The notes under the pieces were generated by a model that saw nothing but the letters and a program-made list of their open reading frames with translations, was not told the origin of the DNA and searched no databases. This document shows, piece by piece, positions 1 to 64,000 of a DNA stretch of 64,000 nt (position 1 is the stretch's first letter; the number at the start of each line of letters is the position of its first letter). Source of the stretch: Octopus bimaculoides (taxonomy: Eukaryota); NCBI RefSeq assembly GCF_001194135.2, contig NC_068987.1, forward strand, positions 105,100,491-105,164,490, read 5' to 3'. The translations under genes and the position numbers were made by a program.

Positions 1-370
1 TGCCACTTGCACGTAAATTTCACGAGCAGGCTGTTCCATTGATCGGATCAACTGCAACCCTCGACGTCGTAAGCGACGGAGTGCCAACAACAACAACATC
101 CAACAAAATAATCTGAATGCTAAAGGGTTAACATTAGCGTAAAATAAGGCCCAATGTTTTTGGATGCCTTGCTGCAAACAGTATGTTGAAAGGGTGGGTG
201 GGAGCAAGGTTGTATTGAAACTTCGTGTGACAAGTGTGGAAGTTGTTTCATGAGTTGAGAGTGAAGTTCCTTTCTAACGTCCACTTATACAATGGATGTA
301 TGTACGGTTGAATCATATATACTGTAGTGTGAGATGGTAAAGACTATTGACATCTGTGCATGTGATGCTT

Positions 371-635
371 CATCATCATCATCATCATCATTTAACATCC
401 GTTTTCCATGCTGGCATGGGTTGGATGGTTCGCCTGGGGACTGGCAAGCCAGGATACCGCACCAGGCTTCAATCTGATCTGGTTGTGTTTCTACAGCTAG
501 ATGCCCTTCCTAACGCCAGCCACTCTGAGAGTGTAGTGGGTGCTTTTTACATGCCACCAGCACATAAAAAGGCAGTACTGGCATTGGCCATGTTCAGATG
601 GTACTTTTTACGTGCTACCGGCACAGGAGCCAGTC
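371..635 (-). mobile_element. RTE 3'-UTR copy (family B)
   Basis: (CAT)n tail, common 3' UTR and two units. Other copies at ~3070-3300 (-), 7940-8095 (+), 16815-16995 (+), 17410-17560 (+), 20215-20461 (+) and 25785-26105 (-). Confidence 0.85.
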
Positions 636-860
636 GGGGTGGAGAGGCTGGTTTATAGTCTACATATACACAGCATATATGAATTAAAGCAAGTGTGCAA
701 CAGGACCCCACTTTGTGAAATTCCTGTCATGTGTAATTTTGGTTTGGAATGAGTCCCTTCAAATCACTCAAAAGCCTTGTCACTTTGATGAATTAAATAT
801 TTATTTGATGACTGCATTAATAACATTTGTGCACAGAGTTTGTCAAATAGAGTGTATATT

Positions 861-1241
861 CTTTTATTCATTTCAGTCATCTGACATTGGCCATGCTGCA
901 GCACTACCTTTTTAGTCAAACAAATTGACTCCAGGACTTATTCTTTGGAAGCCTAGTACTTAGTCTATTGGCCTCTTTTGCTGAACCGCTAAGTTATGGG
1001 GATGTAAAAACACCAACATTGGTTGTCAAGCGATGATAGGGGGACAAACACAGACAGACACACACACACACATATATATATACGATGGGCTTCTTTCAGT
1101 TTCCGTCTACCAAATCCACTCACAAGGCTTTGATTGACCCGAGGCTATAGTAGAAGACACTTGCCCAAGGTGCTACGCAGTGGGACTGAACCCGGAACCA
1201 CGTGGTTGGTGAGCAAGCTACTTATCACACAGCCACTCCTA
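861..1241 (-). mobile_element. Family-A SINE
   Basis: Full-length match to the 34461 copy. Confidence 0.88.
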
Positions 1242-2381
1242 CTTCATTAATGTTAAATGCTATTGAGTGTTTTTAGGAAATTCTTCATTGAAACTTTCTG
1301 TGGCACTTGTGACAGTATTAAGTAGAATAGTTGTGTCTGTGTTTGAAACTGTGTTGATGTAATATAACTATTTTCAAGTGTTTTGGCATTGGGTGAAACG
1401 AGCAACCTATGTTGGGAGTTTTCTGTGGTTAGAATATAGGTTATTCCTTGCCTAGTTTCCATGTATAAGACATGATGTTTGTGATTTGTTGAAGGTTAAT
1501 GTGCGGAAAATCACTGCTAAGAGTTTGAGGTGTCTGATGTTTATGTGGCATGGCGGAATTATTGTTGTTGCTTGATTGTATGGATAGTCTTGTTTGTTGC
1601 GATCCTGATGTGTGTAGTGAGCAGATATTTTAGTATATTTGTGAATACATTTATTTTGTTTATTAGTTTTATACATTGCAGTTCTGATGAATTGTTTTTT
1701 AATGCTGTTACCCTTTTCTTCATGTTTTGTAGATGTTTTGAAATTGACTTGTAGTTCTGCTTGTTTGTTGAGAGAATTAAGTACACGGCTCGCCAGAATA
1801 ATGCTGTATATTTGGGATTCGAGTTGTTGAGTACATGTCTTTTCCACAGGACCATTTTGTGCTGTTGTATGGCAGTCATTCACAGACATCCCAGTTGAGG
1901 CCCTTCAGCACTTTAGCTGCTCTCATCTACAAGAAGATAACTCTGTACAAATGCTGCATCCTGGTAACTACTAAGTTTGTGGCATTTGTTGCATCAGACA
2001 AACACAAATTTGCAGAACAAGCACATGGGACTGGTTCTGCACAAACCATCCACACTATAATGATATTCATTGAGCAGGTTGTTCAACAAATCAAGACATC
2101 AACATAATACAAAGATATTCTCTTCATAAGCCAGGTGGTGATAGCAAAAGAGGTAACAGGGACAGGTAGAAGATGCTATTGAATGTCTTCAGCTTTGACC
2201 CACTACACCGGCAACCATAGGATGAAAAGAAGAAATTTCAGCTGTGTCTTGTTAAACCCTCATTTGCCAAAGTGATGAGAGAATCCACCAGCATGATAGT
2301 TTAGTCTATTTCTTCATTTAGTGAAAGCAGTGAGATGCATATGACTGACTCTGGTTTTAATCATCTCTGTAAAGTATAGAG

Positions 2382-2424
<43 letters not shown>

Positions 2425-2434
2425 NNNNNNNNNN

Positions 2435-2477
<43 letters not shown>

Positions 2478-4034
2478 AAGAGTGTGTCTCTCTCTCTCTA
2501 GTTTGGATGTTGCCTTTCTGTGTGTGCAATTTGTTTATGAGTGGTACAGCTGTTTTTTACGTAAATCATGTTAAAGTAATGTTGTATATTCTGTGTAGCA
2601 TGTAAGGTTATCCCAGTTGTTTGTAACATTTTTTCATCAATGTCTAGCTATGTGCATATAGGGAGGTGGTTCAAGCTAAGAGATATATGATATAGATATT
2701 CATCAAGATGTGTATTTGTGTTGTATTTTGGGAAAAATCTGGTGAAATTTAGGAACGAAAGTTGGCAACTAGAATTTTGTAAGCCTCATGAAAGGGTCAG
2801 TGTTCAGAATGTTACTTTTAGAGATCATCGTCTATGATCAGGAAGCTGTGATTACCAGAAGTGGGTAGTATATACACATATCTGATAGCATAAAATATAG
2901 ATGGGCATATTGGCTACATCTCAATTTCATATTCAGGAAAAAAGTTTTTAGAGTATTAAAGTATGTAATATAAGCCCAGCTTTATGTACAGGACCCAGGG
3001 TGAGTTTTGTGATATGTTTTTAGGGAATAAAGTGCATCTTATATGCCACTAACATGATCATCAACATTATCATCAACTTTTAATGTCTGTTTTCCATACT
3101 GGCATGGGATGGATGGCTTGAAAAGAACTGGCAAGACCAGAAGCAGCACCAGGTTCCATACTCTGTTTTGGTTTGGTATCTATAAGCTTGATGCCCTTTT
3201 TAATGCCAACCACTTTACAGAGTGTACTGGGTGCTTTTTCCAGAGCACCAGTGCTTTTACATGGCACTGGTACCCACACCAATGCTTTCCACATGGCACC
3301 TTGTTTTTAGAATCTCAATTTTGTTGTAATGGGTGGGTCTCTTTGAGTACAGCAATGCACCACATATCTCAGTCCTCTGTCAGCTCCTGGAATTCGATAT
3401 GGAAATTAGTAAAGTTAGGAGCTGTGTGATGACTTGATTTTCTTTTTTTTGACTGTAATTCATTCCTGCTGTGTTTTAGAGAGGAATGTGTGTATGCTGG
3501 TAAGTGCACAGAGAAATGAAGAATAATGTTGAATCGTATGCTGACAATCTGGTGTTGTATGTCAGTGTTATTTGTACTTCAGTGAAGTGATAGTGTTTCT
3601 GTCATATGTAAATACACTTCTGCCTTGTCTCTCTGTGCACATGGGAATGTTGTTGTTGCTTAGCTCGTTCCCACCTACTGTCCTTCCTTCTTTTTTTCCT
3701 TTTTTTAATATGAGTATGGAGTAAAGCAGCAAACTGGCAGAATCATTACCGCACCAGAAAAAGTGCTTAGTGGTATATCTTCCATCTTCACATTCTGAGT
3801 TCAAATTCTGCTGAGGTCCACTCTGCCCTTCATCCTTTAGAGGTCGATAAATTAAGTACCAATTGAGAACTGGGGTCGATGTAATCAACTTATCCCTTCC
3901 CCCAAAACTGCTGGCATTGTGCCAAAATTTGAAATCAATATGTGTATGGAGTAATTTGAAGAGTATTTGGTTGCTATTCTAGCAGGTTGATCAATCATGG
4001 AGAAAATTCATTATCTCTGGTCCATCTGGTCCTG

Positions 4035-4176
4035 AGGGGGTTTAGTCAAAAATATTGACCCCCACAAGACCTATTCTATCAATCTCTTTTGTCAAACTGC
4101 TAGATATAAGGACATAAACAAACTATCACTAGTTACCAAGAAGTAAGAAAGGAGACAAACACATGCATGTATATAT

Positions 4177-4207
<31 letters not shown>

Positions 4208-4345
4208 AGGCTTCCATACAGTTTCTGTCAACCAAATTCACTCACAAGGTATTGGTCAACCCAGGGCTACAGTAGAAGACCCTTGCCCAAGGTTCCATGC
4301 AGTGAGGCTGAACCTGAAATGAGCTTCTTAGCTACAAATCCATGA
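4035..4345 (-). mobile_element. Family-A SINE, degraded
   Basis: Head, central (CA)n and part of the body are recognisable. Confidence 0.65.
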
Positions 4346-4354
4346 CTCAAGACA

Positions 4355-4510
4355 TGTGAATCGTTCTTGCCTCATTTCCCTGCCACTTTCACACATCTAC
4401 ACCCACATATCACTACCAAGCAGTATCAAACTCTTTACACATACTTCACACCCTGTTGGTCTTTTTGCATGAAGAGAGAAGCTATGCTGCTTACAGAAGT
4501 AACAACACTT
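4355..4510 (-). mobile_element. Possible degraded RTE ORF2 C-terminal fragment
   Basis: VKSLILLGSDMW resembles the RTE VRSxMLHGSETW motif; single short motif only. Confidence 0.3.
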
Positions 4511-4733
4511 CAAACTCCACGTATATTTTTAATACTCAGTCATACACCTTCATACACTAGTATTTATATGCCCCATATCAGTTTGAATTTTGTAAACCAT
4601 GATGTGGTGGAACAACAAATAAACTGTCTTCCATTCTAGGGGCAAACAATAAAAAGTAATTCAGGATAGAGAACTAATCTATAAAGAATTCAAAAGTTTT
4701 ACAACAGAGAGCTTTAAAGATTTGTTAATCTAC

Positions 4734-4814
4734 CTGAGTGAGCTGACAATAAAGGAAGATCAGGCCCTTGCCGACCAGTGCTGTTCAAAGGTAAAATTCC
4801 CAGGGCTCCACCAC
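4734..4814 (-). CDS. CORO7: Coronin-7 third coding exon (GGALGILPLNSTGRQGPDLPLLSAHS-D)
   Basis: cttctcttatttaatttaacag acceptor and CAG|GTAGAT donor; 81 nt, phase 1 to 1, in frame with the previous exon. Matches the coronin GxLGIxPL...AHSD motif that precedes the first WD40 repeat. The next exon was not found inside the window. Confidence 0.93.
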
Positions 4815-5373
4815 CTGTTAAATTAAATAAGAGAAGATTAAAAGAAGCATAAAGATTTGTTAATAACACAGGAAATATATTTCGAATGCAGGTTGATGTA
4901 AAAGTATATAATAATTAGTCAATGGTTTTATGTCTGTTTAGTAGTGAACATATTGATAAACATTTAAGGACAAACATTCTTTTCCTGAGTTAAAATAACT
5001 ATTTATTCGAGATAAAGGATTAAGAGAAAATAGGAATATTGTAAGTTTAAAGCATATTAAAAATATTATTATTCCAAACACAGTGTACCTGGATTCAGGC
5101 TTTCTAAAAGTAATCTCTTTACCATTTATGGTAATATCATGTTTATTATAGCAGAAAGAATGTGTATCCTTTTGTTAAATCTCGAAAGACCTTAAAAAAG
5201 AAATATTTTATATGATGTTTCTTTATTATATTGTTATACTTGAATAATAAAAGATTTAATAGCAGCTTTTTTTTTGTGCGCGTGTGTGTGTGCGCATGTG
5301 TGTGTGTGTGTGTGTGTGTAGTGTGTGCATGTGTGTAGCGTGTGCAGGTGTGTGTGTGTGTAGGGTGTGTGTG

Positions 5374-6674
5374 CAGGGTGTCAAGAGTATTTGAGTACTT
5401 AATTACTTGTATATTACTCTCGTCAAACCAATCAAAAGGTTTTTTATTTCTTTCAATTCCCTAATAGCAGATAAAATATTCACATTAGAAATGAAAAGGC
5501 ATGCAATCATTGCAATCCTCTGCCTGGGGTACAGGGATTTAGAAATTAGCTAACTTCCTAAATGTTACAAGATCTTTTGTACACAAAACTCAGATGGAAT
5601 TGGAAGCCTCTGGCAGGAATATTTCAACTACATTGAAGAGAAAAAGAAAACATTCTACATATTCAATAATGTTTTGTACCTGTTGGATGAATTGCTGTGT
5701 TCTTAGACACTACAAATCATCCAACAGGTACAAACATTATTGATGATGATTCTGAAAAATCAATGAAAGCCATTGCCAAAAAACCTCAGGTGTCAGAGTG
5801 GATCATCAGAATTGTGCTGCACAAGGACATTTCATACAAGTTCTATGTATTGAAGAGAGACCAGTTCATGTCTGCAAGGACACAAGAAAACAATTAGATC
5901 CGTGCCAACTGGTTACCTAACAAGGTTAAAAAACCTCATACCTCAGTTCTTCTCTCATAAGAAAAATTTTGACCAAGACTAAAAATCTGACAGGAGAAAT
6001 GACAAATTGTTGTGTGCAAATTCTTCTGATCTCCCAAGGGTAATGCACACTAAGTTTCCAGCAACTATAACGGTTTTAGGAATGATGAGTAACAAAGGTC
6101 ACATCATGCCATCTCACATCTTTCCACAAAGTCTTAAAATTAATGCGGCTGGATGTTTTGAGGTAGAAGAGAGACTTGCTAAGCACAGGATGGATGAAGT
6201 ACAGAAGGTCCTAAGTGTTTCAACAAGAGTCAGCATCTTCTCACAAAGCCTACATAAACCAAGAATGGATGTCAAATAATCTTTACAATCACATAGCACC
6301 AAACTTGTGGCCTCCAAGCTCACCAGGTTTAAATCTCATGAGCTGTTATGTTTGGAGTATTGTTGAAAAGGTGACGAACTAACATCCTCGCAATGCCATA
6401 GCTTCGTTGAAGGCCATCGCTGCTCAGATGATGTCCAAAATGAAAAAGACCATTCAGTGCAGGCATGTCAACAACTCTGGTCTCATATTTAAGCAATCAT
6501 CAAGGCTGAGGGCAGATTCATAGAATGTTCTTATAACAAAGTTTATCAAGGGCAAGTGCACAAATTTATGTGCATAAATTTGTATTGAAGTACATTTGCT
6601 ATTAAATAGATAATTTTTTAATTAATGAATTTTTTAATTACCAAATATGTCCTAAAAAAACTTCTTGCACCCTG
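5374..6674 (+). mobile_element. Full-length decayed Tc1/mariner DD37D (maT-type) transposon
   Basis: CAGGGTG...CACCCTG termini 1301 bp apart. Transposase remnants KRHAII..EI..FLNVTRSFVHK, SMKAIAK..VSE..IR, FFSHKKNF, TKFPATITVLG, FQQESASSH and WPPSSPGLNLMS. 37 residues between the second and third catalytic positions; many stops and frameshifts. Confidence 0.9.
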
Positions 6675-7699
6675 TGTGTGTGTGTGTGTGTGTGTGTATG
6701 CACGTGCGTTCGTGTGTGTGTATGTTTACACACTAAGCTGCCTATAATAGGGAAAATATCAACAAAATAGAGTGATTTAGCCTTGATAATCTACTCAAAA
6801 ACCCTAACAAAACTACCATGGAAGTAGATAAATAAATGTTGACAATCATTTGTTTTGTAAACATGCACAGAAACTTTTCAGATTATTAAGGGCAAATTAT
6901 TCTGATTTATTTCTAGATTAATTTGTTGATAAAAGAATTATCTACAATAATAAATACTTGACCCAGTTTGGACTTACTATTACTTTGAATAACAAAAAGA
7001 AAAGGTATTTTTATAAACAATGCTATACTAAAAAAAATCAGGTGAATGTCTGAATTTATGACATTAGTTATCACCTGAGTGTATTGATCAGATTAAGAAC
7101 CTCATCTTGTTTCAATGATATATTCACTGATCCTCATCAGGTTTCTAACACATACACACATATATGCAGGTACACACACAGGATAATTATTTGATATTGA
7201 TTTTTGGCATGGATATAATATATTGATTTTTACACTAGCACAAGGCCACCAATTTCTAGGAGAAATTATAAATGATTAAATCAAGTAAACTCCATAACAT
7301 AATTTTATCAATCCTAGAGTGATTAAAGTCCATAAAAGGAGAATTTGAACTCAGAATATGGGATAATATGCCACTTTGTTTACCAGTGTGTCACAATTAT
7401 ATCCACATATGCCTTTTTAGCAATTTCGTTTTTGTATGAGGTTTGCAAGATTCTTTATGTGAATTTGTGTGTTGAAGCATATTTTATTGTGTTTGGGGAG
7501 AGTCATTCTCTTTTGATGCCTCATTTGGACAGAATCAACGACTATTGAAAAGGCTGCAAGTTGTAATGAAAATTTTAGTAAAAAGTAATAAGTAAATGAG
7601 TGAAAATCAGACCGGTGAGTGTGTTGAAGTAATAAGGCACTAAAAGAGAATGACTCTTTTTTAGCAATATTTTCTATCAAATACACATACATATCTTGA

Positions 7700-7880
7700 C
7701 TTTATTTTTATTTGTCTCAGTGATTGGACTGTGACCACGCTGGGGCACCACCTTGAAGGGTTTAGTCAAAGAAATGAACCTTAATACTTATTTATTAAAT
7801 CTGGTACTTATTCAGTCAGTGTCTTTTGCTAAACCACTAAGTTATGGAGATGTAAACAAAGCAACACCATGTTAAATGAA
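7700..7880 (-). mobile_element. Family-A SINE 3' half
   Basis: Matches the body and tail of the 34461 copy. Head-only fragments also at ~8760-8905 (-), 11455-11545 (+), 39290-39420 (-) and 62225-62345 (+). Confidence 0.7.
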
Positions 7881-8147
7881 GGATGAAGGAAGGGACACAT
7901 ACACAAAGACATACACATGCATACATATATATGCACACAATCCACTCTGTTGGGTGGTTGGTGTTAAGAAGGGCATCCAGTCATAAAAACCATGCCAAAA
8001 TAGACACAGAGGTCTGGTGCAGGCTCCAGCCAAACCGTGCAACCCATGCCAGCATGGAGGGTAGACAATAAATGACAATGATGATGAATGAGCTTCTACA
8101 CCATGTCAAGTGAAGAAGGGGACACATACATATGCACACACACATAC

Positions 8148-8735
8148 ATCATCATCATCATCATCGTTTAACGTCCGCATTCCATGCTAGCATGGGTTGG
8201 ACGATTTGACTAAGGACTGGTGAACCAGATAGCTACACCAGGCTCCAATCTAATCTGGCAGAGTTTCTACAGCTGGATGCCCTTCCTAATGCCAACCACT
8301 CCGAGAGTGTAGTGGGTGCTTTTACGTGCCACCGGCAGGAAGGCCAGTCAAGCAGTACTGGCAATGGCCATGCTCAAAATGGTGTTTTTTACGTGCCACC
8401 TGCACAGGAGCCAGTCCAGCGGCACTGGCAACGACCTCGCTCGAATGTCTTTTCACGTGCCACCGGCACAAGTGCCAGGAAAGCGACGCTGGTAACAATC
8501 ACACTCAAATGGTCCTATTTACATGCCACTGGCACGGAAGCCAGACAGCAGCTCTGGCAATGATCACGCTCGGTCAATGCTCGTGCCATCACGATTTCGA
8601 TTTCACATGCCCCAACAGGTCTTAGCAAGCCGAGTTTAGAGTCCAATGAAGAAAAGGTTGGCATGGGGGCCAGCTGTCAAATTTGGTTCGATTTCAATTT
8701 CACTTGCTTCAACAGGTCTTTGCAAGCAGAGCTTA
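8148..8735 (-). mobile_element. RTE 3'-UTR copy (family B) with four minisatellite units
   Basis: (CAT)n tail on +; same 3' UTR as the 13.5-kb LINE; four GTGCCACCGGCAC-type units. Confidence 0.9.
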
Positions 8736-9816
8736 CACACGCATGTATATATTTTCAAAACAATGGGCTTCTACATAGTTTCCTTCTACCAAAGTCACTC
8801 ACAAGGCATTGGTTAGCCCAAGGTTATAATGGATGATGTTAGCACAGTGCTGCACATTGGAGGGAACTAAACCTGAGACCACGTAGTTGCAACCATACCT
8901 GTGCCTATAACATTGATTAACTTGTATATCATTAAACACTGCTAGCATACTAAAGTTAACCTTCCGATCAGTCTACTTAACAACCTTTCTGGTCATCATC
9001 ATGAATGTAATAAACATCCACTTTTCCGTGCTTACATGGGGCAAGCAAAATTTACTGAGGCAATTTTTAATGATCAGATGTCCTTCCTGTCACCAACACT
9101 TACTCGTTTCCAAATAAGGTAATACTTCCCCACGACCAGATATGTTTTCACAGAATATCAGAAATGATGGACACTAATTGCATATGGTGACACTCATTTA
9201 CAACTATCACATAATGTCAAGGCAACAAGACAGCCACACTCAAACACGCAAAATATATACACATGTATCTACAATGGGCTTCTTTCAGTTTCTATTTACC
9301 ATAGTATCAAATATATTCAGTGCACTTAGTTTTGTCAGGAAATGCCTAAGTGGTAATCTGGAAAAGCCAAGGTTTTCAGAAGGAGAAATCAACCAGATAA
9401 CACACACATTACAGATACAAGCTGTCAGCAGAACAGAAAAACTATGTATGACACTACTCAAGTTCAAAATGTGATGTTTTGTTGTCTACATTCCAATGAT
9501 AGAGCTCTATACCTTTGTTAAAAAACCAGCACCTTTCTTCCTTACAGGAAGAATGCAAGTGACTAAAAAAATAAAGAGAACACATACACACACACGTCAT
9601 TAAAGTGTTGGGTGTTTAATCTTATCAACAAGAATATTCATAACAGTAAAAATTTAAAAGATTAGCCATATATAATATATTGAAACATGATGTGATTACA
9701 CAAAAGGTGAGTTTTATAGTCTGATCAATGAAATCTAGTTAAACTGAAAATAGTATGAGACTTTCTTCAGCTACACAACTTGGATTTGATTTGAAGTACT
9801 GTGTCATTTATGTACT

Positions 9817-10234
9817 TTAACCCTTTAGCATTTAAATTAGCCAGATCCAGCCTAAACATTCTACCTGCTTTTTGTTTAAACTGGCCAGATCTGGCCTCTT
9901 ACACTTATCCTATAATGTCATTCTAAAAGCTAAATAATCCCATCATTGAAATCTTGAAGCTTCAAGATAATACAGGATTCAAAATAATATTACTCTGCTT
10001 GGAAGGTAATGATTGGTGACAGGAAGGGTATCCAGCCATAGACTTTCAGCCTGAATAACCTTCATCCATCCCATGCAAGCATGGAAAAGTAGATGTTAAA
10101 ACAATCACAATGATGATTATGAGGTGTCTTCAATAATCAATGAAACACCTTCAGAAATAAAGATAATACAGGATTCAAAATAATGTGGATAAATAAGCAT
10201 TGCATTTGACAGTACAATCTGAATGCTAAAGGGT
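9817..10234 (+). mobile_element. piggyBac-like MITE (TTAA-CCCTTTAGCATT...AATGCTAAAGGG-TTAA) with nested RTE-tail insert
   Basis: TTAA TSD and matching TIRs. The insert at 9989-10159 is flanked by the 25-bp duplication AAGATAATACAGGATTCAAAATAAT. Confidence 0.85.
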
Positions 10235-10269
10235 TAAAGAGAGCATAGGTATGCTAGGTGATAGTCTTT

Positions 10270-11075
10270 CTGTACAATATTCAGTGATGCACTTGGATAC
10301 ATCATTAGTGATTTTTCCTTATGTCATTAGATGTTTCAGGTCTTTCAACATCAGACACCCTCACCCAACATGATCCAGCTGGGGTTGATTCAGCTCCAGC
10401 TTCTATCAAGTTAGCTTTACTCCCTGTTATCACTGCCCCTTCTAAGGCTCACATATCCTAATCCAAAGACACCTTGAGGCAGCCTCCACTACACCCACAG
10501 CCAACCTGATAACCTTTCACCTACTAAGCTTTGTGATGCTAAGCATATTATAAGCACTGCAGAGGGACCGGCCAACAAACCATCAGCATCCCTTTACTTG
10601 TCACCTATTCTTTTGGCATAGCTCAACCTGCTCGGCTCTCATTTACCTCCTCAATGCAGTTCTCCCATGGAACACATTGTTCAGCTCCCAATCTTTTGTT
10701 GTTGAAAGTAGGCCCAATGAGGTGAGCCTCACAGTTAGTGCCTTTACATCAGCCCTGACAAAGGCAATAATCTTATTCAGTGGGCAAAAGCACCCTGCAA
10801 TCACTAATCTCACTTCAGCCAAAACTCAGCCATGCTTCCAGTGATAGCATCCCTCTTCTGGGGTTTTCGGACAACTATTAAGGATGTGCTCCAAGGTTTC
10901 TCTCCTTGGGCACAGTAAAGAAGCTGCTGACACCAACCTTCCCCAACAAAAATTGAATGTACTCAGTAGGACATCAAAAACTGCCTTAATTAGGAATTTT
11001 ATACAGTGGAGCTCTGCTTTCCAATGGTCAGGCCATCAGAAGCACAGCATGAATATTCTCACATTTCTGATATAT
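10270..11075 (-). mobile_element. 3' fragment of a HERO-like RLE non-LTR retrotransposon
   Basis: IKFLIKAVFDVL, LC.RRETLEHILNSCPK..EG.YHWKH (zinc knuckle), GLLSTTKDWEL, VPWENCIEEVNE, FVGRSLCSAY..L.IT and EAASRCLWIR. The LRPD segment is deleted. The 3' UTR matches HERO-type text as recalled. Confidence 0.8.
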
Positions 11076-11192
11076 AGCTGACATAATGACAATACTTTAA
11101 CAAGGTACCAAATGCAAGAGATGCTGAAGCTGCAAAACACAGCATGTAGTAATACAATTGATAAAGAATTAAATATATAATGTCTTGCTTAC

Positions 11193-11292
11193 CTAAATTA
11201 TCTACATTAAATACCATGTAGAAAGAATTTGCCTTGATATGATTCCCAAAAGATTGTAGCAATCGTCCTGTACTGATGTCAGTTATCCAATC
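11193..11292 (-). CDS. CORO7: Coronin-7 second coding exon (DWITDISTGRLLQSFGNHIKANSFYMVFNVDNL-G)
   Basis: ttttcttttattacag acceptor and AG|GTAAGC donor; 100 nt, phase 0 to 1, open frame. Aligns with human CORO7 SWISDIRAGTAPSCRNHIKSSCSLIAFNSDRPG. Confidence 0.93.
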
Positions 11293-13254
11293 CTGTAATA
11301 AAAGAAAATTACAACCAATATTGAAACATCAATTTATTTTCTTGATCTGTGTATTAATTTTAAACATCAAATTTATTTTCTTTATCTAATAGTCACATAT
11401 ATGCCTTTATCTATAGGCACATATATGCCTTTATCTATAGGCACATAAGCACAGATATGGTTGGGCAGTTAAGAAGTTTGCATCCCAACCACATGGATTC
11501 TGGTTCAATCCCAGTGTGGCACCTTGGGCAGGTGTCTTCTATTAAAGCTTCTTTTGATATATAAAACTTATTTTGTTCAGAAAAAATACTATTATGTTTC
11601 TTCCAACTATTACAAGGATATCTTACTTGTACGTTTTAAAAATATCTAAACTGATGATTTTTACAGACTTGTGTAGTAACTATACGGGAAGCAATTTTTC
11701 ATAATCTTAAAATATCTACAACATGAATGATAATGCTGATTATAAACAGATTTTTATATTTGTTAAATTTCAATAGCTAATACGATTTGTAATGGTTTTG
11801 GAGCCACTTTAAAATTCAGATTTAACACAAAGCAAACTTGCAGAACAAGCTTTTATACATCCACATTCCCATTACAGCATTAACTTTTAAATTAGACATA
11901 GGCAAACTTATACGAGATACAAGTTGCATGAGATATGGCTCATTATCACAGGTCAACCTTACTACCAAAAACATTCAAGGCAATTTTTCATTAGGTGTGA
12001 CATTCAAAAAGTTCCACGGGTTTCCCATGACTGCTTTAAACCATGAATCATAATTCTTAGAGATTTCCACCCTAATTCACTGTAACAAATACAGCCTTGC
12101 TCATGATGACAGGAAATATCCTTTTAATTTGGCTTTTTCATTGTCATACTCTGACACATCTTCTCTCCTTTTCCAACTATAGTAACTAGGTATCTAATCT
12201 ACAGCAAGACATCTTCATCTGTCCCTCTATTGCACTTTAACTTTCTATTGCTGGATGCCTTTCCAGTTTCCAACCTTCACCGCTTTCTTATTAAGTTAAT
12301 ATTTCCCTTTAACCAAACATGCTTTCCATTGAAGACTGAAAACAAATGACCTACTACACAATGCTAAGACAAAGACATACACAGACACATACAAACACAC
12401 ACAAGGGGCTTCTTTCAGTTTCCATATATCAAATCCACCACTCACAATAAACTTTGATCAGCCCAGGGCAATAGCAGAGAACACTTTCCCAACATGCTGC
12501 ACAGTGAGACTGGAACCAAAACTACATGTCTGAGAAACCAGCTTCATAACCACATAGCCATGTCTGTACCCAGACTCTCTTGATGTAAAACTTATTGTAA
12601 CATTCATAATACTTTATGATACAGTAAAAGTTGAACTTCTCAACATCTGTTCTTCCTTTATTTCTCATTATTTTCTCCTTTTCTTTTTCTTCTCTTTCCT
12701 GTCTCTTCTGGATCTCTCTAATACCTCTTTCTAATTCTCTGTCATTATTGTTTTCTTGTCGTTCTATCATTATATTTTTTTTTACTTCATCTTTCACTTA
12801 TGTAATTATGCCTTATTTAACCATCAGATTCATATTCATACTTGAATATTCAAATCTTAATATTAATAAATTTACTTTGACTAAATTTAATATTGTATAC
12901 ATCAACCTATAAAATATAAAGGTGTCAGTTACTTCGAATAAGCATTACCAATAAACTATGAAAACAACAGTTAAAATCTTGGTTCTTTTACTGCTATTCA
13001 TATCTTTAGCTCCTGGGTGGTGGATTGGCAAAATCATTAAGATTTCAGACAAAATGCCTTGGGAAATTTAGTTCAGCCGTTCACTTTCTTATTTCAAATA
13101 CCATGAAGGTCATCTGTCTAGAATCATTGAAATAATACAGGAGTTTATTTAATTGACTGCTTCCGCTACCAAAAATTCATTACTTTGTTCCTATAAGAAA
13201 TCATTAGCATTGTTAATTCTATGTGTTGAGTATTTTCCCTCGTGTTTGTATAGT

Positions 13255-13290
<36 letters not shown>

Positions 13291-13349
13291 GCAGTGCATT
13301 GATGAGTATGGATCTCATAAGGGGTAAACATCAAATACAACAAATTCTC

Positions 13350-15260
13350 ATGCATAATTATGTGATTAAGAGGCTTGCTTCCCAACCATGTAATTTCAAG
13401 TTCAGTCCCACTGTGTGGCACCTTGGGTGTCTTCTAGTGTAGCCCCAGGCCTGACGAAACCTTGACGAAACAGAAACTGAAAGACGCTCACTCTGTGTGT
13501 GTGTGTGTGTGTGATGTATATATCACTGTCGTCGTTGTCATCATCGTTTAACGTCCACTTTCCATGCTGGCATGGGTTGGGCAGTTTGACTGAGAGCTGG
13601 CAAGCCAGAAGGCTGCGCCAGGCTCCAATCCAATCTGGCAAAGTCTTTACAGCTGGGAGCCCTTCCGAACACCAATCACTCCAAGAGTGTAGTGGATGCT
13701 TTTTACATGCCAGTGGCACAAGGGCCAGTCAGGCGGTACTGGCATCAACTACACTTGAACGGTGCTTTTTACATGCCACTGGCATGAGAGCCAGTCAGGC
13801 AACACTGGCAACGACCACGCTCAAATGGTGCTTTTTATGTGCTACCGGCACAGGTGCCAATCAGGTGGTACTGTCATCAGTTGTGACAATGACTTCACTT
13901 GCCTCAGCAGGTCTTCGCAAGCACAGTTTATTGCCCTATGATTGAAGGGTACTCTTAAATGGACCAGTTATGCTGCACTGGCATAGGCCACAGTTACGGT
14001 CTCACTTGGCTTGCCAGGTCTTCTCAAGCATAGCATATCTCCAAAGGTCTTGGACACTTGTCATCACCTCCGTGAGACCCAACGTTCGAAGGTCGTGCTT
14101 CACCACTTCATCCCAGGTCTTCCTGGATCTACCTCTTCGACAGGTTCTCTCTACTGCTAAGGTGTGACACTTTTTCAAACAGCTGTCCTCATCCATACAC
14201 AACACATGACCATACCAGCATCAGTGGTGCTTCTCTCTGGCACAAAACCAAACTGCATCACATCTAGATTAAGTCTCTCCAAATTAGTTGGGCTATGACT
14301 CTCTCCGATACTTTCATCACCTGATCTAACAATTTGATACCTCTGTAATTATTCCTATCTAATGCATAACTTTTTCCTTTGTAGCAGTGGAGTATGGTGC
14401 TGCTACACCAGTCATTGGGTATCACTCTTTCATGAACCACCTGATTTACTACAATACAGGTGACTAAACCATAATCCACACCACCAGGTATTTTAAGCAT
14501 CTCAGTGGTGATTCCTGATGAGCCAGGAGCTTTCCCTATCCTCATATCCATAATTGCTTTATCTACCCGGGTACTGTCGATTTGGGTAGCTGGTCCCTCA
14601 ACTGGGACAACATTTGGCAGACTCTCCTCTTCTCATTCATTCTCCATATTCAGCGGTCTTTTATAATGGCATCTCTAAACCTCTTTCTTTGCAGACTCAT
14701 TAAAAGCAAGTGCATCATCATCCATGCAGACACATTTCTCTCCTCGCACACGCTGTCTTGCAATCCAAAATACTTCAGTTCTTTGATGCTGAACATAGGC
14801 AAACTTCTTTTCTGCTTCTCCCTTGGCTAGGTGTACCTGTCTCCTAGCTTCCTTTCGAGCTATCTGATATAGTTCCCAGCTTCCCCCACTCTTCCAAGCC
14901 TGTTTCTTTGCTCTAATGGCCCTGCTTACAGTATTGTTCCACCACTGCGTTATGCTAGGTCTCGAAGGGATTTTGCATCAGTCACAGATTTGGTTGGTGG
15001 CACTCAACAAGCTGTCTACACACACATATATATATAGAGAGAGATGCATATATGCATGTACCATTATCTTGACATCACATGATGGCTGTAAACAAGCATC
15101 ATCATCATCATCAAAGTGATGTTGTTCATTTCCAGTCTTCCATGAAAAACATGTCTAACCACAAGAGGAAGGGCATCCAGCTGTAGAAAAGCACCTGCCG
15201 CATCAAACTCTATCTGACCCATGCAAGTATGGGAAAGTGGATGTTAAATGATGATAACAA
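13350..15260 (+). mobile_element. Family-F SINE split by the RTE insertion (head 13350-13512; body and tail 15010-15260)
   Basis: The head ends in (TG)n just before the LINE tail. The F body and tail resume after the LINE 5' end. Confidence 0.65.
13523..15005 (-). mobile_element. RTE-clade LINE, 5'-truncated with internal deletion of the RT core
   Basis: ORF2 remnants WWNNTV..AI..KK.AWK, GKAPG.SGITTEMLK, YKGK..ALDRNNYRGIKLLDQVMKV.ERV and QFGFVPERSTTDA, joined directly to WYGHV..MDEDSCLKKC..RGRSRKTW. Followed by a 3' UTR with three ~67-bp units and a (GAT/GAC)n tail. Confidence 0.92.
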
Positions 15261-15329
15261 TGTTAAAACCCAATCTAACTGCAAATAAGACAGCAGTTAT
15301 TTAAATTTTAGTTTTCCTTGGCCTGGAAA

Positions 15330-15973
15330 TGAAAATTAATCTTCACTATATTTGATATGTGGATATAAAAGTGCAAACAAATCAATACTTTCTAGCAAGT
15401 TCAAAAGACATTTTAAAACTCCTATTTTCAAGACTTAAGATTCAAATCGTTTTAATATATTGTGAGAACAACAAATGAAACAGGCAAAAATTTTAAAACG
15501 TATAAATAGCAGTTTCTAAAAATGCTGAGATGGTTTCTTCTGAAATATCTGATATTGTTGCACAAAAGGAAGGGGAAAAAATGAAGTTTTTTACTTTGGT
15601 GGAATCAATTATTTTGCCAGCATGCAGAAAGCTTCTTAACCAAGAGATCAAGCAAAGAACAAGAAATAATTTCTCTCTCAAATAGTGCAATTCATTGGCA
15701 GATGTAAGAAGTGTCTGCTGATAGCGTAGAAAATGTATACAATGAATATGCTTCAACATTCAAATTTTACTTAACATGCTGATGAATCAACAGACATTAC
15801 CAACAGAGAACAGCTTTTGGCAGTCATTCATTTCATTGATAAAAATCAATTACTAAATCAGATTTTATTATTCCAAAGTATAAATGCCAGGTACTAGAAA
15901 AGATGACGACTTTTTTCATAGTTGAAAATGGGAACTATTATGCAAGTCATGTGTTGGCTATTTTTATTGATGG

Positions 15974-16011
<38 letters not shown>

Positions 16012-17300
16012 GGCTGTATGAAGGCTTACAATACTTGGAAAAAAAGAAGCAAAATTCAGATGTTCTCACCACTCATTGCTTTCTATATAAAGAAAATTGA
16101 TTGCAAAACCATTCAGAGTTGATTTAAAACAAGTTTTAAATCAAATTATCAAAATGAGCAATTTTATTAAAAGCAGACCATTAAAAACCTGTTTGGCAAA
16201 ATTTGAATGGACATGGGTTTATAGCATAGATGCTTACTTTTACATACTGATGCAAAATGGCTGCTAAGGAAGAAGGTGCTCTACTATGTACATGAAGTCC
16301 AAACAGAGCTTTTTGCATTTTTTTTATTCAATTCTCAACCAGGGAGACAAAATACATTTTATAGATGCAAACATGGCTGTGTGGTTAAGAAGCCTTCTTA
16401 GCAACCACATGATTTGGGGTTCAGTCCCATGGTGTAGAACCCTAGTCAAATGTCTTTTACAATAACCGCCAGACCAACCAATGCTTTTTGAGTGAATTTG
16501 ATAGACAGAAACTATATGGAAGGTCATTATATGTGTGTTTGAGTGTTTTTCTGTTTGTCCTCACAACCTACATACCACTTGATAACTAGTGCTGGTTTGT
16601 TTACATCACCATAACTTAGCAGTTTGATAACAGAATAAGTACCAGACTTAAAAAATAAATCAATATTGGGGGCCGATTATTTGGATTAAACCCTTCAAGG
16701 CAGTGCCCCAGCATGGCCGCAGTCCAATGACTGAAACAAGTAAAATACAAAAGATAAGTAAATCAAAAACACTTTTGTAAATATCTTCTATGCAAATTTC
16801 CAGTCAAAAATAGCACCGCTTGAGCGTGATCGTTACCAAAGTCGCCTTGATAGCACTTGCGCCAGTGGCACGTGAAAAGACATTCGAGCGAGACCGTTGC
16901 CAGTACGAGCCTGGTGTAGCCACCTGGTCTACTAGTCCTCAGTCAAATCGTCCAACCCATGCTAGCATGGAAAGCGGACGTTAAACGATGATGATTTTAG
17001 CACATTAATAATTTGAGCTGAAGTAAAAATGAAAATATTCTCAAATCTACAGATAACATTTCAAAAACAAAAAACAGTTATTTGGGAAAGAAAAGATGGT
17101 AATTTTGAAAAGCTTCCTTTATTAAATAAAACTCATTTTAAGGATATTGATCCTATCATAGTTGAGTATTTGACAACTCTAGAAAAACTGTTGAATTCTT
17201 ACTTTCCCTTGATGAACATAGCATAAAATGATTGAATTTAAAACCCTGTCATGGAAATTCCAAATGATCTTGGTTTGAAATTTATCTGAAGAATTGACTT
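15330..17300 (+). mobile_element. Decayed hAT (Buster/Charlie, ZBED5/SCAND3-like) transposase remnant with nested insertions
   Basis: Collinear motifs SKFKRHFKT, ILPACRK, ISLSNS, ADESTDITNREQLL, THCFLYKE, FIKSRPLK, LLLHTDAKWL, GNFEKLPLL..EYL..L..YFP. Interrupted by (CT)n, a family-A SINE and an RTE-tail copy. Confidence 0.88.
16363..16757 (+). mobile_element. Family-A SINE inserted in the hAT remnant
   Basis: Full-length older copy; the transposase frame resumes downstream. Confidence 0.8.
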
Positions 17301-20300
17301 TAGTATCTTTTAGTAGCAAACGAAAAAATCAAATATGAGGAACTGTCTCTCAAAAAGCCTTGTAATTTGGTTTGGTAGATGGAAACTGAAAGAAACTCAT
17401 TGTAAAGTGGTTGGCATTAGGAAGGGCATCCAGCTGTAGAAATCATACTAAAATGGTCAGTGGAACCTGGTGCAGCACTGGACCTTGTTAGCTCCTGTCA
17501 AACAGTCCAACCCATGCTAGCATGAAAATGAGATGTTAAATGAAGATGACAGTGATGATGATGGTGTGTGTGTACATATGTCTGAATGTATATACACATA
17601 TAAGTAAGTTTATGTATATCTGTGTCTATGCTTGCACTTACGCTTCTCCAAAGACCACAAGGCTGAAACAATGATGCAATTGTCATTTTTCCTGTCAACA
17701 AATTATCCATGGCTTTGCAACTTTGAATATGCATGAAATAAGGGCTGCCTTAGTTGGAAATCAAGTAAGGGTTAACAACAGGAAGGGTATCTAGCCACAA
17801 AACAATACTAGTAGAGAAAACAGACATAAAAACAAATGAACAAATGCTACATATTATGTACCAAGAGAAACATTGATTTTTAACACATTATAGGCACGAA
17901 GCCACCAATTTGGGAGGATAAATTAGTCAATTAAATTAACTCCAGAACTTGACTGGTATTTTAATTTATCAAGCTCAGGAATGATGAAAGAAATGTTTAT
18001 GTTGGCAGGATTTGCACTTAGACCATAAAGAACTAAAACAAATACAGCAAAGTATCTTGTCTGATGCTCAAACAAATCTGCAAATCCACAGTCCTACTAA
18101 GAGCAACATTAGGAAGAAAAATGTTATATCTGTCAAAGACTATGTATCTCAACACATCTTGTCTCCAGCTGAGGTGGGAATTTAAAAATAATTGAAGTTT
18201 TCAAATACCATAAATAAAATCTATCAATTGCAGGAAAGAAAAGTGAAGGTCTCCATTTATCTGTCAAATAGACAGGACAAAGGAAAATGTGGTGCCTGCT
18301 TCACTCACTCTCTCTCTTTCTCTTTCTAATTATGTGTGTGTGTGTGTGTGTGTAGTAATTTTGTATATGTATGCACACTCACACTAATGAAATAAAAAAT
18401 GAAAAATATATCTATTAGAATCTAGTTAAAGCAATTTAATATTTCCTTCCCTCGCAATTGATAGCTTTTATATGATTAACATGAGCAATAAAATTTAGCG
18501 TTTGCTGGCCAAAATCAAATTTAAAAAATAGCATTAGTAGATAATCAATATTGTGTATAATGCCAAAGAAGTTCGTATTAGTATCTTTATGAACACTGCC
18601 TAATTCTTGTATTAAGTAAACATTTTACATTGGAACTTCATCAAAAATGAATACATTCAGCTGATTAACAATACATGTAAAAGTGATGTCACTTGTTATG
18701 AGTAGATGCAATTACAAATGACCTCACTCTGTAGTAATCAGATTATTACAGCTTTATAACAACGGAAAGCTTTTGCATAATAACGTAAGCATTCGTTTAG
18801 CAGTTGTACACAAGGGGAAAGGAGAGACGAAAAGAGTAAGTTAGAGAGTATCAATAGAGATGAACACTCAAAGTAGGTTCAATCCTGTTTGTTCAGCGAT
18901 AACTACAGCCAGCCAAACCTATCTAGTTGGAAGTAACAACAACTACTACTACTACTACTGCTGTTGCTGCTGTTAACACTTCCACAATTGCTATTATCAT
19001 GTAAACCATTATCATCATAATTTTACCCACTATCTTTATTACTATTTATTCACATTGTTGACTAATGTTACTAGGACAGAGAACAGAAACTCGTGTTTCT
19101 AAATTAAAATCCTATCAATTGTCATCTGTCCAGGGTGAAGATTACACCAATAGTGTGCAGATCTTAAATATACTGATTACAATTAAGCGAAAACCTTATG
19201 TGCAAAAGAGAAATAAGAAAAAAATTGTGTTCAGAAATAGTTTAGACATAGTCTGCTGGATATTGAAAAAGCCAGTTTTCAGTGAATGATTCATAATAGC
19301 TGTTCATCCCATAAACAGCTTGCTTGATTTAGCAGATAAATTCTGTAATCTTGGCAACATAATTAATATTAGATATAGAGATAGTAATGGCACACCGGAC
19401 TGAATTCAGACAAGAGAGAAAAATCTCGAGTATTGTTGTTTTTATTTGAGAAAAAGTAGTTTCTCTTATTGTATGAAATAGCCAAGTGAGATATACATAA
19501 ATCATGTAATAATGTACAGTAGTAAAAAAAAAATGGATAATAAATGTAGAGGATTATCAGAGAAGAAAAAGTGAAGATAAATTATTCAGAAAACAATTGC
19601 ACTTTAAAAGTTGATGCCAAAGAGATGATGACTTCACTTATTTTGAAATTTAATGTGAATTGTTAATGCTTGCTCAGTGAAAATTGCTTCATGTTAATGG
19701 TGAAAGTTCTCTGAGATAAGAGTTTAGAGAAAGTAATTAATTCTGACCTGAAAGACACCCAGGTCACACATGTAAGGTGATGACAAACAAAGAGACACTG
19801 AATTGTTGACTTTTCCAACCCATGCTACTATGGGAATGTTTGGAATTTAATGATGCTATAATTAACATGTCATGCTGTGTGGATCAGTCATATATTCTAA
19901 TCATCATCATCTCAACATCCACTTTATCATGCTTGCATCAGTTGGATGGAATTCTATAAGATAGATTTTTCTATGGTTGGATAACCTTCCTGCTGCCAAC
20001 CCTCACCCTTTTCCAAGTGAAATAAGGTTTCTTCAAGGCTAGACAGGTTTTTAAAAAATACTGGAAACAAAGGACACCACTTGCATGGCAGTAACTAACC
20101 TGTTTGCAACTACCATGCAAGGTAGATATAGGTAAGGAGATAGTAACAGCCACATTATATATATATATATATACATATATACAATGGGCTTCTTTCAGTT
20201 TCTATCAATCACATAAAAAGCACCATCCAGATGTGGTCAATGCCAATGACTCTTGACTGGCTCCCATACCAGTGGCACGTAAAATGCACCCACTACACTC

Positions 20301-20469
20301 TCAGAGTGGTTGGCGTTAGGAAAGGCATCCAGCTTTAGAAATATTGCCAGATCAGATTGGAGCCAGATGTAACCCACTGGCTTGCTGGACTTCAGTCAAA
20401 CCATCCAATTCATGCCAGCATGGGAAAGCGGACATTAAACGATGATGATGATGATGATGATATAAAGTG

Positions 20470-20680
20470 ACAAGTTGGCAGAATTTTAGCACACCAGGCA
20501 AAATACATAGTGACATTTCGTCTGTCTTTACATTCTGAGTTCAAATTCTACTGAGGTTGACATTGCATTTCATCCTTTTAGGGCTGACAAAATAAATACC
20601 AGTTGAACACTGAGGTCGATATAATTGACTTAACTCCTCCCCCAAACTTGCAGGCCTTGTACCAAAATTTGAAACCAATA
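20470..20680 (+). mobile_element. Family-C tRNA-like SINE (~210 bp)
   Basis: TGGCAGAAT..TTAGC A-box-like and GAGTTCAAATTC B-box-like motifs, central TTTCATCCTTT.GGG..GA.AAA.TAA.TACCAG, and 3' GGCCTTGT.CCAAAATTTGAAACCAAT. Copies at ~3725-3940 (+), 13010-13170 (+), 17875-18090 (-), 41425-41640 (+), 48800-48925 (+), 56505-56710 (-) and 59430-59655 (+). Confidence 0.85.
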
Positions 20681-21060
20681 TATGTATATGTATATAAATG
20701 TACATGTATATGTATATAAATGTACATGTATATGTGTATCTGTGTTTATGAGTTCAGCACAAACTTCACCAATTAACAAAATAAAGAGTGCCGTGTCAAA
20801 AAGTGAAAATTAGCAGGTTGTTAAATAATATAAATACCAAAATAAGCATTAGTGTTAAATGATCAACTAAATCTCTTTCAAGTATTGCCCCAGACTGGTC
20901 ACAGTCTAATGACTGAAACTAGTTCAAGAATGAATAATAATGATAATAATTAGTATGCTTAAGATGAGAATGTTGATAATTATGCTGATGGAAGCTCTGT
21001 GCCTTAACAATAATTCCCAATTGTAACAACTTCATAAGTTTGTACCAACGTTGTCAGGAA

Positions 21061-21093
<33 letters not shown>

Positions 21094-21668
21094 NNNNNNN
21101 NNNNNNNNNNNNNNNNNNNNNNNNNNNNNNNNNNNNNNNNNNNNNNNNNNNNNNNNNNNNNNNNNNNNNNNNNNNNNNNNNNNNNNNNNNNNNNNNNNNN
21201 NNNNNNNNNNNNNNNNNNNNNNNNNNNNNNNNNNNNNNNNNNNNNNNNNNNNNNNNNNNNNNNNNNNNNNNNNNNNNNNNNNNNNNNNNNNNNNNNNNNN
21301 NNNNNNNNNNNNNNNNNNNNNNNNNNNNNNNNNNNNNNNNNNNNNNNNNNNNNNNNNNNNNNNNNNNNNNNNNNNNNNNNNNNNNNNNNNNNNNNNNNNN
21401 NNNNNNNNNNNNNNNNNNNNNNNNNNNNNNNNNNNNNNNNNNNNNNNNNNNNNNNNNNNNNNNNNNNNNNNNNNNNNNNNNNNNNNNNNNNNNNNNNNNN
21501 NNNNNNNNNNNNNNNNNNNNNNNNNNNNNNNNNNNNNNNNNNNNNNNNNNNNNNNNNNNNNNNNNNNNNNNNNNNNNNNNNNNNNNNNNNNNNNNNNNNN
21601 NNNNNNNNNNNNNNNNNNNNNNNNNNNNNNNNNNNNNNNNNNNNNNNNNNNNNNNNNNNNNNNNNNNG
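21094..21668. other. Assembly gap (N run)
   Basis: Ns. Other gaps at 2425-2434, 47632-47641, 49669-49981 and 63037-63398; most abut (AT)n or other repeats. Confidence 0.99.
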
Positions 21669-22149
21669 GTGGAGGTGGTGGTGGTGGTAGCTGTGACGTA
21701 GTGAAGATGATGATGACGGTACTGGTGGTGATCCTTGTTGTAATGGTGGTGGTGGTGGTGGTGGTGGTGGTGGTGGTGATTACATTCAAGATGACGATGC
21801 TGATAAGGGCAGCAGCAGTAATGGTAGAAAGTCGAAAACTAATGGCAACAACTTCAGGTCAAATTTCAGAAAAGTAAATAATAATGACAAATTATCACAT
21901 TAGCTGTAACACAAAACCAAGCAAGAGTAATATTTCAGAAAATATAACAGCACATGCTAATAACATAATGGACTGAGCCGGTGTGAGTGCATACCATATA
22001 TTGTGAAAATGCACTGGCTTCTAATATTTATACATAAATCATTGCAATGTGGACTTTCCATTCAAAAATACGACTTGTAAGTAGGACACTGCCAAATATG
22101 GGTTTCAGTCAACATTATCAGCCCCAATGATTTGTCTAGTATTTATTTA

Positions 22150-22830
22150 TAATTCTATAGCTTGTTTCAGTCATTTGGCTGCAGCCATGCTGGAGCACCA
22201 CCTCAAAGGGTTTTAGTTAAAGAAATCAACTTCAGGACTTATTCTTTGTGAGCCTAGTACTTATTCTATTGGTCTCTTTTGCCAAACCACTAAGTTACAA
22301 GGACATAAACAAACCAGGATCAGTTGTCAAGTGATGACAGGAGGACAAACAGAGACACACACACACACAGATTTTAGCGAGATCGTTGCCAGTGCTGCTG
22401 GACTGGCTCCCGTGCAGGTGGCACGTAAAATACACCATTCTGAGTATGCACATTGCCAGTACCGCCTGAGTGGCCTTCATGCCGGTGGCACGTAAAAGCA
22501 CCCACTACACTCTCGGAGTGGTTGGCGTTAGGAAGGGCATCTAGCTGTAGAAACTCTGCCAAATCAGATTGGAGCCTGGTGTAGCCACCTGGTTCACCAG
22601 TCCTCAGTCAAATCGTCCAACCCATGCTAGCATGGAAGGCGGACGTTAAACGAAACGATGATATATATATATATATATAACAGGTTTCTTTCAGTTTCCA
22701 CCTGCCATATCCTTTCACAAGGCTTTGATCAGCCTAGGGCTATAGTAGAAGACACTTGCACAAGTGGCGGGACTGAAACTGAAACCATGTGGTTGGGAAG
22801 CAAGCTTCATACCACACAGCCACGCCTAAG
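22150..22830 (-). mobile_element. Family-A SINE split by an RTE-tail insertion (22373-22662, +)
   Basis: 3' half at 22150-22372 and head at 22663-22830; the insert lies in the central microsatellite. Confidence 0.85.
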
Positions 22831-23392
22831 CCTATAAATTTAGAATTTAGCAAGCTAACTGCCACATGTACCACCAGTGGGTCATTGCAAACTTCACACA
22901 ACCACCTTATGCACTATCAGTGGTACATTTCCATAATTTGAGAAAATATTTTATTCTGTGTCTTTGATATGGTTTTGAGGATATTTAAATAATATAAGTG
23001 CTAGATATTAAAGTTTAATTATGAAATATTGTTAAAAAACAAAAAAAAACATTTCGTTGTAATTAAACAGTATGCAGTGTGAACGGAAATATGTGGTGTC
23101 TCCGGTAAATTCCAGTAACATGCCGTGGCAGTTAACATATTAAATACTTGTCCAGACCATGTCAGCATGGAAAACAGATGTTAAACAATGGTGGTGATGA
23201 CAATGATGATGACAGACCTTAGAAGAATGAAGGGAGTTTGAACTCAGAAAATTAAATATCCAATTACCACAGGATGTTTTGCCCAATTACTCACTGATTC
23301 TGACATCCACTTACGTGTATGTGCACATACACACACACACACACACACATACACACATACATACATGCATAGACACATACATGCATACATAC

Positions 23393-23423
<31 letters not shown>

Positions 23424-23699
23424 AATAAGAAGATGAAATATGAAGTTAGTACAACTTTAATATCTATTACAATTGCTTCTGTACCACTCTGTTTTTAACC
23501 ATATTGCAATGCAAATGATCCTGTGAGATAAAATACACAATACGTGTAGTTGAATATATTGAATTGGCACTTTATAAGACTAGCATTAAAACATGGTGTG
23601 CTGAATATATATAGGTGGCATTGCTTACATAGGCAGAAAACAGGACAATAAGTACAATAGTATTAATGAAAAGTGATAAATTCCACTGAGATCAACTTT

Positions 23700-24530
23700 G
23701 CCTTTCAATGATGATAGTAAAAATTCCTTCAGCTGTAGGCCCAAGATGTGAAATTCAAAGGAGGGAGAATGTCAATCACATCGATCAAAGTGATAAATCA
23801 GTACTTATTTTATCAACTCCAAAAGCAGGGAAGGTAAAGTTGGCCTCAGTGGAGTGTGAACTCAGAATGTAAAGTTGGCCTCAGTGGAGTGTGAACTCAG
23901 AATGTAAAGATGGAAGAAGTGCCACTAAGCATTTTGTCCAGTGCAGCAACAATTCTGCTAGTTTGCCACCGAAATAATAATAATAATCCTTTCTACTAAA
24001 GGCACAAGGCCTGAAATCTGGGGGGAGGGAAGGGACTAGTCGATTACATCACCCCTAGTGTTTCACTGGTACTTAATTCATCGACCCTGAAAGGATGAAA
24101 GGCAAAGTCGACCTTGGTGGAATTTGAACTCAAAGTTAGTGGCAGACAAAATACCGCTAAGCATTTCACCCGGCATGCTAACGATTCTGCCAGCCTGCCA
24201 TCTTCACCTAAATAATAATAATAATAATAATGATAACAACAATGAATATAATGATAATAATAGTAATAATGCAAGAAATATTAATAAGACACATGACAAA
24301 CTTAGACAACTAATAATAACACCTAAAAATAATCTTTTCTATTATAGGTACAAACCTGAAATTTTAGGGGAAGGGCGCAGTCAATTACATCGACCCCAGT
24401 GTTCAACTGGTACTTATTTTATTCACTCCCAAAAGGATGAAAGGCAAAATCGATCTCAGAGGAATTTGAACTCAGACCACAAAGACAAACTGCCACTAAG
24501 CATTTTGCTCGGTGTACTAACGATTCTACC
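23700..24530 (-). mobile_element. Three tandem family-C SINEs separated by (AAT)n tracts
   Basis: Copies at ~23700-23960 (with a 35-bp internal tandem duplication at 23835-23904), 23985-24200 and 24325-24530. Confidence 0.85.
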
Positions 24531-24734
24531 AGACGAGACACACTGCAAGGTGCTAAACACAAGAATTGAAACTGAAATATGATGGTCACAAATCAAACTG
24601 CTAACCACAAGGCCATTCCTGACCCTATTAAAACTATAAGATAGCATCCTTGTTATTATGGGATTACAAGACATTATTCCAGATATTAAAAAAATTATTG
24701 TCAGAAATTATTAGAAATAAAACTGAATACTTAC

Positions 24735-24797
24735 TTCTTTTTTAGGAAATTTCGGACAGGAATTCTTATACTTCGAAGCTTTAAATCTCCAGGCCAT
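24735..24797 (-). CDS. CORO7: Coronin-7 first coding exon (MAWRFKASKYKNSCPKFPKKE)
   Basis: ATG at 24797 in AAAATGG context, 63 nt, ends phase 0 at GAA|GTAAGT. The peptide matches the coronin-7/pod1 N-terminus (human MNRFRVSKFRHTEARPPRRE, from memory). A polypyrimidine-CAG acceptor at 24928-24929 implies a 130-nt 5' UTR part (exon 24735-24927). Confidence 0.93.
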
Positions 24798-25173
24798 TTT
24801 GATTGACTTCTGGCTTTATACAATGACAGGTGTTAAAAGCTGAGGCAATAATTTTTTCTTATTTTTTTTAATAGCTTGCTTATTCTCCTGATGCTATATT
24901 TACTGTTGCTCCCTTCCACTGAAATAGCTGCAATACAAGATTAAAATAAAAAGAACTTAAAAGACTAATTATAGCAGAGTGCAATACATCATTAAATCAA
25001 AAGTAAATAAATAACATTTAATTAATAGAACCCTTTGAATGAACAGACATAAAAAAAGCATACACCATATCACTGTAGACTGCACCTAGTCATTTGACTG
25101 ACTATCAATGAGCCAACAGATCTATTTTATGAAGGCTGGCATGGAGCTAAACAACAACAACAAAAACTCATGC

Positions 25174-25261
<88 letters not shown>

Positions 25262-25666
25262 CATCCTTTTGTTCATCGTTGTTCTTTTACTTTCTATACT
25301 GACATGGGTTAGTCAGTTTGACAGGATCTGACAAGTTAGAGGACCCATTGGCCTCCAAAGCTTTTCTTTTAGCTTGGCTTCTATAGCCGGATGCCCTTTT
25401 AACATCAACTACTTTAAAGAGGATACTAGGTCCGTTTTTTTTTTCTGTGGCACCAGAAATACTGGGTTTACCTTGCAATTTGAAAAACTGAAGAGCCTAA
25501 GCCAGCCTCCATGACTAAAAGGAAAACAGATGAGGGAGTGACTAGTTTAGGTAAAGTGATGCGAGGTAAAAATAAGATGAGAGGGACAGATATATAAAAT
25601 AGGTATTAAACCAGTAATTCATTGGATGATACCATCTCTTAAAGAGGCTAATTTAACCTCTTATTA

Positions 25667-25675
<9 letters not shown>

Positions 25676-25747
<72 letters not shown>
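25676..25747. repeat. (TG)n microsatellite, representative of dozens of di- and trinucleotide tracts
   Basis: Direct inspection. Other long tracts at 2386-2477 (AG), 29070-29138 (AT), 31690-31785 (TG/CG), 55720-55915 (CA/GA) and 63925-64000. Confidence 0.98.
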
Positions 25748-25750
<3 letters not shown>

Positions 25751-27336
25751 CACACACACACATATATATATTTATCTATCATCATCATCATCAAATGTCC
25801 ATTTTCCATGCTGGTATGGATTGGACAGTTTGACAGGTGGTGGTCAGCCAGGGAGCTGCTCGGGCTCCAATTTGTCTATTTTGGTAAGGTTTCTATTGCT
25901 GGATGCCCTTTCTAATGACAACCACTTTACAGAGTGCACTGGGTGCTTTGTATGTGATACTGGCACAAGTGCTTTTAAACATGGCACCAGGGTGAGTGCT
26001 CTTAAAGTGGCACCAGTATGAATGCCTTTAATGTGTAATCAGCACAAGTGCTTATAAAGTGGCACCAGCACAGGTGCCTTTCTAAGTGGCACTGGCACAG
26101 GTTCTTTTCTACATAACATGGCATGTGTGTGTGTGTGTGTGTGTACACACATATATGTATGTGTATCCCTAAACACATACATATGGGTATAAATCATCTT
26201 CATATTAATGCCAATCTTTCTGTGCAGGAGTCAGACAGAATTTACTGAGACAAATTTTTTTATTGTCAGATACCTTTCCAGTCACCAACACTCACCTGTT
26301 TTCAAGCAAGGTAAATATTTTCTCATGGCTGGGCATATTTACACAGAAAACTGGAAACAAAGGATGTCACTTGTATGACAGTGACACTCATTTACAACTA
26401 CTGTGCAATGTCAAGGAAAGCAGACACACAGACACACACAAATGTATAAACGATATGTATAATGTGGGGCCGGGGGGTAATGTATTTAATGTGCTGAACT
26501 TCTGCTTTGATGAGCACCTGAAATGCATTCGAGCAGCCACGAGAAAATGAAAACTTTTCAGACTGTTAGAGAGGATTAAGAATTATACTGCAAGCTAAAA
26601 ACGAAAATGGTTCATATACAATCGAAAGATGATAAAAAAAAAAAAGATATGATAGTATATTTTAAATATAAGCATAAACTAATATTATGCCAGTGTATTA
26701 ATAAAAAGAAGTCCAAAGATAACAATATACAGATAGAACTTCTTTAGGAAAAGAATCTCTAGCTATCTTGAAAGTACATAGATGATTGAGTAATTGAGAG
26801 AGTAAACAGCAAATGCACATTGTTTGATCAAATAAATGCAAATGAAATCGAAATTCTATAAATGTTATTATATATATAGTCTAAAATACTTTTATTTGTT
26901 GGAGTAATCAATAATACATATCTATAGAAAGGATGGTGAAGAAATGGATGATATCAGCAATGAAGTAGAAACCTGAGTGGTTCTTTTACCTGATTATTAG
27001 ATTCCAAAGAAATTCATTTGTTGCTTTGCTTTTAATATGGTAGAACATATTTCTTAACGTAAAAGTCACTTGGTATACAATACAATTGTTTAGTTTTAAA
27101 AAATTTGTTACAATACACATTTTCACAAAACTGCATTATATGAATAGAGTGTCAAAGAAAGATGAATACCGTAATCAATGCTATAGAAAAAAATTAATCT
27201 AAATGGATAAATTTAGAAGGAACAGATCTGAGAATAATGAATCTCACAGGGAAGATTATAGATCAAATTTCTTTGTGACATACCATATTAAACATTTGCC
27301 TAAATCATACGAAAATGAAAAAGCAAAGCTCTAAAT

Positions 27337-27639
27337 CAGTGGTTTTTCAACCAGGCCCACAGATTGTGCAATAAATTGGTTATATTTCTTCTACAATACA
27401 TCAAATAATTTGACAATCTTTTAATACAATTTCTAATAATATCTAAATATAAAAATATGTTTTTTTTTTAAAATTGAATAGGTGCAGGGGTGGCCGTGTG
27501 GTAAGAAGCTTGCTTCCCAACCACATGGTTCTGGGTTCAGTACCACTGGGCAAGTGTTTTCTATTGTAGCCTCAGACTGCTGAACAAAGCTTTGTGAATG
27601 GATTTAGCAGACGGAAACTGAAAGAAGCCCATTGTGTGC

Positions 27640-27702
<63 letters not shown>

Positions 27703-27978
27703 TCCCCCCATCATCGCTTGACACCTGATGTTGGTATGTTTACATCCCCGTAACTTAGCAGTTCGGCAAAAGAGACCGATAGAATAAGTAATAGGCTTAC
27801 AAAGAATAAGTCCTGGGGTCGATTTGTTCGACTAAAGGCAGTGCTCCAGCATGGCTGCAGTCAAATGACTGAAACAAGTAAAAGAATAAAAGAATTGAAT
27901 AGCTATGTATGGATGTCCACCTGAGCAAGATAGGAATCAAAGGGGCTTGCATAGGCAAAAAGTGGTTGAGAATCATTG
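27337..27978 (+). mobile_element. hAT (Charlie/Buster-like) MITE containing a nested family-A SINE
   Basis: 8-bp TSD CTCTAAAT (27329-36 and 27979-86); TIR-like ends CAGTGGTTTTTCAACC / GGTTGAGAATCATTG. Confidence 0.85.
27482..27892 (+). mobile_element. Family-A SINE with TSD
   Basis: TSD AATTGAATAG at 27472-81 and 27893-902; nested in the hAT MITE. Confidence 0.9.
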
Positions 27979-28077
27979 CTCTAAATAAGGATGGCTATTG
28001 ATCATTTGACAAAAGACTATATACTGTAATAAATCATTTTTAAATAGTGAAATTCGAAGTAGATGAAGCGATGAAAT

Positions 28078-28520
28078 CATCATCATCATCATCATCATTT
28101 AACATCCACTTTCCATGCTGGCATGAGTTGGATGGTTTGACTGAGGACTGGCGAGCCAGGGGGCTGCACCAGGCTCCAATCTGATCTGGCAGAGTTTCTT
28201 ATTTCTTTACTGCCCACAAGGGGCTACAGACAGAGGGGACAAACAAGGACAGACAAACGGATTAAGTCAACTATATCGACTCCAGTGCATAACTGGTACT
28301 TATTTAATCGCCCGGCATGCTAACGTTTCTGCCAGCTCATTGCTTTTGGCAGAGTTTCTATAGCTAGATGCCCTTCCTAACGCCAACCACTCCGAGAGTG
28401 TAGTGGGTGCTTTCACATGTCACCGGCATGAGGGCCAGTCAGGCGGTACTGGCAGCAGCCACGCTCAAATGGTGTTTTTTGCGTGCCACCTGCACAGGAG
28501 CCAGTCCAGCGGCACTGGCA
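28078..28520 (-). mobile_element. RTE 3'-UTR copy (family B) with nested family-C-head SINE (28200-28346)
   Basis: The insert is flanked by the 13-bp TSD TGGCAGAGTTTCT (28187-99 and 28347-59). Confidence 0.88.
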
Positions 28521-29067
28521 ACGACTTTACTCAACATGTAAAATATTTTCCCATGGATGAAAAAAACCAAATGTTATCAAACAGCTTTAGTCACATTTAA
28601 TGCAATCAATCAATGTTATAGACAAAAGCAAACTAAAAAGTTAAGAGATATTCAAAAGTTTAACGACGTTAACATATAGTTATAAAGCATCTAACATGTC
28701 AGTTTAGGCATATCTTCATCATCTGATCCACAATTCGACTGTGATCATCTCATTTTATTGTAAGCTTTTCTCATATCTATCACCTTAAAACATGGAGTGT
28801 GCACTCTAAAGATAGCAATAAGTTTCTTGTGAGAGATTTGTCTGCTACTTTGATCAGTTTGAGAAACTACACAGGTGCTCCCTCACTAGCATATCAATGA
28901 TTATATTCATAAGACAGTGGTTCCATTCACATATATGATAAACGAATGAAATTATATAGAGTGATTAAATTAATACAAATCTTTTTCCTTTCCTAAGTTA
29001 AAATCAGAAAAATATTATTTGAGCAACAAAAATAGTGATGCATATAGTATCATGGAAGCTGTAAAGA

Positions 29068-29141
<74 letters not shown>

Positions 29142-29458
29142 TACCCAAAGCTGGGTCGCATTATCACGGAGGCTAAGATTGTATATGGGTACAACATAGA
29201 TTTTCTAGAACTTTTGGGTCCAAAGCATTTCTGGATTACTAATTTCTCTGAACTAGTATTGGTTACCTTGATCAACACACTTTAAATTAGACAAATACTA
29301 AATTTACTTAAACGATATACAGATACCTGTACATTACAATAAATTAGAATGGATTATAAGAGATTCCAAACCATCAGGGTCTGAAAAGTCAGTGTTGTAC
29401 CTGTATATGTCTCCAGAATACAGAAGATTGTTTACACCTGCTCAAATGTGGACATTCT

Positions 29459-30000
29459 GTTTGAACAAGCTGCACTGCAGTAGTTACCATGAGAGAAATT
29501 CTGATATTGGCTTTTTTGGTGCAACATGCACTCGTGTTTATACTGCTAGTTGGGAGATAAATCCCCGTCACCTCCAGCACTGAGACCACCAGGTCATGTG
29601 ATTTCCACCGCCCTTGGTCTTGTCAATGATGGATGCTCAACCACAAGCAGCGATTCATCCCCACCAATAGTAATATATATAGGATATAGGATAGCAGGAT
29701 AATAGGATATATGATAACAGTGTAATATATATAGGATATAGGATAACAGTGTCAGAACAGACACTGGTGTTGCGATTAGCCAGTGGGCTTGTTAAAAAAT
29801 ATTTAATGGTAACACAGGCAGAATTAATACCAAGAGGTGATATTTATGCTCATTTAAACGTGTATGTTTTGTTAGAACAAGCCATACTGCAGTAGTTACC
29901 ACGAGAGAAATTCTCATATTGACTTTTGGTGAAACATGCACTCTTGTTTATATCACTAATAGGGAGATAAATCCCCATCACCCCCAGGGCTGAGACCATT
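29459..30000. repeat. Diverged ~130-bp direct repeat (29459-29590 and ~29868-30000)
   Basis: GAACAAGC...CTGCAGTAGTTACCA.GAGAGAAATTCT.ATATTG...GGGAGATAAATCCCC.TCACC.CCAG..CTGAGACCA occurs twice, about 410 bp apart. Confidence 0.85.
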
Positions 30001-31076
30001 AAGATGATTGTATGTTGACTTAAATGAATAACTTATACACAACAGGATAGAGGGACCAGTTGACTACTAAGTAACAAGTTATAACAATATTCCTTCAAAT
30101 CCTCATAGTTTTTTCATTGCAACCAGCTGTTGCTGCTGCTAAAGGCCAATGATATCAACAAGCAATAAATACACCACAGAGTTTAACAAAACCACAATTA
30201 TCAACACTGAAATCCATATGTTCAACAAAATAATAGCAGAAGTACCTAAAAAAAGCACGTTCCCAGTGCAGTATGAGATACAACTCTAACAGCACAACCC
30301 AAATATCTAACCTTATAAAAGCCAGACGTATTATCAAACACAACCCACAACCAAAATAACCTCATTGATAAAAAAAATAAACAAGAAAATAAAATAAAAT
30401 AAAAATAAAATTTTTAAAAAACTGGTAAACATAACCATAAAATAAGCTTTAAAACGCCATAAAAACAATATCAATGCCTTTAACAAAGGCCACTGTAACG
30501 AAATAAATTAGCAAGTAAATGCAACTTTAACATGGTTACTTAACCAACTAGAAACTGCAACTAAATTTCTTCAAATCACACTACCATCTTAAAAAAGACA
30601 GAAACATCAGGTAATGTAATTTGTGATATACAAAATGACAGGATAGTCGTAAATGGAAAGTTTTTTTATCACAGGTCTACTCAATTAGGCCTGCTCTGGA
30701 TAAAGACAGCAACAAACTAGTAATATAGTTATAATATAGATCACATCTTAAATTGTGAATTCAATAACTTAAAACAATAATCTTCGATGAGTACTTTGAT
30801 TAAATGTTTATAAATTTATGGCAAGTCAAAGAAGGGGGAAGATAATAAAAACAATCAAGTAGGAATCAATAGAAAAGAACAGGGATATGAAGGAATTATG
30901 TTGGTTTAATAGTCTTTTATTAGACTGAGGCCATGTTGGAGCATGACTGACAGAGTTTTAGATGATCATATTAAGCAGATTTATCTATCCCTGTCTGGAA
31001 TTCATCTAATTGATCACAGTTTGTTGAACTGTTAAGTTATGAGGCATAAAGAGACACAATGTAAGCAAGTCAGTCT

Positions 31077-31306
31077 TTAACTCTTTAGCATTTAAACCGA
31101 CCGTATCTGGCCAAAATATTCAGCCTGTTTTATTTTCAAACCAACCAAATCCCACCTCTCACATCTACTCTCAAATGCCATTTTAAAAATACAACAATTA
31201 CTTCATCAAAATCTAGAAGGTACAAGATAATGCATGATTAATTCAAAATCAATGTGAATAAATAAGCATTATATTTGAGAGGGTAAACTGAATTCCAAAG
31301 GGTTAA
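31077..31306 (+). mobile_element. piggyBac-like MITE, same family as 9817
   Basis: TTAA ends and internal similarity. Further partial copies at 109-131 (right end) and ~44120-44335. Confidence 0.8.
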
Positions 31307-31529
31307 ACCATTGTAAACATAAACACAGACTTTGACACATGTATTCACTACAGGCTGCTACAAAAATTCCATCAGCCAAATTCCATTCACAGTCAGCCTG
31401 AAGGCACTTATCTAAAGAGCTATGCATTGAGATGGAACTTGGAATCGCATGATGATTGCAAAGCACTAAGTCATAACTTCATATAAATTATTTTAAAAAA
31501 CAAATTATTATTAATTCTTTTTAAAATAT

Positions 31530-31688
31530 GGGTGCAGGCATGGCTGCGTGATTAAGGAACTCACTTTGCTACCACATGGTTTCAGGTTCAATCTCACCAC
31601 ACAGCACTTTGAGAAAGTGTCTTCTGCTATAGCCTCAGATCGATTATTGCCTTGTGAGTGAATTTTGCAGGCAGAAACTCTGCCAAAG

Positions 31689-31754
<66 letters not shown>

Positions 31755-31790
31755 GCGTGCGTGTGCGTGCGTGCGTGTGTGTGTAAAGGT
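31530..31790 (+). mobile_element. Family-A SINE head plus (TG)n
   Basis: tRNA/CORE-like head ending in an expanded microsatellite. Confidence 0.7.
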
Positions 31791-32204
31791 ATTTAATATA
31801 ATGTCAAAAAAGCAATATTTGGAAGAAACGTGGTTAGGGGTATAATTTCAAAATATCTGTAACTATACTTTTGAAAGACTAAAAATTCTCATTAACTGCT
31901 AAACATGTCAACAAAGATCAATAAACAGATGTCATACCTAGAATAATGTACTGTTTAACAATCAAAAACTAGTATGTTGCTTTATTAAACTCAAAGAATT
32001 TATTGAAATTAAATGAATGCTGGTTTTCAATTAGCCTAATAAAGTTTAAGGCATAATCAGGAATTAACCTTCACATTAAGTGGCATAGCATGCTGTTAAT
32101 TGCTTAGAATATCAATAATTAAAGCTTTTAGTTGTCAACAAGTGACCCTTTATGCCTAAAGTATGCTGTGTTATGCAGGTTGTAAAAGTGCAATTCAATA
32201 CTCT

Positions 32205-32405
32205 CTCTTTTACTTGTTTCAGTCATTTGACTGTGGCCATGCTGGAGCACCGCCTTTAGTCGAGCAAATCGACCTCAGGACTTATTCTTTGTAAGCCTAG
32301 TACTTATTCTATCGGTCTCTTTTTCCAAACCGCTAAGTTACAGGGACGTAAACACACCAGCATCGGTTGTCAAGCGATGTTGGGGGAACAAACACAGACA
32401 CACAA

Positions 32406-32436
<31 letters not shown>

Positions 32437-32487
32437 CATATATACGATGGGCTTCTTTCAGTTTCCGTCTACCAAATCCACTCACAA
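32205..32487 (-). mobile_element. Family-A SINE, young, 5'-truncated
   Basis: Near-identical to the body and tail of the 34461 copy. Confidence 0.9.
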
Positions 32488-32889
32488 TACAGTGAAGTAA
32501 TATGAACAATAAAAACAAAGGATACTAAAAAAGAATGAGCTCTGTAATTTGTGGTAAATTGATTAGGTATTAAATGAATTGAATGGTACATCAGATTATG
32601 TACTGTAGGGTTAGAAATATATTGAGAATAAATTATAAATACTAAACAAAAATGTTCTAAATTTGTATTAATGACAAACCAGAGAAAATTCATAATAAAT
32701 GTGTGATTACTTGAGATTTAGATTAAAAGAACTCAAGCAATTGATGGCACAACAAAGCTACTTTGAATACACAACTAACTCTGTTGCTTTTTAAATTAAC
32801 CAAATTCAAGTCCCGCACCTAACCTGGAGAATAATTTTCTTCTCTTGATATTTTGTATATTTTTTAAAATTATCTACAGAAGTATACCT

Positions 32890-33230
32890 TCTTTTACTTG
32901 TTTTCGTCATTGAACTGCGGCCATTCTGTAGCACTACCTTGAAAGATTTAGTTAAACAAATCAACCCCAGCACGTTTTTTAAGCCTGGCACTTAATCTAT
33001 CAGTTTATTTTGCTGAACCACTAAGTTACAGGTACATAAACAAACCAAGACCAGATGTTAAATGGTGGTGGAGGACAAACACAAACACATATATACACAA
33101 ACGGCTTCCACACAGTTTCCATCTACCAAAATTCCATTGTACTGACCAGCCTGGAGCTATAGTAAAAGACACCTGCCCTAGGTACCACACAAAGGGACTG
33201 AACTTAAAACCACATAATTTCAAAGTGAAC
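32890..33230 (-). mobile_element. Family-A SINE, older
   Basis: Diverged full-length match. Confidence 0.75.
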
Positions 33231-33539
33231 AGACCTTAAATGATGATTGCTTTATTTTTTCTTTCTTTACCTTTTTACCTAAAGCAACTTTTTAAAGTAC
33301 TTTTTAAAGCACATCCAAACAAGTACATGGCAATGTAGTGTAAATTAAATATAACAGGAGAAAAACTGCTTTCTGGGCAATTTCTTTCCATTTTGTATAG
33401 TATACATCCCACACACACGAACATGCAGATGCACGCACGTGTGTGCATGCGTGCGTGTAAGATTACACTGTCCAATGTCTTTCCTCAATTTCTTCACTTT
33501 TCAAGAACGACTGAACTTATAAAGCAGTAAAATCCTCAT

Positions 33540-33774
33540 AATCATTATTTTCTATGCTTTCATGGTTCAGATGGAATTTGTTGGAGTGAATTTTCTACAG
33601 CTGGATGCCTTTCCTATTGTCAACCCTTATCTGTTTCCAAATAAGGTGATATTTTCCTATGACCAGACGTGTTTTCATTGAAGATTGGAAAGAAAGGACA
33701 CCACTTGTATGACAATGCCAGTCATTTACAACAACTATGCAAAGTCAAGGCAAAGAGATAGTAACACACACAGA

Positions 33775-33808
<34 letters not shown>

Positions 33809-33960
33809 TGTGTGTGAAACAGGGTTCTTTCAGTTTCTGTCTACCGATTCCACTCATAAGGCTTTGGTTGGCCCAGAGCTAGAGTAGAAGTCACTTGTTC
33901 AATGTGCCATGCAGTGGGACTGAACCTGAAATAATGTGGTTGCAACTATGCCTGCACCTA
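33540..33960 (-). mobile_element. Family-F SINE: family-A head, distinct body, RTE-like tail
   Basis: A-type head and microsatellite, then a different ~150-bp body, GGAAGGGCATCCAGCTGTAGAAA-like segment and (GAT)n-like tail. Related pieces at ~9030-9300, 12230-12570, 19900-20195, 26190-26440 and 37040-37290 (all -). Confidence 0.75.
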
Positions 33961-34460
33961 TAATAGGTAGGCAGGCAGGCAGGACAGTCGGTTGGCAGAG
34001 GGATAGACGGACGGACGGACGGACGGACGGACGGACAGACAGACAGACAGACAGATATAGTGGCATGGTTATATATTTATGTTTTGTAATCATCATATTC
34101 ACATATTATCAATTTTGACTATTATTTAAATCTCAAGGTGCTGGACTTCACAGAAAAGTTATACAATATTGATGGAAGCAGCCATATGTCGTATTGCAGA
34201 TCTCTCTGACCTTGACCAGACTGGAAAATTTGACATTAATGCAACAGCAGTAGTAATTACATTAATACAGCATTTTATGTGGACTATGTGAACAAACCTG
34301 TATGAATCATAGTTTACTTAGTTACTAATCAAGGCTCTACACGACAGTAACACATCCATCTATTCATGAAACATTCCAGAGTATTTTTACAAACCAACAA
34401 ACTCAGCCTGCAAGTTATAGAAGCCAAATATCTCTCAAACCACATCCAACCATCTTAAAT

Positions 34461-34885
34461 AGGCGTAGGAGTGGCTGTGTGGTAAGTAGCTTGCTTACCA
34501 ACCACATGGTTCCGGGTTCAGTCCCACTGAGTGGCATCTTGGGCAAGTGTCTTCTACTATAGCCTTGGGCCGACCAAAGCCTTGTAAGTGGATTTGGTAG
34601 ACGGAAACTGAAAGAAGCCTGTCATATATATGTATATATGTATATATATGTATGTGTGTGTGTGTGTTTGTGTGTCTGTGTTTGTCCCCCCCAACATCGC
34701 TTGACAACCGATGCTGGTGTGTTTACGTCCCTGTAACTTAGCGGTTCGGCAAAAGAGACCGATAGAATAAGTACTAGGCTTCCAAAGAATAAGTCCTGGG
34801 GTCGATTTGCTCGACTAAAAGGTGGTGCTCCAGCATGGCCACAGTCAAAAAGACTGAAACAAGTAAAAGAGTAAAGAGTAAAGAG
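34461..34885 (+). mobile_element. Family-A tRNA-derived SINE (CORE-like; possibly octopus OR-type), young full-length copy
   Basis: A box TGGCTGTGTGG, B box GGTTCAGTCC, CTTGGGCAAGT CORE-like start, central (TA/TG)n and (GTAAAAGA)n tail. More than 20 related copies in the window. Confidence 0.9.
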
Positions 34886-36112
34886 ATACATTGGAAAACA
34901 TACCTGGTATTAAAAAAATGAGATATTATAACAAGAACACTTTTGATTATACATTAGCAACTCAATCAAAGCTGAGCAGAGGCTGTTAGCGACAGCAGCT
35001 TACAACATTAATAATACATTTGATCAAGCATTTCAATTTATTATAACCCAGTATTTTATTTTTTCCTCTTCAAGTCATATGAACTTGAATAAGAGCAATA
35101 AGAATAGCAACAAAGATAACAGATATATTACATATTAGGGACTAACTATTCTCACATTTGTAAAATACCATAGAGGTTATGACATGCCATGAATGCTTCT
35201 CCTGCCACATCACAAAGCAATTAGACACAATTAGATTAAATACGCTAGTAATAATAAGCCTTCACAAATTTAATTCAGGCATATCTATGTAATGAATCTC
35301 TAAAGTATGATATGAAATGCTATCCATTAGTTTTTTTTCTTTAGAATTTACTCCTCAAACAAGTAGTTCTTTTTTTAATGATACAATCATCTACAAATAG
35401 CTTCAATATACAATTCCATTTCTTTAATAATTCAAAGCAACATTTATTTACCTAATAAAACACATGCACTGGCACACACAGACACAATACAAAATTTCAC
35501 TTACACAACCTGCATGCTTATATATAATTGTGTGCTAATATACTTAATGAAGTGAACCAAAAACAATCTTTAACCATTTGAAGTAAAATTCATTATGAGA
35601 AGATAAGGCATCGGTGTTAATGACAACTTTTGCAAAATTTAAACTGAGAAGTAAAGTATGATCTTTGGAGTGGTGACAACTCAGAACAGACATGTTTCAG
35701 TCTTATTTAACATCCTCAGCTAAATATAGTTTAACATATACTTACAAAATCTTAGAATGACTGAGAGGAAACAGAGTTTTGTAAATGTTACTCACTGATT
35801 AGGTTACTTAAAATTACATACATAAATCCATACAAACATAAAACTGATCACCAAAGCAGTCTAACATGGACCAACAACTGAATTACTACCTCCCGCTTTG
35901 AAGCATTTGTAATCCAGGAACAGGAAATAACAACCAAATACTGATGCACAAAAGGGACAGATATGCAGGAAAAGCAGTAAAATGAGACAACCAATGCAGA
36001 CTCTGTGGAGTTAACGCTGAAGATATCACCCACATCATAAGCAGTTGTCCAAAAAATGTCATCACAGTATTGTCTACTGATGAGATAACCAAGCCAAGAG
36101 AGAGATATATAG

Positions 36113-36435
36113 GCACCGGAGTGGCTGTGTGTTAAGAAGCTTGCTTCCCAACCACATGGTTCCGGGTTCAGTCCTACTGCATGGCACCTTGGGCAAGTGT
36201 TTTCTACTATAGTCACAGTTAAATGACTGAAATAAATAAAAGAATAAAAAAGAAAGAATATATATATACACACACAGAACAGGTTTCTTCCAGTGTCCAT
36301 CTACCAAATTCACTCACAAAGCTTTGGTCGGCCTGAGGCTGCAGTAGAAGACACTTGCCCAAGGTGTCATGCAGTTGGACTGAACCCGAGATCATGTGGT
36401 TGGGAAGCAAGCTTCTTACCACACAGCCACACCTG
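36113..36435. mobile_element. Inverted pair of family-A SINE heads (+ internally deleted copy 36113-36250; - head 36265-36435)
   Basis: The + copy joins the head directly to the terminal tail (CTACTATAG|TCACAGTTAAATGACTGAAA). The - copy is the reverse complement of the same head. Confidence 0.85.
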
Positions 36436-37528
36436 CCCCTCACAGTCAACTACTTCCTCAATTTATATGAGAAAGTGATTATGTCTCTAATCCAGTTCTT
36501 CATCTAAATACTTTAACATAAAAATCAAACAATTAAGTTTAATCCTTCTTGATACATCTTGATTTAATATGTATGAAATACAACAAACTAAGAAAATAAG
36601 AAATGAAACATATGAAAAACTTTATAGTGAATACCTTAGAATTATATTCCAGCATTTTAGATTTTTAATCTAAAAGTGATATACAAAATAAAAACAAAAA
36701 CAAAGAAAACATTCCAATTCTTTGATAATAGCATAAAATGGTCAAGCATTTCCACCACCTTCCTTCCTGCTATCAAAGGTGTCAAGTAGGGGCAAGCAAT
36801 TGAAGTCTAGAAGAGCAAGATAATTTGCTTTCAGAGATAAAGCATATCACAGATTACAATTACTATAGACTGTAATTATAATCTTCAGGAAAATCCTCTT
36901 CATAGTGTCTTAAGAATGAAAGTAAAATATCTCTTTAATTGTCAAGAAGTTAAAGTGCTGAACTAAATACAATGAATTCATATGATTTCTGACAAATGAA
37001 AGGCTGAACAAATGAGAATTTTTTTGTCACCAGTGTTCTTTCTCATGTGTTTCCTGACAGCTGCTTTCATCATCATTGCCAGTGTCCTCATTTTAATGTC
37101 CTCTTTGCTATGCCTGTTTGGGTCACATGGAGTTTTCCTTAGACAGATTTTCTACAGCTGTATACCCTTCCTGTTACCAACACACTTGTTTTCAAGCAGG
37201 GTGATATGCCTCCCCGTGGCCAGACTTTTTTTTTCAAAACATTACAAATGAATGACACAACTTGTATGACAGAGACACTCATTTACAACTATCACGAAAT
37301 ATCAAAATATAAACAAGATAATATAAAACCAAAAGCATAAAAACAACCTAATCAGATATAATAATTGTAAGACTCACATACCAATACACACACACACATA
37401 CACACAGTAACGTAATATGTGCATATTAAAAAAAATGAATATTGCTTTTGCTTCAATGACAGCTGGTTCTGGTTGCATGATAAACATAAGCAGTGATATG
37501 TATAAATGTAATGTTATTACCAGTTCAA

Positions 37529-37820
37529 ATATGCTTGAGGCACATTCAAACTGGGGAACAAGCCATTCACTGTGTTTTGTCATTGAGAAAATTTCTCAGA
37601 GGGGTCAAATGGTGTGGATATTGATCAGTTTGCATCATTGCCTGCCTGGTGTCTGAGACTGAAGAGGAGACAACTACTCCGAAATACTTGCATCTCACAG
37701 TCTAGGTAGGTGGCGCTGTGAACTGATCTAGGTATATCCACACCATTTGTCTAGAAATTTTCTCCATGACAAAACACTGTGAACGGCTTGTTCTCCAGTT
37801 AGAATGTGCCTTAAGCATAT
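37529..37820 (+). repeat. ~290-bp imperfect inverted repeat (rod-like hairpin)
   Basis: The left arm ATATGCTTGAGGCACATTCAAACTGGGGAACAAGCC... pairs with the right arm ...GGCTTGTTCTCCAGTTAGAATGTGCCTTAAGCATAT. Pairing continues inward, with bulges, into hammerhead stem I. Confidence 0.9.
37653..37700 (+). ncRNA. Type I hammerhead ribozyme at the apex of a long fold-back
   Basis: Stem I CUGAGA/UCACAG; core CUGAAGA (37659-65); stem II GGAG-ACAACUA-CUCC; GAAA (37681-84); stem III AUAC-UU-GCAU with one mismatch; AUC cleavage triplet (cut after 37694). Confidence 0.75.
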
Positions 37821-37836
37821 GATGAAATTTATCTAT

Positions 37837-38043
37837 TTAACCCTTTCGTTACCATATTTATTTTGAGATGCTCTGTGTTTCTTTCAATTATTTTAAAGAA
37901 TTTAGTTATCATTAAGGTAATATTAGGAACATAAATTGTGACTAAGGTTTGGTGGAAGATTTTAATTCAGAACTTATGAAAACAAGACATTTGTACTACA
38001 GAGCCAGAGCTGGTTTCAGCCAGGTTGGTAACAAAAGGGTTAA
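37837..38043 (+). mobile_element. piggyBac-like MITE, second family
   Basis: TTAA-CCCTTTCGTTACC ... GGTAACAAAAGGG-TTAA. Confidence 0.85.
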
Positions 38044-38144
38044 GCTTTATTTTTAACTGCCTTAATAACTGATACCTAATATTTTCGGAGAAAATATAAA
38101 ATGAAACCATTTTCAAAGATTTATTGGTTATACTAAAATACTGA

Positions 38145-38214
38145 AGTCTTACAATTTCGCATGAATAGTCAAACTACTGGAGTAGTTTGACTATTCATGC
38201 AAAATTGTAAGACT
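38145..38214. repeat. 33-bp-arm near-perfect palindrome with 4-nt loop
   Basis: AGTCTTACAATTTCGCATGAATAGTCAAACTAC-TGGA-GTAGTTTGACTATTCATGCAAAATTGTAAGACT, one mismatch. Confidence 0.95.
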
Positions 38215-38734
38215 CATATACCAATACACACACACATACACACAGTAACATAATATGTGCATATAAAAAAAAAATGAATATTGCTTTTGCTTCAATGACA
38301 GCTGGTTCTGGTTGCATGATAAACATAACTATACACTTGTTGTAGTTTTATGCAAATGGCTGGGGCAAGCATTCCACAAATATTTGTACTTTTAATATAA
38401 GTGTCTGGCAGACTCAGTATGACATATCTGACAAGATTGGGCCCTCAAATAACAGTCCAGAAAAATTACTTTCACAGGGCTAGTTCTGTTACTTCTGGAA
38501 AGGATTCATCTGAGACTCTGAGATGAATCTTCAATACAAAAAAAAATGTAGCTGTACCAGTCAGAGTCACTTATTTACTGACTAAATAAATCTACAAATT
38601 ATCATCATCATTTAATGTTCCTGTTCCATGCTGAGATGGGTTGGACAACATAAATATATTCATAGTACAATATTTCTGCATTCTAAACAGAACAATCAAA
38701 CACCAATTATATATATGTATATATGAAAAAAAGG

Positions 38735-38980
38735 GATCAAAGGTCTTTACTAAGCCATAAGTTCATAAGGCTGGTTTCCCAGATTCTATGGCACATATAT
38801 TATCCCCTTCAAAAGAGCACTGACCAGTCACAAGATTACCCCCTTTTGCCAGCTGAGTTCACTGGAGCAACATAAAATGAAGTCTTTTGCTCAAGAACAC
38901 AACACATCATCTGGCTCAGGAATTGAAACCACAATCCTATGATCATGAGTACAACACTCTAACCACTAAACCATGTGCCT
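38735..38980 (-). mobile_element. Family-E SINE (tRNA head, CORE-like body, E tail), degraded
   Basis: D-like head, TTGTGTTCTTGAGCAAAAGACTTCATTT body and CCATAGAATCTGGGAAACCAGCC tail shared with the 48120 element. Confidence 0.65.
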
Positions 38981-39004
38981 AAATGCACATACTCGCATAT
39001 ATAT

Positions 39005-39290
39005 ATGAAGCCGCAAGGAGCCAGGAAGTTAAGAGAAGGAATCAAAAATGTATAGGAATGGTTGATGATTGATATATGACAGAACTGCTGACAAGGGTAA
39101 AAAGAGTTGGCTGAAGATGAGTTCAATGAGGCTGTTGTTGACAGAAGTGATGAGATGACTAAGGGTGTTGGCCTTATGGGTCTTGGAGAGTAAGTGAGGT
39201 GGGTAGCTGTAGAAGAGGAATGAGGTTGGTGGTTGTAAGCGGGAAGGAAGAAGAAGGAGATGAGTTGGTGCACAGCAGTGGACAGTCAAA
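39005..39290 (-). mobile_element. Penelope-like element RT fragment, inverted relative to the 40.2-kb copy
   Basis: LLSKTHKANTLSHLITSVNNSLIELI...LSYI...FDSFS; same RT segment and a similar end point. Confidence 0.65.
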
Positions 39291-39704
39291 TAACAATGAT
39301 TTTCCAGTTTCTAGCCACACAATTTGACTCACAAAGCTCAAGTCAGCTTGAAGTTGTGGTAGAAGACATTTGGCCAAGGTACCAATAAGTAGGATTGAAC
39401 TTGAAACTTCATGGATAAGAATCAATCAACCAATAGAGACACAGCAAAATACAAGCAATGTACAGGGACAAGAATAACAAAACGTTAATATAGGAATATA
39501 ATTCAAATAATCTACATCAGAACAGTAATAGAATATCTAAGTAGAATGACAAGAAAAGCAAGGCAAAAGTTTTTTAAAAAATAACCCAGAAAACATCAAA
39601 TATTCCCTTGGAAACCCAGCCCAAGGCAGTCCAAAACCTATTTATATGTTTATCAACTTGTATCTATACACAGTGAACTGGTTTCAATTTATAGAAGCAT
39701 ATTC

Positions 39705-40076
39705 TTTTATTCTTCTACTTGACTGTGGCCATGCTGGAGCACCGCCTTCAGTCAAACGAATCGACCCCAGGACTTATTCTTTGTAAGCCTAGTACTTATT
39801 CCATCGGTCTCTTTTGCCAAACTGCTAAGTTACAGGGACGTAAACACACCAGCATCAGTTGTCAAGTGATGGGGGGGGGGGCAAACATAGACACACAAAT
39901 ACACATATATATTTATATATATGATGGGCTTCTATCAGTTTTCGTCTGCCAAATCCACTCACAAGGCTTTGGTCAGCTCAAGGCTATGGTGGAAGACACT
40001 TGCCCAAGGTGCCACACAGTGGGACTGAACCCACAACCAAGTGGTTGGTAAGCAAGCTGCTTACCACACAGCCACT
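39705..40076 (-). mobile_element. Family-A SINE
   Basis: Near full-length match. Confidence 0.88.
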
Positions 40077-40199
40077 TAAACATCTACTCTGAAATCTCTG
40101 CTCTCTTCCACCTTCAGCTCTAACACACTGTTACACAGACTACAATGGATGGTGTTGTGATAATGAGGCAGTCTGACCTCTTCAAAGGTCGAAACACTT

Positions 40200-40505
40200 C
40201 CCAATTTTACCATAAATTGCCCTTAGTCTATATCTACTACCATATTCCAACTCATCTCCTCCGCTCTCCTCTCTTCTACAGCAAACAACCTCCTCATTTC
40301 TATACTACACTTCCTTCCTAAGATCCCTAAGTCCAACACTCTTAGTCACCCCATCATTTCTGCTGGTAACAGCTTCACTGAACTTATCTCTAAATACCTC
40401 CACTAACTCTTCTTTCTCCTACCAGCAGCCCTCTTATCATATACCCATGACACCAAACACACTTTCCATTTCTTTGACTCCTTTTCCTACTTGCCTGGCC
40501 CCTCA
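40200..40505 (+). mobile_element. Penelope-like element RT fragment
   Basis: FLPKIPKSNTLSHPIISAGNSFTELISKYL...SY.HDTKH...FDSFS, resembling the PLE FYxLPKIHK..PGRPIVS..TE.IS.YLD motif. Confidence 0.7.
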
Positions 40506-43500
40506 TCAGGGAGATATAAGTGATAATAATTCTAGTTAGTGTCATGGATATATGCAATGAATACACTCAGTTAAGAAGACATATTTAACATGTTAATAAA
40601 GGACACACACATCCAACAGCTTTCTACATGTACTTACTATCCTCCAAATTCTAGTTGACCCAAAGCAATAGTAGAGTGCCCAAAGTGTTGCACACTGCAT
40701 TCAAACACAGTACCACATAATTGCAAAACAAACTTGCAAACCATTTGGTTATGCAGTGCATATGAATTTCCTTTTTTTTTTCCGATGAAATCAAAAGCAT
40801 TGCTATGTTTCAATGGCAATTCTCAATAACTCAAATTGTAGAGAAGCAGGATGTTTTAACACTACACTATGTCAAGGAGACTCACAATATCTAAATTGTG
40901 AAAAACATGTGAATATACTGTCATTACTAAATAAGGACAATATTCTATCAACACTTCTTTTAGAGAGTGAAAAATTATTCTCATATTTCAATCGTATTTT
41001 TAACTCCATATTTTTGACACATGTATGTATGCCTGTAATATATATATATTTTTTAAATAGTCAAATTTTAAAATTACAGCCCAAAGTTTGAATTTGTACA
41101 AGGTCAACTGAGCTTTTTATACTATTAGCACCCTAAAAATGACAAACTGTTAATTAACTGCAATAAGGAAATATGAAAATTAAGCATATTAGTTACTGGT
41201 ATGCTTGATTGTAATTAAGAGTCAGCATGTGGTCCATAACCAAAGTAACTGGTTAGAAATCATAAGTTGAATTCAGTAATGAATGTACCATTTACTGTTT
41301 TTGTATTTGATTTGCAAGATTCATGAATTGAAACATGTTTAGTTGTATCTTGGCAGAGTCATTACACCAGCAATAAACACATGCACTGGCTCTGTTTCAC
41401 ATCCTTTATTATTATTAGTTAATTGAAAGTAGCAAGCTGGCAGGATCGTTAGCACATCGAGTGAAATGTTTAGTGGCATTTCATCCGTCTTTACATTCTG
41501 AGTTCAAATTTCACTGAGGTTGACTTTGCCTTTCGTCCTTTCTGGGTCCAATAACATAAGCACCAATTCAGCACTGGGGTCAATGAAATCAACTTACCCC
41601 TCCTCTGAAATTGCTGGCCTTGTGCCAAAATTTGAAATCTTTATTATTAGTCAATTCGTTAAACCATTTAACCAATTACCTACTCAATTGCTTGATTAAT
41701 CAAGCTAGACTAATCAACTAGGTTGGTTAAAGTCCTTTCATTGCTATTCATGACCTCGTTGATTGGTTGAAATTACCCAAATATGACAACTTTAACACAA
41801 AATAACTTCTGAAATACCAAATTTTGACAAAAATGTTCAAAGTAAACCATGTTCTGTGTGAGACATTCCACCAGAATACGAAGTTTCGAACTGTTTAGTT
41901 AAAAAAAAATTAATTAAAAAGTCTGTGAGCCAAACTGAACAGATCCTTATTGGTTACAGCTCAAGGCCAACTAGAAAGCTTGTAACCATTTGCTCATGGC
42001 TCATTTTCCTCATTCAGGAATATAGGCCATGGCACACCCAATATCTGGGCAAAATGCTGAGCCTAAAATTTAGAATCCCTGTTGCTCTCAGACTGAGAGC
42101 CACAATATGTGAGCCAACTTAATATTGTTGTAATGCACAAATTAACACCAGAGCTTATTATGGTTATCTTGTTGCCCCAAATGAGAATATTTCCACACCT
42201 TGCTGGGGTTAATTGTTTCAACTTTGAACTTTATTTCTGAACTTAGGACTAAAATAGTCAAAGTAATCAGAGAGACAGGAGAGTAATTGGCTCCAGAAAA
42301 GAATCTCCATTGCCATAATGAAAGATAACCCAACATGCATAGTACCCTGTGCAGTGACTTGTAACTAAGAATAGCACCAGATATTCAGCACCCTACACTA
42401 GCCCTAAAATATGTGTCCCTTCTCCAATATTTTTAACAACTTACAGCAATCACAAGCTGAAAAATGCAACTGAAAAATTATAATCAAAGTTTGAACAAGA
42501 AATTCATAATTTTATAATCAAGCATATTACCAAGTAAGTCTGGCATAACTTGAAACGTTCCATGCCAAATTATATGATAAGCCATAATATCAAATGAACA
42601 TTTCAGCTCCTCCCCACTTTACCCCTTTCCTTCATCCTCTTCTGTCCTGGCAGTGACCTCATTGACCGTTTTTATATCTAGGTTTATGTGTTTTCAGTCT
42701 GATTGAAAAATTATATCAAACTTGTTCGGAATTTGTCTGGCACCAGTAGATTTTATCACTCTAGGCAATCGCCTAGTTTTTCTAGTGAGTATCACTGGGC
42801 CTATTTGTCTCATGGATGTTATAACAAGTTCAGAGACCAAGAAGAAAAGATTTCGAAGCTATATAAGTTTATATTATGAATCAGCTATTACATAAATGTT
42901 TGCATACTTGTGAGCGGGGAAAAAAAAGACAGAACTGTTGACAGTTTGGGTACATCTAAATAATAAAAAAAAAAGAAAAAGAAAAGAAAGTAATATAGAT
43001 TACTTAACTTTAATCAAATACTGTATAAGGGCTACGAGGGGAAATGAGTACAGCTAATATGTAAATGCAACAAAAAACGTGACATCAGAGATAACTCCAT
43101 CCATCTTAATTTTGAATTTGAAACATGGAATATTATTCACTTATTTCTGTTACCATAGCACAAGATTAGATTTAGTGAAAATAAATTAGAAATATATTGC
43201 GCAAGATAACACGCAAGGAAAGTATTTGTAGGCTATCCTTTTGTTTATTTAAAACAATGAACTTAAACAAAACCTCACACCTATAGAAACAATCCTGAAT
43301 TCAGTTCTCAAGTAGTTGCCTTCCAACAAGAACCACTTCTATTTATCAACATCTTATTACTTTTCAATCCTCTTTCTCCCAATTCCAGGCAGCGTTTAGT
43401 TTTTCCTTCATAGCAGATAAACAGAATCCACAACTAACAACATAAGACCCTCCAATGCTTTCAATTATGCTCCTAATTATGAGGCTTCATAGTTTTAGTT

Positions 43501-44924
43501 GAGTTGACAAAATATTGTAATACATGGAAATACTTCATCGAACTGGTTTAAATAGTAACATGGAGTAATAGCTGTTAACTCAATGATGAAATACAAGATA
43601 CAGTAGTTGGATTGCATTATCTTGACCAATTCCTGGTTATTGTTCATTTAATAATTCAGTATAGTAGATTAGCTTCCACTTCCTCCCAAATTCTATTTCC
43701 TGAACTAAATGCTTCAATTGCAACATGCCACACTTTCAACATTTCATGTATTTATTTGAACAACACAAAAGTATAACAGCATGCTGAAGTACTCGTGGGA
43801 TGCATACTTAATCTACTGGTTGTGTGTGAGAGCGGGAACCACTTGATATCGAAATTTTAAATAGTTCAACACTGAAGCATCCAGCCTACACTTTCAAAAC
43901 AGGCATTTCACAATTACTTCTGGGTAAAAATAAAAAGTAGTACAAATACATACAATTTTAAACATTTTAATGAATCTTATAAATAGAATTATAAGCCTTC
44001 ACCATATACTGACTATAGAAAATAGTCTAATATACGAGCATACAAATTCTCTTTACAGAATTTTACTCCTCGTTGTTTCCTAATTCATGCAGAATTCAGA
44101 CATTTTAATTAATGTTTATCCCTTTAGTATTTAAACAGGCCATATCAGGGCCAAATACTCTACCTGTTTTATAATCAAAATAACCATATGTGGCCTCTCA
44201 CACCAACCCTACAATATCATTCTAAAAATTAACAGTTACCCCATCAAAATCTCACAAGCACAAGATAATGCAAAACTAATTCAAAACATGTTAATAAATA
44301 AACATTACTTTCGACAGAATAATGTGAACGGTAATTATGTGTACCGCTTATTTAATATGATATTTACATGTATAAAACAACTCAAAAGAAATTATGGTTA
44401 CGTGAAATGAAGCAAAATCAATGTCAGTAGCTATTCATGCATCATAGGACATTAACAACAAACTGAAAACAATCTTGACAAACGGAAAAATATGCTAATG
44501 GGAACTAGGGCAACAATAGATAACAGCTGTCCATCTCCAAAAACAACCAACCCTTCAAATCCACTCCTTGTATTTAGCAAAGATATCCTGGTCTTGTCCC
44601 ACTTATAATGGATTATTTGTTTGATCTAGCTTTAATCTCAAGTAACAGAAGACAATAAGGGAAATATGGGTGTGATACAAAATTAAAACTTAATTATGGG
44701 CTAATAAGCTCTTTAGAATTCCAGATGTCTATTGCATATCACTTACAATAAATTGGCATACATCCACCCATTTTTCTTACCTTAACGATATAACTAATAT
44801 ATTTTCTCATTTTAACCTGTGCATCTTATTTGGTAACAGTTTGCTGTGTATCGGTTGTATATTTTATTTACACGTAAATATATTCATGACAAATATAAAA
44901 ATTATTTTTCTCTCAATAGAAGTG

Positions 44925-45295
44925 AAAGTATGGCTGAGTGATTAGGAAGCTTGCTTTGCAACCTCATGGTTTCAGGTTCAGTCACACTGCGTGGCACCTT
45001 GGGCAACTGCTTTCTCCTTATAGCCCTGGGATGACCAATACCTTGTGAGTTAATTTTAGTAGATGGAGGCTGTGTGGAAACCTATCGTGTGTGTGTGTGC
45101 TTACTACCATCATCACCACCACTTGATAACCAGTGTTGGTTTGTTTACAGCTCTGTAACTTGGCAGTTTTGTAAAAGAGATAGAGTTAGTGCCAGACTTT
45201 AAAATAAGTACTGAGGTAAATTATTTCAACTAAATCCTTCCGGCCACTGCCCCAGCAATCAAATGACTGAAACAAGTAAACGGTAAAAGATAAAA
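44925..45295 (+). mobile_element. Family-A SINE, older
   Basis: Diverged full-length match. Confidence 0.78.
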
Positions 45296-46156
45296 AAAAT
45301 ATAGTAATAAGTATACATTTCTAACTTTAATGATCAAATAATATCTTAATGTTGCCATGGCCATTGTCATACTGTGACACAATTATAAAACTATTCTTCA
45401 AGTTTACTAATAATAGAACTTTTGGCATGTTTAAATCGTGTCTTATACCCATGAAACCCCAATGAAGATTTTTCAGTTTTTATGCAGCATTATCTAGAGC
45501 AAATCAGCCAGCTGTACTAAGCCTATCCCTTTCCAAGTCATAGCCATCAGAAAAATTCATCACATCCTTGCAAGTAAACAAAATGCACGTCAATGTTACG
45601 TCATTCCTGCTGCATACACAGGAAGTTTCAACATACTGTATTGTCTTTTTAGCACAAGGTGAATGGAATTAGAATTAAATGACTGACCCAACCCATGCCA
45701 GCACAGACAAGAGACATTAAATGATGATGATGATGATCAAAGATGCAGTGCAGAGACAGATATGGAATATGAAATAGGGATCCTTTGATCAACAAGCCAC
45801 CATCCTGTTAACTCAACCAGTTAAGGCTCTCACGATTTGAATATAAAAATCAGAAAATTAAACACTATTATTTCAACAAACATATCTTCATTTCTAAACT
45901 TATCTAAATCCGTTTTTCATTAATTGTTATTCCAGTACCCATGACAGATAATTCTCATCTGCTACAATCCATACTATGACAAAATTCCCCCAGATAAAAT
46001 CCCCCAGCAGTCAATATCCCCTGGGATATTGTTCTTTCTTTACAATAAAAATATCTTTAGAAAGTGAAATTTGATAAAAAAAAATTTTAATATTTGTTGG
46101 TTGACATTTTTGTGTAAAATTTGTCCGGTGGGATTTTGTCCTGATACTGCTATGAT

Positions 46157-46543
46157 TGTGGAGGCACAATGGCCCAGTGGTTAGGGCAGCAGACTCGCGA
46201 TCACAGGATCGCGGTTTCGATTCCCAGACCGGTCATTGTGAGTGTTTATTGAGCGAAAACACCTAAAGCTCCACGAGGCTCCTGCAGGGGATGGTGGCGA
46301 ACCCTGCTGTACTCTTTCACCACAACTTTCTCTCACTCTTACTTCCTGTTTCTGTTGTGCCTGTATTTCAAAGGGACAGCCTCGTCACACTGTGTGACGC
46401 TGAATATCCCCAAGAACTACGTTAAGGGTACACGTGTCTGTGGAGTGCTCAGCCAACTTGCACGCTAATTTCACGAGCAGGCTGTTCCGTTGATTGGATC
46501 AACTGGAACCCTCGACGTTGTAAGCGACGGAGAGCCAACAACA
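46157..46543 (+). mobile_element. Family-D SINE
   Basis: TSD ACTGCTATGAT (46146-56 and 46544-54). The 3' end of a third copy is at 1-106. Confidence 0.92.
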
Positions 46544-47423
46544 ACTGCTATGATCTATGTGTGTGCTTTTATGCACGAAGCACTGATATGAGAGGGTCTC
46601 TCAAGGCTAACAACACAGCTTTCGGTGTTCTAACATGACATCCATGTTAAGATGGATATAAAGATTACCTTTTGATATTAATACTGATTCTGTCACTAAT
46701 AATTAATTTTTAATAAGCCTACTGGCTATTTGCAACATCAGTATCTGAAAAGATGATAATATTTTATATGTAGTGACAGTGAAATTTGACTGGCATGTGG
46801 TGATCGGATACTTCCCACTGATGATTTCCAGTTGAATGAAATTACATGATGTGGGATTTCCAGTATCCATGGCAGATGATTCCTATCTGCCACAATCCAG
46901 GTGTATGCGTTTATGCACCAAGTGATTATATGAGAGCATCTCTCAAGGCTAATAATACCACTTTCCATTGTTTAATCATCAACTATAATAATACTTTTGT
47001 GCTTTTCTTCATCACAACATAAGGAAGGGGTGATGGCAAACTGGTGGGATGGTGAACATTCAACTCTGAAAAGAAAAATCAAACAGCGTTTCAACTCTGT
47101 GTGAGTATATGTGTGTGCGTGTATAAGGGAAGTATATGGACATTGACAAATGTATTCATTTGATTTACCATCCATATTTGTATATAAAATACTACAATTA
47201 ACCATCATTTTTTCATGTTTAATAACCTGTAACAGACTTCATTTCTCTAGAACTGTATGTATCCTGCTGCATATTTTTATTCACTTCAATATTTTTAAAG
47301 ACTTTAAAATATTATAATGTCTAACTCCATTGAATTTTTTTTATTGTATTGTACTACGGGGCTGACTGGCACTTAGTGAACAGGTTGAATAAGTTTATAA
47401 CAGGTTTATTCAAGAAGTTGAAT

Positions 47424-47853
47424 TCATCATCATCATCATCATCATCGTTTAACGTCCGCTTTCCATGCTAGCATGGGTTGGACGATTTGACTGAGGACTG
47501 GTGAAACCGGATGGCAACACCAGGCTCCAGTCTAATTTGGCAGAGTTTCTACAGCTGGATGCCCTTCCTAACGCCAACCACTCAGAGAGTGTAGTGGGTG
47601 CTTTTACGTGTCACCCGCACGAAAACGGCCANNNNNNNNNNAAGGTCTCGATCAGTAGTCATCGCCTCGGTGAGGCCCAATGTACGAAGGTCTTGCCTCA
47701 CCACCTCAGCCCAGGTCTTCCTGGGCCTACCTCTTCCACGGGTTCCCTCAACTGTTAGGGTGTGGCACTTTTTCACGCAGCTATCCTCATCCATTCTCAC
47801 CACATGTCCATACCAGCGCAATCATCTCTCTTGCACGCCACAACTGATGCTTC
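47424..47853 (-). mobile_element. Young 5'-truncated copy of the same RTE LINE
   Basis: LRWYGHVVRMDEDSCVKKCHTLTVEGTRGRGRPRKTW, 3' UTR and (GAT)n tail. Candidate 18-bp TSD ttattcaa(gaagt/ccagc)tgaat at 47406-47423 and 47854-47871. Contains a 10-N gap. Confidence 0.92.
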
Positions 47854-48119
47854 TTATTCAACCAGCTGAATAAGCGGCTTTATAGAAAACTTGAAAAAAC
47901 TAGTCAATCTATAATAAATATGATTCTACTAAAGTATTGAGTCCTTTCATCAGTAAATGTTTGTTGTTGTCTATAACTACACAACTTAACTCCAAAACAT
48001 ATATTTGCATTGCACCATTTTCTTCAATAAACAGTCAGTCTTGCATATATTCTAAATAAGGAACAATGCAATTCTGGAACAGAAAATGTATTTAGCCTTC
48101 TGATATTTATAGTATTAAT

Positions 48120-48434
48120 TTTTTTTTATGTGCCCTTTTAAAGCCTAGCCAGGCTCATGGGCCCGGTTTCCCGGTTTCTATGGCGTATGTGTTCCCCCCC
48201 CAGCTGGACGGGATGCCAGTCCATCGCAGCGTTACTCAAGAAACAGGAAGAAAGAGTGAGAGAAAGTTGGGGCAAACGAGTACAACAGGGGTCGCCACCA
48301 CCCCCTGCCGGAGCCTCGTGGAGCTTTAGGCATTTTCGCTCAATAAACACACACAAAGCCCGGTCTGGGAATCGAAACCTCGATCCTCCGACCGCAAGTC
48401 CGCTGCCCTAACCACTGGGCCATTGCGCCTCCAC
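48120..48434 (-). mobile_element. Family-D-head SINE with a different (family-E) tail
   Basis: The first ~185 nt match family D, then CTGCGATGGACTGGCATCCCGTCCAG...AGAAACCGGGAAACCGGGCCC and an A-rich tail. TSD ATAGT(A/T)TTAAT. Confidence 0.9.
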
Positions 48435-49419
48435 ATAGTTTTAATACTCACTTCTAATTAAATGTTGTTCTTCTTTAGTCTTAAGTTGAGCAGACCTGTG
48501 ACTGAACATTTCTTTATTTTTCTTTTAGGGCATTTAGGACTACATTATCTCATGCTTATTTTCCTTTCTTAACAACAGGGTAGGGTGTGACTTGAAGGAG
48601 ATATGGCTGCTTATTCCAAGCTCTTGTGTAGGCTTTTGTTAGATATAGCTAAATGATTTTGCAATTTTTTCCTATTTTATGTGCATTTTTTTCATGCTTG
48701 CATGGGCCAAATGTATTTTCTCAAACACAGCATCTTGCCACTTGTTGCAGTCACTTTCCATCTCCTTTGTGAGAGTCAGTCTCTTGAGATCTGTTTTCAA
48801 TATTACAACTTCTCTTTCTAGGGTCAATAAAATAAGTATGAGCCAAGTGCTGGGGGTCAATGTAATTGTCTTGCCCCCCTCCCTACCCAAAATTGCTGGC
48901 CTGGTGCCAAAATTTGAAACCAAAATTACAATTTCTCTCATCTTCTTCCACAGATGGCTAAATATTTATAAACAATACTATCTAACTGTATTTTTAATTG
49001 TATAGGTTGATTTGGCTTTGAGTTAATTTGCTAATTAAAGAATGCTATTGGTATTACAGTAACTGTTACATATATCAGTTACATCTTTATAGTAAACCAA
49101 AAGGTCATAAAATCAAAACAAAACAAAAATGGCAAGAGTATGGCAAAATTATATATGGTAAGAATTTAGTTTAGAGCAGGCCTGGCCATCTTAAATTACA
49201 TTGCGGACCACTTTAATCACAGAAAGTTTTTTGAGGGCTGCTTGTATACTTTATGCACTAATAGTCAAATGATCAAATTTCAGAATCAAGAATTTTTCAT
49301 TCGTTTCGTTTGTTTAAAATTATAATATTGTAGGCTATAGCTTTATTGCCAGTTTAAAATTTTAAACATATTTCAAAACAAATGTTTTACACAAAAAATT
49401 TTATTTTGAAATTAAACAC

Positions 49420-49668
49420 ATGGGTGCAGGAGTGGCTGTGTGGTAAGTAGCTTGCTTACCAACCACATGGTTCCGGGCCAACCAATGCCTTGTGAGTGGA
49501 TTTGGTAGACGGAAACTGAAGGAAGTCCATCGTATATATGTATATATATATGTGTATGTGTGTGTATATGTTTGTGTGTCTGTGTTTGTCCCCCCAACAT
49601 CGCTTGACAACCGATGGTGGTGTGTTTATGTCCCCGTAACTTAGCGATTTGGCAAAAGAGACCGACAG
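49420..49668 (+). mobile_element. Family-A SINE, young, cut by an assembly gap
   Basis: Head with an internal deletion; the body runs into Ns. Confidence 0.85.
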
Positions 49669-50931
49669 NNNNNNNNNNNNNNNNNNNNNNNNNNNNNNNN
49701 NNNNNNNNNNNNNNNNNNNNNNNNNNNNNNNNNNNNNNNNNNNNNNNNNNNNNNNNNNNNNNNNNNNNNNNNNNNNNNNNNNNNNNNNNNNNNNNNNNNN
49801 NNNNNNNNNNNNNNNNNNNNNNNNNNNNNNNNNNNNNNNNNNNNNNNNNNNNNNNNNNNNNNNNNNNNNNNNNNNNNNNNNNNNNNNNNNNNNNNNNNNN
49901 NNNNNNNNNNNNNNNNNNNNNNNNNNNNNNNNNNNNNNNNNNNNNNNNNNNNNNNNNNNNNNNNNNNNNNNNNNNNNNNNNATATATATATATATATATA
50001 TATATAAAACTATACATAATTTAAACATGGGTGGTCAAATGTATACACATATCTACTCTGTTCAACTCACTAAACAATTTGGTGTTTCCACAAAAGAAAT
50101 CGATAATGAAGGGATGATATTGAAGCTAATTAAATGACCTGATCATTTTTCCACAAAATTCAAACAAAATTAAAGTACCTTAGGCACTAGAGCCCCAAAC
50201 AGAGAGATGGAGATATGTATTAATAGATGCCACAAGTTTAATGAAAAAAGCTGACAATTTTTAAAGTCTGTGACCAAGACTTTACAAACATGTAACTGAT
50301 ATGCAGCTGAACAGTTAATAGCAGCAATAAATTTTCAACAGAGAGCTAACAGACAAATTTCTTGTGCAATATGACAAAGTATTTCTGACTACAGTCTAAA
50401 CTAAATTCATACCATATATATTTATTTGAATATAAAATGTAATAGATTTATTTTCAATGATGACAAATGCATAGCAGGGTCCTACAGTTTAACTGAAGAC
50501 TGCACCAAAAATCCTAGTGTTTCTGTTAACTTGGCAGACTAGCCTAATGTTTCCATCATTTTTCTAATATCTAAAAACGCAATCCAAACAACTTCAAATG
50601 AAAATAAAGACTCTACAGCTAAATGAAACAAAAAGCACTTTGACAAATGAGGTCTTCAATTATATCATCTCATTTAATTTAAGTGGTTAGAGCTACATTA
50701 AGGAAAAAATAGCATTTACATACAATGCTTGCAAATGTAACATTATACTTTAAAATAAGATAGTTGGAGCTGACAAATGATATATTTAACAATATTCTCC
50801 TCCCACATTCATCATCCAATTATAAAAAAATTGCCAATATATTTGAATATCGTTGACTTTTTTGTTTTATTTTTTTTTTGTTGTATTTTTGAAAATTCTA
50901 TAATAGTGAACTTTCTTTCTATCTAAATAGG

Positions 50932-51290
50932 CACAGGGGTGGCTGTGTGGTTAAGAAGCATGCTTCCTAACCACATGGTTTTGGGTTGAGTCCCACTATG
51001 TGGTATCTTTGTGAAAGCCCATCTTGTGTGCGTGTATGTCTACATGTATGTGTGTATACATGCATGTATGTGAGTGTTTGTGTGTGTGTCTTTATATTTG
51101 TTCTTCCAACAATCTGACAGCCAGTGTTGGTTTGTTTACATTCCTATAAATTAGCAGTTTGACAAAAGAGACAGAGAGAATAAGTACTGGGGTCAATTTG
51201 TTCAGTTAATCCCTTCAAGGTAGTACCCCCAGCATGGCTGCAGTCCAATGACTGAAACAAGTAAAAGATACAAGATAAAGATAAATTACC
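50932..51290 (+). mobile_element. Family-A SINE, older, with deletions
   Basis: Head, central repeat and tail are recognisable. Confidence 0.75.
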
Positions 51291-51422
51291 CTATCTACAA
51301 TATATTACAAATATTCACATGCTTTTACATATTTTAACATAGAGGATACATATGGTACCAATGGCCCAGAGCATCATTTTCACATAAAACAAGCAGTTAG
51401 ATAACAAAACATATCAACTTAC

Positions 51423-51558
51423 ACCACTGCTTGATGAATTCAAGAGATGAGATGAGACGACGCCGCTACCACCAACACTACCACCACCATCATCCTCTAG
51501 CCAGTCTAGAACATGTCTCTTTATTGTTGTTTTAGTCTCATGTACAAAACTAAACCAT
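51423..51558 (-). CDS. Candidate coding exon of an unidentified gene (WFSFVHETKTTIKRHVLDWLEDDGGGSVGGSGVVSSHLLNSSSSG)
   Basis: ttttaaacag acceptor and GGT|GTAAGT donor; 136 nt, open in phase 2 to 0, protein-like first half. No partner exons or homolog recognised. Confidence 0.4.
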
Positions 51559-51828
51559 CTGTTTAAAATGATTTTCACAATTTTGGCATTATTTACAACA
51601 GGGGTGGGGGAACCCTTGCAAGCCCATTTTATTGTGCCTGCAGGCTGATACATTCTATGTACAAAATATAGTAAATTTTTCAATCATAAAGTTTATACAA
51701 TACTCATATGCCTATTTGCGATATAGGTTGCATTTCCACAATGACATGAAACGATCAGACTCGAACAGAAATCGTCAGGTAATTGCCATTTGAATGGAAA
51801 CTTTTGTTTTCACTATAAAACACATATT

Positions 51829-51956
51829 CTTTTCTACTCTAGGCACAAGGCCCGAAATTTTAGGGGAGTGGGGGGGGGGATCGATTAGATCGACCCCATT
51901 AAGTACGCAACTAGTATTTAATTTATTGACCCCAAAAGGATGTAAGGTAAAGTCGA
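51829..51956 (-). mobile_element. 5'-truncated family-C SINE with TSD
   Basis: 16-bp TSD CTATAAAACACATATT at 51813-28 and 51957-72. Confidence 0.88.
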
Positions 51957-52814
51957 CTATAAAACACATATTGTTAGGTTTGTACCACCCCTTGAAACCC
52001 AACTACATTCTAGTTGAGAATATAAAAAATATATTGCATGTATCGAAATAAATTTTTATGAAACGAAAACTGACGGGTTGCAGAAGATACTGTATAAAAA
52101 TTATTCATATCCAAGAACCCCAAGTATTAAAAATTTTCCACCTTATTTCATTTTGCACGTTTTTATGAAAAAAAATCTCCAAAATTGACACTCACCCTCT
52201 TTCTGTCAATCGATAAGCAAAAAATGTTTTGAAATCTATTAAAAATCAAAAACAAATTGGTAAAACTTCATCAAAGCAGAAACTATTAATTTGGTGCTTT
52301 GTGCACAGGATTATAAAAAAAATATTATTTTTTCTCTAAAAAAAGCAGTGAAAAGTAACTTTTTTTTGAAAGGGGTGTCGCATCTTTGCTATCAGTCGGT
52401 GTCAAGAAGGTTAACAGGAGCTACTTTCAGCTGTCAGCAGCTCATCAGTTATCCTCTTTCCCTACCCACTCACTTACCAACACCTGTGTGGACAAGGTAG
52501 AGAGAGAAAAATCAAGTTAAACCTTACAGAACCAAACAACATCTTAATATTTTGCAGATTTTAAATTTTTACTGCCTTTTACAACATTGAACGCATGCAT
52601 TACGACTACGAGTCAGTTTTTCCCAGCCAGCAGTGATAACAAAACTTCCAAAAGTGATAATATAAATTTAACCTGTTTATCGAATTTTCTAAACCCTTAT
52701 CAATATGGCAAGTGGTTATGAAAATCCCCAAAAAAGAAATACTGGTGAAGTGCTTTGTTCAATGAAAAATGGACTGAGCTTTACTACTACTACTACTGCT
52801 ACTACTACTACTAA

Positions 52815-52860
52815 GACACCTGATGAAGGCTGGAGGGTATATCAGCCGAAACGTTGTGTT
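52815..52860 (+). ncRNA. Minimal Penelope-type hammerhead ribozyme (dimer-type stem III)
   Basis: GACAC / CUGAUGA(A) / GGCUG-GAGGGUAUAU-CAGCC / GAAAC-GUU / GUGUU. Stem III is the palindrome ACGU; the motif is preceded by a (TAC)n tract. Confidence 0.75.
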
Positions 52861-53071
52861 AACAATGAACAAGATGAGGACAAATATCCATCAAATGTAA
52901 ATAATGTAAACCCTGTATTTTCCTGAGATACCTTTAGTTAGTCATCAAGACTGGAGTCTTTCAAATATTGTAATAAAATTTTTTTATATATTTAGTATCA
53001 GATAAAGTTGTATAAAAAAAAGATTTTCGGTAATAAACTAAAAAAAAATTGGGCACTAATGGGTTAATATT

Positions 53072-53450
53072 ACCTCTGTCACAGGATTATGGGTTAACAT
53101 TGGTTAGATTTTGTATCCAACAAACTCTATTCAGAAACTGAGATGTGTTCTGTTACTTGTATGATTCGGGAGTACCAGCTCAGACTGTTCAGCCATGTTG
53201 CTCGATTTTCTGAGTTAGACCCTGCTTACCATGTTCCCCTCACGGAGGATCTGGCTTGGTTGGCAGCTCGTACTGGTCAACCACATGCCACATGGTCACA
53301 GCAAATGATGAGTTATCTCACAGAAATGGGGGACTGACTGGAGCACTGCTGGATGAGTCACCCAGGAGGAGCCAGGAATATACAAACAAATGGTGAATGC
53401 ATCCACCATGCATTGCAATGGCACATTCCCCCTCCACCAGACTCAGCATT
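53072..53450 (+). mobile_element. 3' fragment of a second RTE-like LINE family
   Basis: RIMG.HWLDFVSN, ETEM.SVTCMIRE.QLRLFSHVARFSE.DPA and RTGQPHATW (RxRGRPxxTW-like). Confidence 0.75.
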
Positions 53451-53959
53451 CCAAAATCAATAAAGTAACTATTGAAATAGACATAATAAGTTATACCCTA
53501 CCAAACAACACTCTATCACTGCCAAAATCAAATGACTAAAAGCAGTAAAACAATAAAAGAATCTTAAAATACTATTTTATTCTTTGCATGTGTATATGTG
53601 CATGTGTGTGCATGTGTGTGCATGTGATTTCCCTCCATCCAATCTTTATCATCATCCATATTGTTTAAATGGCAATCAATTGTAATCACCATATCCCATC
53701 TATTTATTGGAGTCTGGTGACTGTAATCACTCCTGCTCTTCAAGAATCATATGAACCGAATGAGTCATCAGAGATTTAAAGTGTCATAAAAGCTTTTTGA
53801 CATATAAGACAGATATTCTTTTAAATTGTTCTTTATCTTTTTAGTCAGTGACCTGACCCAGTAGTGTTTTCAGTTAATTTGTGAAAATAATGATATGTGT
53901 GAGAGTAAAGTTTAATCATTCTAATTTTAATGTCAAAAACACCATGACAAAATAAGTGT

Positions 53960-54150
53960 AAGGTGCCTCTGCATGGTATTCCGACTTGCTAGAAATAGCA
54001 GCCAAATTCCCTCAAACCACGCCCTACAGTCTTTGGGAAAAGAAAGGACACATTGCATAATGAAGTTCTAAATACACAAAACAGACAGACGGTCACAGCT
54101 GGAATGCATTTGATCAAAAGTCTGCTCAGTAAGGGGCAAAACAACAACAA
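53960..54150 (+). mobile_element. Family-H ~200-bp interspersed repeat with (CAA)n tail
   Basis: GCTAGAAATAGCAGCCAAAT..CCTCAAA.CAC.CCCTAC motif. Copies at ~30530-30720 (+), 34340-34460 (+), 48520-48630 (-), 61080-61500 (-, two in tandem) and 61990-62170 (+). Confidence 0.7.
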
Positions 54151-54789
54151 CAGAACTCATTATCTATGGTGATATTTGTAACATCAATTTTCTGAAAGTA
54201 TGCTAAAAGCATTTTGCTAAATGTTTTTAGATTTCACATGCAATGGTCTAGATTCACATCAGTTTTTATTAGAGAAGAAGAGGTGACAGCAATCAACAAT
54301 ATAAAAAGGTTAACAAATCTGTTAGTAATTATGCCATCTAAGATATTTAAAGAGTTCTTTAAGTAATTAGAGTTAACAAATCAAAGATAGATTAATTTTG
54401 ATGAACTAGGTGATACATTATTAGAATTACAAAACAGAAAATGGTGGGAGTGTTGAAATGAAATAAATATCTTGTTCGAATTTGCCATGAAAATGGGGAC
54501 AGCACTAAATGTATCATATTCCAAGAGAGGGAACGAAGTTGGCAGGGAAGACAGTTTTGAAATTACTATGATAAAATGTTTCTAACTTGGTGTCACATTT
54601 AGAAGGGGAAGATGACAGGATAGGAACAGCGAATGGATTTAAAAGGGAAAATTATAAGATAGGGCTACTAAATAAATATGAAGCTTTATATAGGTTACTA
54701 AATAAGTATGAAACACACTAAATGGGTTATGAAACAAGTGTGAATCACTAAATGGGTTATTATGGGCTATTTTATCAGCTACATAGGAA

Positions 54790-55170
54790 ATTAAGTTGCT
54801 TATTGCTGATGCTGTTTGGGCTTATACAGTAAGTTCAATTCCTGTCAGAATATCAAAATGAGTACATATAAAAAATAAAAAAAGCAGTGACGAGATGGTA
54901 TTGGAATTTTCAATGAACAAAAAATTAAAATTTAAAAAAATAAAAACAAGTAACCATTATACACAATTATTAGTAAAAGTACAGAACAATGAAAATTTTA
55001 GAAAATTACTATTTTGCATGATATACTAGGTGTATGGTACGAAACAACAAATGAGGGAGATGGAGGAAGGGATCCTAATAGGAAACAAGTTAGATTTGAT
55101 AGATACAGAATGGGAGCTTACATAACAGGAAAAAGCATGTCTAATAAGATTTTTGGTAAGTGTAGTAGAC
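54790..55170 (+). pseudogene. Possible heavily decayed processed pseudogene of a Rab-family small GTPase
   Basis: Collinear degenerate motifs across frames, no introns: IKLLIADAV (G1-like), IGIF..KIK (effector-like), TEQ*KF/RKIT (G3-like), HDILGVWYETTNE (GIxLVYDITNE-like), GILIGNKLDL (G4) and IRFLVSV (IRFxETSA-like). Stops, frameshifts and two deletions. Confidence 0.4.
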
Positions 55171-55620
55171 ATGACGGTGTGAATAAGAGGCTCATTTTGT
55201 AACCACATGGTTTTGGGTTCAGTCCCATTGCACAGCACCTTGGGCAACTATCGTCTACTATAGCCCCCAGGGAGACCAGTGTCTTGTGAGTGAATTTGGT
55301 AGATAGAAACTGTGCAGAAGCCCATCATGTGAGTGTGTGTGTGTGTGTGTTTCCTAGTTTACAGAATCCTAGTTTGTTGCCACCGCCACCACTCCTTGAC
55401 AACCAATGTTGGTTTGTTTACATCCCCCATAACTCAGTGGTTCAGCAAAAGGGACCAACAGGTTAAGTACCAGACTTAAAAATACATACAGGGTTTGATC
55501 TGTTTGAACACAGACCCCTGAAGGCAGTGCCCCAGTACAGCTGCATAGCAACAGGCAATGACGTTGCATGGCTTCAGCCATGGTGGCTGAAATGATTCAA
55601 ATTAACTAAAGACAAGACTA
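55170..55620 (+). mobile_element. Family-A SINE, old
   Basis: Diverged match. Confidence 0.7.
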
Positions 55621-55721
55621 TGACACATCAATTACTGCAGACGAGAATTGAGGAATATTGCCTCAAGAAAAGTATCAAATATTAATTTTAACTTTTCAGA
55701 AATAAGTTGATTGATTGACAT

Positions 55722-55753
<32 letters not shown>

Positions 55754-55974
55754 CAGAGAGAGAGAGAGAAACAGAGAGAGATAGAAACAGGGGGAGAGAG
55801 AAACAGGGAGAGAGAGAAACAGGGAGAGAGACAAACAAGGAGAGAGACAGACAGACACACACACACACACACACAGAAATAAGCACACATACAGATAGAT
55901 ACATACACATACACACATTTAAAAATGGTTTGTGGACAATTATTTACTTACCAAAATGTTTCAGAATAGTAAAG

Positions 55975-56360
55975 GCACAGGAATGGCTGTGTGATAAGAA
56001 GATTGCTTCTCAACCACACGATTCCGGGTTCAGACCCACTGCATGGCACTGTAGGCAAGTGTCAGGTCAACCAAAGCCTTGTGAGTGGATTTGGTAGATG
56101 GAAACTGAAAGAAGCCTGTCGTGTATATATATATGTGTGTGTGTGTGTGTGTATGCATTTGTTTGTCTGTGTTTGTCCCCCCACCATCACTTGACAACCA
56201 ATGTTGGTGTGTTTACGTGTCCGAAACCTAGCAGTTTGGCAAAAGAGACCGATAGAATAAGTACTAGGCTTACAAAGTCTTGGGGTCGATTTGTTCGACT
56301 AAAGGCAGTGCCCCAGCATGGCTGCAGTCAAATGACTGTAACAAATAAAAGAGCTAGAAA
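55975..56360 (+). mobile_element. Family-A SINE
   Basis: Near full-length match. Confidence 0.85.
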
Positions 56361-57004
56361 CTGATTCTCTATAGGTTTGTTCTAAATTTAGCAGCAGGAA
56401 TAATGGTATTTGTAAGGTTAAATGAAGTAAAAATAAAAAGAACAAAAAAAAAATGTCAAACCAGAAATTGTTTCATTGCATGAGAAAATATTGTCTGACA
56501 TCACTATAGTAATGGCACAAGGCCAGCAATTTCAGGGGAGGGGTTAAGTTGATTACATCGACTCATGTGCTTAACTCCTACTTATTTTATCAACCCTGAA
56601 AGAATGGAAGGCAAAGTGAACTTCAGAAGAACTTAAACTCTGAATGTAATGATGGGTGAAATGCCGCTAAGCATTTTTGTCCCAAGCGTGTTAATGATTC
56701 TGCCAGCTCACCACCATTTTTTTTTTTATACTAATATTAGCAGCGTCTTTCAGGCTCTTGTGTTTTGGATTGGTTTAATTTCTGTTGAACTTCAAACCCC
56801 TCTTGCTAGATATTTGTATTTCCCTATATTGGGGATTTAACACAGAACTTTATCTCTAGTATGGGATTTAACAATATTAATCGTTTTGCCATAGTCACAG
56901 AATGGATGACTTCGTTTCAGAAATATAATCAGTGTCTGTTCCTAAAATTGTTTTATATCACTTTTTACTTTAATATTACCATCATGGTCCTCATCATTAT
57001 TATT

Positions 57005-57390
57005 ATTACCTCCACCTTAGCAAAGGCAGAGGTATTGTTTTCAGTTGAGCTTGTTTGTTTGTTTGTCTGTGGACAAGATATCCCAAGAACCACCGGATGG
57101 ATTCATGGATTCGGATGAAACCTTCAGGGATGTTTGGCCTCATGACTGGCATGAACTGATTAGATTTTGGGATCAATCTGGTACCAGACAGGGATTCTGG
57201 ATTATTTTCCGGGTTTTTTTTTTTTTACTTAATATTTGAAAGCAGTTGGGCTCATTTTTAGTATTCTCATTTGTGAGAGCAGTCGAATTTATTTCAGATA
57301 TTCTCATTTTAAGAATCCTCTCTGACTAATCATTGAGAGGACGTTGGTGTTGCCTTGGCGAAGGTTTACACTCGCTGAGTGCTCTTGTTA
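57005..57390 (+). mobile_element. Helentron-associated non-autonomous element (HINE/DINE-1-like)
   Basis: 5' TTATTACCTCCACCTTAGCAAAGGCAGAGG fold-back, (TTTG)n block, and 3' CCTTGGCGAAGG..CACTCGCTGAGTGCTCTTGTT (subterminal inverted repeat plus terminal hairpin) in T-rich flanks. Confidence 0.6.
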
Positions 57391-60300
57391 TAATTATTTT
57401 ACATTACTTAGTTACCTTATTGACCTGTCTCATATGTTTGCAACATGTGCACCCCCACTAAAAGCATCCATGGGCAATGTTGTGCCAATGGATCAAGACT
57501 AATACTCAGAAACAAGAATAGCCTGTCCATGAGATTGAACCTAAATTCAACATGTTGTGAAGTGAACCTCTACACTACACAATCACACCAGCACTCGTCT
57601 ACACAATGAGAAATTAATTAAGCTTTATTCGAAACAAACAATCTTTTCAGCACAGAGTTTCAGCTAATTCCCTTTTGATTAAAATTTAAAAAAAAAAAGA
57701 TTTTATAGAAACATAAACTATAATGTAAAGAAAATTATACAAATTTAATTTATTTCAAACCTAAAAAATTAACTTCAGTTTTATTATGGCTCATGAATCA
57801 TCTATTCATAAATGATATTATTCTATTCAATACTTTTTGAAGAAAAAATCTGTTAATGTTCATTTCACCCTAACACAATACTATTAACTTCTATGAATAA
57901 ATCTTTATAGTTCTAATTTATTCATTAGCCTCAGCTGTGTACAGACAAGAAAAACCATTTATTTGATTAGCATGTCTTTCATGGATAACTTACTAATTAC
58001 TATGAGCTATTTCTTCTTTTGAACCTTACTTTAATTATAGCTTAGTGAACTCCGTTTCACAAGCTCAATCTCATTTGTAACTGTTAGGTTACACTTAATC
58101 TTTTCCTCAGTATTTTATTGTGGTCTGCTAAGTATCCAAAACACTTTAATTTCATTATCTCTTCTCTATGGCTACTTAATTCTTTTGAGGATTATGCTGA
58201 TAAAGGTGCAATTAACATGGGATTTCACTGTTAATTGATTGCTTGGTTATAATCCATTTATTGAGAAACAGTTTACTTAAGCTTAAGAGAATATTTATTG
58301 AAGATTGCAAGTATCCACATGGTCGTGGCATAAAATAATGGGATGGATTCAATTATACAACTAACTAATATGCATGCACCCATGTCTAGAATCCAAACAT
58401 GAATTTTATGTATGAAGAAATGTAACACACACATATAAATATTATATATATATTATAAATATTTTTTATATTAGTTGATTAGATAGGCAAAGTAAGAAAA
58501 TTAACTAAGCTTAAAAATGTAAAAGTACCTTATACTTAATTCACACAAGGTGAAAGTTTCCTAAAAGGTTCTCACATCTAAAATATTGGAAAAACATACA
58601 CAGACATTGACAAATAATTAGGTTCATTTCAGAGTCATGATGTCACAATTGAATTCCACTGAGCAGCTCTTTCAAGAATTCTTTACCAGTTTTAGGCTGA
58701 CCCAAACCAGGAGGATGTAAGTGTGTAGGTTGACAGTAGTTGTAAGTCTGAGTATGACCATAAACTGCATCCAGTAACAAGGCCCTAGATCAGAAGTTCC
58801 AGGGTCTTAAGGAGTATGTGATCACCTCTTAGCCACTATTGTTCCCAGGTCTACACTGACCCTGAATAGATCTGGGTGCCAGCTAAGGGTTAATTAACAT
58901 ATTAGAGCTTGCCCACCTTTGCATGTAAAGATTGGATCAAGCAGACTCTGAGGAAGAAACTTTAATGGTTCAACAGAGAGGAAGGCATCTGCAACAACAC
59001 ACTGTGGAGTGTAAAGAGCAAGATGAGGCAAGTAAGACAGTCTGATCATCAACTGCATCTATTTCTAGCCCCAGATATCTTGACCTGGTCCTGCCAATGG
59101 ATTGAAGATGGTCACAGATGTGAGAGTAAGGCTGAAGGTGCACAACTCTTTTTCCCTTTGGAAGACGTCACTGTACAAAGTCATCAATCATCCTTAAAGA
59201 AGATCAGATGATCTTGTCGCTCCAATGGATGATCAAAAAAAAAAGTACTTGTAAGTTTTCAGACCAGCCTTGTGAAAAACTCAATTATGCTAATTTTTCT
59301 TAAGAATTATGTTAATGAACAATACTCAACCACTTAAATTCACTGAGTAGGTAACTCAGTTGGTCAAAGAAATGGAACAATCAACATCGAAACCAACAAA
59401 GGAAGCATTTCATTTTCAATTTATGTTAGTAGTTTAGCAAACTGGCAGAATAGTCGATGCACTGGTCAAAATGCTTAGTGGTATTTCTTCCAGGTCCAGC
59501 TCTTTACGTTCTGAGTTCAAATCTCACCACAGTCAACTTTGCCTTTCATCCTTTTAGGGTTGATAATATCAGTACCAGTTGTGAACTTGGGTCAACGTAA
59601 TCAACTAACCTTCGACGATCCCTTAAAATAGCTGACTTTGTGCCAAAATTTGAAGCATTTTTTTATTACTAGAGCAGCATACACCCGATTAAAAAGAGTC
59701 TACAGAGTTGTTAAGATGATTGTCAAATTCATTGAGTTAATAGTGAGGTGGGTGAGAGAGAACTGACTTCATTATATGTCATTAACAGTGAATCATGATA
59801 ACACAAAAAAATCAAAGGGACAAAATCATTTTAAATATACGAATATACAAAAAGTAACAGTCAACTAACAAGTCTTTATTGGTTTAATTTCTATATTAGT
59901 GAACAGTTCATAAATTTTAATGTGTTCAGGGCTGTAAGCAAAGTCAACTTCAGCGGCATTTGAACTAAGAAATGCCACTAAGAATTTTTGCCAATGTAGT
60001 AACAATTTTGCCAGCTCAATACCTGTACTGCTATTTTTTTTTTTTTTCTGATTTACTGAAACAAATAGTATGTTTCATTAGAAATATGATCCTGAAAGAG
60101 TTAGCCTTTTCAGTACCCCACTTATCAATTGACCACATGTTTTAATTACTTTTGAGAATAATCAAGAATTTTTAGTCACTAAAGTAAAATAACTAACATT
60201 CATTATGAGGGCAGTTTTTTTTTCAACCCAACAAAAATCTTCTTCTATAAAATCATAGCGAAAAGCTTAAAATTATACTTCAAGACTTTAACATTAAATC

Positions 60301-60671
60301 AGAGAACCAGATGCATAGACAGACAGTCTTCATCTTCCTTCATGGTTTCATAACATCATGCTCCAGATGATGCTGTTTAGTTAAAACTAGTCACAGAATC
60401 TTCACTGTTTTAAATAACAGCTATTAATGTTCTCTTAGAATTTCTGATTCAATATGACGCACAAAAACATAGAACAATATAATCACAAATAATGTTGTCA
60501 ACCAGTTGTTGTTATCAAAAGTTGTGGGCCCCAAACTTTTTATTTGTTTAGTGTTATCAAAAAGGTTTTATCCCAAAGTGATCACAATAAGCAACTTCCT
60601 CTGTATTTTGAAATTGATATTTATTTTCTCTTGGCAAGTATTTTAATTTTCATCTGATCTATGTTATGTCA

Positions 60672-61067
60672 TGTGGAGGCGCAATGGCCCAGTGGTTAGG
60701 GCAGCGGACTCGCGGTCATAGGATCGCAGTTTCGATTCCCAGACCGGGCATTGTGAGTGTTTATTTAGCCAAAACACCTAAAGCTCCACGAGGCTCCGGC
60801 AGGGGATTGTGGCGAACCCTGCTGTACTCTTCCACCACAACTTTCTCTCACTCTTACTTTCTGTTTCTGTTGTGCCTGTAAATCAAAGGGTCAGCCTTGT
60901 CACACTGTGTCACGCTGAATATCCCCGAGAACTACGTTAAGGGTACACATGTCTGTGGAGTGCTCAGCCACTTGCACGTTAATTTCACGAGCAGGCTGTT
61001 CCGTTGATCGGATCAACTGGAACCCTCGACGTCATAAGCGACGGAGTGCCAACAACAACAACAAAAA
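60672..61067 (+). mobile_element. Family-D tRNA-derived SINE with (CAA)n tail
   Basis: A box TGGCCCAGTGG, B box GTTTCGATTCC, CpG-rich; perfect 11-bp TSD ATGTTATGTCA (60661-71 and 61068-78). Confidence 0.92.
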
Positions 61068-63397
61068 ATGTTATGTCAGTATGTAATCAAAGGTCAGCCC
61101 TGACTCAGCTGAGACCTGATAAAGGCTTTCCAGCCATAACCATCCCATCATATTTTCACAGACGTTGTCCACTCCAGACTACATTATTCAAGGTGCACTA
61201 CTGTTTTTAAGACACTAGGGTGCGATAGGATTGTGACTTTCCTATTTTGAGCAGGCCAAGTGGCAACACAGAAGCTGAGTCACTGGCTCATGACGTCTAT
61301 ATTCTTGTTGTTTAGACTGAGTTCAGCTTTGACTGAATAGATCTACAATCAGAGTCACTCCTTCTGTGACCATCGCATCAGTTTTGATGTACCTATAACA
61401 ACACGATACAATGTGTCTTTCCTTATCTGAGTCAGCAGGGTGTGATTTGAAGGTTATTTGACTGCTATTTTTAGCAGGTCACAGAACCATGTAAAGGTAA
61501 AAACAAAACAGAAAGGAACAGTGTTTTTTAATGCTATAGTGGGTTGGATCATTCCAAATAAGTGCTTAGACTGATAAAACATATTTTACAGCTCAACAGA
61601 CTTATAAATACACAGCATAAAACTAGTTATTGGACCTGTCTATTGAACAGACAAATACCAATGTATAACACACCTTAGTAGCATACAGTGCACTACTATT
61701 GTTGAGAATGAGAAGTAAGAGAAATGACTAAAATTAGCTGCCATAATAAAAAGGGATTAAATTGAAATTTATTTCATATATTATCACTAGTAATCAGAAA
61801 CTATGGAAACTGTGCTGTACACCTAAAGTGACTCACAGATATAACGTCTGATTTATATGCATACATTTTGTACATATATACATACACGCACACATATTCG
61901 TGTATGTGTGTATTGTGGGTGCACATACCTATAAACACATGTGCATATTTATTTATAAACACATATCAAATCAATGAAGAAGCCTATGGAAGTGCTTGAC
62001 CTCCCTGAAATGCCAGCCAATTCTTTTTAAATCACCCGCAAACAACTTAAAGAAAGAATATCTTCGTTAGCATAATTTTACATATCCCTAAAATAACCAT
62101 GATAGTCACACCTGGAACTGACCATAGGTCTTCTCTATCACCATTATCCAGGAGTTAACAAACAACATATACACACTATATATATGTACATACAAATATA
62201 CATATGTATGTATGTACACACACACACAAGGTGTGACTATGAAGTTTGCTTCTCAACCTTATGGTTCCAGGTTCAGTCCCACTGCATTTCCTGTGGCACA
62301 TTGAACAAGCTATGGATTAACTAAAGTTAGACATGGCCTGGACCAATCTTTGGTTGAAACATATCTAAGTTTTATCTATGTTTTATATATTAGAAGCATG
62401 CTATCGGTAATTACTCAGGATAGGCAATAGACAACCTTTATGTAGTAAAACACAAAAAAAAATAAGAGAAACACAGGCACACAACTGAGTTGAAGGCAGG
62501 TCTACTTCTGCTTTTATAGCACATAAAGAAAACGGTGTTGTAGAAATGTACGCAGTAGGTGTACTACAGCAGTACTATGTGTAGCTTAAATACTGAGATT
62601 GAAAAGCAGGGCAAATTATACCTACCTAATCCACAAAAAATAAAACATTTCGCATTTTATGCACAGTAATCAGACTAACCTTCATAATTTTATTGAATTA
62701 GGGGCATATTTTGCCATGAGAGGAAAATGTTGCTATCGATCAATTTTATTCAACATAGGCACTGCCTACCTTGCCTACCTAGGCGGCATGTCCCTGATAT
62801 ATATATATATATATAGATATACAGGGCAGGGAATCGTCAATTAGTAATAAAATTAATAATTAACAATTTTGCCGGGTAGCTCAGTATGAAAAAACCTTAT
62901 CGGTAAAACCATTTATAATCATAAATATATAGGGATTAGCAGTATCCTGCTTCTCCAACATACTGAGAATTCAGAAATAGCAGCCAAAGAACTACTGATT
63001 CCAAAATTACAAATTTTTCTCTAATTGATAGCGATANNNNNNNNNNNNNNNNNNNNNNNNNNNNNNNNNNNNNNNNNNNNNNNNNNNNNNNNNNNNNNNN
63101 NNNNNNNNNNNNNNNNNNNNNNNNNNNNNNNNNNNNNNNNNNNNNNNNNNNNNNNNNNNNNNNNNNNNNNNNNNNNNNNNNNNNNNNNNNNNNNNNNNNN
63201 NNNNNNNNNNNNNNNNNNNNNNNNNNNNNNNNNNNNNNNNNNNNNNNNNNNNNNNNNNNNNNNNNNNNNNNNNNNNNNNNNNNNNNNNNNNNNNNNNNNN
63301 NNNNNNNNNNNNNNNNNNNNNNNNNNNNNNNNNNNNNNNNNNNNNNNNNNNNNNNNNNNNNNNNNNNNNNNNNNNNNNNNNNNNNNNNNNNNNNNNN

Positions 63398-63437
<40 letters not shown>

Positions 63438-63439
63438 CT

Positions 63440-63905
63440 GAAGTATATTGTACTTTTAATATGTCTATAAAGAATTTGTTCACAGATGAAAAACTGCAGC
63501 TTCTGGCTTTTCAAAAACACCTGTTAAGTAAATTATATAGTATAAGATTTCACTCTAAAGCTACTTCCAGTACATAATACAAATTTTATTCTGTTTATGC
63601 ACCATAGTTTATACACCAACTCTATATACTTCAGACTAGATGATTCAATGTTGTTTCAGAAGTGACAAGAGTACATGACATTGACAAGCTGCAGCAACAG
63701 TGAAATACATAGCTGTTGCTCTCTCAGTTACTTCTCGGGTGATTTCATTTTGCCTAGCACTGAACTATACTTTTTTTTAATACAATGTATTTACAAAGGG
63801 ATTTTCTGAGGGGAAAAATCACAGCTTCCGGCTTTCCAACAACACAAAAGCAGTAAGTATGCTATACAGAATAAGATTTTTCTCTAGAGTTACTTCTAAT
63901 GCATA
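63440..63905. repeat. Diverged ~130-bp direct repeat (~63440-63580 and ~63765-63905)
   Basis: Shared CAGCTTC.GGCTTT.CAA.AACAC...TAAGATTT..CTCTA.AG.TACTTC. Confidence 0.65.
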
Positions 63906-63931
63906 ATTCGAATATGTATAATTAGGGAGAG

Positions 63932-64000
<69 letters not shown>

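What the first reader, a model, noticed from the sequence alone, without database searches (positions are those of the whole stretch)
37529..37820. Viroid/retrozyme-like rod: ~290-nt fold-back capped by an extended hammerhead ribozyme
Seen: two ~130-nt arms pair almost continuously and run straight into hammerhead stem I. The apex has an intact core (CUGAAGA, GGAG/CUCC, GAAA, AUC). Six bp from the core, stem I has a 3x1 internal loop (UGU/U), and loop II is ACAACUA. Known: that geometry resembles the bulge-loop II tertiary contact of full-length Schistosoma-type hammerheads (loop II CAAAUA). Seen: by hand count, non-Watson-Crick transitions between the arms are about 9 G-U versus 2 A-C on the ribozyme strand, suggesting selection on RNA rather than DNA structure. 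Inference: one A-to-G change at 37686 would restore stem III as AUG(CUUG)CAU with a stable G(CUUG)C tetraloop, so this may be a slightly decayed copy of a small self-cleaving rod-shaped mobile RNA. Known metazoan retrozymes are tandem repeats and plant ones are LTR-flanked; a solitary long rod with an apical hammerhead fits neither description.
Basis: partly seen in the sequence, partly recalled or inferred. Interest (0 to 1): 0.9.

Follow-up and report, generated by a model that had tools for sequence, protein, structure and literature searches.

The report
Foldback repeat with hammerhead-like tip
A 292-base inverted-repeat (foldback) element really does carry the conserved core of a type I hammerhead ribozyme across its centre, but it looks like a DNA-level palindrome with a marginal, probably decayed ribozyme motif, not a proven self-cleaving viroid-like RNA.

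Summary
The palindrome at 37529-37820 is real (RNA fold -167.8 kcal/mol, z = -18). Two things were missed. Helix I has an A.A mismatch at its third pair. The "stem III" bases are also the mirror partner of the CUGAAG core, because the palindrome's centre lies in loop II.

The motif is unusual but marginal. A lax descriptor finds only this site in the window; composition-matched decoys give p about 0.002 per window. A covariance model built from four verified animal type I hammerheads scores it 16.6 bits (E about 0.02). That is third in the window, behind two other hammerhead-like motifs. Rfam reports no hammerhead family for it.

The G-U excess (9:2) is not special: two plain inverted repeats nearby show the same strand skew (6:3 and 11:3). 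The element is far more self-complementary than verified retrozyme circles, so the arms look like a DNA-level inverted duplication with TA flanks. The energy gap to the hammerhead fold (7.9 kcal/mol) is within the range of verified ribozymes, so cleavage is not excluded.

No relatives could be retrieved, so conservation is untested. Verdict: partly supported, moderate interest.

The parts
37529..37820 (.). Whole foldback (inverted-repeat) element, 292 bp, GC 43%. TA lies at 37530-31 and 37818-19, just inside both ends, so it could be a TA target-site duplication flanking an element 37532-37817.
37529..37658 (+). Left arm. It runs into the 5' strand of hammerhead helix I.
37695..37820 (+). Right arm. 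It begins as the 3' strand of hammerhead helix I.
37653..37700 (+). Hammerhead-like motif, type I topology. Helix I: 37653-58 with 37695-700, including the A37656.A37697 mismatch. Core CUGAAGA: 37659-65. Helix II: GGAG 37666-69 with CUCC 37677-80. Loop II: ACAACUA 37670-76. GAAA: 37681-84. Helix III: only A84-U93 and U85-A92, with A86.C91 mismatched. Predicted cleavage site is after C37694 (AUC).
37645..37652 (+). 5' side of the extended helix I. CCUGG 37645-49 pairs with CUAGG 37702-06. UGU 37650-52 faces U37701 as a 3x1 internal loop, the candidate 'loop 1'.
37629..37649 (+). Inner helix segment, partner 37702-37722. It holds 9 arm differences in 21 positions (7 G.U, 1 A.C, 1 U.C), against 7 mismatches among 94 aligned positions (plus 10 gap columns) in the outer arms (Fisher p about 8e-5, computed on a hand-entered 6 vs 92 split). 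This is an unexplained transition cluster.
37687..37697 (+). CUUGCAUCUCA. In the plain hairpin fold these bases pair with UGAGA-C-UGAAG (37654-64). In the hammerhead reading they are the helix III loop, the cleavage site and the start of helix I.
37363..37492 (+). Context: left copy of a 130-bp direct repeat (95% identical to 38203-38331, 840 bp apart). The pair brackets the foldback, a piggyBac-like MITE and a 70-bp palindrome.
38203..38331 (+). Context: right copy of the 130-bp direct repeat.

Best explanation
A solitary foldback repeat, meaning a DNA-level inverted duplication with TA flanks, MITE-like, whose arms differ by about 9%. A degenerate type I hammerhead motif lies across its centre.

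Shown: the palindrome; the complete core on the + strand only; the defects (A.A mismatch in helix I, a 2-bp helix III, AUC before the site); and a competing plain hairpin fold.

Inferred: the hammerhead part most likely descends from hammerhead-bearing retroelement sequence (Penelope-like element or retrozyme type). Two better examples of such sequence lie in the same window. The inverted duplication then mirrored the sequence next to it. As a result, helix I and the 'stem III' bases are largely products of the palindrome and not of selection on a ribozyme.

If transcribed, the RNA should mostly form a long, near-perfect hairpin, a Dicer or ADAR type substrate. Self-cleavage after C37694 is possible but expected to be weak. 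I put true hammerhead ancestry at about 0.55 and useful cleavage by this copy at about 0.15.
For: - Palindrome: z = -18 on both strands. Its centre (37674.5) falls in loop II, and the arms reach the last base with TA on both sides.
- It is much more self-complementary than verified retrozyme circles: -0.575 against -0.21 to -0.34 kcal/mol/nt, 84% against 66-71% paired, and a 19-bp against 8-10-bp longest perfect helix.
- The G.U skew is shared by neighbouring plain inverted repeats, so no RNA-level selection is needed to explain it.
- The core is complete. The lax descriptor hits only this site and decoys give p about 0.002. The CM of verified type I hammerheads gives 16.6 bits, E 0.02, while 100 kb of phage T4 control gives at most 11.7 bits.
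- Two stronger hammerhead-like motifs lie in the window: 35679-35725(-) at 28.3 bits, also Rfam Hammerhead_1 at 15.7 bits; and 46812-46857(+) at 24.8 bits.
- Defects: the A.A mismatch and the register shift, AUC before the site, and no Rfam hit.
Against: - No second copy was found in the 64 kb, and no relatives in any reachable collection. MITE status (a multi-copy family, a true TSD) and hammerhead ancestry are therefore both untested.
- The energy gap between the hammerhead fold and the MFE (7.9 kcal/mol) is no worse than for the verified mussel ribozyme (7.4). 'Weak cleavage' is a judgement, not a result.
- The inner 21 bp is far more diverged than the outer arms. A single-age inverted duplication does not explain this.
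- The TA flanks are themselves part of the palindrome, so the TSD is ambiguous.
Confidence: 0.45

Rival explanations
1. Pure look-alike. This is an ordinary MITE or foldback repeat whose tip matches the hammerhead core by chance and has no ribozyme ancestry. Helix II is simply the tip of the hairpin, helix I is the arms, and CUGAAGA and GAAA are coincidences.
For: - No Rfam hammerhead family reaches E <= 10.
- The CM E-value is only about 0.02 per window and the decoy p about 0.002. A scan of many windows would therefore produce such hits.
- From the Markov rate (about 6e-9 per base and strand once stem I is required), I estimate about 30 chance matches per 2.7-Gb genome.
- The candidate meets the descriptor only minimally: helix III at the 2-bp minimum, one helix I mismatch, and the atypical AUC.
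- The 'stem III' bases are the palindromic partner of the core.
Against: - The match sits exactly at the tip of one of only about 3 long hairpins in the window. By my estimate (inference from the rates) that has a probability of about 1e-7 per hairpin.
- All 12 fixed core positions are present, together with G10.1-C11.1, Y15.2-R16.2 and C17.
- The internal loop comes after six positions of helix I, as in all five verified type I ribozymes examined.
- Two point changes give a near-optimal hammerhead fold.
- Other hammerhead-like motifs occur nearby.
Confidence: 0.28
2. This is a slightly decayed monomer of a small self-cleaving, rod-shaped mobile RNA, a retrozyme-like circular RNA. The whole rod is the functional RNA architecture and the hammerhead processes multimers.
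For: - Size (292 nt) and GC (43%) fit animal non-LTR retrozymes (PMC7229834).
- The motif has type I topology with a weak helix III, as in animal retrozymes.
- Solitary monomers are known.
- The ddG to the hammerhead fold is within the range of verified ribozymes, and two substitutions optimise it.
- A 130-bp direct repeat 840 bp apart brackets the region. This resembles the partial-tandem (pseudo-LTR) arrangement of Penelope-like elements and retrozymes.
Against: - The pairing is far too perfect for known retrozyme or viroid-like RNAs.
- The G.U skew is regional.
- There is no tandem partner or second hammerhead copy, and no hammerhead on the - strand.
- AUC precedes the site and helix I has a mismatch.
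- The bracketed 840-bp unit also contains a TTAA-flanked piggyBac-like MITE and microsatellites, so it looks like ordinary duplicated genomic DNA.
Confidence: 0.17
3. A hairpin-RNA locus (endo-siRNA or miRNA-like precursor, or an ADAR substrate) derived from a foldback repeat. Any function would lie in the long double-stranded stem, and the hammerhead-like tip would be irrelevant.
For: - Roughly 130-nt arms, 84% of bases paired, with perfect helices up to 19 bp.
- The + strand folds 16 kcal/mol better than the - strand.
- A weak full-length match to a long-hairpin miRNA family, MIR5998, at 27.5 bits.
Against: - The MIR5998 score is far below its gathering score of 180, and it matches both strands.
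- The strand difference follows from the regional G.U skew.
- No expression data are available.
- The arms are much longer than a pre-miRNA.
Confidence: 0.1

Closest known systems
Type I hammerhead ribozymes of animal repeats (Schistosoma Sm-alpha/N79, newt and axolotl satellite, coral and mussel non-LTR retrozymes; Rfam RF00163)
   Same: Core CUGANGA / GAAAY / RUH. Open helix I with an internal loop after six positions. A 4-bp helix II closed by G-C, with an A-rich 6-7-nt loop (ACAACUA here, CAAAUA in N79). A very short helix III.
   Different: An A.A mismatch at the third pair of helix I. Helix III is 2 bp closed by a non-palindromic hexaloop. AUC replaces GUC/GUA. It scores below every Rfam hammerhead threshold (no hit at E <= 10). 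It gives only 16.6 bits with a model of verified members. Helix I continues into about 130 bp of near-perfect duplex.
Non-LTR retrozymes / Penelope-like element pseudo-LTRs
   Same: Small AT-rich non-coding unit of about 300 nt with one type I hammerhead. Dispersed monomers exist. Penelope-like insertions often form inverted-repeat and partial-tandem structures.
   Different: No tandem copy and no second ribozyme. The pairing density is nearly twice that of verified retrozyme circles. No Penelope-like coding remnant was seen nearby. Similarity to pseudo-LTRs could not be tested.
Palindromic MITEs / foldback repeats (e.g. Stowaway or Tc1-mariner-type with TA duplication)
   Same: Under 300 bp, non-coding, inverted repeats reaching the termini, TA on both sides, AT-rich, and lying among other small transposon relics (a piggyBac-like MITE begins 17 bp downstream, after a 16-nt spacer).
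   Different: No second copy in 64 kb. The TSD is ambiguous because TA is part of the palindrome. There is almost no unique central region. The centre carries a complete hammerhead core.
Viroids of the Avsunviroidae and viroid-like satellite RNAs
   Same: A 250-400-nt RNA predicted as a rod with a hammerhead, and a more stable non-catalytic fold that competes with the ribozyme fold.
   Different: Here the sequence is encoded in a eukaryotic chromosome. The hammerhead is on one polarity only and is type I, not type III. The duplex is far more perfect than in viroid rods (my knowledge: about 70% paired).

Membership tests
Hammerhead ribozyme, type I (Rfam RF00163, clan CL00010) | Invariant core: C3 U4 G5 A6 N7 G8 A9, G12 A13 A14, A15.1-U16.1, H17 | tested here: met
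   CUGAAGA 37659-65, GAA 37681-83, A37684-U37693, C37694
Hammerhead ribozyme, type I (Rfam RF00163, clan CL00010) | Three helices around the core, with helix I open (type I) | tested here: inconclusive
   Helix II is 4 bp with G10.1-C11.1. Helix I is 5 of 6 pairs (A.A at position 1.3/2.3) and then continues. Helix III is only 2 bp plus an A.C mismatch, with a hexaloop. Verified animal members also have 1-3-bp helix III.
Hammerhead ribozyme, type I (Rfam RF00163, clan CL00010) | Score at or above the curated gathering threshold (34 bits) | tested here: not met
   No hammerhead family at gathering level, nor at E <= 10 on 551 nt or 73 nt. Another site in the window, 35679-35725(-), reaches 15.7 bits.
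Hammerhead ribozyme, type I (Rfam RF00163, clan CL00010) | Significant match to a covariance model built only from experimentally cleaving animal type I ribozymes | tested here: inconclusive
   Model R1 (coral, mussel, two axolotl): 16.6 bits, E about 0.02, third in the window. The T4 control reaches at most 11.7 bits in 100 kb.
Hammerhead ribozyme, type I (Rfam RF00163, clan CL00010) | Usual trinucleotide before the cleavage site (GUC, GUA, AUA) | tested here: not met
   AUC at 37692-94. AUC is described as essentially absent from natural hammerheads (PMC1636495).
Hammerhead ribozyme, type I (Rfam RF00163, clan CL00010) | Loop 1 - loop 2 tertiary contact and site-specific self-cleavage | not testable with these tools
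   Only the geometry is comparable: an internal loop after six positions, and a loop II resembling CAAAUA of N79.
Non-LTR retrozyme | Tandem units (two or more), each with a hammerhead, so that a monomer can be released | tested here: not met
   No other copy of the 292-mer in 64 kb and a single descriptor hit. Dead monomers are known, however.
Non-LTR retrozyme | Unit about 170-400 nt with low GC | tested here: met
   292 nt, GC 0.43; published ranges from PMC7229834
Non-LTR retrozyme | RNA fold comparable to known retrozyme circles; expressed as circular RNA | tested here: not met
   Fold: -0.575 kcal/mol/nt and 84% paired, against -0.21 to -0.34 and 66-71%. Expression is not testable here.
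MITE (TA-duplicating, Tc1/mariner-type) | Terminal inverted repeats, small size, no coding capacity | tested here: met
   (only short ORFs without homologues)
MITE (TA-duplicating, Tc1/mariner-type) | Target-site duplication TA | tested here: inconclusive
   TA lies at 37530-31 and 37818-19, but it is part of the palindrome ATAT...ATAT.
MITE (TA-duplicating, Tc1/mariner-type) | Multi-copy dispersed family with related autonomous transposon ends | not testable with these tools
   No copy in the window. No eukaryotic genome collection was reachable.
Viroid-like RNA (Avsunviroidae type) | Hammerheads in both polarities | tested here: not met
   No - strand motif by the descriptor or the CM
microRNA / hairpin RNA precursor | Match to a curated family | tested here: not met
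   MIR5998 at 27.5 bits against a gathering score of 180, matching both strands

The most novel reading that the evidence does not exclude
A so far undescribed kind of hammerhead-bearing mobile element. It would be a foldback (hairpin) unit whose type I hammerhead sits at the hairpin tip, with helix I continuing into about 130 bp of near-perfect duplex. Self-cleavage would open the loop of a long hairpin RNA. That could release a nicked double-stranded RNA, or process a rod-shaped retrozyme with far higher pairing than any known one. The present copy would be one or two substitutions from activity.
Probability: 0.12. Interest if true: 0.75.

Novelty: new member of a known kind. Interest (0 to 1): 0.4.

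Why it matters
If the hammerhead at the tip proved conserved and active in related copies, it would link two repeat classes so far described separately: palindromic MITE-like elements and ribozyme-bearing retrozymes or Penelope-like elements. It would also give a natural case of a ribozyme that cuts the loop of a long hairpin RNA.

As it stands, the value is mostly cautionary. A complete hammerhead core can sit in a DNA palindrome where helix I and helix II come for free. A G.U excess can be a regional mutational skew and not RNA selection. The window also holds two better hammerhead-like motifs below Rfam thresholds, which hints that this genome carries many decayed hammerhead relics that are worth cataloguing.

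Tried and rejected
1. Rfam. A gathering scan of the whole window and E <= 10 scans of 551 nt and 73 nt gave no hammerhead family for the candidate.

2. Relatives.
- blastn of the 292-mer against the window found only itself.
- A homologue search with the arm-encoded peptides found nothing.
- An exact look-up of two overlapping ORFs found nothing.
- Pattern scans with an arm motif and with the apex found nothing in the metagenome, viral and prokaryote-genome collections.
- An apex pattern with a free loop II hit one viral contig, which looks unrelated.

3. Harvesting DNA of the same species through a LINE reverse-transcriptase fragment. Only 4 distant hits came back, so the protein database does not hold this genome. 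Abandoned.

4. Exon hunting by six-frame ORFs to reach orthologous introns. The ORFs looked repeat-derived, so this was not pursued.

5. The thermodynamic argument against the hammerhead fold. The gap is 7.9 kcal/mol, but I rejected it as decisive after verified ribozymes gave 0-7.4 kcal/mol.

6. The G.U:A.C argument for RNA selection. Rejected after controls.

7. An LTR reading of the 130-bp direct repeats. Rejected by reading the sequence: no TG...CA ends at the repeat borders, no primer-binding site or polypurine tract, and no TSD.

8. A first CM alignment that included N79 was misaligned by MAFFT, so N79 was left out.

9. The CM hit at 23816-23855 is only a local helix I plus CUGAGG match inside a SINE. 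Discarded.

10. An assembly artefact is unlikely because the arms differ by about 9%.

Full report
OBSERVATION

The region 37529-37820 is a genuine foldback. As RNA, the + strand folds at -167.8 kcal/mol (shuffles -76.5 +/- 5.0, z = -18.3) and the - strand at -151.6 kcal/mol (z = -17.4). The repeat finder gives arms 37529-37596/37753-37820 at 91% complementarity and 37606-37621/37734-37749 at 100%.

- CUGAAGA at 37659-65
- GGAG 37666-69 paired with CUCC 37677-80
- loop II ACAACUA at 37670-76
- GAAA at 37681-84
- AUC at 37692-94
- UGU 37650-52 facing U37701

The hand count is also right. The MFE has 9 G.U pairs, and the arm alignment shows 2 A.C mismatches.

Two things were not noticed.
- The 'six base pairs' of helix I are five pairs plus an A37656.A37697 mismatch.
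- The palindrome has its own register, shifted by two bases. In it, UGAGA 37654-58 pairs with UCUCA 37693-97, and UG/AAG 37660-64 pairs with CUU-G-CA 37687-92. The midpoint of the element (37674.5) falls in loop II.

So helix II is simply the tip of the hairpin. Helix I is the arms read two bases out of register. The bases called stem III plus the cleavage site are also the mirror image of the catalytic CUGAAG.

IS THE HAMMERHEAD MATCH MORE THAN CHANCE?

I wrote a descriptor just lax enough to accept the candidate: core CUGANGA, a 4-bp helix II, GAA, A15.1-U16.1 plus at least one more pair, H17, and at least 5 of 6 pairs in helix I. Results:
- It hits only this site on either strand of the window.
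- In 80 Mb of first-order Markov sequence it hits 0 times, and 18 times if helix I is not required.
- With 539 composition-matched decoy cores run on the real window, it hits once. That gives p of about 0.002 per window.

Rfam gives no hammerhead family at gathering level, nor at E <= 10 on 551 nt or 73 nt.

I then built a covariance model (R1). It uses four experimentally cleaving animal type I hammerheads taken from the supplement of PMC7229834: coral Amil224, mussel Mg353, and axolotl Ax353 and Ax330. Scanned over the window without filters, it gives the candidate 16.6 bits, E about 0.02, as a full-length alignment. In 100 kb of phage T4 DNA of similar GC, the best score is 11.7 bits, and the number of hits at E <= 10 is as expected. 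The E-values are therefore sane.

The candidate is only third in the window:
- 35679-35725(-) scores 28.3 bits. Rfam Hammerhead_1 also gives it 15.7 bits against a gathering score of 34.
- 46812-46857(+) scores 24.8 bits. Rfam Hammerhead_HH9 gives it 13.3 bits.
- A fourth hit, at 23816-23855, is a spurious local match.

The motif is therefore statistically unusual for one window, but marginal. Its position exactly at a hairpin tip makes pure chance less likely; my estimate, inferred from the rates, is about 1e-7 per hairpin. The number of windows read by the first stage is unknown to me.

WHAT THE ARMS ARE

Three verified retrozyme circles fold at -0.21 to -0.34 kcal/mol/nt. They have 66-71% of bases paired and longest perfect helices of 8-10 bp. 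The candidate gives -0.575 kcal/mol/nt, 84% paired and a 19-bp perfect helix. This is the signature of a DNA-level inverted duplication that has diverged by about 9%, not of an RNA rod shaped by selection.

The palindrome runs to its last base, ATATGC...GCATAT, so TA lies on both sides. That is compatible with a TA-duplicating MITE, but it is ambiguous because TA is itself palindromic.

The element lies among other small repeats:
- a TTAA-flanked piggyBac-like MITE at 37837-38043
- a 70-bp palindrome at 38145-38214
- an inverted SINE pair at 36111-36440

There is no second copy of the arms in the 64 kb. They are therefore not a very high-copy family.

THE G.U ARGUMENT

The 9:2 excess of G.U over A.C has one-sided binomial p = 0.03. 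It is matched by plain inverted repeats nearby: 6:3 in the SINE pair and 11:3 in the inverted repeat at 33819-34622. The skew is therefore regional, a strand-asymmetric substitution pattern. It cannot be read as selection on this RNA.

One thing remains unexplained. The arm differences are concentrated in the inner 21 bp, 37629-49 against 37702-22: 9 differences, 8 of them transitions. The outer arms have 7 mismatches among 94 aligned positions plus 10 gap columns (Fisher p about 8e-5, where I entered the outer arms by hand as 6 mismatches against 92 matches; the correct 7 against 87 should not change the conclusion but was not rerun).

CAN IT CLEAVE?

The best fold that holds all hammerhead pairs is 7.9 kcal/mol above the MFE. 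I first took this as disqualifying. The same calculation on verified ribozymes in their natural flanks gives 3.8 (coral), 7.4 (mussel), 3.1 and 6.4 (axolotl) and 0.0 (N79). The gap is therefore at the upper edge of the real range, not outside it.

In silico, A37686G lowers the gap to 5.2, A37697U lowers it to 3.7, and both together lower it to 1.0 kcal/mol. The copy is about two substitutions from a well-formed hammerhead. That is what a 48-nt motif would accumulate at the divergence seen between the arms.

Points against activity:
- the helix I mismatch close to the core
- a 2-bp helix III closed by a non-palindromic hexaloop, so the dimer rescue used by amphibian ribozymes is poor here (inference)
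- AUC before the site. A kinetic study describes AUC as essentially absent from natural hammerheads, because it pairs with the CUGA core during transcription (PMC1636495). That pairing is exactly the one predicted here.

COMPARISON WITH KNOWN KINDS

The motif has the architecture of animal type I hammerheads. Helix I has six positions before loop 1 in all five verified examples I parsed. Helix II is short with an A-rich loop, and helix III is very weak (PMC7229834).

Size and GC fit non-LTR retrozymes. Dispersed dead monomers of such elements are now reported, so 'solitary' is not in itself new. Penelope-like elements carry hammerheads in their pseudo-LTRs and often insert as partial tandems with inverted copies.

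Two observations fit that world.
- A 130-bp direct repeat (95% identical, 840 bp apart) brackets the foldback.
- The 46812 motif lies between 79-bp direct repeats 342 bp apart.

However, the 840-bp unit also holds a DNA-transposon MITE and microsatellites. It may simply be a local duplication.

The giant squid genome paper reports 235 Rfam Hammerhead_1 hits (PMC6962438). I could not verify that this window is from a cephalopod. The reachable databases do not hold the genome.

VERDICT

The most likely reading (about 0.45) is a foldback repeat of DNA-level origin whose centre carries a degenerate type I hammerhead, probably inherited from hammerhead-bearing retroelement sequence. The palindrome supplies helix I and mimics helix III.

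Rivals:
- a pure chance look-alike on a MITE (about 0.28)
- a hairpin-RNA locus (about 0.10)

The decisive data are genome-wide copies and a cleavage assay, and neither is available here.

Noticed in passing
window 35679-35725 (- strand): The best hammerhead-like motif in the window: AUUUAG CUGAGGA UGUU-AAAUAA-GACU GAAA CAUGUCUGU U CUGAGU. It scores 28.3 bits (E about 7e-6) with the CM of verified type I ribozymes, and 15.7 bits with Rfam Hammerhead_1 (gathering score 34). It has a 3-bp helix III with a tetraloop, a GUU site, a U.U at the base of helix II, and a 6-bp helix I with no extension. No repeat copies were found in the window.
   Followed up: partly
window 46812-46857 (+ strand); repeats 46545-46623 / 46887-46965; related copy 29758-29879 (-): The second hammerhead-like motif (24.8 bits; Rfam HH9 13.3 bits). 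It has an extended helix I (5 bp, a UUUCC bulge, then 7 bp), but G at position 17 and a U.U at the base of helix II. It lies between 79-bp direct repeats 342 bp apart (77% identical). That resembles a 1.2-unit retrozyme or pseudo-LTR arrangement. The other partial copy of the flanking family diverges before the motif.
   Followed up: partly
window 37363-37492 and 38203-38331: A 130-bp direct repeat (95% identical, 840 bp apart) brackets the foldback, a piggyBac-like MITE and a 70-bp palindrome. It is either a partial tandem duplication or two copies of a small repeat. It does not look like an LTR: no TG..CA borders, no primer-binding site or polypurine tract, no TSD.
   Followed up: partly
window 37837-38043: A piggyBac-type MITE of 207 bp: TTAA CCCTTTCGTTACCA ... 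TGGTAACAAAAGGG TTAA. It begins 17 bp downstream of the foldback's last base (16-nt spacer). A similar left end (TACCCTTCCTGTTACCAAC) occurs at 37163-37181.
   Followed up: no
window 38145-38214: A 70-bp near-perfect palindrome (34-nt arms, 97% complementary, 2-nt spacer). Its right arm runs into the right copy of the 130-bp direct repeat.
   Followed up: no
window 33819-34622, 36111-36440, 37529-37820: All three long inverted repeats in this 4-kb neighbourhood show more G.U than A.C mismatches on the + strand (11:3, 6:3, 9:2). This points to a regional strand-asymmetric substitution bias (C>T and A>G on the + strand), possibly linked to transcription. Base composition of the window (A > T, C > G) does not obviously match the mammalian pattern.
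   Followed up: partly
window 37629-37649 / 37702-37722: A cluster of 9 arm differences in 21 bp (8 transitions) lies inside an otherwise roughly 93% matched palindrome (Fisher p about 8e-5). One idea is A-to-I hyper-editing of an RNA intermediate. That would imply retro-origin, but it cannot be polarised without relatives.
   Followed up: no
window 36111-36440 and 39905-40076: A head-to-head pair of tRNA-like SINE copies (108-nt arms, 86% complementary), with a third copy 3.6 kb downstream. Many further SINE fragments occur across the window.
   Followed up: no
window 14005-14977 (- strand): A degenerate non-LTR retrotransposon reverse-transcriptase fragment in several broken frames. Its only database relatives are four short metagenomic or contaminant proteins at 46-76% identity.
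   Followed up: partly
window 21094-21667, 49669-49981, 63037-63397 (also 10-N gaps at 2425 and 47632): Assembly gaps (runs of N) abutting (TA)n or (AG)n microsatellites. The window is a draft eukaryotic assembly, GC 35.5%.
   Followed up: no
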